Translations under genes and position numbers: made by a program
Part shown: positions 1 to 64,000 of the stretch, one piece after another
Layout of the letters: each line of letters starts with the position of its first letter
How positions within the stretch are numbered: the first letter of the stretch is position 1
Assembly: GCA_964234715.1 (NCBI GenBank)
Contig: OZ174281.1
Source: Podarcis melisellensis
Taxonomy: Eukaryota
Reading direction: 5' to 3' (one strand)
DNA: 64,000 bases
Notes under the pieces: model-generated
What the model was told of the DNA's origin: nothing
The model's input: only the letters and a program-made list of their open reading frames with translations
The model's database searches: none

Positions 1-1325
1 GCTATATATACAAAGCACTTCTTAGAGCCTCTCAGATGGGAATCTGGAATGCCTCTAACAGATAAGGTTTTCCTTATTTAAAAAATATTGCATATTCATA
101 TCAGTATCCATAAACCTTTGGACTTCTATGAAGACAGAAATCTTGGAGGGAGAGAGTCCTTATCCAAATTGAACTTAGGTGGTGGTGTGAATTGGATACA
201 AGGTGGTAATCATGTGAGACCCAAACAGTAAAATTAACAGAATGTAACTGGTTCTAATGTCATTAGACTATTTGACCTGATTCAGATGTACTGATATGAG
301 TCCAATAAACCAGCCCAGAATATCAAACCAGGATATGGTTTGATATCCTGTCTTTGAAGAGAACTCTTAACAATTTCCACATTTGGATGTCCAGTGAAAC
401 CATGATTTAATAAACCAGGAAGGTTTACCCAAGCCAGTTAACAAGGGGAGGAGAGAGGCCAGGGGTGAGGAAGGGAACACATAGAGAAACTCAGTCTGGT
501 AAACCAAAATTACAGATGAACTGAACTATAAGGTATTTGTTTTCCCCAGAAGTATCAATGTTGGAGCATTTTCTATGTTGGGGAGTTGTTGACAATGTTG
601 TGCTCAAACAGATGAGACCTCAGAGCATGGCATATTTATTATTATGTATTTTGGCTAACCAGACTAGAAACCATTTTTAGATCACACCTTTGGAACATTG
701 CCATTAATAATGTGCTATTAATGTTCTGATATTACTGATGTGCTAGGTCACTTCCATGTGGAATTATATTTTACAATAGTTTCAATTCTGTATTGACCAT
801 GTAAAACATATTGCTGTAAAAGAAACTGTGGGTTTGTAAGCTGTCAGTATGCATTTCAAGCCTCTCTTTATTTTTTCAAAGTACCATGTGTGAAACATCA
901 GGAAAATACCACTCGGCAGCTTGTAATGCCAAGTTTGCTAACACACTTTAGGCCAATTTAGCCCCTCCTCTTTTAACCTACATCACAGTTTTAAAGATGC
1001 AAGGAACCATTTTTGGCAGCTGCCCTGCTTTTATTGCTTCCTGAATTAATTGCGTCAGTTTAGCACATCTCCAGGAAAAGATGCTTCTTCCATTGATTAT
1101 AAACATAGCTACTGAACTCTTAACCATGGCTGCAAAGTAGATTATCTTTTAAAGACACTGGTTTTGAAACTTAGACATTTAATTTAATTATCTTTTCTCA
1201 GAAGTGTACAAAGCAGTGAGAAACCTCATGTGAATAACATATTCATAAGACAATGCAGAGATGCATTTTTTGCCACAAACTCACTAATTTTAGCTATAAT
1301 CACTAGCAATGTTTTTGTTTTACAG

Positions 1326-1679
1326 ACTACTNNNNNNNNNNNNNNNNNNNNNNNNNNNNNNNNNNNNNNNNNNNNNNNNNNNNNNNNNNNNNNNNNNNNN
1401 NNNNNNNNNNNNNNNNNNNNNNNNNNNNNNNNNNNNNNNNNNNNNNNNNNNNNNNNNNNNNNNNNNNNNNNNNNNNNNNNNNNNNNNNNNNNNNNNNNNN
1501 NNNNNNNNNNNNNNNNNNNNNNNNNNNNNNNNNNNNNNNNNNNNNNNNNNNNNNNNNNNNNNNNNNNNNNNNNNNNNNNNNNNNNNNNNNNNNNNNNNNN
1601 NNNNNNNNNNNNNNNNNNNNNNNNNNNNNNNTTAGCTGGATAAAATATTTGAAGGGATCTTTACTATACAACTCAAAAT
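1326..1679 (+). CDS. Probable penultimate coding exon of an unidentified protein-coding gene (mostly N-masked)
   Basis: Acceptor ttttgttttacag|AC at 1325/1326 and donor AAAT|gtatgt at 1679/1680. The visible 3' part has one open frame (SWIKYLKGSLLYNSK). Its terminal T joins GG of the next exon to give Trp in frame. Confidence 0.65.
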
Positions 1680-4039
1680 GTATGTGGAATCATAGCGTGT
1701 TATTCAAAATGACAAATATATTTTTATTTGTGTAACATGCTTCATAGATAGCATGCTTTTCCAGAGGCAGGCAGAGCCACTTGCAAACAATGATATGACC
1801 TACCAGGATGACAGCTTGGTTGTCTTGCGCAAAGCAATTATGGTGCAGTGTCTTAATGGAATTAGAACTTCCTTCCTTCCATTTTACTGTAGAGGAATCC
1901 ATGCTGAAATCAACCCACGCATGACATACTTGTCCTCTGAGTGGCCACCCATGATTCTACCTGGATAGACAGCTTGAGATGGAATGATCCATACTTCACA
2001 GACTGACAATGTGGGTACACAGTGAGGTATTCTGATGACTGGCTTAGCATATGCAAAGAATTGACTTCAACCCACACTCTAACATGTGGTTGGAGTGAAT
2101 CATTGTTTAATCAAACCTTTCTCATACAAAAACACTAAATGCAAACCAATTTATCCTTCAATTTCTAAACAGTAATTTGAAGCATTAATTTGTAAATTAA
2201 TTTATCATGAAGTAGGCCTTTCACAATAGCCACTATTTTTATCTACTCTAAATTGAATCTTTGTGATTTTTAGATTCCTCATATAGTGGGCCAGTACATA
2301 CAGAGCTGGAAATTGAGGCATTTAGATGAGGAACCAGGCTATGGGAGAGTCATTGAACTCTATATGGTTCATGTGACTTGGTGCTATAGTGCATCTACTG
2401 GACATACATTGCCTAGAGAGCGCTGTTTCTTTACAACCCATATTTCCCACCAAAGCATTATCAATGGAACAGAAGTTTGTTTGAAGTAATTTGCCCTTGA
2501 CAGATCTCAAGCTTTTTCAGATATCACAATTTTCTTTTAAGTATATGCAAATAGATCATTTTGTGACTTGTCCTAGTAACGAACCAAGCATGTGTGAAGT
2601 TTTTACTTAGAATTCTAAGTGTATTTTCTTTAGTTTTAATAGCTGTAACATGCTAAATTTGCATTAGAAATATTCAGAGGCCAGAAGTTTAGTTCACTTT
2701 GGCTTATCTCACATTCTACAACCATCCAAAACTAGGAATGGGGCTCTTTTCTCAGACATCAGGGCAGGTTCGTATACTCATGACTACAACACTAAGCAAC
2801 TAAAGGACTTAATGATTTATCACAGGTCTGACATAAGAGATGGGACTTTGATAGCAGGCAGCAGCATCTCAAACACATACATTCCACTGCTAATAAACAA
2901 GTGATGAGAAATAAAGCCAGGACAATGCATGTCTGAATCAACCCTAAGAGTAAGACCAATTGGTCTAGATATTAAATCTATTTAAAATCAGATTCATACC
3001 TTGTGGATGTCGTGTGTCTCAACATACATACAACGGGGAAATTATTGCACCACTGGACATAGTGTATGGCTCAGGGGGAGGCAGAGCAATCTACATGGCA
3101 GGTTTCCCAAAAAAGTGGCCTGGTTTACTGTTGTAGCTAAGAAAAGGAAGTGATCTTCTAAAAAATTCAGTGGAATGTGGCACACTGTAAAGTGTACAGT
3201 TTGTAAAGTTGTCTGATACATGTGCTGAGCAGGTATGAGCAGTTTGCCACATACTCTGACATTAGCTTGGATACAACATTATTCAAGCTAACCTACCGCA
3301 CCTGACCAGAGTTGTCGAGCTCCAGGAGGGCATGGGGGAAAGTACGCCCCACTGCTCACCAGAGGTTGAGGTCCAGTCTTTGGGGGCTATGCCTTGTCAT
3401 GTCTCTTGCCACAGGTGGGGTTTGGCCCACCCAAGGTTGATGTTCAGATTAGCTGCCCACACGTATAATTTCCACAGCAGATGTTATTAATCACATGTGA
3501 CCTTAGTAGGTGTCTTAGTGTCTCCTCTCTTTATTCTTGCATCCAGTTACACTAAGTTTCTTGCAGCCAGGCAATGCATCCCTCTCAAAGCTGAAATGCT
3601 TTCAGATGAGAACATGGCTAGCTGCCACTGTCAGAACGACTCCAAGGAAGTCAGGAGTTTCCTGGGTTCAACAGAGTTACTTTGGCAGCTGACACTGTAC
3701 TTCTCAGATGGCCTTCTCCATGGAGACATTTTTTTTAGATCACTGAAGCAGCCTCTACTTGCTGTGGCTAGAATGATCCACTGAAACGGGTTGGTTTTTT
3801 CCTCCTTCAGTGAAGTTACTCTGGAAGCAGCCACCATGGTTCAGAAAATCCTGCCCCCCTGTTGAACTCTCTATTGACCATATTAATGGAGGTTGTCAGG
3901 TCCAGAACCAATCATCCAATTAGGCTTGGAGGCTTTTTCGTCTTCCTCAATATGCAAATTATAGATAATCAAATGCAGTGTTCATTTTTTTTAAAAAAAA
4001 TCTCTCTTCCACATACCACAGAATAAGTTCCCTAGTCTG

Positions 4040-4340
4040 GTTCACCTCTCTAATCAGCCTCTAATCAGCTTGTTAAAATCAGCCATTTTGAAATCAAATA
4101 CCCTAGTTGCATCCCTTGTCCCAACAGCCCATTCAATTAAATTCATCAGGACTAACTCATGATCGCTTGGTCCAAGGTTATTCCCAACAGCCATTTTATC
4201 TATCATATCCTCACTCCTTGCCAGCACCAAATCCAACATAGCATTTCCTTTTTCCTCAGAAGATTGATTCGCTCCTCATGCATGCAGAGAATGATGACCT
4301 TCTTAACTGGAATCTCTGTAATAGCCATTTCACCTTGATG
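4040..4340 (-). mobile_element. Degraded CR1-clade LINE fragment (end of APE endonuclease domain)
   Basis: Translation LDLVL...VGNNLGPSDHELV...FDFKMADFNKL carries the LDLVL, LGxSDH and DFxKADF motifs of CR1 ORF2; it is interrupted. Confidence 0.75.
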
Positions 4341-5058
4341 CAGACATGATATGCACCACACAAATCTCCTTGGTTGAGAAAAAGATAAAATGTAATTGAA
4401 AAAGGCCCTTTGGAGTGTGGAAAAGGCAGGCCTGGGTACGGGCTGCCAGACCATGGGCCATATCTGGCCATCTTCATAAGACATTCTTCTACTGCATGTT
4501 CTTTTATTTATGCAATCTAGTATCTGCTTCCTACACTAGCCCCTTCTTATATGTGTCTTTGCCATTTAAGGGCAGAATCACAACAAAAGTGGAAAAAAAC
4601 ATTTTGGTGTGATTTTTCTCACCTGCCAGCATGATTCTTGAGAAACAGAAGCATAAGTGTATAGAAAGTAATAAAAGCAAAGGTCTGCTTTTAGCATAAA
4701 CTGTACAAACTATTTTCTTCCCAGGCTGACATTTTATAGTGCCACTCCTGACTTGGCATGAAACCCTTGGTGATGTCATGGCAAAACATTAGTCTGCATT
4801 GAAAAACCAGGCCTTGGGCCCTCAGTAGAACAGTCACATGATAGCTATCTGTCCAAACTCAGCCCAGTTTCAGGGATGGGTGAATTGAGGAATCATTGTA
4901 TATCTTCTTCATAAATTTTAATAGTACAAAAGGTTAAGGTGATTGTTTTCGTTGTTTATTTTTAGCAACAGTTCCATGTGCTTGATTTCATAATAAAGCT
5001 TTGATTTCTTAATTAAATGTGTTCTTATTAGTTTTGGTTGTTTCTCTGTTCTGAACAG

Positions 5059-5174
5059 GGGGCGTTGTCAAACACGGTCCAGCATACAGGCACTTTCTTG
5101 AAGTCTTTGACAGATGGCTCGTCTACTTAGAAGACAATGCAAACATCCAGTGTGTCTTGGATGCTGAAATATAA
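5059..5174 (+). CDS. Probable terminal coding exon of the same gene: (W)GVVKHGPAYRHFLEVFDRWLVYLEDNANIQCVLDAEI*
   Basis: Pyrimidine tract + ctgaacag| acceptor at 5058. The phase matches the upstream donor, and the longest open frame ends at TAA 5172-5174. Protein not recognised. Confidence 0.65.
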
Positions 5175-5265
5175 GACAAGAAAAGTCACACAGTTCAGAT
5201 AACAGTGTAATTGGACATTCACCTGTTTGCCATTTCACACTTCCATGGACGAAAAACTCACTCAC

Positions 5266-5282
5266 CTCCCAGCATGCCTTGC
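5266..5282 (+). promoter_or_regulatory. Staf/ZNF143 (SPH)-like element
   Basis: CTCCCAGCATGCCTTGC closely matches the SPH/SBS motif of vertebrate snRNA-type promoters. It lies ~220-230 bp upstream of an AT-rich box (GAATAAAG, 5498-5505). Confidence 0.5.
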
Positions 5283-8200
5283 NNNNNNNNNNNNNNNNNN
5301 NNNNNNNNNNNNNNNNNNNNNNNNNNNNNNNNNNNNNNNNNNNNNNNNNNNNNNNNNNNNNNNNNNNNNNNNNNNNNNNNNNNNNNNNNNNNNNNNNNNN
5401 NNNNNNNNNNNNNNNNNNNNNNNNNNNNNNNNNNNNNNNNNNNNNNNNNNNNNNNNNNNNNNNNNNNNNNNNNNNNNNTTCCCCATTGTGTTGGCCCGAA
5501 TAAAGGCTTTGCGATTCAGTACNNNNNNNNNNNNNNNNNNNNNNNNNNNNNNNNNNNNNNNNNNNNNNNNNNNNNNNNNNNNNNNNNNNNNNNNNNNNNN
5601 NNNNNNNNNNNNNNNNNNNNNNNNNNNNNNNNNNNNNNNNNNNNNNNNNNNNNNNNNNNNNNNNNNNNNNNNNNNNNNNNNNNNNNNNNNNNNNNNNNNN
5701 NNNNNNNNNNNNNNNNNNNNNNNNNNNNNNNNNNNNNNNNNNNNNNNNNNNNNNNNNNNNNNNNNNNNNNNNNNNNNNNNNNNNNNNNNNNNNNNNNNNN
5801 NNNNNNNNNNNNNNNNNNNNNNNNNNNNNNNNNNNNNNNNNNNNNNNNNNNNNNNNNNNNNNNNNNNNNNNNNNNNNNNNNNTTTGGCCTGGCAAGGATT
5901 CTCAAGAAATTGATCTTCTTATCCGAGCCCATTTTTATGCAAATAATCGATTGAAACACAGTGCATATAGGTGGGAAACGTATTTTGATAAAATTATTTG
6001 CTATAAATTGGATTTAGCAGTAAGCTATATATTGCTGGGCAATACAAGAACAATACTTTACAGGAAGACCAGCAATAGTGAAGCAAACAAATGCAATATA
6101 CAGTGGAGCATTATTGATGTACTAATTGGGGTAAAGAAACAGATTATGAACATTTCATGACATTAAGACCCTTGAAGCGATACATACTTAGAAGAATTAA
6201 ACCAAAGAACTTCTGCTTTATATCTCACATTAATTGCATTTGTTTCATACATTCGTATGCCTGATTAGTAATGCCATCATATTAGTACTATGCCCAATCA
6301 ATGGATGCAAGAATATTGTGTCATCGTTTAACAAAGAAATCCTTAAAGGGACACTGTAACTTTCAAGATATCAGTTATCAACTTTATCCTCTATGAAAGG
6401 ATTTTCATATTATATAGTGATTTGATTCACAAATAAATGTATCTTCTGGAAAATAGTGGAACATTCCAAAGACAAAAAATATTTCAAAGCCTACATTTTT
6501 TTAAATTTATTAAAATAATTTTACCCCACCTTTCATCAGAAAGACCCTTAAGATGGCATTTTAAAATACAGCATTTTAAAACTTAAATATTGTGGTGATA
6601 TTTAAGTTTTTAATATGAAAATGTTTACTTACTAGATGCTGGTAAACTACAACACCCATCATCCCTGGTCATTGACCACACTCGCTGGGGCTGAAAATGG
6701 TGTGAATGACAAAGCATTTAGAGAGAGAATAAGAAGGGGTATTTTAGGCATGTATTATTATACTTTGGAGTCTTAGCTCTTAAGTCAATGTTACTGACTT
6801 TGAGTCAGGGGTCTAGAGCTCATTGTACTCCATTGTACTCTAGGGGCAAATAACAAAGGCAGCACTCGTGTGGAGCAGTTCTGCATAAATCCGAGATTCA
6901 GAATGTGTGGTTTATAGTTTTACCAAATCCTAATGATAGAATCATAGCCCTATAATTCACAATTACTTGTTTACTCCCCATATAATACCTCTAACTGCAC
7001 TTGACCTGTATATTGGAGGGGAACACAAAAACATGATCAGTAGTGGGATATAAATCCCAAATTCACATGTAGTGACCATTATTTGCTGGCTGCTAGAGGT
7101 CATTCTTTTTCTTTCTACCCCAAGGCAATAGCTTCCAGTCTCAGCAGAAAAACTTTGCAGTCTGTTTTGAGTTTGTTTTGAGTTTATTAGTACCCTGGAA
7201 AACTCTGGAATACACATATTTCATAAGTAAATATTTTAGCTGTAAAAATACTAACCAAGGGCTCTGAAGACACAAACTGAAACCTGAATCTTAAGCACTG
7301 GCATTGGAAATTCAGTCACCTTCATTTCAGTGGATTTTGCTTCTAAGAAAGAATACACGATCAGAGTCAAGGTTTCACTTGAGCAGGGGCTCAGCCCTAA
7401 AACTTATTTGTAATACTAAAGACACATGTAATAACAGTAGAAGTGAAGTTTGCCTCTCCATATATTTGGAGTGCATTTGTGAAGCCGCTGAGTAACCACA
7501 ACCATGTCTGTCTATTTAGGAGTAAAGGTGAGCAATTTTAACCAAAGATTGGGGAGTTGGGAATGCATGCACATGCTCAGGCAGCTATCCCATGTTTTCT
7601 TTGCAACTGCACTTTCATCGCAGCATTTGTGCATGCGTTTGGGCGGAGGACACAGACAAATGGTCTCTGGCTCAGTTCCTGGTGTGCAGATTGTAAATTA
7701 GCATATAAATTAGGCACCAAGGAGGTGCAAAGTATTTGTTTAATTCATCAGCATCAGTGAAATAAAATAAACTAGGTGCAGGTTTGGTGGAGATCCCAAG
7801 TGAGGACATACATTTATAAGGTCCTTACACTGCAAAATACTTACAGGGGATCCATTCCCTTTCTTGCGATGCAACTTCAAAAGGCAGCCATGATCTGGTA
7901 GTGTGGCTGATCAGGAATAGGGTCATAAAGCCAGAAAGACAAGACCTAACAGTAAATAACAAAAAGGTAGTTGTATTATTTCTTTTTTAAAAAAAAGTCT
8001 AAAAACTACAGTAGCATACTACTATTACATGCCACTGCAATCTCTGAGTGGTTAGAGACTCCAGGAGTTCCAAGTACTTTCCCTAGAGTTCAGTTTCCTT
8101 GGAATGAAGAACAGAGAGGACTGTGTTGTCTTAAAGATATATGGTTTTATTTACATGCATGTACAACCTGTGCATAGGATGGAAGGGCTTGCAGCATTAA

Positions 8201-8857
8201 CACCCCAGCAGTGCTTGCTTCTCCATTTGGTTACCAGGGAAACACTAAAGTCCAGCACAGAACGAGACGTGTGTCTGTCTGCAGCTTCCAGCCTACCACC
8301 TGTAGCCTCCAGCTCACACAACAACCAACTCTGGCTCTTGTTCTCTTATATACCCGCTAGGTGAGGGAAGTAGGGGGAAAGGCCCACCCTTTTGTTCTAT
8401 GGAATGGAGCAATTTATTTGGATATGCTAAATTGTGGTACTTAACTAGCCATTCAAAACCATTACATTGATGAAGGAACTGGTTTAGCAAGCTTCCCCTT
8501 ATATAGTCTACCCTCACAGATACAGGATTGCAGGTTTAGAAAGGGGATCAAGGGTCCCATTCAGATTGACACACACACACACAGCCACTGCAACTCAACA
8601 ATACCTTTTCCAGAATGAAATAAAATGTCATAAAATAGTGAGCACATTTTGAGGTTTATAAGAATGCTTCTTCATTAAGCATAGTTGAAGCAAACATGCA
8701 AAGAAACAAATAAAAACAAGGCAAGGCATAGCAAAGAAAAAGGTGATGCTTGGGAGTCAAATCTGACTAGGTATGCTTGAAGAATTTGATCTTTACAAAT
8801 TCCTCTACAAAATGACCTCATCAATATTTCATGGACTGGTGCACAAATCAGAACGTA

Positions 8858-9100
8858 GGCTGCAAATCTAACTATGTCCACTTAGAATTAGTTGTTGTTG
8901 TTGTTGTTTAGTCGTTTAGTCATGTCCAACTCTTCATGACCCCATGGACCAGAGCACCCCAGGCACTCCTGTCTTCCACTCCCTCCCACAGCTTGGTCAA
9001 ACTCATGTTAGTAGCTTCGAGTTAAGTCCTATTAGAATTAAGTCCTATTAAATTCAGTAGGGCTTGCTCCTAGGAAAGTAGAGTTAGGACTGCAACCTTA
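8858..9100. mobile_element. Short palindromic MITE interrupted by a BovB insertion
   Basis: Ends ggctgcaaatcta... / ...ttaggactgcaacc are inverted. Related copies occur at ~14525-14615 and ~38420-38480. Confidence 0.5.
8891..9020 (-). mobile_element. 5'-truncated RTE-BovB LINE (3' end)
   Basis: Reverse strand reads ...gcagtggaagacaggagtgcctgg-like...ccatggggtcatgaagagttggacatgactaaacgactaaac(aac)n, the typical BovB 3' end. Apparent TSD ttagaatta at 8882-8890 / 9032-9040. Confidence 0.85.
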
Positions 9101-10236
9101 GTTATCTACTGAATGTGGTACTTCTCTAAATATTGTGATAGGGTAAAAAATAAAGTCTCAAAATGTACATTTATGTATTTACAACATGTCCTTTGAGAGG
9201 GTTTTTTTTTTTAGCACCCTCAAACTAATGTAGAAATGAAACAACATAATTTTATGGGTTCAAAAATATGCAGAAATAGACTGGAAATAGAAGTGGTTTT
9301 TTATATTTTCAGAGGGAAAACAACTGTTTCTTCTCTTTCCAAGAAACCTTTGATGCATCCAGAGAGCCTCCTTACACCTGCTACAGTGAGGCTGATTGAG
9401 GCTGCAATCCTATACAGTCTCTTACCTGAGATCAAGCTTCGATATTTTATATTGTGGCATAACCATGCATAGAATTGCTTTGCATATCTACGTAACACCT
9501 CCTCAACTCCATTTTAAAACTATCACACTTTTAACATCATGCCAAGCAGTATCTTTTTCTTCACTTCTGCTTTGTTTTTGCAAAAGCCTAGCCAGAAGAA
9601 CTTGAACGTTTGCTCATTATTTTGTGACAATTAAGTTATTGACCCTAAATGAACCAATGCAAAACATTTTCATCTCCCATTCTTACTTTCTGGTTCATGC
9701 TCTTGTATGATAGGTTAAGAGAAACAATGCATTCCCATGTAGCCCACTTCAAATACAAGCAGTTGAATTGGTGCCAGGAAATTTGGGTCCATTGTGTTCA
9801 CGGGGGTGGGATTTTAAAAAGCAACAATGTGAAGGCTCTGGAGCATGGAAAGCAGAGGATGAAATGTTACTCATGAGTAGCTTTAGGTTAAATCGTGCCT
9901 ACAACAGCCATATTGAAACACTTGATTTAATATCTTTTTATTCTTTAAAAGAATTAACTTGAAAGGTCACATTAAGGCTCATTCCATCAGAGACATATCC
10001 TGGAAAATATCTCGATTCACATCAGTTCCCATCCGAGAGATTTTCAGAGCTACTGTTCACTCCGAGACAGTTAAAACTGTATTGTCTAAATTCAATGTTG
10101 CATAATAATTTAAAGTTTAGCCTTGTGGTTTCCCAGAACTGGTAAAAGTGACCCAGCCTTTCCTTTCTGCTATTTGTGATTGGGAAAGAGATTAGTGTTC
10201 TGGAAGAATTTTTGCTGAAAGGTCCCCAACACAGAA

Positions 10237-10423
10237 AGTCAGTGTGTTGTAGTGGTTGAACAATGGTGGGAGAGACCCAGATTCGGGTCCACACTCACCC
10301 ATGGAGCTCACTGGATGATCTTGCTCTCAACATTCCTCACAGGGTGGTTGTGTGCATAAATAAGGGAGGAGCATGTATGTTCCCTTGAATGTTGAGAGGA
10401 AATGAGGAATATTAATAAATAAA
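10237..10423 (+). mobile_element. Old tRNA-derived CORE-type SINE (Squam3/MIR-like)
   Basis: A-box-like tgttgtagtggtt, degenerate B-box, cctcacagggtggttgtg core and a (taaa)-type tail. Confidence 0.6.
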
Positions 10424-11619
10424 ACCAGTAAGTCAGAGTGAGAAAGTGCTTATAGCTCGAATGAAGATGAAGAACGGATGAGAAGTGGCCCCAGTCAATA
10501 TCCAGTAGCCTAAGATGCCCAAGAACTGCTGTAGAACTGTACTTTTAACATTCCTGCTGCTCATCTGGTGACAATGACACGTCCCTGCTAGATTTGGATT
10601 ATTCTGGAAAGAAATGACTGTTACAGTAGAGTGTGGCTTTTGTGCCACTCCCTGCTACATAGTGTTTGCTTTATCCACCTGAATCTTGTCTTGATTTTTA
10701 CTAGCATTTCCAAGTTCCTTTCTTTCAAGCCTGATCTTCAGGAATGTTGATAGGCCTTGAGATTGTGGCATGTGCAGGTAGCATAAGAACCTTGTTACTC
10801 CACCTTCTCCAGCCCAGCTGCTGATTCATATTTCCATCTTACACTTCTTCAAGACCAGTATATTGATATGAGTTTGATGAAACTTTGTCACACAGGACAA
10901 CTTGCAAGAGGTTGTGTTTATAAGAGGCACATGAACAACAAGCAAATTCTTTGTAAACTCTCATACCTGAGGAAATCTAAGTATACAAGGTCAATTGAAA
11001 AGGTCTTTTAAAATAATCTTTTCCAAGAGAGTTACCATCTTATGCACATTTTGTCTTGTATGTGAGGTAGCATGAGCATGTTATTTCTTTTACAGAAAAA
11101 TGAAAATAGCAAATTGGGATTTTAGTTGCTTTTACATTTTTTTCCTCTTTTTAAAATTATGGTTATTCACCCATACATTCCCTCTCTGAGTATTCATTTA
11201 GAAGGGAGGTTTTGTAATAGTCACATTTAATTTATCAGGGTGCAATAATTTGTGTTTCCCNNNNNNNNNNNNNNNNNNNNNNNNNNNNNNNNNNNNNNNN
11301 NNNNNNNNNNNNNNNNNNNNNNNNNNNNNNNNNNNNNNNNNNNNNNNNNNNNNNNNNNNNNNNNNNNNNNNNNNNNNNNNNNNNNNNNNNNNNNNNNNNN
11401 AACTGTTCCATAATGGCAATGTAAGGTAATATCGATATGAAAACTCTAACAAATTCTTAACATTGGTTTATGCTACTTAAAGAAAAATAACTGAAGTGGG
11501 AGAGTATAATGGAGAAGGTACTAGTCAAAGCAATGTTCTTTAAAATGGAGTTATCCCTCTACTACTGGTTTATATACTACTAGGAACTCATGCCTGTCAA
11601 AAGATTGGATATTACAGTT

Positions 11620-12510
11620 TACACCAGGAGTTTTGAGGCAGTCATCAAAAGCAGTCCTACACAAAATGTGTTACACTATCAAGTCTTGAGGATATGATGA
11701 TTGCTAGCTCCTAGAGTTACACATCTGGTTACTACCAGGACCTGGTATCTCAGGCACAAATGTGGATCCAAAAATGGATGCAAAATCTTTAAGCCCCAGC
11801 GACAATCTTTACTTTGGTTGCCTGGGTTTAGGTTCACTGGATAAGCACCAATACTGCAGCAACTGGATCACCTAATCACCCCATCATGTGACCAACATAC
11901 CACATGAAGACTCACTAGAACCACTCTCAAGTAGTCTTCCAAATTCACCCCAGGTCCTACAGTAAAGTCAGCAGTATGTTAAATGGAATCAAAGATGATT
12001 ATCTCCCGGTGTAAATGGTCAACCAGGACCCCACGCATAGACTCACTCCCATACCAAGTTACAAGCCAAAACAGCAAACAGCCAGGTGGCCCCCAGAAGA
12101 TGAACCAAAAATGAACCTCTGGTGCATCACATCAGACATTAAATATAAAAGTCTCCAAATAGAGACAACTTGAGTATGCCAGGTCAATCACCACTTGGTA
12201 CAGCTCCACTAGTCAATACTTCATTCTGTGATCGGATTTTGCCCAAGTGCAATGATCAGCAATTTGCCTGTACTGTAAATGGAATATTTAAAGGCATGTC
12301 TCTTCCGTTATGTTGTGCCATGTGAATTAGCATTGTCAGAGGAGGCCCTTCTTAAGGTAACCCTCATTTGTGGCAGTGAAAACAGGAGTGAGTTGATCTT
12401 ATAGTACACCTCTGTAGAGTCCCCTCTCTTTTGGATTACCTTCCCAGATAAATGTGCCTGCCTGACTCCATTGCTAGTTTCAGGAATTCATCCAAGACTT
12501 TCTGTTTTCA
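11620..12510. mobile_element. Highly degraded L2-like LINE remnants
   Basis: 12330-12510 resembles the L2 ORF2 3' end (AP-LW--LP motif region). The upstream part has weak RT-like remnants on the minus strand. Confidence 0.35.
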
Positions 12511-12836
12511 CTGTAAATTCTGTGTGTCAAACTGCAGTAGCTCTTGGGGAGCAAACATTTGCTGTTTATGAGTATAAAAATAAACGACAAAGGAATGAAC
12601 TCCGAGAGCTTGTACAATTACCTATTTGAAGTGCGGGTCAAGCTGACCCAGACCGTGACCATTCAGTGGTGTGTGTGTTATGACAAGGCCCTGGCTTTAC
12701 CGTACTGCTTTACTGCCAACACACTGATGTCTAGAGGAAGCCTTCCCTGAACAGCTTCTAATCTCAGAGTATGGTAAATCATAGCTCAGACTGTTTTGAC
12801 ATGGTTTGAAAAAAGTTATCATGAAAACACCTGCAT

Positions 12837-12975
12837 CAGGTGTAAGGAACCTTTGGCCCTCCAGATGATGTCAATCTATGACTCCCAGAATCCCTGGTCA
12901 CTGTCCATTCTTGCTGGACCCGATGAGAGTTGTAGTTCAGCAACATCTGGAGGGCCAAAGTTTACTCATTACAGA
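12837..12975. mobile_element. ~140-bp palindromic hAT-type MITE
   Basis: ctttggccctccagatg...catctggagggccaaag inverted arms around an actcccag...gagagttgtagt core. Confidence 0.65.
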
Positions 12976-15424
12976 GCTACTGTGGCAATGAAAGAGATTT
13001 CATTGAGAGTAAGGATGAATCCAGGCCAGTAAGAGGCATTGTCACAGCTCAGGGACACAGTTCACTCAAAGATGTCACAGAGCACAGTCAGTATGGGATT
13101 GGTGTGGCCTGAGAGAGTATTGAGAGGTGGGCAGAGAGGTCTGTAGGACTACATTTGGCCCTAGGCCTAAAGTTCCCCAACCCTGATGCCGAGCCTCTCA
13201 TGTGTGATCATTAGCAAACACATTCCTAAGATGTGGCTATATAATTTTATACTAAAAGTGAATGAACTCTGCAAAGCCTGTAGGGTTCTCTGCGGTCCAT
13301 GCTATATAATGTACTCCTTATTAACTGCAGACTAGAAAATCTTTACATTGTAGTAATTCACTGTAATGAATACAGTTTTGAATTTCTTTCAAAGCTCATT
13401 CCAACCAACATATCATTTCCATCTGAACACAGCGTTGTGTTTCTTTGTAAGCAAAGAACGTCATACCTTGAAAGCTCTACATTAGCAAACAGTTTGCTTT
13501 TTCGTCAGCAGCAATCAGTTTTTGAATTCTTTTTTTTTAATCCAACTATGGTTCTCATGGTGTAGTAAATGACATTAGGCTTTTGTAAATTCTTGCAGAA
13601 TATAACAGATCATTGGTTTTATAACACAGTCACTGTTTTTGCATTTTGATGAGATTATTAGATGCAGTCTTGAATACAACATCCCCGAATACTGTTAGTT
13701 AAAAAAAAATAAAAGTTTACTAAATGGTATCTTGTCAACTGTATCTGAAAATCACCATAGTTCCTTTATTCTTCCCTTCATGTGACGGTATTTTTGTAAG
13801 CTGATGAGTTCTACCAATATGAGGTTATGAAATCATTACTCTAATCTGTATTTAGGTTTGCTCCTAATGTGTTTATTAAAACATATACAGGGCAAAGAAA
13901 GTGGAATATGTTATCCTCTCCATGAATTTATTTCATACATTAACTAAAAGGGGATCAAAACAAGCATGCGTTAGTTAATTTTTGCCCCATCTACTATGAG
14001 AACTATTTTCAAGTTGCACAAACCAGCAGAATCAGCAGAGTCTCTGTCTGGCTGATGGTTAGGATGCCACTATCAATATTTGACTCCACAACCAGGTGAC
14101 TCTGGTGACCAATAAATATGCATTGTTGGTAGAGGTCACATAAACTTATGAGTGACCCAGATGAGAGCCCTCAAAACTCAATGACCAGTTTTGAGCACAA
14201 TCCTCTTCTCACTCATAAAGCCATGGTCTTTGGTCATTCTGAAATTGAAAGGGACATACAGGTCCATGAATGTCAATGCCAAAAGCATGCTCAACCAAAG
14301 AAACACAAACAAGAAATAGAATGTGCATTGTACTGGGGGCAGGGGGAAGAAAAAATAATATATTTTGTCTCCTTATATGCACTGTACCATAGTACATTTT
14401 ATTTTCAGATATAAAATTAAGAAACATCAAGTTTTGATCTGGATGAAAAGTCCCCAGTGTCTTCTCTCACAGAAAACAGATCTTTTCTCTCTCCTGTAGA
14501 CAGATTGACAATCCCAAATAACAGGAGTGTAATCTAACAATCATTATTTGTAACTAAGCCTCATTGAATTCAATGTAACTTACTTTCAAGTAGGTATGCA
14601 TAGGTTTGGGCTGTAAGCTCCACTCAACTCAATGGGAACAATTCTGCACAAATGTGTATATGATCCAGCTGTACATCTCATTGAAATCACTAATGATCTG
14701 TTTCATAACAAATATTTGTCTCAAAAACTCTATGAACTATGAATGTAGGAGAATCTCATAGACATCCCTGGAACTTAAATACATAGCCAAATATATTAGT
14801 TGCAACTATTGTTTTCTGAAGTGTGCCTTATACACAGACTATAGGTCATGGAAGCTTACATAAAGTGGTTACATTTGGCACTGATTCCTCATCATGTTCA
14901 GACTCTAACAAAACATGTGAATCAAATGTCATCATCACAGGCCACACAAGTAGGAGTATGCAAAATCTGCATTTTCCTTATATTTTCCTACCAACATTGA
15001 TTGGAAACTACTTGAAAAAAATTAATTACAAAATGCAAGAATTCTGCTCTAGGAGCCTTTTTCAACTGAAAATGCCCATATCATGTGTCTAACTGACATG
15101 TTCTGTTTCCTTTAGATTTTGACAAAGCACAGTCAGGTCTTCAACTTCACATCCTTTTCTTTAACTCAATGCAGTTCTGCCAATTTATATACAGTTGCAA
15201 TCGAAATTACTCTACCCCCATTGGAAATCAGGTTTATTATCTAAATTTACATACTTTCAGCTGTTTGCAGTGAGCAAATCAAACAAAAGCAATTGAAATA
15301 GCTCAACATAATGGATTTTTCAATTGGCTTCCCCAAATTCAGCTGAAAATGCAACTTAGACTGGTTTATGTAGTCTCACTATTATTCAACCCCCCAAATA
15401 GAATCCCTCACAACAGCATAACAG

Positions 15425-15546
15425 CAATCATGGCCCTCCAGAAGCTGCTGACTACAACTCCTATCAGCCTCAATGCATGGCCAATGGTCAGGGAGTATGG
15501 GAGTTTGAGTCCAACACCTGAAGGGCTACAGGTTCCCACCCCACCT
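15425..15546. mobile_element. ~140-bp palindromic hAT-type MITE (same family)
   Basis: tggccctccaga...gactacaactcctatcag...gggagtttgagtcc...ctgaagggctacaggttcccaccc. Confidence 0.6.
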
Positions 15547-15602
15547 GCACCACTTTGCCCTAGAGGAATTTTAAAACAAATATTATTTAGTACATTTTAT
15601 AT

Positions 15603-15967
15603 GAGGGATGTGGGTGGCGCTGTGGTCTAAACCACTGAGCCTAGGGCTTGCCCGATTGGAAGGTCGGCGGTACAAATCCCCGCGACGGGGTGAGCTCCCG
15701 TTGCTCGGTCCCTGCTCCTGCCAACCTAGCAGTTCGAAAGCACATCAAAGTGCAAGTAGATAAATAGGTACTGCTCCAGCAGGAAGGTATACGGCGTTTC
15801 CATGCGCTTCTCTGGTTTCACCAGAAGCGGCTTAGTCATGCTGGCCACATGACCCGGAAAAACTGTCTGCGGACAAACGCCGGCTCCCTTGGCCAGTAAA
15901 GCGAGATGAGCGCCGCAACCCCAGAGTCATTCTCGACTGGACTTAACTGTCAGGGGTCCTTTACCTT
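15603..15967 (+). mobile_element. Full-length Sauria (Squam1) SINE
   Basis: tRNA-like head gggatgtgggtggcgctgtggtctaaacc, diagnostic body ctgccaacctagcagttcgaaagcac...gtcatgctggccacatgacccgg, and (acctt)n-type tail. 12-bp TSD tacattttatat at 15591-15602 and 15968-15979. Confidence 0.95.
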
Positions 15968-16699
15968 TACATTTTATATCCCACCAGTTTTTCACCATGG
16001 GAATTCAAGGTGGTCTACATATGGTTTCCAGTTGGTGTCCCATTCAGGCACTGACCATACTCAGACCTACTGCATCACAGTAGCTAAAACCTATGTCCTA
16101 GGACTAGAGAGCAGATGCATTGCATTCTAGTTTAATCTATAAGACAACATATCAAAGGAGAATAAGGACAGAAGATGTAGTAAAAGATTAACTTTGTTGA
16201 ATCTTGGCATGGAGATCCATTCTCCTCTGACAACAGTATACCTATCCATTCAGATCATAGATTATGTAAATTTCTGCAATATACTGAAGTAGTGGAGCTC
16301 ACTAGCAAGTGCTGAAAACAGAAGAAAACAGTAGGTTAAGTGCTGTGCTTTTATTTTCTCCTTTTTTATTCTGTCAGTGTTTTTATTGCTAGGATTGCTT
16401 AATGTGAGCATTATGTCTTGCATCAATTGTGACGAGGGGCAAGTGGCACTTCCACATAATTGTGCTTGTATGATAATCCTTTTCATGTTTTTTTTTAAAA
16501 AAATGGAGGTGAATGTTGAATGGAAATTGATTAATCAATGGGGTTTCCAATAATAAGGAATAAAGTAGCATTCCAATCTTTTTGATGTCTTGTTTTTTAA
16601 AAATAAAAAAAGAATATGGCTTCTGTTTTAAGAAGGGACATAAAAAGCTGCTGTTTACCAGATCAGACTGTTATTTATATTGTCTGGCAGGGGCTCTCC

Positions 16700-16820
16700 A
16701 AGGAGGGTTGGAAGGATTTGTCAATTTCAGTCCTCTCGGTTTTTCATTTTTCCAGTCTTAAATTCAGATCTCCACATTTCTGCAGCAATTTGCGGTTTTT
16801 CTTTTCAAAACTCCTCATGA
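16700..16820 (+). mobile_element. Fragment of a DNA-transposon-like interspersed repeat
   Basis: agggttggaaggatttgtcaatttcagtcctctcgg...ctccacatttctgcagcaatttgcgg resembles a common lizard repeat terminus; recognised from memory only. Confidence 0.4.
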
Positions 16821-16913
16821 GCAGTGAGAGAAATCAGGTTCGCCAGCACACACCTTGGCATGGTTTTCCTTAGAATGATGGCCATTCGAGAGGGTGATAT
16901 CTTTCTGATACAT

Positions 16914-16915
<2 letters not shown>

Positions 16916-16960
<45 letters not shown>
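16916..16960. repeat. (TA)n microsatellite flanking the Penelope-like element
   Basis: Perfect TA run. Further runs at 17355-17398 and 19350-19379. Confidence 0.95.
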
Positions 16961-16963
<3 letters not shown>

Positions 16964-17257
16964 CAGTACAGCCATCTTCTCAGAAAAACTCTTCACAAAG
17001 TTCAAGAGGTCAAGACACAAAGACTTTAGCAACTAATCCACACCTAATGACCCACCTAAGTGGTACTCAGGATATCACTCAAGAAATCACTCAAGATATC
17101 CCTCAGGTAATTAAGGAACAAAAGAAGAAAAGGCACACTAGCCTGGGAACTTCCTCTCTGCCCAGAACATTGGAGGCTATACACCACACCCCCTCAACAG
17201 TATTTATAGGAACTCAAACACTGAGATCCTGCTCTGTTCCAGTAACAAGAAGCCGAA

Positions 17258-17310
17258 AGCACCAGCCTGAAGATGACGAGTGAGACCTCGTCGAAACGTC
17301 GCCTAGACAC
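17258..17310 (+). ncRNA. Minimal type I hammerhead ribozyme motif in pLTR copy 1
   Basis: CUGAAGA-U-[GACGAG/ugagac/CUCGUC]-GAAA-CGUC: core boxes, a perfect 6-bp stem II and a palindromic minimal stem III (ACGU). Predicted cleavage after C17300. Stem I is weak. Confidence 0.75.
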
Positions 17311-17351
17311 CCCAACTTTTACACGGGAAGACACCCGAGGACACCAAAACC

Positions 17352-17400
<49 letters not shown>

Positions 17401-17472
17401 TTTCGTAGATTTTCACGGGTGCAGGAATGCAGGTTTTGGTGTCCTCGGGTGTCTTCCCGTGTAAAAGTTGGG

Positions 17473-17525
17473 GTGTCTAGGCGACGTTTCGACGAGGTCT
17501 CACTCGTCATCTTCAGGCTGGTGCT
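17473..17525 (-). ncRNA. Hammerhead ribozyme motif, copy 2
   Basis: Exact reverse complement of the copy 1 motif. Confidence 0.75.
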
Positions 17526-18686
17526 TTCGGCTTCTTGTTACTGGAACAGAGCAGGATCTCAGTGTTTGAGTTCCTATAAATACTGTTGAGGGGGTGTGGT
17601 GTATAGCCTCCAATGTTCTGGGCAGAGAGGAAGTTCCCAGGCTAGTGTGCCTTTTCTTCTTTTGTTCCTTAATTACTTGAGGGATATCTTGAGTGATTTC
17701 TTGAGTGATATCCTGAGTACCACTTAGGTGGGTCATTAGGTGTGGATTAGTTGCTAAAGTCTTTGTGTCTTGACCTCTTGAACTTTGTGAAGAGTTTTTC
17801 TGAGAAGATGGCTGTACTGCACTTAGTTGTGCTCTGGCTTGGCTTCGTGTATAGGGGCGAGCTGTGGTTTTGTGGCCTGTGTCAGCCAGATCTGTGTAGG
17901 GATTGCAGGGGGGTGCAGCATCCGGAGGTGCCACCATGGTTTGGCTACTGGATGGTGTCTGTAATTTATCTGTGGAGAGGGTCTGGGTTTGGGTCTGGTG
18001 TGGTTGATTGGTGATAGCGTTCTGTGTGCCTCTGGATCTGGTGTCAGTTTTTGTGGGGAGGGCTAATTTCCAGATGTCTGGCAAGCGGGATGTGTCGTCA
18101 CGCTTGTTCATGTTGTGAGGGTGTTTCTCTATCTCGATGGCTTCCATGATTATTCTCTTGTGGTGATGTTCCATGTTAAAGAGCAATTTGGAATCTGCAA
18201 AATTAATTTCGTGTCCTGTTTCTTTCATGTGTTGGAAAAGAGAGGAAGTTTTTTTCTTCTTTTTTGACGGCATTCTTGTGTTCTGCGATACGTGCATTTA
18301 TTCGTCTGTTTGTTTGTCCAATGTACGTGGCTGGGCAGACTTTGCAGGGTATTTCATAGACCCCTTGGTTTTCCAACTGGATTTTATCCTTGGGGTTTCT
18401 GAGGATATTGGCTATTTTTTTGGTTGGTGCAAAAGGCTGTTTTGATATTGTGTTTATGGAGGATTTTGCTAATTTTATCTGTAGTGCCCTTGATATAAGG
18501 AAGGAGGGCCATGCCATTGTTTTCTTCTGTGTCTTGGTTTTTGGGGGGTGTTTCTTTTTGGATTAGCTTCGTAACCCTGTTTTGCTGGTATCCATTGGCA
18601 ATTAACACATTTGAGAGATTCTGTAACTCAGTTGTCAAGTGGTCTTTGTCACCCAGGCGTTTGGTTCTGGAGATGAGAGTCTTGGC
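17500..18686 (-). pseudogene. Truncated Penelope ORF: thumb/linker + GIY-YIG endonuclease + Thr/Gln/Pro-rich C-terminal extension, with two frameshifts
   Basis: Pieces lie in three frames (ORF track 18384-18740, 18203-18517, 17500-18297), joined at homopolymer runs near 18415-18421 and 18248-18265. No RT core is present. Confidence 0.88.
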
Positions 18687-19222
18687 TCTCCCCACAAAAA
18701 CTGACACCAGATCCAGAGGCACACAGAACGCCATCACCAATCAACCACACCAGACCCAAACCCAGACCCTCTCCACAGATAAATTACAGACACCATCCAG
18801 TAGCCAAACCATGGTGGCACCTCCGGATGCTGCACCCCCCTGCAATCCCTACACAGATCTGGCTGACACAGGCCACAAAACCACAGCTCGCCCCTATACA
18901 CGAAGCCAAGCCAGAGCACAACTAAGTGCAGTACAGCCATCTTCTCAGAAAAACTCTTCACAAAGTTCAAGAGGTCAAGACACAAAGACTTTAGCAACTA
19001 ATCCACACCTAATGACCCACCTAAGTGGTACTCAGGATATCACTCAAGAAATCACTCAAGATATCCCTCAAGTAATTAAGGAACAAAAGAAGAAAAGGCA
19101 CACTAGCCTGGGAACTTCCTCTCTGCCCAGAACATTGGAGGCTATACACCACACCCCCTCAACAGTATTTATAGGAACTCAAACACTGAGATCCTGCTCT
19201 GTTCCAGTAACAAGAAGCCGAA

Positions 19223-19275
19223 AGCACCAGCCTGAAGATGACGAGTGAGACCTCGTCGAAACGTCGCCTAGACAC
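19223..19275 (+). ncRNA. Hammerhead ribozyme motif, copy 3
   Basis: Identical motif; core at 19232-19265. Confidence 0.75.
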
Positions 19276-19347
19276 CCCAACTTTTACACGGGAAGACACC
19301 CGAGGACACCAAAACCTGCATTCCTGTACCCGTGAAAATCTACGAAA

Positions 19348-19382
<35 letters not shown>

Positions 19383-19689
19383 AGCTGAATATAAGAGAAA
19401 TAGACCCGCAGCACCAACTCTCCAACAGATCTTGTTCCCCAATTAGGTTTCTAAGGCCCCTTTGCCCACCCACTGAGCCATAGCTTTGGATTTAGCACAG
19501 AGAACAAGCTAAGTATCTGTGTTTTCTCAGCAGAAGAGAGGATTAGCCCAGCTCTGTTGTTTCCTGATATCACCTCCAGCCAATGTGGTGGGGTGTGGGG
19601 AAGCCTGCCCAGTTTAGCTCTCATCTGAAAGCATCTCCAGCTGGTAGTTTCTCCAGCAGCCAGTCACCTATATGCTTTAGTCTCGCCAA

Positions 19690-22431
19690 AGACTCTCCTC
19701 CCTGAAAGAGAGGGGAGTGGTTGTGGACGGGAGTCCGAGCACCGCTCCTAGCAGGGGGCGTTGCCCCCTGCCTCCAGCTCACCTGGCTGGCACTCACGCC
19801 CCCCCCCGGTGGCCATCCAACCAGGTGCCATGGGGGGGCGTGTCCAGCAGCCTTTATGCTGCAGTGCCAGCCTCCCCGCGGCCTCATTTCTCTTTGTCGT
19901 TGGATTAGCATCAACTGGTGATGAACCCCTGGTGAATAAACCCACTTGTTTCGCGATCCAATGCCTAAGCCAATACCTTTTCATTGCTGTAATCAATAAA
20001 GTTGTGGCCTTTTCTAGCCCATTAACCTTATATCACGTGTCCCTGTGTCTTCATTTTACTTCGCGGGGGTCGGGTCCTCGAACCACAAAGACTCTCCTCC
20101 CTGAAAGAGAGGGGAGTGGTTGTGGACGGGAGCCCGAGCACCGCTCCTAGCAGGGGGCGTTGCCCCCTGCCTCCAGCTCACCTGGCTGGCACTCACGCCC
20201 CCCCCCGGTGGCCATCCAACCAGGTGCCATGGGGGGGCGTGTCCAGCAGCCTTTATGCTGCAGTGCCAGCCTCCCCCCGGCCTCATTTCTCTTTGTCGTT
20301 GGATTAGCATCAACTGGTGATGAACCCCTGGTGAATAAACCCACTTGTTTCGCGATCCAATGCCTAAGCCAATACCTTTTCATTGCTGTAATCAATAAAG
20401 TTGTGGCCTTTTCTAGCCCATTAACCTTATATCACGTGTCCCTGTGTCTTCATTTTACTTCGCGGGGGTCGGGTCCTCGAACCACAAAGACTCTCCTCCC
20501 TGAAAGAGAGGGGAGTGGTTGTGGACGGGAGCCCGAGCACCGCTCCTAGCAGGGGGCGTTGCCCCCTGCCTCCAGCTCACCTGGCTGGCACTCACGCCCC
20601 CCCCCGGTGGCCATCCAACCAGGTGCCATGGGGGGGCGTGTCCAGCAGCCTTTATGCTGCAGTGCCAGCCTCCCCCCCGGCCTCATTTCTCTTTGTCGTC
20701 CTGGGCGAGTCACCCACCCTCCACTCCCTTTGAGTTAGGGCTTAGGTCATTGGCCTTGCTATGGACCTTAGGTTGGTCGCCCCGGTTGCCCGGGGGGCCT
20801 GGTAGGAGTTTTTCCATTTGGCATTAGGCTTTTTGGTTTTTTCGCCTACCTCGTAGCAATCGTCACAACTTTTTGGTGGTATTGGTGGGTAGGTTAGGCA
20901 TTGGAATAATCTGTTGTGGTGTGTTGAAGTGCTAGGTGTGGCCATCGCCTATGCCTTCAATTTCTAGGGGTATTCCGTTAATGGAATCTGGCGGTCGTGT
21001 ATTCCGTCCGAAGCCTGCTTGGCGGGAGGCCATGGCACAACCCTCGGTGACATCAGGGGTGAGCCTATAGTTGGATTAGCATCAACTGGTGATGAACCCC
21101 TGGTGAATAAACCCACTTGTTTCGCGATCCAATGCCTAAGCCAATACCTTTTCATTGCTGTAATCAATAAAGTTGTGGCCTTTTCTAGCCCATTAACCTT
21201 ATATCACGTGTCCCTGTGTCTTCATTTTACTTCGCGGGGGTCGGGTCCTCGAACCACAAAGACTCTCCTCCCTGAAAGAGAGGGGAGTGGTTGTGGACGG
21301 GAGCCCGAGCACCGCTCCTAGCAGGGGGCGTTGCCCCCTGCCTCCAGCTCACCTGGCTGGCACTCACGCCCCCCCCCGGTGGCCATCCAACCAGGTGCCA
21401 TGGGGGGGCGTGTCCAGCAGCCTTTATGCTGCAGTGCCAGCCTCCCCCCGGCCTCATTTCTCTTTGTCGTTGGATTAGCATCAACTGGTGATGAACCCCT
21501 GGTGAATAAACCCACTTGTTTCGCGATCCAATGCCTAAGCCAATACCTTTTCATTGCTGTAATCAATAAAGTTGTGGCCTTTTCTAGCCCATTAACCTTA
21601 TATCACGTGTCCCTGTGTCTTCATTTTACTTCGCGGGGGTCGGGTACTCGAACCACAAAGACTCTCCTCCCTGAAAGAGAGGGGAGTGGTTGTGGACGGG
21701 AGCCCGAGCACCGCTCCTAGCAGGGGGCGTTGCCCCCTGCCTCCAGCTCACCTGGCTGGCACTCACGCCCCCCCCCCGGTGGCCATCCAACCAGGTGCCA
21801 TGGGGGGGCGTGTCCAGCAGCCTTTATGCTGCAGTGCCAGCCTCCCCCCCGGCCTCATTTCTCTTTGTCGTCCTGGGCGAGTCACCCACCCTCCACTCCC
21901 TTTGAGTTAGGGCTTAGGTCATTGGCCTTGCTATGGACCTTAGGTTGGTCGCCCCGGTTGCCCGGGGGGCCTGGTAGGAGTTTTTCCATTTGGCATTAGG
22001 CTTTTTGGTTTTTTCGCCTACCTCGTAGCAATCGTCACAACTTTTTGGTGGTATTGGTGGGTAGGTTAGGCATTGGAATAATCTGTTGTGGTGTGTTGAA
22101 GTGCTAGGTGTGGCCATCGCCTATGCCTTCAATTTCTAGGGGTATTCCGTTAATGGAATCTGGCGGTCGTGTATTCCGTCCGAAGCCTGCTTGGCGGGAG
22201 GCCATGGCACAACCCTCGGTGACATCAGGGGTGAGCCTATAGTTGGATTAGCATCAACTGGTGATGAACCCCTGGTGAATAAACCCACTTGTTTCGCGAT
22301 CCAATGCCTAAGCCAATACCTTTTCATTGCTGTAATCAATAAAGTTGTGGCCTTTTCTAGCCCATTAACCTTATATCACGTGTCCCTGTGTCTTCATTTT
22401 ACTTCGCGGGGGTTGGGTCCTCGAACCACAA
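19690..22431 (+). mobile_element. Non-autonomous Ngaro-type (DIRS-order, tyrosine recombinase) retroelement array A-B-A-B-A-C-B-A-B-A-C-B
   Basis: A (~211 bp): 19690, 20089, 20488, 21260, 21659. B (~188 bp): 19901, 20300, 21072, 21471, 22244. C (372 bp): 20700, 21872. The array contains the split-direct-repeat order A-C-B-A-B (20488-21658). There is no long TSD, only a shared CAA at both ends, and no coding capacity. Confidence 0.8.
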
Positions 22432-23254
22432 GAAATCATTAGCAGATCTGGCTGTAGCTATGGACTTAAGAAAGAGACTCGTTTGACCACTTAATGGCCT
22501 CACTTTCAACAAAATCCCATATTACAAATATAAAACCACAGACTTGGAGGGGACCCAAAGATAACATCCAAAACAACCAACCACTCTCCCCCACCAGTTG
22601 TAAAGTGGTAGGAAATCCTTTTTGCTTAATAGAACAACATGACCTATGTCAATATATACAGATCATTCTGTACTAATACAAAAATATGTTGAATAATGCC
22701 TGCAGTATGAAAACTAGGCATGCCATTTCCAGTTAAGTTCCATAATAGCACCGAGGGTGGCAGGCAACATGGGAAGATCTCCAAGAGCTGTGTGGCTTGG
22801 ATGGTTTGAACAACCACAACTTACCTCCCATTCTTACACAGGAGGAGCATAATTATTTTCAAAGAGTAAATGCGTAAAATGATGAGGAGCCATTGCTCTA
22901 GCACTGTTATAAGATGCTAACTGGTGATGTATTTAATCCCAGAGATGCTTGACATTCAAAGAGTGAGTGATGTACGGCAGAGCATTTGTATGGGCCATCT
23001 GGAGATGTACACCAAACTCCACACTTGATGAGGAACTGAAACTTCTGATTCCAAGACCTAAATATGCATCAATCCCCGCTCTGGTTTTAATTGATTCCTA
23101 ACAAGAAGAATTTTGGCAAACCGCAACATGCTTTTGTGTGAAATGCCTCTGTTGTTACAATATCATAAATTGTTTTTAATCATTTGCACATATTATCGTG
23201 TGATGGCAACCACAGATCTGTTGAAATGAATATAAGATTCTGATTAGGGGAAAA

Positions 23255-23400
23255 AATGGTTTTGCAACTTATTTATTTATATTTTCAAAATGGTTTTGCA
23301 ACTTATTTATTTATATTAAAACTTATTTATTTATATATATTATAGTTATTTATTTATATAATATAATCAATTATATCAATTATATTATATTATATTAACC
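23255..23400. repeat. Local 34-bp tandem duplication decaying into AT-rich low complexity
   Basis: aaaatggttttgcaacttatttatttatatt occurs twice, followed by partial copies. Confidence 0.8.
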
Positions 23401-25646
23401 TGCTTTTCATCAAATGAACTATACCAGGACAGGGTACATGAAAAACCAGTACAACAAATTCATAAACAGAGAGAGAAATCTCCAAAAAAAAGAGAAACCT
23501 CTTACCATTTACTTAAAAGATTCAACATGTTTTCTTATGCTCTGGGATGTTACAGGGCAGTAATTTGTAAGATGGAAATTATGAATATATTTTTGCTCTC
23601 CCATTAGCTTTTACAGAATCTTTTCCTGTGTACAGGAATGCTGCTAATGTCCTCAGGAGCATGGACTCTTCTTTTAATGTTTGTACATTTCATGTGAAGG
23701 TCTGAAGTGGGTCTCTGAATGAATTCAGCTGGGCACACTTTGAAGCCTCCCTGTGATGAGGAACACTGAAGACTTTTCAAATGAATGCCTTTAGAAATAC
23801 TCTTTAGACCTTTGTACTAAACATGTCAAAGTCTGATGAGGAACCTGTGCACCCAGGAACGTTGGGGACCAGGCTTGGGGGCATGCCTGACCCCCCACAC
23901 CATTCTTGGTGAATAGGACCCGTGTTGCTCCCTAACCTACCAGTCCAACTAATCTATTATCATCCACCCAATCATTCCCTTATTCCCATCCAGGGAATAA
24001 TGCACCCCAGTGCCCCTGGTTTCATCTTTGAAGCTGGAGGGCCCTGCTCCTTCCTACTTGATATGGGACATAATTTTGAATGAACTTCCCTGGGAGACCA
24101 ACCTGAGGCATTAGATCATACCATATTTCTATATACTAAAAAAACCTCTAGCCAGCCCCAGTTTACAATGTGCTGAGAAGCTCTCTCGTTCTCTGTTAAT
24201 CTTGTATAACATGCAAAAATGAGTGTTGATTTCTGTAAAGTCCTGGAATTCATTACTACACCAAACAATGCACACGAATTTGTCCAGGCCTTTGCCAAGT
24301 TACAGAGAATAGATGAACAGCTTGGATCTTTTTATCGGCATCCCGGAGAGGGGTGGTATTCTTTGGCAGGGGTGGGGGGTGCTCTGGGCCTCTGTGTTCT
24401 TTCTGCTACTAAAGAGCAGCCTTGTCATGGAGCATCCTTTGCTGGAAAGAGGAGCCAAGAAGATGGCCTTGGCAGAATAGAGGAGAAGCTGCAGATGCCC
24501 TGTCTGCTTATTTGGTGCTGCTGGTGGCAACATGACAAGAGACTAGAACCCTGCTTAGTGGAGCCTGTGCTGAGCATTTCACTTTCCTGACAATTAATCT
24601 GGAAATCTTCCTAACTTATACATCTGCTCATCTAATTAACACACTGCGGGATAAAGCTAAGTAAAGATGGACTGAAAAGAGGATAATTTGTTCTTTTTCT
24701 TTTTTTACTTGCATTTCCCTTAAAGCTTTGGGAGATTCCCCTGCCTTTGCCAACAAGTGTTTGGCTGCCACAGAGACAGACAGATGTGCACCTCTCCACC
24801 AAATAGTCACATCTGTGCTCTCTGTGCCCCATTAATGCCCTACCTACCTGTATAATATAGCACTGGACTGGGTCTTTTAAAAAAAAAGGTGTATGTGCAG
24901 CATTCAAGAGTTATGGCTCGGTTTCGATTCTACTCAGCTGCTTTCAGTCCACCTGAGTTCTCGCAGATCTTTTCCAGTGGTACTTCTCAGAAAGTCTTTT
25001 GTTCCAGTGTACTCTCTAAATTTGCATTTTGGTGGAGCTGCCAACTAGAGAATGCAAGCAATGAATGCCAGGTCAACTACATTTATAGCCAACAAATATT
25101 TGTTTCCTTTGCAGGTATAGAGAGCTATAAAAATTGGTTATAATATCCAATACATCTCTGTCTGTGTGCTGAAATGTAAAGTGTGAATCAGAAGCATGGA
25201 TTTTATCTGCAGTCATCTCTGTATATTGGAGCATATGCTTCAGATTGCGCCATAAGTAGGATTTGTAAGTTTCTCTCACCCCCTTTTCTTTTCTTTTCTT
25301 TTTGTGCAGATATCCATAAAAGGTAATGTCCAAATACACACTAAGGGTTGTATCCACGTTTAGTCAGAGGAGACTCGTTGAAATGAATAGGCGTGTCTTT
25401 TCTGAGCAGCTGGCGATAACCCTAATTCTATTATTTATGCCGCATGACATTTTCTTTTCTTTTTTCTTAGTATTTCCATTGGACTGCACCATCATTCCCT
25501 CATTAGCAAAGAAAACTGCAAGGGAATGGCATAGATTAACTACCTATTCAAAGGCTAGAAATGTAAGCAAATGTATTAAGGAATTAAATCCCATTGAATT
25601 CTGTGGATTTTACTTAGGAGTAAACATGCTCTTTGATCACTTTGCA

Positions 25647-25668
25647 TGCTGCTGCTGCTGCTGCTGCT
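25647..25668. repeat. (GCT)n microsatellite
   Basis: About 7 perfect units. Confidence 0.9.
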
Positions 25669-26199
25669 TTTTGCAGTGGGACATTGGGATTCTTCTCAAA
25701 GTGCAAACCTTTGAGAAAAACACCATACCAGGGACACAGAGGATAAACATCTTTAAGGCAGTTAGTTCCTCTTGAGATCGCACACTACTTCAGAGTCTTC
25801 ATGCTTCAAGACATACATTAGCCAGGGCTTGTTCTGTACCTCTGTCCCATCCACTTGAACTTCATTTTCCTTTCTGCCTCACCAAAGATATTTATCTTTG
25901 CTGCCATTGCCATAGAGAAGCCAGATTGGAGGAAGGAGACAGACAAATGTATATCGCATCAATGGAGAATTCATTGCAGCGGGAAGGTGCAGAATACAGT
26001 GGGGGACAGAGAAATGGAGGAGTGGCTGGAGAAAACATGCAGAAATATGCATGAGATTGAGAGACACAGGGGAGTCGTGGTCATCAAAATGCAAAGCATT
26101 ATTTAGTCCTACTCTATGTTTATGACATCGCTGGTTCGAGGTGCACAGACTGATATATTTGCTCAGTTCAGAGAAGAGGCTGGATGAAAAACAGAACAA

Positions 26200-26630
26200 A
26201 ATATTTTCCAAATAGTCCACCGAGGTTCCTGAGTGGAGCCCTCCTAACAGTACCACAGTCTATTGAGGTTGCGTTGGCCAGGATTCAAAGGAGGATCTTT
26301 GTTGTGGCACCTATTTTGTGGCATGAACTTCCTATGGAAACCGGGCGAGCATCAATGATGGGTTGCTATTCTGGGCAGGTTTTTTTTAAAAAAAAAAAAC
26401 TCTTTATCCTGCTAGTTTCCTGACTGTTGACATTGAGTATGTTTATGTTTTGTTTTGTTCTGACTGCTATAGCAGCTACTGAAATTATATGGCAATCTGG
26501 ATGTTTTAACTGTTATTTGATTATCTTAAAGCTTTATGTATATTATGATCAGCTTTGCGAATTCCAAATGAAATTGGGGTATAATTTTTTTAGATAAAAA
26601 TAAGAAATATGAATAAATAAATGAATAAGA
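26200..26630 (+). mobile_element. L2 LINE 3' end
   Basis: RRIFVVAPILWHELP matches the L2 C-terminal RAFSVAAPxLWNxLP motif, followed by a T-rich UTR and an (aata)n tail. Confidence 0.7.
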
Positions 26631-27975
26631 TCTTTCAAAAGAAGCATCAATAAAAAGGGAGGAGTAGTGCGAACACACACCAAAGGGCTGCAATAGCACT
26701 TTATTATTACTATTATTATTTATTACATTTGTATATCCCCTTCATCTATAGATCCCAGGGCGGTGCACATAATAAAAATACAAGATCAAAATTTTAAGCA
26801 TATTCAACCATTCTTTGATCCTGACTTCTGATGCCATATTGGGTCTGTGTTTTCAGTAGGGTCATGACCACTTTTGCTGCCACATGTTATTATATAGTTG
26901 CCAGAAAGTCAAGTGCAGAAGAGGGATTAGCTCCAGAATTCCAAAGGTCCTTAAGCCATCTAGGTCCATTTGAAGCACTTCATCATGTGCCCTCAGATTT
27001 TTGAATGACACCACCTGGTTGCACATCTCAGTGGTCTCAAAGCCTCTGAGCAAAAAAAAATCTAGAAGACTCATGGTTCTCAAGGATATCTGGCTATTAG
27101 TTAGTTGATAAAGAAAGTTAATACTCCCTTTTGCTAAGTGAATTATATTTTCTCTCCTCAAATATCCACCTGTGATAGAGGTTTAACCAGTGGTTCAGGT
27201 AGAGTATCCGTGGCTGATCCCAGCATCACATTTTCATCCACATTTCTTATATGATTTCCTTGTGTTCTTATTACCTTCCTATTTGCTAGGCACAGGATAA
27301 TAGAAAAATGGAGATAATAAAGGATACAAAAACATTCATTCTGTCATGGATGGATATTTGATTTTGGTAATGAACAACCAAGGCTCTAATATAATTGGCA
27401 GACTTACTTGCCTGTGCGTGGGCACTTAAACAGAGAGGGTATTTTGACAGCCCAGCATTGATTAAATTGGTCTTTAATTGAAGTAACCAAGTCTTAGCAA
27501 TGCTGTAAATACTACATTAATTTCAAAACAGTGTTAATTGCAAAACATTTATTAATGAAAATAATTCAACATTATTTTCATAATTGCTGATTAAGAAATT
27601 GTTTTGGTCTTAAACTGTAATTACATAGCAATTATATTTTGTTTCGTTATAAATATACTACAAGTATGCTACAGTTACCACTGTGTGCTACATGAGACAC
27701 AGTCTTTCCCTCCGCAGTGGTGGCTGCTTAATTAAAATATTAATGTTGTCCTCATATTCACAATACTTCCCATACTTTATACGTCGACATGCAATGTAGT
27801 GCATAGTGTGTCAGACACACTTCAGTTAATTTCTAGAAAAATAAAATAACATGCAAGCAAAGTAACTACCACAGTGGTGTTTTTCTCTCTGCCCAGGCAA
27901 TGTCAGATTAGTGATGGAGCTGGCATCACACGGCGCTTATGGAAGAATATAGGGTTACAGAGAATGGATAGTCCT

Positions 27976-28499
27976 TGTCCTGTTCTAACTTGGCGCAAGG
28001 TTCCCAGGGGCAGCCAGGCTAAAGAAGAGGCACTTACTGGAATGGCAGGATCAAGTCCAGAAAAGAAGAATGAAGTCCAATGGTCAGGTAGGCTATGCTG
28101 GATCACAACCAGCAAGGGAAGGGAAGGTCTGTAAGGACCCAGGAGAGGTCACTGTGGCAAGGGCTAACTGGAAGTCACCGAAAGAGAGCTGTTGACTCAG
28201 CAGCATGCTGAACTCTTCTGAAGACTAGTTGGTTAGCCGGCTGTTAACTTCATCCACTCTGAGCTGCAATCTGTTTCTTAAAGGGCCATTGCTTGATTTG
28301 GTAGCCTCTAGATCCTATGCCATGGGAGCAATGAGAACTTCATCAAGGGTGTGCCCTCTGAATCTGAAAAAAAAAAATCAGGCAAAACAATGCCCTTTGA
28401 CTTGAATGGTCCTGGACCAGGGGGTGATTCCTGCCTAGGCAATTCCTTCTTCCCTTCCCTGAATCTTCCTCTGAGCCAGAAGGGCACTGAGGCCAGACA
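27976..28499. mobile_element. Possible degraded solo LTR
   Basis: TGTC...GACA ends and LTR-like composition; no TSD found. Confidence 0.25.
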
Positions 28500-31400
28500 G
28501 CATTGTGATTGTCTTCAGTTATGTGATTGTGCCTTGGATACACGCCAAAACTCCACATGGTTCAAATGCAGGCAATGAGTTCCATGAAAACGGAAGTGCC
28601 CTGAGCTCTTCATACAAGAGGACATGCACAACACCAGTGTGCCTGCAAAGCATTCCAGAAACTAAAGAGACAAAGAGAGTCCAGTGTGCATATTGGAGTC
28701 CCAGCATATATCTCCTAGCTATCAGACTGGTTTAGGTCTGACCTGAAGTCTATATATGTGTTGAGGAAGGGGATTATTTTGATGTTTGCTCAGGGGTCTG
28801 TGATTTTTCTCAGCACACCAAAACATAATGGTATATTTCAAGGGAGAAAGTGTACTTCGTGGAGAAGCAAAGAGAAAACAACATGTCATGTAACTTGTCT
28901 ACCCATCACCTCAAAATGGGAATCCAGTGTTTGATTTTGTTATTAAATGAAGTGCAAAAGCATGGCTAGGGGTGCAGGAGTGACATGTTTGCTCTGAAAT
29001 CAAATCTAGAGGGTGTATTCTAGTCCCAATTTTGCCCAATGTTTACTTGATTTCTTACATTCCAGATTCAGGGATGGAATCTTCATGGGCTTTTAACATA
29101 GGATTGTGTCTATGAGATTATAAAAGCTAGACTGTATAAACCAGGTACAGCTTTAATTAAAGAGAGGCTAACCATCCTCTCTCACCCCCAGAAAGCATCT
29201 TCATAATGAATAGATGAAATGCCCCACTGATAACTTCTACTATGGATTCATTCCTCCATTCCCTTTTTTCTTTATCCCTTCAATTTCCAATCTACAACTG
29301 AAACTTCTACAATGTTTTATTGAACTGGATATCAGAAGACATCAATTTGCGACAGCCTCATAAAAAATAAAATAAAACTGTGATACAGAAGAGAAACCGC
29401 TGTATCAGACACACTTCAGTTCCCTTCTACCCCTACCTCAGTGCTCCCGTCAGAAATATCATCAGCCACTGAGGCTGGAAAACAAAATCTCAACTCAAAT
29501 GCTATTAATACAATAGTCTGAAACTTTCAATACATCCTATGCCTGTTCTAAAATTAAATATTCATTGGTAGCAAGCTTATGTAAAAGGGTGCCAGAGTTC
29601 AAAACAGGAATGCGTATAGGAGATAAAGAGGCAGACGGAAGGGGAAAGAAAGCAGTAGAAACGAAGACTGTGGCCAGACTGTTCTGACTCTGATTGCCGT
29701 GGATGTTACCAATTTGAACGCATGTTAGGGATACATAGCTGAGCAAAATCCGTGTAAATTGGGGATCACAAGTCATATGCTTTAATTAAAAAAAAAATAC
29801 AGGGAGCTTTTATGGTCATGAAATGGGATTTCTAGTTCTTTCTTTCAACCTTCTTATCACACATGTATTACGTGCATTTTGTCAGGCATTGCCAGAGAGG
29901 TGCAGGATGATCAGCTTGCATAGCAACTGAATTATGCCCATAATTAGGCCTAGAGTCAGTAGCTTGATGTTGGGCAGTAAATTGTATATGTCTCCTTTTT
30001 TTGGTTCTTCACTTAATAGACCTTTGGCGATAGCTTATTGTAGCTTATTGTAACAGACAATGGATCAACATTGAAGTGTTTATCTTGTGATAATTACACT
30101 GCTTTTTAAAAAATAAAATAAAATGAGAGTATATTATCAAACGGATTTGCAGCAGGTACTACAGTGGAAGCTCTGGATTGGATACTGGTTTCTGCAACTT
30201 GAAGCCATTTGCTTCAGCTCCAAAAAAAGAAAAAGCCTTTAAAATGCCACCCAAAGAAATAGATGAAACCTTGCCCTTACCAGAGTATTGCAATGGCCCC
30301 AGTTGGCCCTTTAGGAGCCAGGAGTGGGGAGAGCAAGGGCACTGCTATTGGCAATGACCCCATTACCTCAGTTAGAACAGACACCAGAGCATGTGTTGTC
30401 CCCTTTCATCAGCACTTGGCCTGCAATGCAGCACTTCAAAGGGTTGGACCATATGACAAATCTAATCTAATCTGGGTTGTGCTTTAGTCTTATGATTTGC
30501 AGATGTTCAGATCCTCTCCACATTCATTTTCAAGAGAAGAACTGTTCTCCTTCATATATACAGTATTGCTTATGGTTCATGCTGGGTGCCAACCTTATCA
30601 CCTGATTGGCTTTGTGTCTGAGATACCTTTTGGATAGACCATTAGGTCGAAGAGAAAGAATAAAACAGCCAATTAAACATTCGTGCTCTTAAATGTATCC
30701 CGTGTAACTTAATAATACCCACTTTTTCTCCCCTTCCCCACCCTTTTACATGCTGCATTTTAAGAACTCTGTCCAAGAATATCACTAGATGGGGGGAAAT
30801 GCGTGCACACACACACACACGCCANNNNNNNNNNNNNNNNNNNNNNNNNNNNNNNNNNNNNNNNNNNNNNNNNNNNNNNNNNNNNNNNNNNNNNNNNNNN
30901 NNNNNNNNNNNNNNNNNNNNNNNNNNNNNNNNNNNNNNNNNNNNNNNNNNNNNNNNNNNNNNNNNNNNNNNNNNNNNNNNNNNNNNNNNNNNNNNNNNNN
31001 NNNNNNNNNNNNNNNNNNNNNNNNNNNNNNNNNNNNNNNNNNNNNNNNNNNNTTGTGCTTATACATTAAGAAAAATGTACCTGGCATTCCCTTGGACATG
31101 ACCAGACCCCATAAAAAAGAAAGCATTATTAATAGTTGGTTGTAATGCATTTGTGGCAGCGCATCTGAAATTCTGACCTTTAGCATGTTAACTGGCTCTT
31201 TTTATCTGGTTCTCTGGCTGACTAAGTCACAACAGTAGCCTGATTAAATGTAGGGAACCAAAGGTTTGTTATCTATACTTCTTAAACAGAATCCTAACTT
31301 TTCTTTCCCCATATGACCTAGAAGACATTTGCAAAGGAAATATGAAGCTGTAAAATGAAAATAGCAATGATCAGTGTTTCATATGGGATAATTTAATTAT

Positions 31401-32544
31401 CTATTTGATAATCTGTTTGATAATGTGATGTGTTTTCATATGGGGCAATTTAATTATCTGTGAGTAGAACAGGGACCTCTGCTCTCTAGTTTAACCTGGG
31501 TTGGTACAAATCCTTTTTGCCAGGATGTAAGTAATTGCACACAACCCACCTAAGCAAGAGAGTGGAGATTTCAGGTCACTAAATAGTTTGACCTTGGACT
31601 AATCACATACCAATAACCTGTGAAAGGTGTTTCTTTTAAAATAAAATAAAATCCTGTATTAAAAAATTGATATCCCACTTTGGTTTCCCAAAGCAAATCC
31701 ATACTATCTAGCAATAAATAAACACTCATAAAAACATACTGTTACATGCCACCCCAATCTCTACAAATGGTGCAAGATTTTGGGGGTTGAAGGTGCACTT
31801 CCCATGATCTGTGGTCTTTTGGGACAATGAGGCATAGTGAAGATGGTAGTGTCTTTATGTTATATGCTTTTATTTACTCATATATACAACCTGCACCTAG
31901 ATGGACAGATTGCAGAGCATTCACAGCCTATGAGGTTCTGGCTCCCCCCAGCATTGGATTCAAAGGACAGCAAAAACCCATTCTCTATGTCTCTCAGCCT
32001 GTCATCCCCAGCTCACCCCCACCTTCTCATGATCATGATCATGGAGTGAGACAGTATCATATTGAGTGCTGGAACAAAGTCATCCCAATAAGAATGGCAA
32101 CTATCCTGAATTTCCAAACGTCATATTAATATATACACATGGGTTTCATGATTCGAAACAGAGCAGCATACCTTGCCGTGGTCATTGGTGGTGAGTACTT
32201 CTTTGCCTAGTACAACAGCATGTATGTTGTTTGTACTGTAATGTGAGAAGTTTAGCATCTGTTTTTGAATGTTATGGGTCACAAGAATTTGCAGGTGCAA
32301 CAAGAATGGATGGTGACTTGCACAAGCTGCTCAGTTGTTTGACAGCAGGGCCTGGCATGGTGGGGTCATGGTAGAGCAGTTCTAGGGTAAAGTATGACAA
32401 AAACCTTTACAAATAATAATATTCCACCCTCCTAGTCTGCCAGACTTTTATCTGGTCAGATTCCTATGTATTTGAGGGAAGACAATACCTGCATTTAAGT
32501 GTGGTTCTACTAAATACTGTGAGATTTCATGGCTCAATAGTAGA

Positions 32545-33110
32545 ACACATTGTTGTTGGACTCCAGCTCCCATCAGCTTCAGCCAGTATGGCCAAGACTC
32601 AGGGATAATGGGCACTGTGGTCCAGCAACATCTGGAGACTGTCTGTGGATGAGGGTGGAGATTCTGTTCCTTCGGGCTGCGCCACTTTTTCCCCTATACC
32701 ATTCTAATTCCCACCCTCTCCCTCACACACACTGCGGCGACGCCTCCTCCCTCCCTTCTCCTGGCTTCTCCCCGCCCTGCCTAGAGGAGGAAGGGGGCTG
32801 GGCTGAGCTGGCTGAGTGCCATTTTAAGCAGCCCCTCTTTGGAGCCAGCCCTTTTGTGCCACTCATCTTCTCTCCACCGCCACCGTCCTGGTTCTCCTGT
32901 GGGCCAGAGAGCAGTGGCGGTGGTGGTGGCAACAGCCCCAGGGAAGGTAAGCACAGCAACTGGGGCTGGGGGTGGGGGGTAGGGAGGAGGACTACTTGCC
33001 CCCCTTGCCTCTTCTTCCAGCTTCCCCCCTCCCAGTGCCAATTCTCCGACCTGCCACAAGGTCTGAGGGACAGTGGACCAGCCAGCGGCCAAAAATTTTT
33101 ACCGACCCTG
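32545..33110. mobile_element. Palindromic MITE (32545-32640) abutting a GC-rich hAT-like fragment ending in a TIR at 33110
   Basis: MITE core ggactccagctcccatcagc...cagcaacatctggag. The right end aaaaatttttaccgaccctg is a CAGGG-type hAT terminus on the minus strand. Confidence 0.5.
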
Positions 33111-34591
33111 GGATTGTGTTATTCAAAGCAGTCCCATCAGGAGGTGCTGGACTATAAGTGATGGGAATACATGAAAGGTCTTTGCGACTAAGGGTGTGTT
33201 CACATTACCAGCTTAAAATGAATTGGGGGTTATCCACCCCACCCCCCGCATTTCAATCACATTTACAGGTCATTGTACACATTAGTAAGGTTGGATATGT
33301 TTTCTGTTTGGCCGCTGTCTGTCCACACCAGTGAGCAAAGAGGGGAATGAATGTCTTCATGTGGTTTGTTTTCAAATTGGATCAGATCTGGTTTGGGGAA
33401 AATGCATCAAAATGCAGTATTTCTCAAGAAACTACAGGATAGAAATGGATTGTGGCTAAGGTTGTGTGTACATGGCTTCACTAACCACCAGTGGAAGCAT
33501 ACTGGATGCAGAGTAAATGCATCCTGAGACAACTGAGCTGCAATAGGTTGCGGTCATTTTCATTTGGCAGGTGATGGCTACAGTCAAAGAGAAGTAATAG
33601 AAATAGATTCTAATGTTCTGCCACTCAGGTGGCCACTCAGCAAGTTTGCGCATTCTGAGTACCACATCACTCACCACAGCACTGAAAATTGGCACACTCA
33701 TCAGAAGCCATAGTGAAAGAGACCAAAGCAGCACCATTAGTTCTAGTCATGGGGATGAATGAAACAAGAATATTATTATACATATGAGTTCAAGCCAAAC
33801 ATTGGGAACTACACTCCTCAGAACTTGCTAGGTATGATTACATTAATCTCTATCATTCCACTCCCTAAATGGAAACAGCAAAGCAGTTATCCCCACTGAA
33901 AAATAGCAGAACATATTTTCCAGTAAGAAGTTAATAAAACATGTCTATGGTACATTGTAGAAGGCTTCCAATGAATAGGCCTCACTCTTGAGCCAGACTC
34001 CGGTGGAAACAAGTGCCAAAAGACAATGAGGCAGATGAGCATTATATGTGTATTAGTGCTGAAATGAAAAATTGCACCAATTCAGAATCTGACAAGTTTC
34101 ATGCATTCACAATTGACAAATTTGGATTTGAACATACAAATGGATATGGAACCAGGGTTTCAGGCACAAAATGGGAGTGCGGCCAAACATATGTTTCACC
34201 AAATAAAAACTTGTCAGGGGGCCTGGCTTTGTGGCAAAAGACAAACTTCACATTTGCAAAAGCTGCAAATGGATTTTTGTGACCTTTTGCAGCATGCAGT
34301 GAATTTATTTTAGAATTTATATCCCACTTCTCCACATATTATTTAACCCAGCTGTTCAGAGCATTTGTGAATTTTAGTGTGAATGTATTGTCATTCATAT
34401 TAATGGCATTACAGATGTTTGCCTCTTAGAAAGGACAGTGTGTGGGAAAAAGTTCACTCAAGTGTCATAAGGCAAGACCCAGCCCTGGATTCATGTTTCT
34501 GCTATGACCAAATATAAAACACCACAAAACAATATTTGCAACAACCAATATATGCAGTGCTGCACAGTGATACTTGAGAAAATGAAACTGG

Positions 34592-35150
34592 TGTCACGAC
34601 CTCTATCTGGGCAGCAACTTAGAGTCATGAGATGAGGAGAGCACAGCCAGAACAGAAGGAATAGCCAGGGAGACCATGTAAAAGCAAGGCCCTGACACAA
34701 GCCATGAAACCCAGCCAAGAGTATGTACACCAAGAGACTCCTGAGCAGGAACCCCCAGAAACCACAATCTCTGAGCCTGAGGTCCCCACCTGGCAATGGG
34801 TAGACAATGAGCTCGGAGGAAATTCATGAGAGGCAATGAGTGCTAGGTCCCAGGCCAGGAGACTGCTCTAAGCTCTCCAGGAAAGAAACAGGGCCTGAGA
34901 GCGGGTAGTCTGAGAAGAGTAAATGGCCTCATTTAGGTCTTTCCCCAGGAAAACCTGAATTGCTGTTCGCTTCAATTCACGGAAAGCAGTAGGAGAAGAG
35001 GAAGTGTGTATAAGCCCTCAGTTGGAAATGTTGCTCTCCTGGAGTTCTCCAGGGTCCTGTAACTCCAGCTTTACCTGCTTGCTTGCTAGACTGCTTTATT
35101 TTAAGACACTCTGGTATCTGCCCCCTGGGTTATTGCTTTTGGTCAGGACA
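34592..35150 (+). mobile_element. Possible Gypsy-type solo LTR
   Basis: Starts tgtcacgacc and ends ggtcaggaca (8/10 inverted match); ~560 bp; no clear TSD. Confidence 0.4.
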
Positions 35151-35339
35151 GAACAACTGACCATAAGTGCCCCACACATTTTGTTTGGGATCTGCCGTAG
35201 TAGAAGAAGCTGGCTTGACTGTTGACATCACAGGTTCTACAGAAGTACCTGGTCAATATTTCAGCATTGAAATATTGGTTGATATGGCCAAATGTGAAGT
35301 ATTAGCTTTCTAGGAATCATAGGCAATTAAGCATACTCC

Positions 35340-35535
35340 AAAGGTTTCAGAGGAGTAGTGTTAGTCTGTTGCGGTATTCTGGCCATAGTGTTCTGGACAA
35401 CTGCAGTTTCCAAACTGCCTTCAAAGGCACTCCTATGTAAAGGGCACCCAACCTAGAAGTGACCAAACCATAGATAACTGTGGCTAGATTATTTCTGTAC
35501 AGGAGAGGTTGCAAAAACAGTGTGCCAGTCTCAAC
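35340..35535 (-). mobile_element. L2 LINE ORF2 fragment
   Basis: LQPLLYRNNLATVIYGLVTSRL..ALYIGVPLKAVWKLQL matches the L2 post-RT motif LVTSRLDYCNALYxGLP. Confidence 0.75.
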
Positions 35536-38500
35536 CAACAAAAGGTCCTTTATGCTGCTGAGCCTACTTGAGCCTAAGGTGATAAAGACCAATCTAACAG
35601 CCTTCCCATATTGTACATCTGATCTTTTAGATGAGTACAACCCCAGCATCTTCGGGTAGGGCCAGGGAGAGAGACCTGGTTGACATCCTGGAGAATTACT
35701 GCCTTTTAGCTGGACAGACCAATGGTCTGACTCAGTATAAGGCTGTCTCATATGTTTTTAGTTTGGCAATAAGCTTTAGAACATTCTTGCCTGTTACCAT
35801 TACCTCAGCTCTGCAAACTCCATTCCTGAAAATGTCGAGGCATGAGTGTCTGCCCAGAGTATCTCTGTTTGGTTTCTTGACCTCTCTGGTTGTTCCATGA
35901 CCAGCTGTTCTTCCTTCCCTGTTCCCATCTTCTCTGCACCTTTATGGGCCTTGCTTTCACTCAGGAAGGCCCAGTCTTTGACATGGCATCCTAATGTTTC
36001 TTCTCCAGCTGTTTTTATGTTAACCAACAAGTAACTTTTCTTCAGAAAGATCATCAGCTCATTTGCCTGCCTTGGTGCAGCCTGATCAACAGCAAGAACG
36101 AAGAGTCCTTCATGAGGGAAATATAATTAAGTCCCAACCTTATATATCACCAGGATATTGCTGGAACATGAAATTGATTTCTCCGAAAGTCAAAGCAGAG
36201 TTAGCATGTTGTTCTGACAGAAGAGCAACTGGAACATGTTTACTTCATGACTCCCTCAGATGGTGTTGGAATACTAGCTCTTACCACACAAGGAAAACCC
36301 CATCTTCTTTACTGTTCAACCTACATCTTCCCCATCCCACCCCCCGCCACATACACTTTTCTAAGGTGATAAACTCAAGGGCAAGAGAGAACAAGCAATA
36401 AGGTGATCTTGTCATGCAGCTCAAGATTTTTAAAGCACATTAACTGTAATTTTTAGTTAGTCATAATTTAGTGAACCATTAAAAGTGACCCAGTTCACTG
36501 AACTGAACTGAACTGAACAGATGGAATTCCACCCTCAGTCTGCTTGACTGGTTTTTTGAACAATGCAAACTCTTCTTTCAAAATCCCCTCCTAAGAGCTT
36601 CATGCAACATTTGGTGGATGCTCTGGTCTCTCTCTCTCTCCTCTTTGGCTCTGCAGTATTATGTAACAAAGAAGACGGCAGATATTATTCACACCCTAAG
36701 ACGCTGCTTGCTTTTTCATTTCCTTCTTTTTCTTTCTTTTTTTTTAAAAACTAGCTCATTTTCTCATGCTATGACTTTACAGTTATAAATTAAATAATTA
36801 ATTAAACAGAAAATGGGCTGCCAGATTCCAGCCCTTTACAAACTACAGCTCTTTTACTATGTTAATGAGACTTCCTTATGCCCATGCATATAAATGTACT
36901 CCAAGGAAGATTTGTCATCCTCCTCACCCTCACACAAGACCCGCCCCCCCTCCCCTCAGACTGGGCAAAAGGGCTGAATTTCTAACCTAGGGCTGTGTGG
37001 CTGTCTTCTCAGTTCCTGTCCATCATTATGCCAGTGCCTCTTTCCAACAAATGATGTCGCAACTTCCAGATATTTCATTAGAGTGTGAATGTGTGCCAGT
37101 GCGATAAACAAAGGGATAAATATTAATCTCCTGCAAAAAGATGCATGCTGCTATTTTCAAGTCGTCTAAAGTATACCAGGGTCTCTTGATAAGGCACACT
37201 GTGTAAGTAGCTAACAAAAATATTGACTTCACTGGTTTGGCTCTTTTTCATACATTTTTCATACAGTTGATACAAGTTACAGTCCAAGCAAAGTACATGG
37301 CAGTGACTGACAGAACCAAAGTGTTTTGCAGTCAAATTTAAAAATAAAAATCTTAGAATATGTGGAGATCATGGGACATGAGTCTGGAAAGACTAGTTGT
37401 GGGACTTTTAAGACATCTACTTTTGTAGTTTTCTACTCTTTTTCCTGTAAAAGTTAACATTCCTGTCAGGTATCCAAAACTGCTATTGCTGTCTATATAC
37501 ATGTTTTATGTGCTAATGGCAATGTGAATTGTTAATAATAAAAGTAAATGGTGTTTTCATTTCAGGGTCAAAAGCATCTCTGGTAGACTCAGAGTGTTCT
37601 TGTTCACCAGAATGCCAATTATGGGTTTCCAGTGTGTCTTCAGGGGAAGATGTGAACATACGGTGGCATGAAAAAGTAAGGCATTATTTGTGCATGTGTG
37701 TAACTACACTTTATGACACACATTTAATTAATTAATTAATTACAAAATAGTTCAGCCATTTCAAGAACATCTCCCCTCCCCAAGTTATATGAAAAACATA
37801 AATTCAATTTAGTGGAAATGTTTTTGAAATATACCAAAAATTTATACGTTTGTGATAGTGTATTATGAAGTATATTCCTTACTGTTTGCATGACAGCAAC
37901 TGAGAGGAAAAGAAGGTGTGTGAGGGCCACATTATATATGATTTCTATTTCATGAGAGTTCTTGAGAAAACATACTGCTTTCCATAAGTCTCAACAAATC
38001 AACAATTACTGTACTGTATATGCTGTTCCACTAGTAGTTAGGATTAGGTAGCAACAGCCATACTATCTACCATTGAAGGAAATGAAATATGGGAGAGAGT
38101 CTCTTCTCTGAAAAAGCAGGGTAGCCAGTATCCCTTCAGTTCCCATCACTCTCAGCTGCAGAATACAGACAGACATTTTTAGGTGTGTCTATACAACCAG
38201 CAAGCATAGTTCCCAGACTGAGGCAGGAGAAACAGGCAAAGTGGCACCAATACCACTACACACATCAAGTAGATGATAGTATCAAGAAATCTCTGGTGTT
38301 TGTACTAATCTTCTATGCAGAACCCATAATGTGGCTAAGCACTGGAATATACTGAAAGGGTAACTTATAGAAAAGCCCCCTGTGGGGGCTAGTGGCTGAT
38401 GCAAATAAAGATTCTTCTGATCTGATTCCACTGAACTCAGTGGCACTTATTTTTTTAGTATGCACATTTAGGATTGTGCTGTTAAGCTATATTTTTAACT

Positions 38501-38894
38501 GTGCTTGGATAAGTCAAGTCTCGGGCTTTACAAGTAACAAGTAACCCCTGTCAAGAACTATACTTTAGTTGTACTTTAACATACAGTAATTGATACACTA
38601 TCAAAAAGCGCCAAGGAGCTTGATATTAGGATTGGAAACACAATATTCTGTCAAAACAATTGTGATGATTTGCAAACTGCCAGTCAATTTGCACAATTAT
38701 CACCTTCATTCCAGTAAAATGGAAAAAGGTCTACAGAAGTGGGTTCCAGTTATTGTTTTTTTGGATTCCTAGGGGTCCACACAACCCACCCAAGGAGTCC
38801 ACGGCACCATTCACAAAATAAAAACTATCATAGAGATATCAAAAGTTTCAAAAGTAGGAGGTCCATGGCTTGGCTTTTTGAAGAATATGGGGTC

Positions 38895-39039
38895 CAGTGG
38901 CGTAGCGTGGGGGTGCAGGGGGGGCCGGCTGCACCGGGCGCAACATCTGGGGGTTAGGGTTAGGGGCGCAAATCCACAGGTTAGGGGGCGCAAATTACTT
39001 GCCTTGCCCCGGGTGCTGACAACCCACGCTACGCAACTG
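38895..39039. mobile_element. Young 145-bp hAT MITE carrying TTAGGG units
   Basis: TIRs CAGTGGCGTAGCGTGGG / CCCACGCTACGCAACTG. Perfect 8-bp TSD atggggtc at 38887-38894 and 39040-39047. Confidence 0.92.
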
Positions 39040-41906
39040 ATGGGGTCTGCAGTACTTGGCTAATTGGGAACCACTGGTCTTCAGCAAAGTGGGTCTACTG
39101 TTGAGTATCAGGCTGCCAGGTTCCTTTCTTAGCACAGCAGTTAAATCCCTCTCTCATTTAATAAAATATTGGCTCAGTAGACCCAGAGAATTCCCTAAGA
39201 ACTTCCTACAAATTATAAAGCACCATCCTACTTTGCATATAGCATGTGATTTCCCTAGCATCTCACCATTCAAAACAAAACAAGAGACACTCCTTCATCC
39301 CAGAAGGAAGCAGCTGTATTCCAGTCAGAAAGCTGTTCCACATGTTACATAACAGCATACCCAATTTGCTACCACAAGTACACTCAGTGGGGAGTCACAG
39401 CCAATCATGGCTGTTTGATTGGTGTACCTGCATGATACATGTGTTTACTCCATTCACACTTTCTGTTTTGTAGAAACGCTTCACATGTCACTTTTAAAAT
39501 CTCCACCTGAGACTTAGGTGAACAATTAAAATGTAATGTGATGTGTGTCCCTAAGCAGATTTGGTGCAGTTGGCCTCCCATTCAAGTGAATCTTAAAACT
39601 CCCCAAGATATTGTCTCTGGAGTGACCCCAACACACCATGCTTAGGGACTAGCAGAATCCTCAGCCCACTCTATCAGTTCCATCATCAGATTGTGCCCTG
39701 CTAATGCACAGACAACCCATTCTTTGCCTCTCCAATTCAGTTTCATTAGGATAAATTTAACAGAATAAAAATAGGCAAAAACCAAACAATAATATTAGGA
39801 TTTGGAGAAGTCACATAAAACCAACCCAGTAAGGCTTTTAATAAGCACAACAATTATATAGCACTAATTAATACTGGAAGAGACTACACCCTATTAATAT
39901 TATTATTGTTATTTTATTTATTAGGTCTGCTTTAAAAGAGATGAATATAAATCTTTGCAATATAAAATTCCTTGTTTTACTAAGAGGAGTTTTAATCAGA
40001 TGAATGGACTTGTATGTACTAGTTAACTTTGCTGGAGTTTAGTCGTTGTATTTAAAGCAGATTTTATCCTAGAGTGATATTAATTTGATAGGATCCCTGA
40101 TCTGTAAACCATTGGTTATCTTGGTCTCTCCTGATAAGAAAAANNNNNNNNNNNNNNNNNNNNNNNNNNNNNNNNNNNNNNNNNNNNNNNNNNNNNNNNN
40201 NNNNNNNNNNNNNNNNNNNNNNNNNNNNNNNNNNNNNNNNNNNNNNNNNNNNNNNNNNNNNNNNNNNNNNNNNNNNNNNNNNNNNNNNNNNNNNNNNNNN
40301 NNNNNNNNNNNNNNNNNNNNNNNNNNNNNNNNNNNNNNNNNNNNNNNNNNNNNNNACTAAGGTCTTAAATATTTCTTAGACTGCTTTTAAAAGATTCATA
40401 GTGCAGCAGCACCTAGATCACATCTTCCCACCCTACTGAAAACCCTGAAATTCTCTGCAAGACACCATTAAGCACAAAAGGAGTGAAAGGGGGTGCGGGA
40501 GGAACCTGAAACTGCACACTTACACTACAGGGGCAAACAGAGCAAATTTTATTTATTAATCAGTATTTTATTTCTTAAATGCAAAACTCAGATGAACAAC
40601 TGGATAGTACCTTGCTTTTTTAGGAAGGTCCACTTAAGGAATGCTTCCACATGTGAATTTTCACATGTGGCTATAACCAGTGGATAGGGAATAACATATA
40701 ATCTTTTCTTTTGCTGCCACATGTGATTAATACACATGTACCTATTTTGCCCTTTGAAAATATAGTAAGTGGCCTTGCATTTTTATGTTGTGCACAGAAA
40801 GCAAAAAGGGGACATGTGATAGGACGTATGTGGGGTTCATACCATTTCTTATATGGAAGTTAGATCCATGTATGTTCAAAGTAGCACATGTGCTAAGACC
40901 TGTGGTTTTTTGAATCGCCTATAACAGTCCTGCATTAACTCACATCATCAATACATGTATGACAAAAAATGATTGAAGGGTGGTTTTTAAAAAGCAGGTA
41001 ATATAAATCATAATGCACAATAAACAGAAGCATTAAAACAAAACAGAAACAATAAAATAATTCACATAAGGCACATAATTAACAACAAAATGACATTTGT
41101 ATACAGAACTACAAAATACTGTACCCATTATCTTTTCTCTTTAGTAGCTTGAAGAAGCTTAGTTAATTTAGTTTAGTTTAAAGTGATTTACAAAAAATAA
41201 TAAAAAATGCAAAATTACATAGTAAAATACCCATAAAACAATACAAAAGTGTTCTTGCAAAATCACCTAAAACAAGAATGTCTGCCTCCAACCAACACAA
41301 AATTAGCAAATTATTGTCTTTTGTTCATAAGATTGTTTATTCTGAAATTCATGGTATATTCAGGATAAAGGGCAGGGGGTGCACTTTGCCAAGAGCTGTC
41401 TTCAAAGCTGGGGTAGATGTTTTTGCAGCTGTCTGCAGAGCCAGTGTGCCCAACAGTCAAGCCAGCCAACCACTTAATTTCAACAGAGTGTCTTCCTTAA
41501 AGTGTCACAAAGGCATTTCAGAACAGGCTGTGGGCTCTTGTGGAAATAGCAGGTGCAGTATTCTGAGCCTGAATGTTTATGTTCTGGAGAAAGCATAACA
41601 GACAGTTTTTGTGACACATATAAAGGTGGGTACAAAGTGCACTACTTAGTCTCACTAACTAAGCTGTCTAAGATAAACTGTTGCTTTGCCTGCAAACCTT
41701 GGGGCTAATTCAAATGGCCAAAGGCCGGTGACAGATTATTTCCCCCCCAGATATTTAAGCAGGTAAAAGCTGCTTGTTGTGTGTATTTCTATCCCACTTT
41801 TGTTACTGGTGAACAGATTTTGCTAGTTTGTGCTGTGCTGGAAAACATGGAAAGCCTGTTAGAACCAGAGGAAATGCCCCTGGCCAGTCTCTCGCAACTA
41901 CTATGG

Positions 41907-42042
41907 CAGCCTCTCCCAACCTGATGCCCTTCAGATGTTTTGCACTGCAACTTCCATCAGCCCCAGCCACCATGGGCAATGGCCAGGAATTATTGGAGCC
42001 ACAGTCCAACAATATCTGGACAGCAGTTTGTGGGAGATTTTC
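41907..42042. mobile_element. Palindromic hAT-type MITE
   Basis: cccaacctgatgcccttcagatgtttt...ccagccccagcc...caatatctgga...gggag; same family core. Confidence 0.6.
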
Positions 42043-42374
42043 CTATGCAGTAGTATCTTTGACATCAGCCAGCCCCTGAGTCATCTGCAGCTCCTTCAGC
42101 CCTTTCTTTCTGGAAAGAAGAGTCTAGAACATGACTCTATCATCAACTCCTAAGGACTAGAAGACTCAAGGGTAGGGAAGCCCATACCCCGAAGACATAT
42201 GTGGCCCTCCGGGCCTTTCTTGTAAGCCCTTGGCAATTTCCCCAGGCCATGTTTCCTCTCCCTAGACTACCCCTTCCACCAGCCCTGGCTTGGTGGAGAA
42301 TAGAGGAGAGAGGTGGGGTGTGCAGAAACCTCTGGTTTTATATGGCTGGAGTGAACCCTACTGTACAAAAGTGA

Positions 42375-42666
42375 GGGCTTAGCCACACTTAAATTTCCTT
42401 TGCTCATTCCAGGCATGTTCTGCTTGCATGTCTGAACACTCTTTTTTTATTTGCCCTGGAGCTTTCCCCATGAAAACCTGCTCTTTTGCACTCAATAGGA
42501 ACAAATGTCAACCTGTGGAAAACTCAGATTTTCTGCTAAAAACCCAAGGAGCCGGTTTTTGGAGGGAAAACTCTGGGGCAGGAAGGAAGCACGCACAGAC
42601 CTAAAGCTTTGAAGCACAAGCCTGTGCCTGGAAACAGCGGGACAAAAGGTAAGTGTGGATAAGCCC
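42375..42666. mobile_element. PIF/Harbinger-like MITE nested in an older hAT-like element (~42168-42720)
   Basis: TIRs GGGCTTAGCCACACTTA / TAAGTGTGGATAAGCCC (16/17), flanked by tga / taa. Confidence 0.7.
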
Positions 42667-44181
42667 TAAGAGCCCGCATATTTTTGCTTCTGGCCACACC
42701 TGTCATCACTTGCAGTCACTTTGCAGTCATTGAGGAAATGTGGGCAGCATTGCAAGCTGACTTGGTCCAATATCCTGTCTGTCCCGTGCACTTAATATAC
42801 AGAGCAATTCCTCTACTGCAAAGTCCACAAACATATTAGCAATGTACATGCTGCAGTCTTTGTTTTCTACTTGCCTTCCAGTTTTAAAAAAGGAATCTAA
42901 TCTTGAAACCTTTACTCGCCCTTTAGTTTCATGTGCCTATTATCCCCGCCTACTTGTATCTAATTTTCTGGTTTTTCCTGGAGCGTTGTGAAAGTCATTA
43001 TGACATGTAATCAGTGATTGAGTTGCTCTTCTTCAGGAAACCAAGTGTTGCTGAGCATTACAATCTACATTATTATTTTTGTTATTATAACTGGGATAGA
43101 TGTATCTGAAGTCTATATTCCCAAGAATTATGCTGTTGGTCATTTTTCAGCTTGGCTAAAATGTTATTACTGCAACAAAAGACCAAAATTGCATGTGCAT
43201 TTAACCCACAAAATCATGTTGTGTTCTGTCTGATTGCTGGGGTGGGGTGGCTATCACTATGGGCTTGCCTTGAAGCAATCCTGATCACAAAGCAATCCTG
43301 ATCGACAAAGAAACTCTCTTCACTGAGGATGAGTTGTGGATGTTTCCTCAATGGGATTTATGGTTAGGAATTAGCCAGACTCTCTCAAGTGTTTGGAATG
43401 GGAGAGCCATTAGACCTTGAGAAAACTCATATTTTCTGCAGTCAAAGAGGGATTGTAGTTCGGGGACAAGGCAGATTAAGGGCGAAAGAACTGAGTTTTG
43501 AGTCACTAACTGGAGGCAACTTGGGGTGTAGGTCTTTTGCTCTCTGAAGATCTCGTGCAGGACTGCTGAACTACTGCTTTTGCTGATTCCTTCATTTTTG
43601 TGCTACTTGTAAACAATTCAAATATTACAAAAACACGTAACAACCTCAGTGATCTCCCCTTCCAAAGGACATCAGACTCAAGTAGTGCTGTACTAGAACG
43701 TCTTATTCCTCAGGAAAGTGGGGAACATGTGACAGTACCTTGTCCTTATGTATGCATGATGCTCTGCTCCACACCTTGCATACATAAATTTACATTCATA
43801 GAATTTAGTGTGTTAAATGTGCACATCAAGTCTACTCGACCTGCACATAATTATTTATTCTGTGTCTTACCATCTGAATAACTTTCTAAACTGAAGAACC
43901 TTTTGTACATCAGGGTATGTCTCCACTGCATAATTCCCTACTCATATTGTTGATTTCAGCATGTATTTGTGAGAACAGAAACTTTTCCTTGTGAGAAAAC
44001 CCTGTTCTGATAATTTCACTATTGCACAGTATGGTTGCTTAACTTGTTGGCAACTGGATTGCATTTGCAAGAAAAAATCCTAACCAGTGGAAGTTAGGCT
44101 CACCCAGCTATGAGCATCACATAACTTCTAGGATTAATATATTATTATATCTGTAGGCAGAGGCTTTGCTGCTATTATACA

Positions 44182-44527
44182 GTAAAGGGAAAAGTAAAGG
44201 GATCCCTGACCATTAGGTCCAGTCATGACCAACTCTGGAGTTGCGGCGCTCATTTCACTTTATTGGCCAAGGGAGCCAGTGTACAGCTTCCGGGTCATGT
44301 GGCCAGCATGACTAAGCCGCTTCTGGCGAACCAGAGCAGCACACGGAAACGCTGTTTATTTTCCTGCCGGAGCGGTACCTATTTATCTACTTGCACTTTG
44401 ATGTGCTTTCGAACTGCTAGGTTGGCAGGAGCAGGGACAGAGCAACAGGAGCTCAACACATTGCGGGGATTCAAACCGCCAACCTTCTGATCGGCAAGCC
44501 CTAGTCTCTGTGGTTTAACCTACAGTG
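44182..44527 (-). mobile_element. Sauria (Squam1) SINE, slightly 5'-truncated
   Basis: Reverse-complement match to the copy at 15603-15967 along its length. Confidence 0.92.
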
Positions 44528-46367
44528 GTGAGGGGCAATTTCATCTTTCTGCGGTCTTGGACAGTTTTGAATGCAGTAACTCAGTGGCTACTGCAGTTTC
44601 TAAATGTGTTTTCTTGAAATGCCATGTGTAAAATGGGCATTAAGTTCAGAGCTATAGTGAAGTTCAGATAGAACAGATTCCCATTTTACATATGCTGACC
44701 CACGCTCATGGGATGCTTTCCAATGAAACCAATCACACATGTAATGAATGTGTGGAGGTAGAAGCAAGAACCAAGAAGGTACCCACTCCACCATGTCCTC
44801 CTGTGCCTGCCGGCTACACCCCTGCAGTTCCGCATTCAGCATTGGTGAGAAAGGTACCTTACACACTGACAGCTGTACACACCTAGGACTTTGCCCAGTT
44901 AGAACCTCATATCGGATAGTGGAGACTCCCACTGAGAGCAAATATGAGAGACAATCCATACAGAACTTGAAGGGATGATATGAGAAATAAATTGGGCGAT
45001 GTTGAAATAGAAGGGCATTTCCATTTGGAAGAAAATATGGCTCATAATTCAAGAAGGAAATACATTGCCCATGGAAAGCTTTTAAGGTGTGACATTTGTT
45101 GTGTTTTAGTATATTCTGTTGGAAGCAGCCAAGAGTGGTTGGGGCAACCCAGTCAGATGGGCAGACTATAAAAACACGTTGTTGTTGTTGTTGTTGTTAA
45201 TTTGCTTTTGAATGAGTCTGAGGATGAAAATGGGATGTAACAGAATGTTATATATTTGTGTAATGTTTTCCTGCGACTTTGACAGAAAGTCTTTAGAAGG
45301 GAAATTGAATCCCTACCCCACTCTGTGTACTTGTACACCTCTGATGGTTTGAATCCAGCCAGTAGTTACTAATAGCAACACTCACTACCTCTATATTTAA
45401 GCGACAAGGAAGCAATTTTATTTAATTTCCTGCCATAAAACCTTTGCAAGTGTTATAAAACCAATATAGTATTTAAAGATGACACAACAATGGGATAGGG
45501 GCAGTAATAATGCTGTTGATTCACTGCCTACTCTCTTCAAAACGCAGCCATGTGAAGAATCTCGGGGGGGGGGGGAGAGAATTTGGACTTAGGATGTGGT
45601 GAGCTGCCTTCCTTACCACACAACCAGAGGTCCACACAGCAAGGAAAACATGCAGATACATTTGAACAGTCTGCTGGGAGAACAAAGCAATTGGCAACAC
45701 ATGGTCTGGCTTTCTGTCAGGTTGTCTTGGCCATGGTGATGACTGAAGAACAGATCTTTTGGGTGGGCAAAGCCAATAGGCAGGAGCAGCCAATAAATTA
45801 GAGCACTAAGATGACATACATGACATTGTTGTCTTCAGTGAGTCAAAGAAGGCATGTGTTATTTGTAAGCAGCTGCATGCAATATTATTCATCATCATTG
45901 TCTATTTGTATGCTGCCTTTCCACCATTAAACCATGCCCAAGGCTGTTTACAACATGAAATTTTTTACATAATTACAAAAATAGAACAAAAGTACAGTAG
46001 TCATAAGCAATAAACAAAAAAAAAATAAGTATCCAATAAAATTAAACAGTCCCCACATAAGTCATAGTAAGTTCTAACAATAAAGATACAGTACAAGAAA
46101 TACTAATAACAGTGAAAATTAAGCATCTCCAAAATTAAATATTTTCTCCAACAAAGAACAAACCCTGAACAGTATTCTACCCCAAGAGTCTCTAGGCATC
46201 CTGAACAGAATACACAGCAAAGGTGGTCTCTGGCCTCTTCAGCAGCCTCAGCTTTTGTAGCTGGAGTCAGTCAGTCAGGACCCTTCACTGCCAGGCCAGG
46301 TGGAAAGAGACTAACAAGGTAGAGAGCAGGTCTTGCAAGACTCACAGCAATAATCAAAAGGTATGAG

Positions 46368-46432
46368 GGCACTGCATGGGGTTTGACTAGATGACCCTTG
46401 GGATCCCTTCCAAGTCTACAATTCTATGATTA
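46368..46432 (+). mobile_element. CR1-type 3' terminus
   Basis: gactagatgacccttgggatcccttccaagtctacaattctatgatt with the CR1 octamer ATTCTATG. Confidence 0.8.
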
Positions 46433-48872
46433 TATTATTACAATGTTGTCTCAATGTCAGTGAAGGGAGAGGAACAGGAGAAATGCTCAAAAAGTTTGCA
46501 GAAGCCCTTGGCGCCAAGAAGAAAGGGTAGCACATCAGTGATAGATCTCTGTCCTTATTTTGTATGCCTCATGATGCCCTAGGCATGGTCTGGCACTGCT
46601 GAAATTGCACTGGCTTGCTATACCATGTGACACACCATCAAAAGTACTCCACATATTTAACCAGTTAATGGTTCACTAAGTAGTGTGACTTTCAAGGGCA
46701 GAACCAGGAATTTGTGATTTGTTAAGCATCTCTCCACTGACACCTCCCTACATAAAAAGTGACAGGTGACAACTGGCTTTCTTGCTGGTTAGTTTACAGG
46801 TGTATGTTCATTGGTGGGTAGGCAGTGTCCAGATGTTCTCTTACTGACAGATATTTTCCATGGTAAGAATGCACTTCATGTTTTTAAATGCCCTTGATAC
46901 TGGGTGAAAAGCAAGTCCTAATTCCCGAAGCCTTGGGATCTGTAAATTGTTCTGTTTTAGTCACCAATTGTTCTTGTCATTGCCCTTTCAGAGAAGACCT
47001 TTGTATGTCATCATGTTGCAATGTAAGGTAAGGCAAAGCAGTTGCCCTAGATTCTGGTCTCTTGAGTGCTGTGGCTTAACTTTCATCTGCTAATGTGCTT
47101 TCACTCTCACTGTTTCTGCCCTTTTAACTTTTCCCTTCTTCAGTAAATATAGAGGGATGTGCTCGCAGAAAGCCTCTTAGAATAGCATTTTCTGCAGCAA
47201 AATGTATTCTTTTCTTACTTTTTCTTTTTGTGCATCATTATCTTCCCAGTCTCCAGTCTGTTAAGCATGTAGACAACATTATTTTCAAAGGTAGAAAAAT
47301 ACAAGTAAAAACAAACAAACAAAGTTGGTAGGGGCATCTTAAAGAATTATCTACTCACTGCAATGCAAGCTTTGCAAGCAAGGGTCTGCTTTATCAAGTG
47401 GACAATGAAGGTGCTTGTATGTGTGCATATACTGTATAAGGTGAAGACCAGTGCTGTGTTCCACTTATGGCATGGCTCTTCATCCGGCAAAGAGGTCTGA
47501 AGGGCAGGTGATCTGTGCTGATTCCCCCTGCAGCACCCAGTAGTGGCCAATATGGTGGGGTGCCACTGCTCACCTGATCTCCAGTCGGTCATATTTCTAC
47601 TGAAAATGCACCTGAGAGCCAATCCAATGTTCCTGCCAGTGCATTTCCACTGCACCAACCTCCTTACCATCTCTTCCCTGCCCCTCTACCTCCCGGTAAG
47701 CTGCAGGGCAATATGACATACTAGAGGTTAGGTAAGCAGTGGCATCTTATCACACCATCTCCTACTAGCAGCATCCACACAACATTCTACATTGTTTTGT
47801 AGGGTCCTCCTACATCCTGGAAGAGATTTTTCTACCACAAGCCAGAAGGAAGAATCAGCACAGGGCACTGCTGAAATTTGAAAGCCCAAAAGACACCACT
47901 CCCAGGCACATGGTCATTCAACCACTAATAAAAAGCTAACTGATGTTCACTTAAGTGTTTTCATGCCTTTCCCTACTATCTTAATATCGTGGGGTGGGTC
48001 CAGGAAGGGGTTGAAGTAAGGACACACCTGCAATGGTTGCCTATACAAGACAAACAGAAGAAGCAAAAAAGATTGTGTGCTAGGCTTGGAGATTGCAAAC
48101 AAAGGATTATCAAAGTCAAGAGGACTACCAGAATTAAAATATAGGGCAGCATATATCACATTTCAATCACAGCTTTTTTAAAAAACTAATTGTGGCAAAA
48201 CAGTTTAGTCCATTGTTCTGAGTGCTGCACCTTTCGTACAAAAAAAATCAAAATGATTCAAGAACACTGGTAGTCTAATTTAGGTGGTCACAGCACAGTG
48301 AAACATTAAAAGGAATACAGTTCACTGGACTGAATCGGACTGAAAGAGTGGAATTCAACCCTCCATATGCTTGAGCAGTCTGCATCATGCCAAACTTTCT
48401 ATTACCATTCCTCTCAAATGCCTGTGTCTCAGAGTTGAAGGGAAACTACAGACCCATTACTGAGCTCCCAACAGCATGATCATACAATGCAAGAAGCACT
48501 TTAATGAGTGGGGAAAAAAGAGTGAAATGTCTTTTTTGCAAAGTTTTTGCTAATGCTGTTTGGGATCATTGAGGCTTGTGCAGTAAATATTAATCTTGCT
48601 AGAAGCCGATACCATTTGTGACCCTAGCAAAGAAGAAACTGTTAAAGAGCAAGTGTATAGTCTGCATTAATGATTATTAGAATAATGAACTTTTAGGGAC
48701 AACATTTCATTTGGGCCTGTAACTGGTTCATACTTGTACCCACTTCATTCTCTTTCTTTGACCTTTTGTAAGAGCAACAGCTTTTTGTGGACTGCATAAG
48801 CTGTGAACTCATTTGCAAAATGTTATATGCATCTAACAGCTAGTTATATAAAGCTAGGGTTTTTTTAAAACC

Positions 48873-48985
48873 CAGTGCTATTTTTCTAGAAAAATAGCCA
48901 CAAACACCTCCCTTGCTCTCTTATAATGGCAATGGCACCCACCTGAGAGATGCCGGAACTGTGTTCCAGCTCAAAAAAAGCCCTG
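48873..48985. mobile_element. Short hAT MITE
   Basis: TIRs CAGTGCTATTTTT / AAAAAAAGCCCTG; related to 54085-54229. Confidence 0.65.
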
Positions 48986-49576
48986 TTTATATCCATTAGA
49001 GGCTCTGATGCCATATCAACTTTAGCTACAACGGCAAAAACAGGGCAGTCTTTCAGACAGAGGCTTGCTAGTGATAAGGAAAACCACAGCCATAGAAGAC
49101 AAAGTTGGTGTCTCTGGATGAACATTCTGGTGGTGTCATTAAAAATACTTTATTCTTAAGAATTGTCATCATGACTAGAAATGGAGAAAAGTTGGGAGAA
49201 GTTAAACAAGCAAATTCTGTTGAGGGACAGGGAGCTGTTTTTCCATTATTCCTAATGAGAAAACTAATGCTCAGTTTTTGCAACATATCCCTTCATGTAG
49301 CTTCTGAGGTCGAACATGTTCTACTAAATTCCCTTATCCCTCCTCTGCTATCATTTTTAAAACATCCACTGGAGGAATCAGGATTGAGACAATGGTTGTT
49401 TTAACCCTTTCTGCCTGTGTGATGGTCCCAACAAAAATCCATGCAAATATTTATCTTCCCATAGAGGGAAGCTGCTTTTTACTCTTTTCAGAAGCTGTAA
49501 TACATCTGATAGTAATAGTCAGGCAGGTGGAAGGTGACAGAGGTGTATAACATATGCATGTACTTTTAAGAGAATA

Positions 49577-49823
49577 GGGTGGTATTCAACTAAGTTTCAC
49601 AGTAGACCGATTGAAAGGAATGAATACGGCTAAGTTAAGTCCATTAATTTCAATGGGTCAGCTTTGTGTTGAATCGTAGAGTTGGTCATCTAGTCCAACC
49701 CCCTGCAATGTAGGAATCTTTTTGCCCAACATGAGGTTGAAACCCATGACCCTGGAAGTAAGAGTTTCATGCTCTACTGACTATGCTTTCCCAGCAGATC
49801 AGGAGTTAGCTGAATACCGACCC
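49577..49823. mobile_element. Palindromic MITE hosting a SINE
   Basis: GGGTGGTATTCAACTAA / TTAGCTGAATACCGACCC inverted ends. Confidence 0.6.
49671..49795 (-). mobile_element. tRNA(Lys)-like SINE with CR1-derived tail
   Basis: Minus strand: gctgggaaagcatagtcagtagagcatgaaactctta...gggtttcaacctcatgttgggc (tRNA-like) + cattgcagggggttggactagatgacc (CR1 3' end). Confidence 0.75.
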
Positions 49824-50364
49824 ATTGTATTGAAACTCTGTCAAGAAAGGTCAAAGATGGGGTAGTGGTTCCGTAGAAATCAGATCAAAAGAAAAGGATC
49901 TCTCTTTTATGCCAGGGATCCCGTGACTCAGAAACAGAATAGCTAAGCTTACCAGCAGCATGCTTGTTGAACTGAGACAAATGGGATGAGCAGGTCAGTC
50001 TGACGAGCTAATCAGTACTCTTCTGATTATGCTTCTAGGACATATGCCACATACTGAAAAAAGTTCATGGATGAGTGCCAACACAGAGAGACCAAGGATG
50101 TCCTGTCCTTTCCAGACTATTGAACAGAATCTTTAAAAGTACAAGTCACTGCTCCAGTCTTATTTCTGTTTTCCCCTACGCACAGAGTTTTGGAGACAAT
50201 CACCCAATGCATCTCACTTCTGAGAAGCATATGAGAAAGAGCAGCTACTCATTGTTGATTTACCACTGGGCTTCAACCTTGTTTCATCCCCTAGTGATAT
50301 AATGCTGGCTGCAAATGGGTAGCATATTTTTTTATTCTTTGCTCTTATACTTTGTTCCTACTTC

Positions 50365-50660
50365 AGCCAGGTGCTCTTGTGGGAAACTGGTTTTCTAGAT
50401 CCATTTCAATGGGGGTTTAGGCCTGGTTTGGGCACAAAATTTGCTTTGGTTGCCCTGTATGATGACCTCTGTTGGGAAAGAGACAGACAAATTGTATCCC
50501 TATTAATTCTCCTCAAACTCTCAGTGGTTTTCAATACCATCAGCCATGGTATCATTTTGGAGCAGTTGTCTGAGTTCGAGATTAGTGGCACCACTTTGCA
50601 ATGCTTCCAATCCTACTTGGATGGTTGTTTCCAGAGGATGATGCTTGGGGAGTGATCTTT
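50365..50660 (+). mobile_element. L2-clade LINE reverse transcriptase fragment
   Basis: LDPFQWGFRPGLGTKFAL...LILLKLSVVFNTISHGIIL...FQSYL matches RT subdomains QxGFR and DLSAAFDTIDH. Confidence 0.85.
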
Positions 50661-50871
50661 GTCCCATGTAGAGTGTTTCTAGTTGCCAAGCCATGGTCTA
50701 GGCATTACATTGCAGCTGAGCCAGTCAGAAGCTTTACTCAGCTACCCAGCAAGTCCACATCCAATCTGGTATGGTACCTGGTGTAGAAAAAAGCTGTAGA
50801 TGGAGGAGATGTGGCAGAAATCACCAGTCCTCCAACATGAATGGAGGAGCAAGTTGGGATCCAAACCAATA

Positions 50872-51115
50872 CAGTGGGACCTTGGTTTACAAACTTAATT
50901 CGTTTCGAAAGTCTGTTCTTAAACCAAAGCGTTCTGAAACCAAGGAGTTGCTTTCCCATAGCAGCGGAGGACTCAATTTACAAATGGAACACACTCAACA
51001 GGAAGAGAAACATGTTCTGCTTCCAAGGCAAACCAAAAAACCTATTTCTGGGTTTGCAGCGTTCTTAATCCAAGTTGTTCATAAACTAAGCTGTTCTTAA
51101 ACCAAGGTACCACTG
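50872..51115. mobile_element. Tc1/mariner (Tigger-like) MITE
   Basis: TIRs CAGTGGGACCTTGGTTTA / TAAACCAAGGTACCACTG, with TA on both sides. Confidence 0.88.
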
Positions 51116-52759
51116 TACATGAAGTGGTATGTTTCAGTTCATCCATCATCACTGGCTGTGCTAGTCCTCTATAGGAATCAAATGAACGATCTTGAAGATA
51201 ATGGAGTTTAGGCACCAAGGGAAGACTTCATCTCTGATCACATGCCTAGCTGAAGAGAGAAAGACTTCTTTGGAAACCAAACAGAGAAATATAATATCTA
51301 TCACCCCCTTCCAGCATAATATCAGGAATATACAAATTAATATTACTTATATCACTGCATAGGTATGACTGATTTTCACACAATATGTTTAGGACTCACC
51401 TGTTTGTGGCAAGTAGCAATGATGTGATTTCTTTAGGGCTGCCATATGTCCGGACATTACAGGGATTTCAAATTTGGAATGCACGTCCGGGAGGAATTTT
51501 CAAAAGGTGACGCTCAACCAGAAAGCTCAACAATCTAAGATTTCTTAGATTAGCATGAAAGAGCCTCCCAAAGAACCTCAAGACAAGGAAGCTTTTGTAA
51601 GCTGCAGATGAGCTGATTCTTTTTGTTTCTTTCAAAGAATCAATGTGTTGCAAATGACCTCTGTTGATAGGTGTTGGCTGCTGGGCTAGTAAAAATATTG
51701 ATGGGAGGTAGCTGTGGGTGTATTTTGCAAGGCTGTTTTACAAGCCATTTTCCAGCAGTATGTGTGCTTTTTATGGATCTTTAACTGTGATGTCACTAGC
51801 CATGATAAGACACAGAATTCTGTTTTCTAAGGGTTACATATGAATATCAGAAGCTTATTAACCCTGCTGAGATGCAAACTTAAGGTTAACCCTCCAGTCA
51901 TGCACAGCATTGATAAGGTCCAATGTCTGCATTTCAGTTAATAATTTTTTGTGCAAATCTTCAGTAACTTTGGTGGGACTTCCTTTTTGTTAAAAAGTTA
52001 ATGGTTACAACTCTCCTTCCTACATAAAAGCATCAGCCACTTGCACAATACTTTCAAGGAATGAGTATAATAATAATAATAATTCCTTATTTATACCCCA
52101 CCCATCCGGCTGGGTTTCCCCTGTACCTTCACTAAGAAGAGGAATGGGATAGGAAAACATGATGGTAATATTGCTTCCACCACCACATTTACCAGATACT
52201 GTTGTTACATTTATTATACAGGTAGCGACCATTTTGGGTGCATTCAATATGTGCATGACTGCACACACATGCATCATGCCAAACCTGAAAGTGACCTGAA
52301 AACGTCACTAAAAGGGGTGGAACATGGTGGGGGCAGAAGAGAGTATTTGCAGGCTTTCTCAACAGTGTTTCAAATATATGTGATTTCACTTAAACGCACA
52401 GTGCTTTGGAACATAACCCCACATAATTTGGGAATTGCCTGTATACCAGATCTACTCCCTGGTCCAACAACAAAGATCTCTGTGTGGAAACATGCTTCCA
52501 CAGGCTCCACCACTGTGGATATGTACATGCATGTCCGGTTGATAATTCTCCAGCATCGGGATGCTTATCGAGTCTCCATTTACCTGGTTATATGTGGCAG
52601 TATTACTTTTTGTAACATTTTATGCAGATGGCATATTCATCTGTGGCTCACTAGTTGTTCTCTGAGGCCAGCTGCTTGAGCTGGTTCAAAGTTTTGACAT
52701 TAGTAGTTGTAACTAGAGGTAACTGCTACATTTCCTCAAAAAGGAGTGTACCGTTAAGC

Positions 52760-53057
52760 CAAGAATGGGACAACTATGGCCCTAGAGATATTGTTGGACT
52801 CCATCCCCTATCAGCTGCAGCCAGCATGGCCAACAGTGAAGAGTGGTGGGAGCTCTACATGACATCTGGAGGGCCATTTGTACCCCATCCTGGCTTTAAG
52901 CAATGGTTAGTGTTCAATTATTAGAACAGAGGTGTGGAACATGTGTCGATCCAGATGTTGCTACATTACATCTCCCATCGTTCCTGACTTTTGGCCAAAC
53001 TGGCTAGGGCTGCTGGAGCCCAACAAGATCTGGGGATCCACACATTTCCCACCCCTA
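52760..53057. mobile_element. Two adjacent palindromic hAT-type MITEs (52760-52893, 52927-53057)
   Basis: Same family core. The first has a 7/8 TSD, cgttaagc / ctttaagc. Confidence 0.65.
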
Positions 53058-54084
53058 CATTGCAGCTAAGGAACATGCACAAAGAAGAGCTGTATCGGAG
53101 AGCACATACAGTAACAGTTACATTGGTGAATGCATTGGAAACATGGATGCACGTGGGCACAGTGGTTTTCTAAGTTTTCTCATCCTTAGTGCATCAGCAG
53201 AAACCAGGTCTTCAAAAAGGCATTGGGGGATTTAGTTTTGGGTCCAAGATGCAAGATTTCAGCAAAAGGGATTCTCCCAGCCAGAACATGGGGGGAATGC
53301 TTATTTCTGCTTTCTGCCGTACCCTTCTGTTTGGAGCTTGCTTTCGAGAGACAGTTGTTTCATGAGAACCAGGAAGAAGCTTGGAATTGGTGTCATGCTG
53401 GCTGTCATGAGGCAAAGAATTGCATGCATGCTGTTTATTATTACCTCTGCTCTAGGACTTATGAATCTTGGAAAACAAAGCAGTTATGCTTATAAATTAT
53501 CTTCAGGCTCTGCTTCATTTACTTCTCTTCCACTAGGAAATTGACCTATAAAACAGAGCCATGCATCCTGACCTGAGAAAGATGGGACCTGGTGAGCATA
53601 TTCAAACTCAGCCTCCCAAGCATGCTGAAGGATGTCCGATAATCTCACAGGCCTTTCCTGCTGAATTGGCAACCTCTCTCCTGTTGGTTACCTTCAGAGG
53701 CCATCTAAGAGAGGGAAAAGAGGAGTGCTTCTTGGAAGTGACTAACTCTGTTATGTGAGTGGACTCCCTCTTTTCAGAACATGCATTGTAAATGAATGGC
53801 TGCAGAAAATGCGCTTGGAGCATCAAAACATTTGATAATCATTACTCAGCAGCTTGCCTAAAGTCTAGCTCCTGCACCTGGCTCCTCCCTTTCTGCCCTT
53901 GGATAGTGAGAAGACTTGTGGCAAAGCGCATACTGCTAGGCAAGCCCACCTCCCTAACAATTCATAGCACTCAGAGATGCCAATAAATGTGAGCAGGGAG
54001 AACTCTATTTACCTAATCATAAATTGGACTTTGGGAGGAATATGCTATCCCAGAGTAACGCCAGGTGTCAGACAGGGTAGAAGT

Positions 54085-54229
54085 CAGTGCTTTTTTTCTA
54101 GAAAAATAGGTGCTTGTACTCACCATGGAGTTGTTACAGTAAGTGTCATACTTTTTAACAACAACAAAAAAGAGAGTTGCCGGTACTGTGTGCCCTTGAG
54201 TACCCCCAAAAAAGAAAAGAAACGCACTG
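54085..54229. mobile_element. hAT MITE
   Basis: TIRs CAGTGCTTTT / AAACGCACTG; TSD gtagaagt / gtagaagc (7/8). Confidence 0.8.
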
Positions 54230-56114
54230 GTAGAAGCATATGGGATGGAGGGATAGATAGACAGAGACTTGATATGGTAGCACAAACTATAATAAGTGTG
54301 CGTTTTGTGCTGTGAATCCCACATTTTGTGCCATGGCCAATTTTAGCTGTCGACACAGCAAACCGAGGTTACAAGTTAACACCCCCAAATCCAACATTGT
54401 CTGATCCCCTCCAAACCGATGCCGAAGTTTTGTGCTCATATGGTGCCATTCTGTTCCAGGAACCCCACATTTTGTGGTGCCCCCCCCAAATAAGTAGTTG
54501 ATACTCAAACCCTCCCAAACCTCCCAAGCATTGTTTGATTCACTCCAAAACAGAGCCAAATTTTTGGAGTACTGTAGTTTTGTACCGTTTTGTGCCATGA
54601 GCCCTGCATTTTGTTCCACCATCCAAATTGAGTAATTGATACAGCAAACTGGGGTTAGAAATGAACACCCCCAAAAACCAACATTGTCTGATCCCACAGC
54701 ACAAAAGAAAAGTTTGGCATCTGTTTGGAGGTGATCCAAAATTTCGGGAGTTAGACGTTAATGAAGCTTAGTAGGACCAGTAAGTCACATCAAATTGCCA
54801 GGGGAAAGCCCTCTACACCAAAGAAACTTCATTTTCACTCTCTACTCTGATCTCTCTGATAGACCCATTTGCAGGAATCAGCAGTAAACAATGGTCCCTC
54901 TCATATGAGCATCCATTCTCATTTGTTTGCACAGTTTGTGAGGAGTTAAATGGCATTGGCTATATACTGAGCATTCTTTTCTCTTTTTTTGTGGGAAGGT
55001 TAGATAACATTACATCAGATAAGTGCATTTTCCCATCACTTTTCTTGTAGCAAAAAGTGGGGCAGGGACAGAGTTGGTGTGCAAAAGTGCCAAATCAACT
55101 TCTGCTGCACAGCCGAAATTTGCCAGTAAGTGACTGAATCTCAACCAAAAATAGAGACAATCTGGAAGTGCTCTAAGTCAAATTCCACTGAAAATGCGCA
55201 GGATTAATTTGACCTAATGTGATTAGGGCTGGAATAGTAATAAACATTTGATCAACATGGCATTTCACTTTTTTTTTCCTTTGCAAAAAAGAAAGATCCA
55301 CACTGCTGGAAATTCTGAGCTGCATCCTTTCCAGTCTCTTTCTCATTGTCATGCTTTGTGTAACTAGCTTAGCTGATTTGACACCCACTGCACAAAAGGT
55401 TGTCCCTTCTGTTCTATCTATCTTGGATGGTATCAAGAAGAGAGTGAAAAAGCAGCACAGCTGGTAAGACAGTGATCCCAAAAATATACAAAGGCGTACC
55501 AGAGGGAATAGTCATCAACATAAAGTGAACAAGCACCCAGACTATTGATTACATGCTGCTCACAGAACACTGGGCATTTCTGCCAACTTCTTTCCACTCG
55601 TACACTGCGCTACAGACAGCATGTTGTACTTTGCATCATCAGTTTTGATGAATAATGCACTGATAAACACTGCAGCCAATATTCTGTTTGAGCTGAGAAG
55701 CCAGATGTCATCTGGACCTCCAATAGTTTTAACCCTGGGCCAGAGACAGACAGTGAAATAAACACTAGACTGCTCTGCAGAATGGGTAATTCCTAAATGC
55801 AAGATTATGTACAATATTATTGTGGACTAGAAAGCATATGGGAAATTAAGATCCATTGTAACTTGTTTCCCTATAAATGAGTAAAGAGAGGCAGATAGGC
55901 TGCTGGAACATAAATCTACCTAAATAGATGGCTAAGTCTGATCCTCATTACTATCCCTCCCCCGCCCCATCGAATTTTGACAGGGTAAGAATGCATTTTA
56001 AATATTTTAATTTTATGAGAATTAATATGTGGGATAAGAAAGGAGGCCTCGCTTAAGCCTAAACGATGGGATTCAAACTCTAAAGAATGGAAGTGTAAGA
56101 CACCTCAGTGTAAA

Positions 56115-56242
56115 CCAGCATCTCTATCCCTTCAGATGTTTTGGACTGCAACTGTCATCAGCCTCAGCAAGCATGACCAGTAGTCAAGGATGATGGGAAT
56201 TGTATTCCAAAACATTTGGACACCATCAGGTTGGGGAAAGCT
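56115..56242. mobile_element. Palindromic hAT-type MITE
   Basis: cagatgttttggactgcaactgtcatca...tgatgggaattgtattccaaaacatttg inverted arms. Confidence 0.65.
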
Positions 56243-59200
56243 AAGATATAATACTGATGGACCATCTCCTCTAGCCTTCTGCAATTCCCTCTGTACTTGA
56301 TGTACCTCTCCGACTTGAATTTCAAAGCATAGGGAAATATCTCTGAATTTAGGGAGGAGAAAGTATGGAGCAGCAGTAGTTGAAGGAGAATGCCACTTGG
56401 CTAAGGGGAAATTAAAAGAGGCACAAAGGGATCACAATCCACATTCAGAACATATGGGTCCTAGGCTGGAAAGTGGTAAATAATAGGGGTGGGGGCCATC
56501 TGTAGCAGGATAAAAGCAACAACATAATCTTGGTACTCCTTCGTAGTGCTTATCAGGAAAAAAGACCCCTGCCAGATAGAAAAGAAGCTTAAATTGTTTA
56601 AATCATAAGCAAACAAAAAGACTCCAGTACGCTCAGTCAAGGGACTTTGGTACTCTCAGTCAAGAGATTCCATGACAAATTAGAATTCCAAACATTGTTC
56701 TAGGAAGGTTTCTTAAATTTAAAAGGCCCAGTGACCCTACTGAAGTCTACAGTACTTGGGTCTAATAAATCAAAGAAATTGCTCAGAAATGGTTAACCTG
56801 CATGAAAATATGACCCCCTGAATGCTGCAAAGAGCAGTGAGCTCCCTTATGGTTTGCTCAGCCAGTATAGTATGTGAAATTTAAAAGAGAACATGTTAGC
56901 TGAAAATTATGACATTTCAAAAGTGAAATGTGTAGAAAAGCTATCTTCCTCTTGAAGGACAATTCCACTTTGCATTTTAATGATGGACCAAATTAACTGA
57001 TGAGTCCACTCAGTACTAAAGATGCCCAAACTTCACACACTAGTCCCTGATTGTATGATTGCATTCACTTTAGGGAATGATGCTGCCCTGAACCTGGCCA
57101 TATCATAGAAAGTGCAACACTATAGTTCCTCTGACCCAGGTTTACAAAATGTAGTTACCATCAATGGAAGTAAAAGAAGTACTAAGGTCCTGGGAATCAC
57201 ACACAAACTGTTTTCCAGATATGTCCAGTTTGCATACTTTTATCCCTTTGTCTATACAAAGGTGTACTCCCTACTGAAATCAATGAGACAGCCTTAGCAG
57301 ATGAAGGAATTCTACATGTGTGTTGGAACCTAGGCTGCACAGGATATTATAGGATCCGTGCTCTTGTTTGCTTGCCAAAAAAGGGGGAAAGAAGAAAAGG
57401 CACCAGTGCAAAGTCAAAGAGAGAGGAAACTGCAAACTTTCACCAAGAGTAATGAATTGTCCCAACACCTTTCAAGTCATATAACCTTTTCTGGGGTAAC
57501 ATGTTTTAACAGTGTCCAAGGAAGTCTTATAAACTGTGTCATGGTCGTTCATTTATTTCTTTGGCCAAATTTTGGAAGTAAGCAAATGTGACATCCCTCT
57601 TTCCAGATGGGAAAGCGAGTCACAATGTAATTAGGTATGCCCCACATCATGGCTGTTTCATCCATACAATCAGAGGAACACGTTTGCTCCTTGTTATTAT
57701 CAGAGGAGGGATGGGCTTCTGGAGGAACTGATGAATTAAGACTTGTGGCCTTTAAGCCCTAATTGCTCTCCTAAATTCAGAGAGAAAGAGAACAGACAAG
57801 TGGAATGGGAGCTCAAGCAAAACATCCAAGGTCATTCAGGTAATCTGTCACGAAGCAAGGAAGCTTAGCATGCAAAAGTCAGAATCAGACTTATCCTCTG
57901 CTGCATTTGAGGGGAGCTCCTCCTCATTAAACCCTCCTTTCCCAATGTCCTATTGGTCCTGGCTGCCATGCTTTGCTTAGCTGAGCAGTATCTTCAAATG
58001 TGCTTCCACTGTGAAACTAACAGTGGGGAAACAAGCAGCAAGTAACTCAAGGTTCATAACATTGCTCCTGCATTTGATTAACCGAAAAACCAATAAAAGC
58101 AGAGCACGGGAGCAGAGCACCCTTTAAAATGGCGTAAAACAATTAGGGAGAAAATGGCATAGGCCAGGGAATGCCGAAGACAAAATGGTAGGTGAAAAAA
58201 CCCCACCAACTTATATAAATAAGGAATAAGCTGTGAAGAGATACAGGAGCAGTGACTATAGTGGAATTTCAATTACCCTGACACTGATGGGTATAGCAGC
58301 AATAGAGTCATTAGAAACTGGATGCATGTTCCTAAATGTAATACAGGGCTATTTCTTCTGTTTGAAGAGCAATCAACAGGACCAGGGGCTATTCTGGACT
58401 TAGTCCAAGGAAATGAAAGTAGGTGAAATGAATAGCATGACGCTAATAAACCCTTAGGGCTATGTTATCATAATATCACCAGATTGGAAACACTTCTGAG
58501 AATATTTGTGTGAGAGTGGTTATCAAAGTACAACACTGCAAGTGGAATGAGTTGGGGGAAAGTTGATTGGAATCAACTGTTTGTGGACCATAATGGGGGG
58601 AGGGAATGTTTGCATTAGTTAAAAAAATGGAGAGCCTGACACTTCTATTTTCTTTTGCTTTAATCAAAGCTGAAATGATCAGAAAGAGAAACCAGTGCCG
58701 TCCCAGAAAGACGTGATAAAGGTATCAAAACATTTTCCTTATTCAAAAGGACAAATGCCCTCGAGACACACAAACAGAGAGAGATTTGGCAGGCTTAAAA
58801 ATGAATAAGGGAACATTATGAGAATACCAGCAGAGAACAATATGCACTGAATATTCCAATCAAAACTGATGCCAAGTTCTAAGGTATATGTGTGCAGTGT
58901 AAAAGGCAGGGAGAGGCAGAAAGGAAGCAAATTGTGAAAAAGACATAAACAGTACAAAGAAAATGATTCTCTTCACAAATTAATGGGGCAGCTATCAAGC
59001 CTTTAATCATACCAATAGTCCCAATGAATTCACTGGGCTAGAGCAATGAATACTCATCTCACCAAAAGGCTGAGGTACTTTAAGAAACAGAAAAGGAAAA
59101 AAAGGAGGGGAGGGTCACAGATTGATGCACAATGCCATGGAGGGGGGAAAGTTTCCATGCTGCTCCAATGATTTTGGTTTAATGATCAGACTTCTTAAAC

Positions 59201-61213
59201 TTTAAGTTGTTCAGGAAAAGGGAAAGAGAAAAGTTGCTTCTCCACATCAGACAAAGGGATGGCTGCCAAGACAGGGCATCTTGTGGTGGACAGAAAGGCT
59301 ATGATGTAGACAGCGGGACTTTGCTGCTGTTTCAGGAAGGAGTCATATGCCTTGGCTGATATTTGCTGCCAACTTCAACACACTCACTAACCAAAAGGCT
59401 GGGGGAGGGGTGAAGGAAAGCTAAGCATGCTTGACTAACCAGTAGATCATAACCGCCCCCCTCAGCAATGTGCTATCTAGCTGGAAGGCTTGCAATGCTC
59501 TGCTGAGTATTAGGAAGAAAATTGTGTCCTGTTGTATGTTTGTGTTTCCTCAGCTTCTTCACTGAGCAGCTTATGGCTTCAGCAGTGAAATCTGGGTCCA
59601 GACTTTCCCAATAGTTCACAAAATGTTTGACATCCCACTAAAAACTATTAGTTACATGTGCTGGCCTCATAATTCAGAATCAACTTCTAAATATCCCCAG
59701 GAGCTAAATCAATAATTTGCTTGAGAAAGAAGGGCTGATTCTGGCTTAACATAGTATACTTTTCTCTCAGGGCCTGATTCTCCAAAGGTTACATGGGCAT
59801 TGAATTCTGATATAATGTTTCCATGTATATGGACTTGACGTTTATCCTGTGAACAGAAACCAATGTGGTATCAGGAGAGGTAAGACTTCATTTTCACATT
59901 TTGATTCAGATACGAAAAGGCCTCTATTTATTTTTTTGAGACCAGACCTTACTGTGGTTTTTTTTGTTTTAGTTTTTAAACATTGTTCAGTTTCCAAAAA
60001 TGTGTATAGCAAAAGAATTCCTATAGACTTCCACACAAACTTCAAGAAACATTCCATGCACCTACAGTGTAAATGATATGGATTCTACTGCATTGACTGA
60101 GGCTGATTCATCATGATTACGGATAGAGGCCCATGCATTTCCAATGTGGCCTTCTGCTTTCACTTTTTTTGCTTTTTAAACTGCAATCCCCTCAGCTGAC
60201 ACGACCTATAGCCAGGTATGGTCAGAGATGTAGTCCAATATCCAGAGGGCTATGTGTTTGCTACCCTGGACTACTTACTAAAGGGTCAAATCACATTGGT
60301 GCAGGAGATGTGTGATTACAGATGTTACAAGAAATAATAAAAATAATGCTTGAATATGGAGTTAGGACTAGAAATAAATTCTGCTTCTTAACCTCTGGGG
60401 CCAACTTGGCCATTTTAGTCTATCATGCTAACCTCTATCTTTCTATATGGCCATCAGTGTCTGTGGGATAGCAGCAAAGGGAATACTATGCATAAGGAAT
60501 GGGTGCAGGCATGGAAGAAAGCTGCATCAGAATTTCACAGCCTTCTGGCAAGGTTCATGCTGTTTTGCAGAAGCAATCAAGCAAAGCAAGCTAACAAAAA
60601 CTAGTCAGTTGCTGGGGGAGATCTGTGTGGTGATAACCGCAGCTTCAGGGTGGATATGACATTGTATTGCCAACCGCAGTGAGTGAGCTGAACATTTAGA
60701 CTAGAAACTTTTTGTTTGTTTATTGCATTTATTCATTGCTTTTCTACAAAAAAAAGTCCTTCAGTGACTTACAAATATATGAAATACCAAAGAGCTTGTG
60801 AATCTTTTAAAATCAAATACATAATAAAACAAATATTTTTAAAGGTGTTCATCCAAATAAAAGGGACAAATCCTACCCCACCCTACTCAAAGATGAACAG
60901 AACAAACAAACCATAATGCATACTGCACTGTGATCTGAGTTAAAGCCTGGGCAAACAGGAATGTTTTAGGGTATGTTCATGTTACCACATAGTCTGCATC
61001 TAATGCACGCCCACTGACCATTTTTGAAGCTATATTCACCTGAGTGTGTTAACCACAGTGCATATTTTCTCAAAGGAGATTCAGTCCAACTAGAAAACTT
61101 AAACTGCATTCACTTTGTACTTAAGAATAGTCTCAAAAAACCTTTGAGACAGCCATCGTGCATGTGCAGATGAGTGTGCCTGCACAGGTGTCAACTTCAT
61201 GAGTAGGAGTTTG

Positions 61214-63281
61214 ATTGTTTGCTTGTTTGTTTGCTTGTTTGTTTTTATTAACTTTTCAATTTTACATCTCAAAATAGACAGCTTACATAATACCATACAT
61301 TCAATGGCTTCCCTCCTTCCCTTTCCATGGATCATTTAATTTATCTACCATTACTGCATATTGTACTATAACCATTTTATTCAGTTCTTCTAACTTACAT
61401 CACTCAAGTGTTTATTATACTGTTGAATTTACCTTAATGCTGCCAGCATTTTCAACTGTGCACAATTATTTTCTATATACTCAGCAAAAGTTTTCCACTC
61501 TTCTTTAAATACATGTTCTTCTTGCTCTCTTATTCTATACGTTAGACCAGCTAGTTCCGCATATTCTATCATCTTAAATTGCCAGTCCTCCTTACCTGGG
61601 ACCTCCCTCACTTTCCATTTTTGGGCTACCAAAACTCAGGACATCGTTATTGCATACATAAATAAGTTTTTCTGGCACCTGGGAACTTCTGTCTGAACTA
61701 TTCCTAACAAAAATGCCTCTGGTCTTTTTGGGAAAGTTGGTTTTTTTAAAAAAAATTATCTCATGATAAATCATTTCCCAATATTCTTTAAGCTTTTTAC
61801 AGATTAAAAAGTTCAATTCATTTATTTACATTTTCAACACAAATCTGATTCTACTTTATACATCTTAGCCAGTCTACTCGGGCTAAAATATCATCTATGA
61901 ATTATTTTCATGTAGCATGTGTGTAGTATGCAGTAAATTTCAAGTCATTCTTCCAAAGTTTCTCCCAAAGGTAAACCTATGTTATGTTTTATGTCCTTTG
62001 CCCAGTGTGTCATTGAAGCTTTAGCCAGCTCATCCTTTGTTTCCCATTCCAATAATAATTTATACATTTTAGACAGTAAAACTGTGAGCTTTGGTCTGAA
62101 ACCCCATTTTTCTTATCTAATTTAAACGTATCATGTAACTGGTGATACTGTAACCAATTCCTAACTTCCATTGGTTTCAGTCTGGGTTCACTCCCTGAAA
62201 GGTCCAGCAAGTCTCTATAGGTCGCCCACTGTCGATCCATATTAATTCTCTTAATTGTGGTTGCTTCAGTAGAGGATAGCCATAGAGGTGTTTTACTTTC
62301 CAGCAAATGTTTGTATTTCTTCCAGACTCTATACAAATTTCTCCTAATAATGTGGTTCATAAAACTCATAAATTTTATCTTTCCCATACCAAAGACATGC
62401 ATCCCAACCAAATTTTATGTTGTGGCCTTCCAGATCTAAAATGTGTGCATTTTCCAATACAATCCATTCCTTTAGCCAGCACAGACAAGCTGCCTCATAG
62501 TACAATTGCAGGTCTGGCAGGACAAAGCCTCCTCTTTCTTTTGTATCTATCCAAATGTTATGTTTAATTCCAGACTTTTTCCCCTGCCAGACAAATTTAG
62601 AGATATCTTGTTTCCATTCTTTGAGGCAACTTAAATTATTAACCATTGGGATTGATTGGAATAAAAGCAACATCTTAGGAAGCACATTCATTTTAATGGC
62701 TGAAATTCTACCTAGTAGAGAAAGCTTCATCCTTCCCCATATTGCCAGCTTTTTAAAAATATCTTTCCACAGTTGAATATAATTACCTTGAAATAAACTG
62801 AGATTTCTCACTGTCAGCCAAATCACCAAGTATTTAACTTTCTTACCTATTTTTAAGCCATTCACCATTTCTAAAGCCTTTTTCAACTGCTCATGTTTTT
62901 AACCAACATTTTGGTATTTTCTGTGTTTATTTTAAAACCTGCCACTTCTCCAAAGTTTTTATTTTTTTCTGGTTCCTTGGGGAGACTTACAATAGGTTGT
63001 TCCAAAGTTAACACCACATCATTCGCAAATGCTTTCATTCGACTTAATGCTATCTGCAGTTCCTACGTTGATATGGGTGCATTTAAAGTTCTCAAGTTTT
63101 CTTTAGATGCTTTAGGTATGTTGCAGTCTTTAAATAAGATTCCATTTTCTCAAGATCTTCCTTCTCACACTGATAAAATGCTGTATAAAATTTTACCAAT
63201 GCTTTCCTTATCTCTTTCGGGCTTGTCAAATGTTTCTCCTCATCAAAAATATTATTTATTATCTTATTTTTCCTTTCTTTT
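61214..63281 (-). mobile_element. 5'-truncated, internally deleted L1-clade LINE
   Basis: ORF2 remnants (AFANDVVL; KYL; LSLLGRISAIKMNVLPK; ERGGFVLPDLQLYYEAA) and an (AAAC)n-like tail at 61214-61245. 18-bp TSD ttcatgagtag[g/a]agtttg at 61196-61213 / 63282-63299. Confidence 0.9.
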
Positions 63282-63339
63282 TTCATGAGTAGAAGTTTGG
63301 TGGGGAAGCATTCTGCAATGGCAGTGAGACCAAAAAGGT

Positions 63340-64000
63340 CATGTGTGTTGAGTGAAGACATCCCCACTCCTTCTCTGATGTGAACTACACTGTGAGAATG
63401 CAACTTGAAATGCAACCTTGCTCCATTTGAAGCCTCTAATGTGAACATTGCCTGGCACCGAAAAACTAACAACATTAGTGCCATGCTTGTTTCGCTGGGG
63501 TGAAAATTCCAAAAACTGGGAACCACCACTGAAAAAGCTTGTTCCCTCATTGCCACCCTCCACACCTTCCTTGGAAGAGGCACACTGGGAAGGGCCCATT
63601 AGATTATTGAAGGGTCTTATGAAAAGGTTCATAAGGAGAGAGGCTGTTGTTGCCATATTGGGTCCTGAGGCCTACAATAGCTCAAAACCAGCACCTTGAA
63701 TTTAGCCTGGAAATGAGTTGGTAGCCATTTGGACCAGAATCATTGTTATGTGGTACCAGTCAGCAATCAGGCCACTGAATTCTATACTAGGTGCAGTTTC
63801 CAAACCACCTTGAAAGGCAGCCCTACATGTGCTGCACTGTAGTAATCTAACCTAGACGTGACTTGAGCATGAACGATAGAAGCTAGGTTATCCCCATCCA
63901 AATTGGATTGCAGCTGGACCATTCCATGCCACAGAGACCACTTGTGCTTCCAGTGTCTGTAGTGGAGCCAGACCAGAACCCCATCTAGAACAGGTCCATG
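63340..64000 (-). mobile_element. L2 LINE 3' portion, running off the window
   Basis: REQAFSVVVPSFWN motif and an upstream SRLDY...VGLPFKVVWKL remnant. Confidence 0.75.

Follow-up and report, generated by a model that had tools for sequence, protein, structure and literature searches.

Elements of the Ngaro, PAT, and VIPER groups share a split-direct-repeat organization in which the repeats and the internal region follow the order A1-internal-B1-A2-B2 (bioRxiv 10.1101/2021.08.05.455354; PMC4157794; PMC6681497). SIRE, a short non-autonomous derivative of VIPER, is equal to the A2+B2 region of such an element (PMC6681497). In DIRS-1, the primer of reverse transcription is unknown, and a hairpin at the 3' end has been proposed to fill this role; the ICR of DIRS-1, which is essential after first-strand synthesis, is complementary to both outer termini side by side (PMC7192593). 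Among other retroelements, Ty1 requires CYC5/CYC3 5'-3' cyclization for retrotransposition (PMC7969010), the self-priming LTR retrotransposons of the Tf1 group replace the tRNA primer with an intramolecular RNA duplex (PMC4600332), and HIV-1 contains a local poly(A) hairpin that is present at both copies (PMC2645353). For Ngaro elements, no paper was found that deals with read-through, with the ends of transcripts, or with RNA signals acting in cis, and no cis-acting helix of the kind analyzed here has been described for DIRS, PAT, or Ngaro elements.

Organization of the array

The array (Table 1) lies within the 64-kb stretch of lizard DNA that was analyzed (hereinafter, the window). Its first base is exactly the start of an A module and its last base is exactly the end of a B module. 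Three modules make up the array, A (209-213 bp, GC-rich), B (190 bp), and C (370 bp), the copies of which are 98.6-100% identical to one another. The canonical split-direct-repeat order, A-C-B-A-B, is found at 20488-21658, with the repeats 99.5-100% identical; the complete array represents a permuted series of the modules. Alternatively, the array can be divided at its B|A joints into AB units of 399 bp and ACB units of about 771 bp, and the canonical A-C-B-A-B then corresponds to an ACB unit with an AB unit behind it. The termini of the array coincide with the same joint (left flank ...GCCAA|AGACTC, right end ...CCACAA|GAAATC), and no target-site duplication was found at the array ends. The correspondence of SIRE to A2+B2 parallels the 399-bp AB units of the lizard array, although SIRE comes from kinetoplastids, is unrelated in sequence, and lacks a core carrying an antisense segment.

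Ngaro elements encode a reverse transcriptase/RNase H and a tyrosine recombinase but no methyltransferase. The array encodes neither of the two enzymes, and no Ngaro protein is encoded in the window; no open reading frame (ORF) exceeds 129 aa in the array or 67 aa in C, and ORFs of at least 150 aa in the window had no match in Pfam. With the reverse transcriptase and recombinase missing, the array must be a non-autonomous derivative, and its sequence does not discriminate between Ngaro and PAT-like elements. A search of the array, C included, against Rfam yielded no family at E <=1. There is no other or diverged copy of the element within the 64-kb window, and relatives were retrieved neither by protein queries from its ORFs nor by exact-pattern scans of metagenome and viral contigs. 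Contigs of runs X1-X20, which are labeled with four different organism codes, contain 16-67% of the A-C-B-A-B words, so that the family, or parts of it, is common to more than one species label.

The array was also considered as an LTR or TRIM element, in which BA would be the LTR and C the internal region, but this parsing was rejected because there is no TG...CA end and no tRNA primer site after A; the absence of a polypurine tract abutting B and of a target duplication further rules out this reading. A bacterial promoter and terminator scan was set aside as irrelevant to a lizard genome. Upstream of the array, a 67-nt inverted repeat (18000-18066 / 18682-18748, 96% complementary) surrounds a 615-nt segment, and a (TA)n microsatellite occupies 19345-19380, about 310 bp before the array start.

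Table 1. Features of the array and of the complementary segments, numbered from the first letter of the window
Feature	Coordinates	Strand	Remarks
Whole array of the non-coding split-direct-repeat element	19690..22432	+	Order AB AB ACB AB ACB
Non-coding core C, first copy	20700..21069	+	Identical copy 21872-22241
Repeat B directly after C (B1 in canonical A-C-B-A-B)	21070..21259	+	
C segment antisense to B, three blocks	20862..20905	+	GTCACAACTTTTTG 20862-20875; GGTATTGG 20878-20885; TTAGGCATTGGA 20894-20905
B segment pairing with the C segment	21128..21179	+	B positions 59-110 of 190; TCCAATGCCTAA 21128-21139; CCAATACC 21141-21148; CAATAAAGTTGTGGC 21165-21179
Distal AATAAA, putative poly(A) signal, inside the helix	21166..21171	+	Followed by GU/U-rich sequence
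Proximal AATAAA, outside the helix	21106..21111	+	Mostly unpaired in the predictions for C+B1 and A2+B2
C segment, second copy	22034..22077	+	Offset +1172
B target, second copy (last B)	22300..22351	+	
Same B segment in the B after A (B2)	21527..21578	+	Preferred partner of C in the full-length equilibrium fold
Second partial complement, GGCTTAGGTCATTGG	20739..20753	+	Complementary to B 21129-21142, 8 + 6 bp, one bulge

Complementarity between the core and repeat B

An earlier note on this DNA claimed that a segment of C pairs in order with three blocks of the downstream B, including AATAAA, and this claim was borne out. RNAduplex gave an almost uninterrupted 42-bp helix between the two segments (36 Watson-Crick and 6 G-U pairs; -48.7 kcal/mol), with the middle block in a register different from the one originally drawn and with the distal AATAAA located 8 bp inside the outer end. 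All the C and B strings that the note quoted were found in the sequence, GGTATTGG one base to the right of the place given for it, and the repetition of the entire arrangement in the second C and the last B was found as described.

The complementarity was compared with chance by chaining exact Watson-Crick matches of at least 7 nt. The chain between C and B amounts to 29 nt, compared to 8.4 +/- 3.1 for dinucleotide shuffles of C (maximum 23; 0/300 reach the observed value) and 7.9 +/- 2.8 for natural 190-nt segments of the window (maximum 17; 0/400). No other pair of modules showed anything comparable, with chains of 9 for C and A, 7 for A and B, and 8 for C with itself. Other measures separated the pair from shuffles less sharply: the 12-mer alone scored 24 in a strict ungapped local alignment (17.4 +/- 2.2 in shuffles, maximum 27), a loose gapped alignment of C with B scored 71.5 and was equaled in 15/500 shuffles, and the best 70x70 duplex energy, -53.5 compared to -45.1 +/- 3.6, was reached in 5/150. 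These tests, which disregard colinearity or allow G-U pairs everywhere, are weaker because C is rich in G and U. The colinear complementarity between C and B, and with it the helix, is thus real and non-random, the significance on energy alone being modest rather than overwhelming (5/150).

Several short motifs recur in these modules. TTAGG is present five times on the sense strand of C (20735, 20742, 20768, 20824, 20894), compared to a mean of 0.94 in shuffles (0/1000 reach five), and TAGGT four times (P = 0.004, shuffles); these motifs could be alternative partners for CCUAA of B, UAGG-type binding motifs, or weak 5' splice-site-like sequences (GTAGGT, 20889). One of the five TTAGG motifs lies in the second partial complement to B (Table 1), which is present in C, as the earlier note had observed, but is unused in the predicted folds. 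The commonest non-homopolymer 6-mer is GTTGTG/CACAAC, with five occurrences in A, B, and C (20518, 20864, 20913, 21036, and 21172), the overlapping CCACAA/TTGTGG occurs four times (including 21254), and an imperfect palindrome across the B|A joint (20081-20125) carries GTTGTG/CCACAA-type motifs in its arms. GTTGTG/CACAAC, the significance of which is modest, may be a recombinase or factor site.

Predicted behavior of the RNA

In the minimum-energy fold of the RNA with one B, the helix is present with pair probabilities of 0.91-0.97, and the probabilities are 0.91-0.98 across every fold. The helix is predicted to be more stable in the sense than in the antisense strand, both as RNA (-48.7 vs -36.1 kcal/mol, a difference of 12.6 kcal/mol) and under DNA parameters (-28.2 vs -23.0 kcal/mol). 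In silico, the distal AAUAAA lies within a stable helix, as is the case for the poly(A) signal of HIV-1: the predicted cost of opening it is 7.2-7.3 kcal/mol in C+B1, whereas 1.8 suffices in isolated B and 1.2 in A2+B2. For the proximal AATAAA, a mostly unpaired state is predicted in both contexts (in the accessibility run, this hexamer was represented by 21105-21110, one base off).

A different picture emerges from the full-length A'-C-B1-A2-B2' fold, in which C pairs with B2 (-362.9 kcal/mol, vs -356.9 with C:B1 forced) and the probability of C:B1 is about 0. In this model, the C:B2 pairing would be a contact of the 5' region with the 3' end. Given that the equilibrium fold favors C:B2, an element occluding the poly(A) signal would have no thermodynamic preference for B1, and any discrimination between the two copies would be purely kinetic. 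Kinetic trapping during transcription, via nucleation 27-38 nt before the hexamer emerges, is conceivable.

Conservation of the complementary blocks in relatives

Comparative data came from four RNA runs labeled as the same species, the reads of which (25-208 per run) were aligned on 19600-22500. Most of the reads are 95-99% alike and hence derive from other copies of the family, and the unaligned ends of reads reveal three more diverged relatives. In the first of these, GTCACAACTT(T) is followed by CCTT-GTATTGG-CGG-TTAGGCATTGG; in the second, the same sequence precedes CTTT-GGAATTGG-CAG-TTAGGCATTGG; and the third has TATTGG, a 24-nt insert, and then TTAGGCATTGG. Thus, the core of block 2 (TATTGG or AATTGG) and TTAGGCATTGG are exact in all three relatives and GTCACAACTT in two of the three, and the spacers are 3, 3, and 24 nt long, compared to 8 nt in the array, with the flanks also different. 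The preservation of the blocks amid replaced spacers and flanks suggests selection on the blocks, and the helix is probably under selection, although block conservation, seen in the C of the relatives alone, could have causes other than pairing. The earlier note had tied its proposal to conservation in relatives, and the C blocks are indeed kept exactly in these read ends.

When the C sequences of the diverged relatives are paired with B of this window, 30-31 Watson-Crick pairs form, with energies of -38 to -40 kcal/mol; in two of the relatives, pairing of the hexamer is confined to its AAA half. Within the C segment, conservation is lowest in the U-run that faces the hexamer, where the most expressed relative has a T>C change at 20873 and another a 2-nt deletion at 20874. 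Among the fixed variants in expressed relatives, none is listed in B 21128-21179, compared to four in B 21070-21123 (the first 54 nt). If the pairing is selected, copies with GGAATTGG in C would be expected to carry CCAATTCC in their own B.

RNA depth and transcript ends

Nearly all read pairs of the bulk run X24 have the first mate on the minus strand; provided that the library follows the usual stranded protocol, transcription of the family is mostly sense. In run X21, plus-strand reads are found on the first C only and minus-strand reads on the second only; apparently, multi-copy reads are placed by an arbitrary rule, which makes per-copy depth unreliable, and the single-cell runs, having reads on both strands, are unusable as 3' tags. 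With per-copy values to be read accordingly, X24 depth increases along C to a maximum of 17.6 and 25.5 in the bins immediately upstream of the hexamer that follows C, falls by 45-63% in the bin after the hexamer (6.6 and 13.9), and then stays at about 7-8 through A. Reads cover all of A upstream of C and extend over the B|A, A|C, and C|B joints; the depth of the A|B joint bins (20279-20375, 21443-21539) is only 0.2-1.0. No poly(A)-tailed loose read ends are listed at any B in the four runs. At face value, these depths weakly suggest that a sizeable share of transcripts end at the B that follows C, with little transcription across the A|B joint, which is not what a poly(A) switch predicts.

In expressed relatives, a direct A|B joint may be missing or interrupted by a spacer. 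RNA depth is even from the 3' half of B into A. Every B (21129-21172 in the first of the copies that follow C) contains two CCAAT boxes 12 bp apart, located 20-40 bp upstream of AATAAAG, a layout also compatible with a promoter of the CCAAT/TATA type that would initiate transcription about 30 bp downstream, within B. In that case, the RNA would lack the hexamer of the B in which it starts, and the element could do without a read-through device.

Comparison with known systems

If C:B2 is the pairing adopted by the genomic RNA, the lizard helix would resemble the CYC5/CYC3 pair of Ty1, as well as the bipartite primer-binding site of Ty3, in that 5'-proximal and 3'-end sequences are complementary over a long range and the complementarity is kept in minimal non-coding derivatives (PMC7969010). 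About 14 nt are paired in Ty1, compared to 42 bp in the lizard helix, and the function, which has been shown for Ty1, is a candidate one here; furthermore, the elements differ in class, one being an LTR retrotransposon with a DDE integrase and the other belonging with the tyrosine recombinase elements. With the Tf1 group, the lizard element would share an intramolecular RNA duplex. The Tf1 transcript pairs through its first 11 nt with the primer-binding site beside the LTR, and RNase H cuts it there. The lizard helix is not known to be cut or to prime.

The poly(A) hairpin of HIV-1 is similar to the lizard helix in that AAUAAA is contained in a helix, more stable pairing of which inhibits polyadenylation in HIV-1 (PMC2645353). 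In both elements, moreover, the signal is duplicated in identical form, and the problem is to use the distal copy alone. HIV-1 discriminates between the signals by means of 3' enhancers and a splice donor, whereas the lizard element has a single partner strand, 260 nt upstream, and the effect of pairing on polyadenylation is putative.

The DIRS-1 ICR and the C segment are both internal non-coding stretches complementary to part of the terminal repeats. The C segment differs in targeting the interior of B, with nothing at the B end or at the A start; the best complement of C amounts to 9 nt for A and to 7 nt for the B end. Because its target is internal to B (Table 1), the C segment is not an ICR, and the suggestion of the earlier note that it might be a DIRS-ICR-like guide for template switching or circularization does not fit the definition, the element termini not being covered. 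An ICR-like splint closing single-stranded cDNA was also considered and rejected, given that the complementarity ends at 21179 and leaves the other side of any plausible joint uncovered. In split-repeat elements, the B1|A2 joint is said, following Poulter and Goodwin (2005), to already play the role of the ICR.

A candidate helix of the genomic RNA and alternative explanations

We tentatively infer that the C-B helix forms in vivo as a cis-acting, long-range, sense-strand helix of the genomic RNA that is used in replication or packaging; this is the reading we prefer, at a level of confidence that leaves ample room for others. The host of the helix would be a non-autonomous Ngaro-type (split-direct-repeat, tyrosine-recombinase) retroelement. 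Given that the helix ends some 10-20 nt short of the predicted cleavage site, it would link the core, at about 165-205 nt inside C, with the B copy of the RNA 3' end. It could be a cyclization or 3'-end-anchoring helix, such as retroelements use to start or guide reverse transcription, or, alternatively, could serve dimerization and packaging by the proteins of a partner element. Either role would explain why the core is retained in a non-coding derivative. The distal AAUAAA of whichever B pairs would be buried as a physical consequence of helix formation, and this burial may help with read-through of B1 as a secondary, unproven effect.

A role in polyadenylation proper, as in the earlier note, would make the pairing a one-time event: B1, on emerging from the polymerase, would zip onto the lone antisense strand of C, so that its AAUAAA is buried and B1 is read through, and B2, left without a partner, would be used. 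The depth of the hexamer within the helix (8 bp) and the cost of opening it in C+B1 compared to A2+B2 (7.3 vs 1.2 kcal/mol) are as this account predicts, and so is the lack of a complement to B in A (chain of 7). The A1-internal-B1-A2-B2 order, moreover, makes it necessary to read past B1 if the B1|A2 joint has to be part of the RNA (bioRxiv 10.1101/2021.08.05.455354; PMC4157794), and HIV-1 polyadenylation is inhibited by stabilizing the helix around AAUAAA (PMC2645353). At equilibrium, however, C:B2 is preferred by 6 kcal/mol, leaving kinetics as the sole support for a choice of B1. Burial of the hexamer, the physical side of the proposal, has in silico support (7.3 vs 1.2-1.8 kcal/mol), and several results lean against the functional side. 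Relatives vary most in the U-run opposite the hexamer, and pairing is reduced to AAA in two of them; the proximal AATAAA stays open; X24 depth falls past the hexamer after C (17.6 and 25.5 to 6.6 and 13.9) and is 0.2-1.0 in the A|B bins; no poly(A)-tailed loose ends are listed at any B; and partial, unaided read-through would suffice. We regard this account as unlikely, and slightly more so the reading that a one-shot co-transcriptional antisense strand makes two identical poly(A) signals unequal, which would be a solution undescribed for any retroelement. Somewhat less doubtful, though still not favored, is an unused relic: rearrangement or a template switch of reverse transcription would have placed part of B in the core in inverted orientation, and the family would simply have inherited it since. 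Three exact blocks split by indels have the look of an old inverted duplication, the significance based on energy is modest, and the copies in the window, being young and identical, are uninformative. What speaks against a relic is that the blocks are 100% kept in relatives in which the sequence between and beside them was replaced, and that the G-U pairs of the spacers stabilize the sense strand only.

It is improbable that the blocks are inverted protein sites on double-stranded DNA, either CCAAT/ATTGG for NF-Y-type factors or accessory sites of a recombinase. The strict colinear antisense order of three different blocks over about 50 nt is unexpected for independent factor sites, the conserved TTAGGCATTGG reaches well beyond the CCAAT core, and the motif counts are only modestly above those in shuffles. 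Such sites would nevertheless account for the promoter-like placement of the two CCAAT boxes of B, for the three ATTGG motifs in C, one of which, TCATTGGCC at 20747, fits the NF-Y consensus, and for the five occurrences of GTTGTG/CACAAC in A, B, and C, including one beside the B|A joint. Far less credible still is a 42-bp stem with a 222-nt loop acting as a double-stranded RNA trigger for small-RNA silencing of the family, a proposal to which only the length and stability of the stem lend support, and an element would not be expected to conserve a trigger of its own silencing.

Implications for split-repeat retroelements

The production and copying of RNA in split-repeat retrotransposons with a tyrosine recombinase are almost unstudied. 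A 42-bp helix between core and repeat in a 770-bp non-coding derivative is a small, mutable target for defining cis requirements in these elements, and the same helix could show whether RNA structure picks which of two identical poly(A) signals is used.

What the first reader, a model, noticed from the sequence alone, without database searches (positions are those of the whole stretch)
19690..22431. Cassette-like array of a non-autonomous Ngaro element: AB-AB-ACB-AB-ACB
Canonical Ngaro is A-internal-B-A-B. Here five units (399, 399, 772, 399, 773 bp) are joined precisely at the same B|A junction, and the array starts with AB and ends with ACB (a permuted order). The circular intermediate has two equivalent B|A junctions, so a trans-acting tyrosine recombinase could integrate via either one, stack new circles into a resident junction, or excise 399-bp AB minicircles. 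That would be an integron-like array in a vertebrate. Private variants (A1 gagtcc and cccgcgg; B4 gtactcg; B5 ggttggg) argue for real copies.
Basis: partly seen in the sequence, partly recalled or inferred. Interest (0 to 1): 0.8.

Follow-up and report, generated by a model that had tools for sequence, protein, structure and literature searches.

The report
Tandem array of lizard non-coding transposon
A 2.7-kb run of five near-identical copies of a high-copy, non-coding mobile element in a wall-lizard genome is real, but ordinary local duplication explains it and nothing supports an integron-like cassette system.

Summary
Positions 19689-22431 carry five head-to-tail units, AB-AB-ACB-AB-ACB (399, 399, 772, 399, 774 bp), which differ by only 4 substitutions and 2 C-run lengths.

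The element belongs to a very abundant family. In three related lizard genomes, thousands of contigs match A, C and B, and other loci use the same A start and B end.

The array begins and ends with CAA, and each internal junction has a single CAA. This is the same-trinucleotide, no-duplication signature described for tyrosine-recombinase (DIRS-order) retrotransposons. A non-autonomous Ngaro-like element, comparable to SIRE of VIPER, is therefore plausible. I could not fetch an autonomous partner, so membership is untested.

The integron-like reading is not supported:
- The units are clonal. C1 and C2 are identical and share variants seen in 0-2% of the family's contig depth.
- The A|B joint was not among the best-supported joints in four other runs.
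- Two unequal crossovers from an A-B-A-C-B progenitor reproduce the exact order and fit the variant pattern.

Right-flank contigs of three other genomes stop matching at the array edge and then run on. This suggests the insertion is young and specific to this lineage. Earlier first-reader notes of this scan flagged similar CAA-bounded elements with 5' hairpins elsewhere in this genome.

The parts
19687..19689 (+). Left CAA trinucleotide, shared between the flank and the element junction (putative crossover core)
   Evidence: the left junction, all four internal B|A junctions and the right junction share exactly CAA
19689..20087 (+). Unit 1 = A1 (19689-19900) + B1 (19901-20087), 399 bp; two private substitutions in A1 (19734 T, 19878 G)
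20088..20486 (+). Unit 2 = A2 (20088-20299) + B2 (20300-20486), 399 bp, matches the consensus
20487..21258 (+). Unit 3 = A3 (20487-20699) + C1 (20700-21071) + B3 (21072-21258), 772 bp; A3 has the longer C run, shared with A5
21259..21657 (+). Unit 4 = A4 (21259-21470) + B4 (21471-21657), 399 bp; private A at 21646
   Evidence: one search shows C at 21646 in all contigs of four runs
21658..22431 (+). Unit 5 = A5 (21658-21871) + C2 (21872-22243) + B5 (22244-22431), 774 bp; private T at 22414 and one extra C in a run
22429..22431 (+). Right CAA trinucleotide at the array's end
   Evidence: right-flank contigs of X1, X4 and X11 stop matching at 22430
20072..20134 (+). Imperfect palindrome or hairpin spanning the B|A junction (the same at every junction); B-end CCACAA pairs with A TTGTGG around an inner 9-bp stem at the A start
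   Evidence: -17.2 kcal/mol as DNA, z = -3.35, 2 of 200 shuffles fold as well
22278..22343 (+). Two AATAAA motifs in B (22278 and 22338, repeated in every B), followed by a TATAT at 22372
   Evidence: motif scan only; use as signals not shown
22011..22044 (+). Block of C that stays alike across diverged family members; complementary to the B block 22341-22359
   Evidence: loose ends at 22011 (before) and 22044 (behind), and a depth peak; inverted repeat I6; long-range C:B stem, z = -4.75

Best explanation
The array is a real, young, locally amplified cluster of one non-coding mobile element. The element's basic unit is A-C-B, about 772 bp.

The family has on the order of thousands of copies in wall-lizard genomes and has fixed ends at the A start and the B end. 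It inserts without a target duplication, at a trinucleotide (CAA) that it shares with its own head-to-tail junction. This is how tyrosine-recombinase (DIRS-order, Ngaro-type) retroelements are thought to integrate: a circular form recombines with the genome at a matching 3-bp site.

The unit most likely corresponds to the A2-spacer-B2 end module of an autonomous lizard Ngaro and is moved in trans, as SIRE relates to VIPER.

At this locus the progenitor was A-B-A-C-B. That is either an internally deleted Ngaro, or a dimer in which one unit lost C through a 372-bp deletion with GT microhomology. Two rounds of unequal homologous exchange or slippage then followed:
1. AB was duplicated.
2. The 1172-bp AB+ACB block was duplicated.
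These steps give AB-AB-ACB-AB-ACB.

Shown: the anatomy, the clonality of the units, the CAA ends, the same ends at other loci, and the high copy number. Inferred: the absence of the array at this locus in three other genomes, recombinase involvement, an RNA intermediate, the partner element, and the order of events.
For: Anatomy and near-identity.

Unequal-crossover path: A3 and A5 share a C-run length that A2 and A4 lack. U2U3 and U4U5 differ by 2 substitutions in 1173 columns, while U1 and U2 differ by 2 in 399. This fits an older AB duplication followed by a younger block duplication. A breadth-first search of unequal crossovers reaches the observed order in 2 steps from ABACB, and never from ACBAB, ACB, ACBACB or AB.

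Clonality:
- Both C copies carry 22083 C (0% of contig depth in four runs), 22154 T (0-12%) and 22211 A (about 1% or less).
- All five A copies carry 21696 A (8-17% in the three DNA runs).

Family size and ends:
- 2157-4423 contigs per DNA run match at 90% or better.
- Summed word depth reaches 10^5-10^6, against 14-78 for the single-copy flank.
- Contigs from other loci begin to match at 21656-21659 and stop at 22431-22432, with hundreds of unlike letters beyond.
- One contig of a fourth species bridges B into A.

Recombinase signature: CAA at both ends and once per junction. The same-trinucleotide rule and 3-bp recombination without target duplication are described for DIRS-order elements in PMC3266345.

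Non-coding: no Pfam, Rfam or tRNA match and no protein relatives.

Youth: CpG observed/expected is 0.51 in the element against 0.11-0.24 in the flanks. Right-flank contigs of X1, X4 and X11 all stop matching at 22430 yet run on for 159-310 more letters.

Precedents: SIRE = A2 + spacer + B2 of VIPER, and TATE tandem clusters (PMC6681497); solo AB repeats of Ngaro (PMC8547959).
Against: - No YR/RT-encoding element sharing A or B could be fetched, so the link to Ngaro rests on architecture and on unchecked earlier notes.
- The claim that the array is absent elsewhere is inferred from where contigs stop matching. I did not see their sequence, and the match starts at 22430 where a simple empty site predicts 22429.
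- The A|B joint may be among the 11 joints the tool did not show.
- Contigs drop rare variants, so 'rare in the family' is a soft statement.
- A 3-bp overlap arises by chance in a few percent of insertions, and the wider junction-target similarity is not significant.
- Unequal crossover, multimer insertion and recombinase-mediated re-integration from the same source all predict precise junctions and clonal units.
Confidence: 0.5

Rival explanations
1. One-shot insertion of a multimer. A concatemeric cDNA, made by reverse-transcriptase template switching between the repeated A and B segments, or a multimeric circle, integrated once at CAA. The private differences arose afterwards.
For: The whole insert is an integer number of units bounded by CAA. 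The units are clonal. The array seems absent from three other genomes, so no intermediate array sizes are seen. Switching between A1/A2 and B1/B2 can generate any unit order (my inference from the published replication model).
Against: The divergence is graded: U1-U2 0.5% against U2U3-U4U5 0.17%. A3 and A5 share a C-run length. Both fit stepwise duplication better, though the numbers are tiny. No multimeric intermediates have been observed.
Confidence: 0.18
2. A trans-acting tyrosine recombinase integrated circles through either of two equivalent B|A junctions and stacked further circles, including AB minicircles, into resident junctions. The result is an integron-like cassette array.
For: A resident B|A junction is the best possible target for a site-specific recombinase. 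Tandem clusters are known for the YR element TATE. Each junction lies in a hairpin-forming palindrome. If C is the internal region, the AB-before-ACB order cannot arise from A-C-B-A-B by unequal crossover alone.
Against: All units share locus-specific or rare variants, although the family is highly heterogeneous. Independent captures from the pool are therefore unlikely, and re-integration into this one locus among thousands of junctions is improbable. The A|B joint needed for AB minicircles is not among the best-supported joints in four runs. Precise junctions do not discriminate between models. Two ordinary crossovers suffice.
Confidence: 0.12
3. Not a tyrosine-recombinase element at all. 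It would be another kind of repeat (an atypical LTR, a rolling-circle element or a dispersed satellite) that was tandemly duplicated.
For: No partner was found. Membership rests on architecture. AB can be read simply as ACB with a deletion, so the 'split direct repeat' pattern may be two tandem units.
Against: - The ends are not TG..CA, and there is no 4-6-bp target duplication.
- There are no terminal inverted repeats (self comparison).
- In any of the four phases allowed by the CAA ambiguity, the ends are not the TC..CTRR ends of Helitrons.
- There is no hammerhead or tRNA-like part.
- The precise head-to-tail junction, with one copy of the terminal trinucleotide, recurs in another species. 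A random segmental duplication would not produce that.
Confidence: 0.15
4. Assembly artefact: the assembler over-expanded a shorter repeat.
For: No read-level confirmation was possible. The two length differences lie in C homopolymers, which are error-prone. A complex 99-100% identical inverted and direct repeat lies just upstream.
Against: Four private substitutions lie outside homopolymers. The A3/A5 against A2/A4 pattern is coherent. A 2.7-kb array is easily spanned by modern long reads.
Confidence: 0.05

Closest known systems
SIRE, the non-autonomous derivative of the YR retrotransposon VIPER (Trypanosoma cruzi)
   Same: A short, non-coding, high-copy element that corresponds to A2 + a private spacer + B2 of an element with split direct repeats (PMC6681497). 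ACB has the same A-spacer-B layout.
   Different: The SIRE spacer is about 30 bp; here it is 372 bp. SIRE's partner is known; here it is not shown. The host is a vertebrate. This locus is a five-unit tandem array that includes a spacer-less variant.
Ngaro retrotransposons (A1-ORFs-B1-A2-B2) and their solo AB repeats
   Same: The A..B-A..B arrangement is present at this locus. Solo AB units are described for Cafeteria Ngaro elements (PMC8547959). Earlier notes of this scan report Ngaro elements with SGNH ORFs in this lizard genome.
   Different: There are no gag, RT/RH or YR genes here. The A|B joint seems private to this locus, and the family-wide form is A-C-B.
DIRS1-like elements: integration through a 3-bp circular junction
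   Same: The element, here the array, begins and ends with the same trinucleotide. There is one copy at the head-to-tail junction and no target duplication (PMC3266345; for example BfDIRS1 has TTG/TTG with junction CAA).
   Different: DIRS1-like elements have inverted terminal repeats plus an internal complementary region, not direct repeats.
TATE tandem clusters (Leishmania braziliensis) and tandem LTR-internal-LTR arrays made by unequal recombination
   Same: Head-to-tail clusters of an element with direct repeats (PMC6681497).
   Different: TATE is autonomous and telomere-associated. Here the units are non-coding and the array is a single interstitial locus.
Bacterial integron cassette arrays
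   Same: Only the picture of units joined at one recurrent recombination site.
   Different: There is no adjacent recombinase gene or attI-like site, no cassette diversity, and the units are clonal duplicates.

Membership tests
Ngaro (DIRS order) retrotransposon, non-autonomous derivative | Split direct repeats in the order A..B-A..B | tested here: inconclusive
   A-C-B-A-B and A-B-A-C-B both occur within the array. They can equally be read as tandem ACB units of which some lost C. The A|B joint is not among the best-supported joints in four other runs.
Ngaro (DIRS order) retrotransposon, non-autonomous derivative | Shares its terminal repeats with an element encoding gag, RT/RH and a tyrosine recombinase | not testable with these tools
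   No access to the rest of the lizard genome. There is no such ORF in the window. Sequence look-ups in the scan's notes were blank, which means nothing. Earlier notes say intact Ngaro elements exist in this genome, unchecked.
DIRS-order (tyrosine-recombinase) integration | Element begins and ends with the same trinucleotide, equal to the circle junction; no target site duplication | tested here: met
   CAA at 19687-19689 and 22429-22431, with a single CAA at each of four internal junctions. Matches at other loci start at 21656-21659 and end at 22431-22432. The rule is as described in PMC3266345. One locus was seen directly. A 3-bp overlap by chance is not negligible.
DIRS-order (tyrosine-recombinase) integration | A head-to-tail (circle) junction exists as a family feature | tested here: met
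   A 204-letter contig of run X15 (another species, possibly RNA) runs from B through the junction into A with 3 differences (record 17 and the 'goes back' joint).
LTR retrotransposon / solo LTR array | TG..CA ends and a 4-6-bp target site duplication | tested here: not met
   The ends read (C)AAAGACTC...GAACCACAA. The flanks share only CAA.
Helitron-type rolling-circle element (tandem arrays common) | 5' TC, 3' CTRR with a subterminal hairpin, insertion between A and T | tested here: not met
   None of the four possible phases, on either strand, gives these ends (read directly).
Retrozyme / Penelope-derived tandem repeat | Hammerhead ribozyme in the repeat | tested here: not met
   No Rfam match in 19689-22431 at E up to 1.
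Integron-like cassette array | Diverse, independently captured cassettes next to a recombinase and an attachment site | tested here: not met
   The units are clonal. There is no recombinase ORF in the window.

The most novel reading that the evidence does not exclude
The array was built by a tyrosine recombinase acting on resident B|A junctions, by re-integration of circles or junction-to-junction exchange. Tandem arrays would then be the self-sufficient form of this non-autonomous family, because only an array supplies the internal B|A junction that the replication model needs to restore the ends. That would make recombinase-driven array growth a propagation strategy in a vertebrate.
Probability: 0.12. 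Interest if true: 0.7.

Novelty: new member of a known kind. Interest (0 to 1): 0.3.

Why it matters
If the family is confirmed as a Ngaro-derived non-autonomous element, it would be a vertebrate counterpart of SIRE/VIPER. It would have thousands of copies, and this insertion appears lineage-specific, so the family may have moved recently. That makes it useful for studying how tyrosine-recombinase retroelements choose targets (the CAA core) and which RNA or DNA parts they need in cis. Candidates are the junction hairpin and the conserved, mutually complementary blocks in C and B. The array itself is an ordinary product of recombination between repeats and does not call for a new mechanism.

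Tried and rejected
- **Protein coding.** The ORFs across A, B and C have no Pfam family. The 129-aa AB ORF has no relatives in the word search.
- **RNA families and tRNA-like parts.** None in the array.
- **Other copies in the window.** None.
- **Fetching other loci or the empty site.** Look-ups of exact flank ORFs found nothing. Scans of metagenome and viral collections with conserved 20-22-mers also found nothing, so unit order elsewhere and the autonomous partner stay untested.
- **The scan's own notes, by sequence or relatives.**
- **Extended similarity between the B|A junction and the target.** Not significant; 90% of shuffles score as well. Only the 3-bp CAA stands.
- **ENE-like U-rich hairpin in C.** A local fold of 21960-22110 is no better than shuffles, z = -0.03.
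- **Read-level check of unit number.** Not possible. All runs are short-read contigs, and I laid only A5-C2-B5 plus the right flank, to avoid sending a long internal repeat.
- **LTR, Helitron, MITE, SINE and retrozyme readings.** Rejected on their ends and the missing hallmarks.

Full report
**1. The observation**

The sequence at 19689-22431 is as described. Exact anchors place:
- five A segments, at 19689, 20088, 20487, 21259 and 21658;
- five B segments, at 19901, 20300, 21072, 21471 and 22244;
- two C segments, at 20700 and 21872.

The units measure 399, 399, 772, 399 and 774 bp. TRF scores the 399-bp period at 2003 with 99% matches, and the repeat finder gives spacings of 399/772/399/773.

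Alignment of the copies shows only four substitutions, all private:
- A1: 19734 T and 19878 G;
- B4: 21646 A;
- B5: 22414 T.

There are also two C-run length differences. C1 and C2 are identical over 372 bp. A3 and A5, the two A copies that precede C, share the longer C run, while A1, A2 and A4 share the shorter one.

**2. What the element is not**

- None of the ORFs crossing A, B or C matches a Pfam family.
- The longest ORF, 129 aa, has no relatives in the word search.
- No Rfam family reaches E = 1 inside the array, and ARAGORN finds no tRNA-like part.
- The ends are not TG..CA.
- There are no terminal inverted repeats (self comparison).
- No phase allowed by the boundary ambiguity gives Helitron ends.

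**3. What the reads say**

To stay clear of the tool's bar on long internal repeats, I laid Logan contigs of four runs on 21600-22900. This stretch covers the B4 tail, A5, C2, B5 and 470 bases of right flank. Three runs are DNA from three species labels (X1, X4, X11). One run, X15, is possibly RNA from a fourth.

(a) The family is very abundant.
- 2989, 2157 and 4423 contigs of the three DNA runs match at 90% or better.
- Summed word depth reaches 10^5-10^6, against 69, 14 and 78 in the single-copy flank.
- The tool warns that this is not a copy number. It does show a family of the order of thousands of copies.
- C is as abundant as A and B.

(b) Other loci use the same ends.
- Contigs begin to match at 21656-21659 after hundreds of unlike letters (X1 record 2, X4 record 25).
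- Contigs stop matching at 22431-22432 before hundreds of unlike letters (X11 record 15).

(c) The head-to-tail junction is a family feature. A 204-letter X15 contig runs from B across the junction into A with three differences.

(d) The array seems absent elsewhere.
- The right-flank contigs of X1, X4 and X11 (2, 3 and 19 differences in 471 bases) all stop matching at 22430.
- They then continue for 280, 310 and 159 further letters that match none of A, C or B in the stretch I laid.
- A de Bruijn contig that entered B5 would carry about 30 letters of it and then break.
- These genomes therefore most likely lack the array at this site.
- X4's 310 extra letters equal the distance from 19688 back to the (AT)15/repeat boundary at 19379, where a contig would be expected to break.
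- This is inference, because I did not see the contig letters. A plain empty site would also predict a match from 22429, not 22430.

(e) The array's units carry variants that are rare or unseen elsewhere.
- 22083 C: 0% of contig depth in all four runs.
- 22154 T: 0-12%.
- 22211 A: about 1% or less.
- 21696 A: 8-17% in the three DNA runs.
- Both C copies and all five A copies share these letters, so the units are clonal.

(f) The exact A|B joint (21871 to 22244) is not among the 15 joints shown for any run. Several other joints from the end of A into late C or B are shown, each in single contigs. Eleven joints were not shown, so this is suggestive only.

**4. The ends**

The left flank, all four internal junctions and the right flank share exactly CAA. 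The insert is therefore an integer number of units with one extra CAA.

Piednoel et al. (PMC3266345) describe the following for DIRS1-like elements. Integration occurs by recombination between a 3-bp junction of the circular form and an identical genomic trinucleotide. There is no target duplication, and elements begin and end with the same trinucleotide. One of their elements has TTG/TTG with junction CAA.

The present element fits that rule. Wider similarity between junction and target is not significant.

The junction sits in an imperfect palindrome, with B-end CCACAA pairing with TTGTGG in A around an inner 9-bp stem. It folds at -17.2 kcal/mol as DNA, z = -3.35.

Two first-reader notes elsewhere in this genome describe similar things:
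- TSD-less elements bounded by a GCAA core with a 5' hairpin;
- a non-coding element whose ends form a nested hairpin only when circularised.

Both notes are unchecked, but they agree with what I see here.

**5. Identity**

The scan's earlier notes say this is a wall-lizard genome with intact Ngaro elements carrying an SGNH ORF. One followed-up note speaks of an A2-B2 spacer in lizard Ngaro elements. I could not reach those sequences, so the key membership test, a YR/RT-encoding partner sharing A and B, is not done.

Architecture, ends and non-coding nature make a non-autonomous DIRS-order (Ngaro-type) element the best reading. The closest published analogue is SIRE, which equals A2 + spacer + B2 of VIPER (PMC6681497). 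Solo AB repeats are known for Ngaro elements in Cafeteria (PMC8547959), and tandem clusters are known for TATE.

**6. How the array arose**

A breadth-first search over unequal crossovers between like segments reaches AB-AB-ACB-AB-ACB in two steps from A-B-A-C-B:
1. AB is duplicated.
2. The AB+ACB block is duplicated.

The search never reaches the observed order from A-C-B-A-B, ACB, ACB-ACB or AB.

The variant pattern fits this path:
- A3/A5 against A2/A4 share run lengths.
- U2U3 against U4U5 differ by 2 substitutions in 1173 columns, while U1 against U2 differ by 2 in 399.

If C is the A2-B2 spacer, AB-ACB is the canonical order of an internally deleted element. Alternatively, AB is ACB minus C. 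The deletion has a 2-nt GT microhomology, and the A|B joint seems private to this locus.

Independent capture of circles from a heterogeneous pool would not give clonal units. Re-integration into this one locus among thousands of junctions is improbable.

A single insertion of a multimer remains a serious rival. Recombinase-mediated stacking is not excluded, but nothing here calls for it.

**7. Age**

CpG observed/expected is 0.51 in the element, against 0.11 and 0.24 in the flanks. Four private substitutions in 2743 bp are of the same order as the 0.4% flank divergence from the closest run. Together with the probable empty site elsewhere, the insertion and its growth look recent and lineage-specific.

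**8. Verdict**

- The 'integron-like cassette array' part is not supported.
- This is a new member of known kinds of things: SIRE-like derivatives, solo or tandem repeats of YR retroelements, and arrays grown by unequal exchange.
- Interest is modest.

Noticed in passing
window 22011-22044 (C) and 22312-22371 (B); equivalents 20839-20872 and 21140-21199: The two blocks that stay alike across diverged family members include the segments complementary to each other (C 22026-22044 with B 22341-22359, which overlaps the second AATAAA). They are bounded by the main loose-end positions and marked by depth peaks. The whole ACB RNA folds with a long-range C:B stem, z = -4.75. This suggests a constrained long-range pairing, perhaps for reverse transcription or poly(A) control.
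   Followed up: partly
window 16962-19379: Just upstream lies a complex of 99-100% identical inverted and direct repeats: 698-nt arms 17369-18066 / 18682-19379, 395-nt arms 16962-17356 / 17427-17821, and a direct pair 1965 bp apart. It carries ORFs of 245-265 aa and ends in (AT)15. It looks like the partly inverted tandem form of a Penelope-like element, but that name rests on my memory and on other notes. Pfam found nothing. Rfam found no hammerhead at E up to 1, only spurious miRNA-model hits on the palindrome.
   Followed up: partly
window 22524-22567: A short stretch of the right flank has 3-6 times the single-copy contig depth in three runs, so it is part of some other low-copy repeat.
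   Followed up: no
window 62010-63583: ORFs on the minus strand look like fragments of a LINE (L1-type) reverse transcriptase by eye. Pfam gave no hit for the 180-aa piece at E up to 0.1.
   Followed up: no
window 41927-41997, 56128-56198, 32543-32613; 15652-15976 vs 44183-44494: Dispersed 62-87% similar repeats, probably copies of a lizard SINE or another interspersed repeat.
   Followed up: no
window 21872-22200 (5' two thirds of C): Single contigs in other genomes join the end of A (21872-21881) to 22155, 22192, 22201, 22394 or 22407. The family therefore includes several internal-deletion variants of C with different breakpoints.
   Followed up: no

What the first reader, a model, noticed from the sequence alone, without database searches (positions are those of the whole stretch)
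20081..20125. Every B|A junction folds into a hairpin containing the crossover core
CCACAA (end of B, 20083-20088) pairs with TTGTGG (20120-20125), stacked on ACTCTCCTC/GAGGGGAGT. An alternative register AACCAC/GTGGTT extrudes the junction bases. The structure exists only when B is joined to A (also at ~20482, 21254, 21653) and is broken at the integrated ends. This recalls folded single-strand recombination sites (integron attC, CTX phage attP) and could give directionality to integration of a single-stranded cDNA circle.
Basis: inference. Interest (0 to 1): 0.7.

Follow-up and report, generated by a model that had tools for sequence, protein, structure and literature searches.

The report
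Self-pairing circle junction of lizard Ngaro
In a small non-coding lizard jumping gene of the Ngaro type, the point where its two end-repeats meet lies inside a long hairpin; this may be how the helper recombinase finds the joining site, but function is not shown.

Summary
All four B|A junctions (20083, 20482, 21254, 21653) carry the 6-bp CCACAA/TTGTGG stem stacked on the 9-bp ACTCTCCTC/GAGGGGAGT stem. The pairing continues outward to an 82-nt, 30-32-bp hairpin (20063-20144). This is the most stable 86-nt fold in the 64-kb window. The last 26 nt of B pair with A nt 32-56 far better than shuffles do (2 of 2000 reach it). The 3-nt core CAA, shared by both integrated ends, lies in the 5' arm, 16-18 nt from the dyad centre. 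That position argues against a lox-type duplex site and fits a folded site. The 3' arm is complementary, side by side, to both element termini, like a miniature DIRS-1 ICR. In thousands of contigs from three other organisms, the common variants listed inside the hairpin all fall at unpaired positions. No compensatory change was seen, and no other Ngaro family could be fetched, so conservation across families is untested. The sense strand folds better than the cDNA-sense strand, so an RNA role is a serious rival. Whether the substrate is single-stranded DNA, and whether the fold gives directionality, remain untested. Two unchecked scan notes (s1-508148, s1-501933) report similar end hairpins elsewhere in this genome.

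The parts
19690..22431 (+). Array of a non-autonomous Ngaro-type element: A(210) B(189) I(373), arranged AB-AB-AIB-AB-AIB. Every unit is delimited by a B|A junction.
   Evidence: copies are 99-100% identical. No ORF with a Pfam match, no Rfam family, no tRNA.
20063..20099 (+). 5' arm of the junction hairpin: last 26 nt of B (20063-20088) plus first 11 nt of A (20089-20099).
   Evidence: Folds; pair list.
20086..20088 (+). CAA, the crossover or microhomology trinucleotide at the B|A junction. It is paired with TTG 20120-20122 and lies next to a 2x2 internal loop (AG/GG).
   Evidence: The left end reads flank...GTCTCGC-CAA-AGACTC (CAA 19687-19689). The right end reads ...CGAACCA-CAA-GAAATC (CAA 22429-22431). 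Contigs of three other organisms break at the equivalent of 20086-20091 (table 8).
20100..20108 (+). Terminal loop CCTGAAAGA; the dyad centre is at 20104.
   Evidence: The loop position 20104 is A or G in the family.
20109..20144 (+). 3' arm, wholly inside A. It is complementary side by side to the start of A (via 20109-20117) and to the end of B (via 20120-20144): an ICR-like segment.
   Evidence: duplex of the B end with A is -24.3 kcal/mol; shuffles give mean -13.6, sd 2.5, and 2 of 2000 reach it; 0 of 298 GC-rich 26-mers of the window reach it.
20462..20543 (+). Second copy of the junction hairpin, identical.
21234..21315 (+). Third copy of the junction hairpin, identical.
21633..21714 (+). 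Fourth copy of the junction hairpin. Its one private change, C>A at 21646, falls on the unpaired C (equivalent of 20076).
20150..20170 (+). Second hairpin of A: GCAGGGGGC-GTT-GCCCCCTGC, 9 bp perfect.
20184..20271 (+). Third hairpin of A: nested perfect arms of 10 and 11 bp (GGCTGGCACT/AGTGCCAGCC and CACGCCCCCCC/GGGGGGGCGTG).

Best explanation
The B|A junction of this helper-dependent Ngaro family is a self-complementary joining site. The last 26 nt of B and the first 11 nt of A pair with a 36-nt segment just inside A, so one arm is complementary to both element termini side by side, a miniature of the DIRS-1 internal complementary region. Proposed mechanism: in a single-stranded or extruded replication intermediate, the fold brings the two termini together and marks them. 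It presents the CAA trinucleotide in a short duplex next to an unpaired 2x2 spacer. The tyrosine recombinase of an autonomous partner then exchanges strands at CAA with a target that shares only CAA. Circles of AB (399 nt) or AIB (772 nt) entering a genomic CAA, or an existing B|A junction, would give the observed array. Shown here: the fold, its statistical excess, the position of CAA within it, the breakage of the fold at the integrated ends, and the lack of common variants at paired positions. Inferred: that a recombinase reads the fold, that the substrate is folded rather than duplex, and which strand is used.
For: The fold is the strongest in the window, with z about -5 on both strands. 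The B end is complementary to A far beyond shuffles. CAA is shared by both integrated ends with no further duplication. This matches the trinucleotide rule reported for DIRS-order circle junctions (PMC7192593). Contigs of three other organisms break at the same 5-nt span. The crossover lies 16-18 nt from the dyad centre. A lox-type duplex site would cross over in the 9-bp spacer 20100-20108, which the ends exclude, and there is no local dyad around CAA (4 of 11 matches by eye). In attC the crossover triplet likewise sits in a stem away from the hairpin tip (PMC5027507). Of the 40 best-supported family variants, 3 fall in the 82-nt hairpin and all 3 are at unpaired positions (20104, 20126, 20140); the exact probability is 0.017 given 22 unpaired of 82. 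The only private change in a junction copy is also at an unpaired base. In DIRS-1, a segment complementary to both termini is essential after first-strand synthesis, and the cDNA is single-stranded (PMC7192593).
Against: There is no compensatory change, so invariant pairs say nothing about structure as opposed to sequence. Another 114 variants were not listed by the tool. All four junctions are copies of one another. No recombinase is encoded here and none could be tied to the element. No other Ngaro family could be fetched, so generality is unknown. The sense strand folds better than the antisense strand (DNA -27.8 against -22.3; three T.G wobbles against one), whereas the DIRS-1 cDNA is antisense. 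The rest of A is also made of strong hairpins, so self-pairing may be a general property of A and not of the junction. One contig of a relative has an A lacking 20130-~20262, that is, the outer part of the 3' arm (table 5c).
Confidence: 0.4

Rival explanations
1. A structure of the sense RNA. Only read-through genomic RNA that carries B1 joined to A2 can form the hairpin. It could therefore mark replication-competent RNA for packaging or for recognition by the reverse transcriptase, or guide template switching. The position of the crossover inside it would then be incidental.
For: The sense strand folds better than the antisense strand (RNA -50.4 against -46.6; DNA -27.8 against -22.3). Three wobble pairs are valid only on the sense strand. 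The common family variants A126G and A140T improve the sense RNA fold (-51.6, -54.5) but not the antisense fold. A as a whole is a chain of three hairpins, as in the cis-acting RNA domains of retroelements. Strand-biased RNA reads of relatives cross the junction (depth about 14 at 21245-21270). An unchecked scan note reports another RNA helix in this element (s1-517314).
Against: Three wobbles against one is not significant. It does not explain why the junction and the CAA core lie inside the stem, nor why the arm is complementary to exactly both termini. The RNA reads are mostly under 90% alike and 91% of them run on into unlike sequence, so they come from relatives or fragments. No Rfam family matches.
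Confidence: 0.3
2. No function of its own. The inverted repeat would be a by-product, for example a snap-back copying event in the family's founder, or general GC-rich palindromy of A, that happens to span the junction and is carried by a young, nearly identical family.
For: Copies are 99-100% identical, so there has been little time for selection to show. A holds other perfect palindromes. No covariation was seen. One relative lacks part of the 3' arm.
Against: The non-autonomous element keeps only 772 nt and should retain mainly cis-acting parts. The hairpin region is conserved across contigs down to 80% likeness, with listed variants only at unpaired bases. The complementarity covers both termini exactly.
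Confidence: 0.2
3. An ordinary duplex recombinase site. The two arms would be inverted protein-binding half-sites in double-stranded circle DNA, as in loxP or FRT, with no folding involved.
For: Site-specific recombination sites are typically inverted repeats. The standard DIRS model integrates a double-stranded circle (PMC7192593).
Against: The half-sites (CCACAA-NN-ACTCYCCTC) flank a 9-bp spacer at 20100-20108, but the element ends lie at CAA 20086-20088, 12-14 bp outside that spacer. The two mirrored CAA/TTG are 31 nt apart, far beyond the 6-8 bp stagger of tyrosine recombinases (established knowledge of the family). There is no dyad centred on CAA.
Confidence: 0.1

Closest known systems
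Ngaro retrotransposons (DIRS order) with split direct repeats A1-[ORFs]-B1A2B2, and their solo AB repeats
   Same: The A and B repeats are arranged AIB-AB. Solo AB units occur, as reported in Cafeteria (PMC8547959). There is no target-site duplication, and a trinucleotide is shared between the circle junction and the target (PMC7192593).
   Different: There are no ORFs: the core is 373 nt, so it depends on a helper. The units form a five-unit array. No junction-spanning hairpin was found in the searchable literature, in which Ngaro elements are characterised by split direct repeats and the ICR is given as a DIRS-like feature.
DIRS-1 internal complementary region (ICR) and self-complementary circle junction
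   Same: One internal segment is complementary to the outer ends of both termini, adjacent to each other. In DIRS-1 it is 33 + 55 nt, essential for retrotransposition, and acts after first-strand synthesis on single-stranded cDNA (PMC7192593).
   Different: Here the segment is 36 nt (about 11 + 25) and lies only 9 nt from the junction, inside the terminal repeat A, so it forms a local hairpin and not a long-range bridge. The element has direct, not inverted, terminal repeats, and its B1A2 copy already templates the junction.
Integron attC sites (folded single-stranded substrate of IntI)
   Same: It is an imperfect hairpin. The crossover is at a conserved triplet inside a stem, away from the tip. 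An unpaired spacer lies beside the triplet and there is a terminal loop. Units are stored as arrays separated by foldable sites, and only microhomology with the partner site is needed (PMC5027507).
   Different: The host is a eukaryote and the element a retroelement. The triplet is CAA, not AAC. The internal loops are nearly symmetric, with no clear extrahelical bases on one arm. The cognate recombinase is unknown, and there is no evidence of single-strand exchange or replicative resolution.
CTX phage attP(+) forked hairpin used by XerCD
   Same: A single-stranded genome folds to create the recombination site, and integration is irreversible because the integrated ends cannot refold (my own knowledge, not checked here).
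   Different: There are no XerC/XerD-type half-sites around a 7-nt central region, and single-strandedness is not shown.

Membership tests
Ngaro-type split-direct-repeat element | Repeats ordered A1 - internal - B1 A2 B2, with A1=A2 and B1=B2 | tested here: met
   AIB-AB occurs at 20488-21469 within the array AB-AB-AIB-AB-AIB.
Ngaro-type split-direct-repeat element | Encodes RT/RNase H and a tyrosine recombinase | tested here: not met
   The internal part is 373 nt. No ORF of the array or of the 10 longest window ORFs matches Pfam. It can therefore only be a non-autonomous derivative.
Ngaro-type split-direct-repeat element | No target-site duplication; a trinucleotide is shared between the circle junction and the target | tested here: met
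   CAA is present at both ends and at every junction. The flanks are otherwise unrelated to each other and to the element.
DIRS-1-type ICR | Internal segment complementary to both outer termini, adjacent to each other | tested here: met
   20109-20144 pairs with 20089-20099 (start of A) and 20063-20088 (end of B), 30-32 bp in all.
DIRS-1-type ICR | Element has inverted terminal repeats, with the ICR near the right repeat | tested here: not met
   The repeats are direct, and the segment lies inside A, 20 nt from the left terminus.
Integron attC-like folded site | Imperfect hairpin with the crossover triplet in a stem (R box) | tested here: met
   CAA 20086-20088 is paired with TTG 20120-20122. 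The crossover is inferred from the ends.
Integron attC-like folded site | Extrahelical bases on one arm that select the strand | tested here: inconclusive
   The internal loops are 1x1, 1x1, 1x1, 2x1 and 2x2. The only asymmetry is one extra A (20081/82 against 20126).
Integron attC-like folded site | Recombined as single-stranded DNA by a cognate recombinase, with replicative resolution | not testable with these tools
   This needs biochemistry or genetics.
Integron attC-like folded site | Structure conserved while sequence varies among sites | tested here: inconclusive
   Only one family was available. The listed variants avoid paired bases, but no compensatory pair was seen. Scans for relatives were empty.

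The most novel reading that the evidence does not exclude
Ngaro-type retrotransposons of vertebrates use a folded, single-stranded junction hairpin as the substrate of their tyrosine recombinase. This would be a eukaryotic counterpart of integron attC or CTX attP, in which one arm acts as a built-in ICR. Small non-coding circles (AB, AIB) would then be captured one after another at B|A junctions, like cassettes.
Probability: 0.2. Interest if true: 0.8.

Novelty: new variant of a known kind. Interest (0 to 1): 0.5.

Why it matters
How tyrosine-recombinase retrotransposons of the DIRS order close and integrate their cDNA is largely unknown. The only experimental work, on DIRS-1, shows single-stranded cDNA and an essential segment complementary to both termini. 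Elements with split direct repeats, such as Ngaro, have been thought to need no such segment. A junction that pairs with a neighbouring segment of its own repeat would link the two architectures. It would also give a concrete, mutable target for testing whether these recombinases read folded DNA. The element is very abundant and young in several lizards, so it is a practical test system.

Tried and rejected
1. I looked for relatives in the window with sensitive blastn. Only the array itself came back.
2. I scanned IMG/VR and the JGI metagenomes for a hairpin motif and for a conserved motif of B. There were no hits.
3. I used the 129-aa spurious ORF spanning the junction as a handle to fetch homologous DNA from protein collections. 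There were no hits.
4. I looked for a Ngaro RT or recombinase seed in the window. The 10 longest ORFs have no Pfam match. Without a seed, autonomous Ngaro elements of other species could not be fetched, so the cross-family covariation test was not done.
5. Rfam and tRNA scans of the array were empty. The nearby microRNA-like matches rest on (AT)n and fall below the gathering scores.
6. Supplements of two papers on DIRS-order (tyrosine-recombinase) retrotransposons hold no element sequences.
7. I tested whether the left flank is a degraded B end. It resembles one over about 12 nt, but local alignment is no better than shuffles, so I rejected this.
8. It is also incompatible with the outer extension.
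9. A duplex lox-type reading was rejected on geometry.
10. RNA raw reads gave no transcript starts or ends (table 6).

Full report
**What is there**

Bases 19690-22431 are an array of three building blocks: A (210 nt), B (189 nt) and a 373-nt internal piece I. They are ordered AB-AB-AIB-AB-AIB, and the copies are 99-100% identical. AIB-AB is the split-direct-repeat layout A1-internal-B1A2B2 of Ngaro retrotransposons. The internal piece is non-coding, and nothing in the array or in the ten longest ORFs of the window matches Pfam. This is therefore a helper-dependent derivative. Rfam and ARAGORN find nothing in the array. Earlier notes of the scan call the genome a lacertid lizard; I did not test that.

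**The ends**

- The left flank joins A as ...GTCTCGC-CAA-AGACTC.
- B joins the right flank as ...CGAACCA-CAA-GAAATC.
- Each internal junction reads ...CGAACCA-CAA-AGACTC.

Three bases, CAA, are therefore shared by element and target, and nothing else is duplicated. The flanks are not related to the element. This matches the rule reported for the DIRS order: a species-specific trinucleotide at the circle junction, found at both ends after integration (PMC7192593). In contigs of three other organisms, many pieces that match B stop at the equivalent of 20086-20091 and run on into unrelated sequence. Pieces that match A start in the same span (table 8). The boundary is therefore a property of many insertions, not only of this locus.

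**The observation**

At the left end it has two mismatches, both in the flank. As DNA, 20081-20125 folds exactly as described, at -11.3 kcal/mol with z -3.1. The alternative register is weaker, at -6.5 kcal/mol. The integrated ends lose the fold.

- 20063-20144 forms 30 pairs as DNA (-27.8 kcal/mol, z -5.2) and 32 pairs as RNA (-50.4, z -4.8 on the plus strand; -46.6, z -5.1 on the minus strand).
- It is the most stable of 6200 sliding 86-nt windows, against a background mean of -6.8 and sd of 3.4.
- The last 26 nt of B alone pair with A at -24.3 kcal/mol. Dinucleotide shuffles give -13.6 ± 2.5, 2 of 2000 reach the observed value, and none of 298 GC-rich 26-mers from the rest of the window does.

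The four junctions are copies of one another and count as one observation.

**Anatomy**

- The 5' arm is the end of B (26 nt) plus the start of A (11 nt).
- The loop is CCTGAAAGA, with the dyad centre at 20104.
- The 3' arm (20109-20144) lies wholly in A.
- CAA (20086-20088) is paired with TTG (20120-20122), directly beside a 2x2 internal loop (AG/GG). The 9-bp inner stem lies above it and about 15 further pairs lie below it.
- The 3' arm is thus complementary, side by side, to both termini of the element. That is the definition of the internal complementary region of DIRS-1, which is 33 + 55 nt, essential for retrotransposition, and acts after first-strand synthesis on single-stranded cDNA (PMC7192593).
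- The rest of A consists of two more strong hairpins, at 20150-20170 and 20184-20271. B has none.

**Geometry**

If the arms were duplex half-sites of a lox-type site, strand exchange would fall in the 9-bp spacer at 20100-20108. The real ends lie 12-14 bp outside that spacer. The two mirrored CAA/TTG are 31 nt apart, far more than the 6-8-bp stagger of tyrosine recombinases (established knowledge). I found no dyad centred on CAA (4 of 11 matches by eye). A crossover triplet inside a stem, away from the hairpin tip and next to an unpaired spacer, is the layout of integron attC sites. Those are recombined as folded single strands (PMC5027507).

**Variation**

I laid contigs of three DNA runs from other organisms, plus one RNA run, on I-B-A at 80% likeness. 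This gave 3400-4200 contig pieces per DNA run, so the family is very abundant.

- Of the 40 best-supported variant sites, three lie in the 82-nt hairpin: 20104 (loop), 20126 (bulge, G in most copies) and 20140 (1x1 loop).
- All three are unpaired positions. The exact probability is 0.017 given 22 unpaired of 82.
- The single private change in a junction copy of the window also hits an unpaired C.
- Caveats: 114 further variants were not listed, the tool gives no linkage between sites, and no compensatory pair was seen. This shows conservation, not structure.
- One contig of a relative has a short A that lacks 20130 to about 20262, and therefore the outer part of the 3' arm (table 5c).

**Which strand**

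- The plus (sense) strand folds better: -27.8 against -22.3 kcal/mol as DNA, and -50.4 against -46.6 as RNA.
- Three T.G wobbles are valid only on the plus strand, and one only on the minus strand.
- The common variants A126G and A140T improve the sense RNA fold (-51.6, -54.5) but not the antisense fold.
- Three against one is not significant, but it leans toward RNA or plus-strand DNA. The single-stranded cDNA of DIRS-1 is antisense.
- Strand-biased RNA reads of relatives cross the junction at low depth. They are mostly under 90% alike and gave no transcript ends.

**Reading**

My best explanation, at 0.4, is that the junction is a self-pairing joining site. In a single-stranded or extruded intermediate, the fold brings both termini together and marks them. 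It presents CAA for strand exchange by a helper-encoded tyrosine recombinase. Circles of AB or AIB entering a genomic CAA or a resident junction would build the array.

The rivals are:

- A sense-RNA signal that only read-through B1-A2 RNA can form (0.3).
- A by-product without function in a young family (0.2).
- An ordinary duplex site (0.1), which the geometry disfavours.

That the substrate is single-stranded DNA, and that the fold gives directionality, is not shown. An asymmetric CAA would set orientation by itself.

**Novelty**

The searchable literature does not describe a junction-spanning hairpin or an ICR-like segment in Ngaro elements. It treats the ICR as a feature of DIRS-like elements and split direct repeats as the feature of Ngaro. 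Solo AB repeats are known (PMC8547959). Two unchecked notes of this scan report end hairpins in other candidate tyrosine-recombinase elements of the same genome (s1-508148; s1-501933, which reports a GCAA core). If they hold, they would point to a general feature.

**Limits**

No relatives outside the family could be fetched, and no Ngaro protein seed was available.

Noticed in passing
window 20089-20298 (each A copy): Repeat A is almost entirely three strong hairpins: the junction hairpin, a perfect 9-bp one at 20150-20170, and nested perfect 10- and 11-bp arms at 20184-20271. B has none. The whole repeat looks like a structured module.
   Followed up: partly
window 21129-21181 (repeat B), RNA run X23: About 280-320 RNA reads cover only a 52-nt fragment of B, with six fixed differences and constant unrelated sequence on both sides. 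They lie on the opposite strand to the other element reads. This looks like a B fragment embedded in an abundant transcript of another locus (tables 2, 3, 7).
   Followed up: no
table 5c (run X14, joint 21300 to 21065): A relative has a short A: the first 41 nt are joined through 38 nt resembling the tail of A directly to B. It lacks the second and third hairpins and the outer part of the junction hairpin's 3' arm.
   Followed up: no
window 19895-19905, 20694-20704, 21066-21076: The A|B, A|I and I|B boundaries share the short overlaps GT/GTTGG. The solo AB unit could therefore have arisen from AIB by a template switch or deletion at microhomology.
   Followed up: no
window 19677-19689: The last 10-12 nt of the left flank (TTTAGTCTCGCCAA) loosely resemble the end of B (CTCG..CCA.AA). 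This is not significant by alignment but could hint at a weak target preference.
   Followed up: partly
window 16962-17261 and 18927-19226: A 300-nt perfect direct repeat, 1965 nt apart, lies just upstream of the array, with (AT)n runs and 12-nt tandem repeats. Scan note s1-517336 reports hammerhead cores here. The Rfam hits there are (AT)n-driven microRNA matches below the gathering scores.
   Followed up: no
window 20208-20215, 20273-20280 and equivalents: The poly-C runs in A differ in length by 1-2 nt between copies. Apart from three substitutions, these are the only differences in the array.
   Followed up: no
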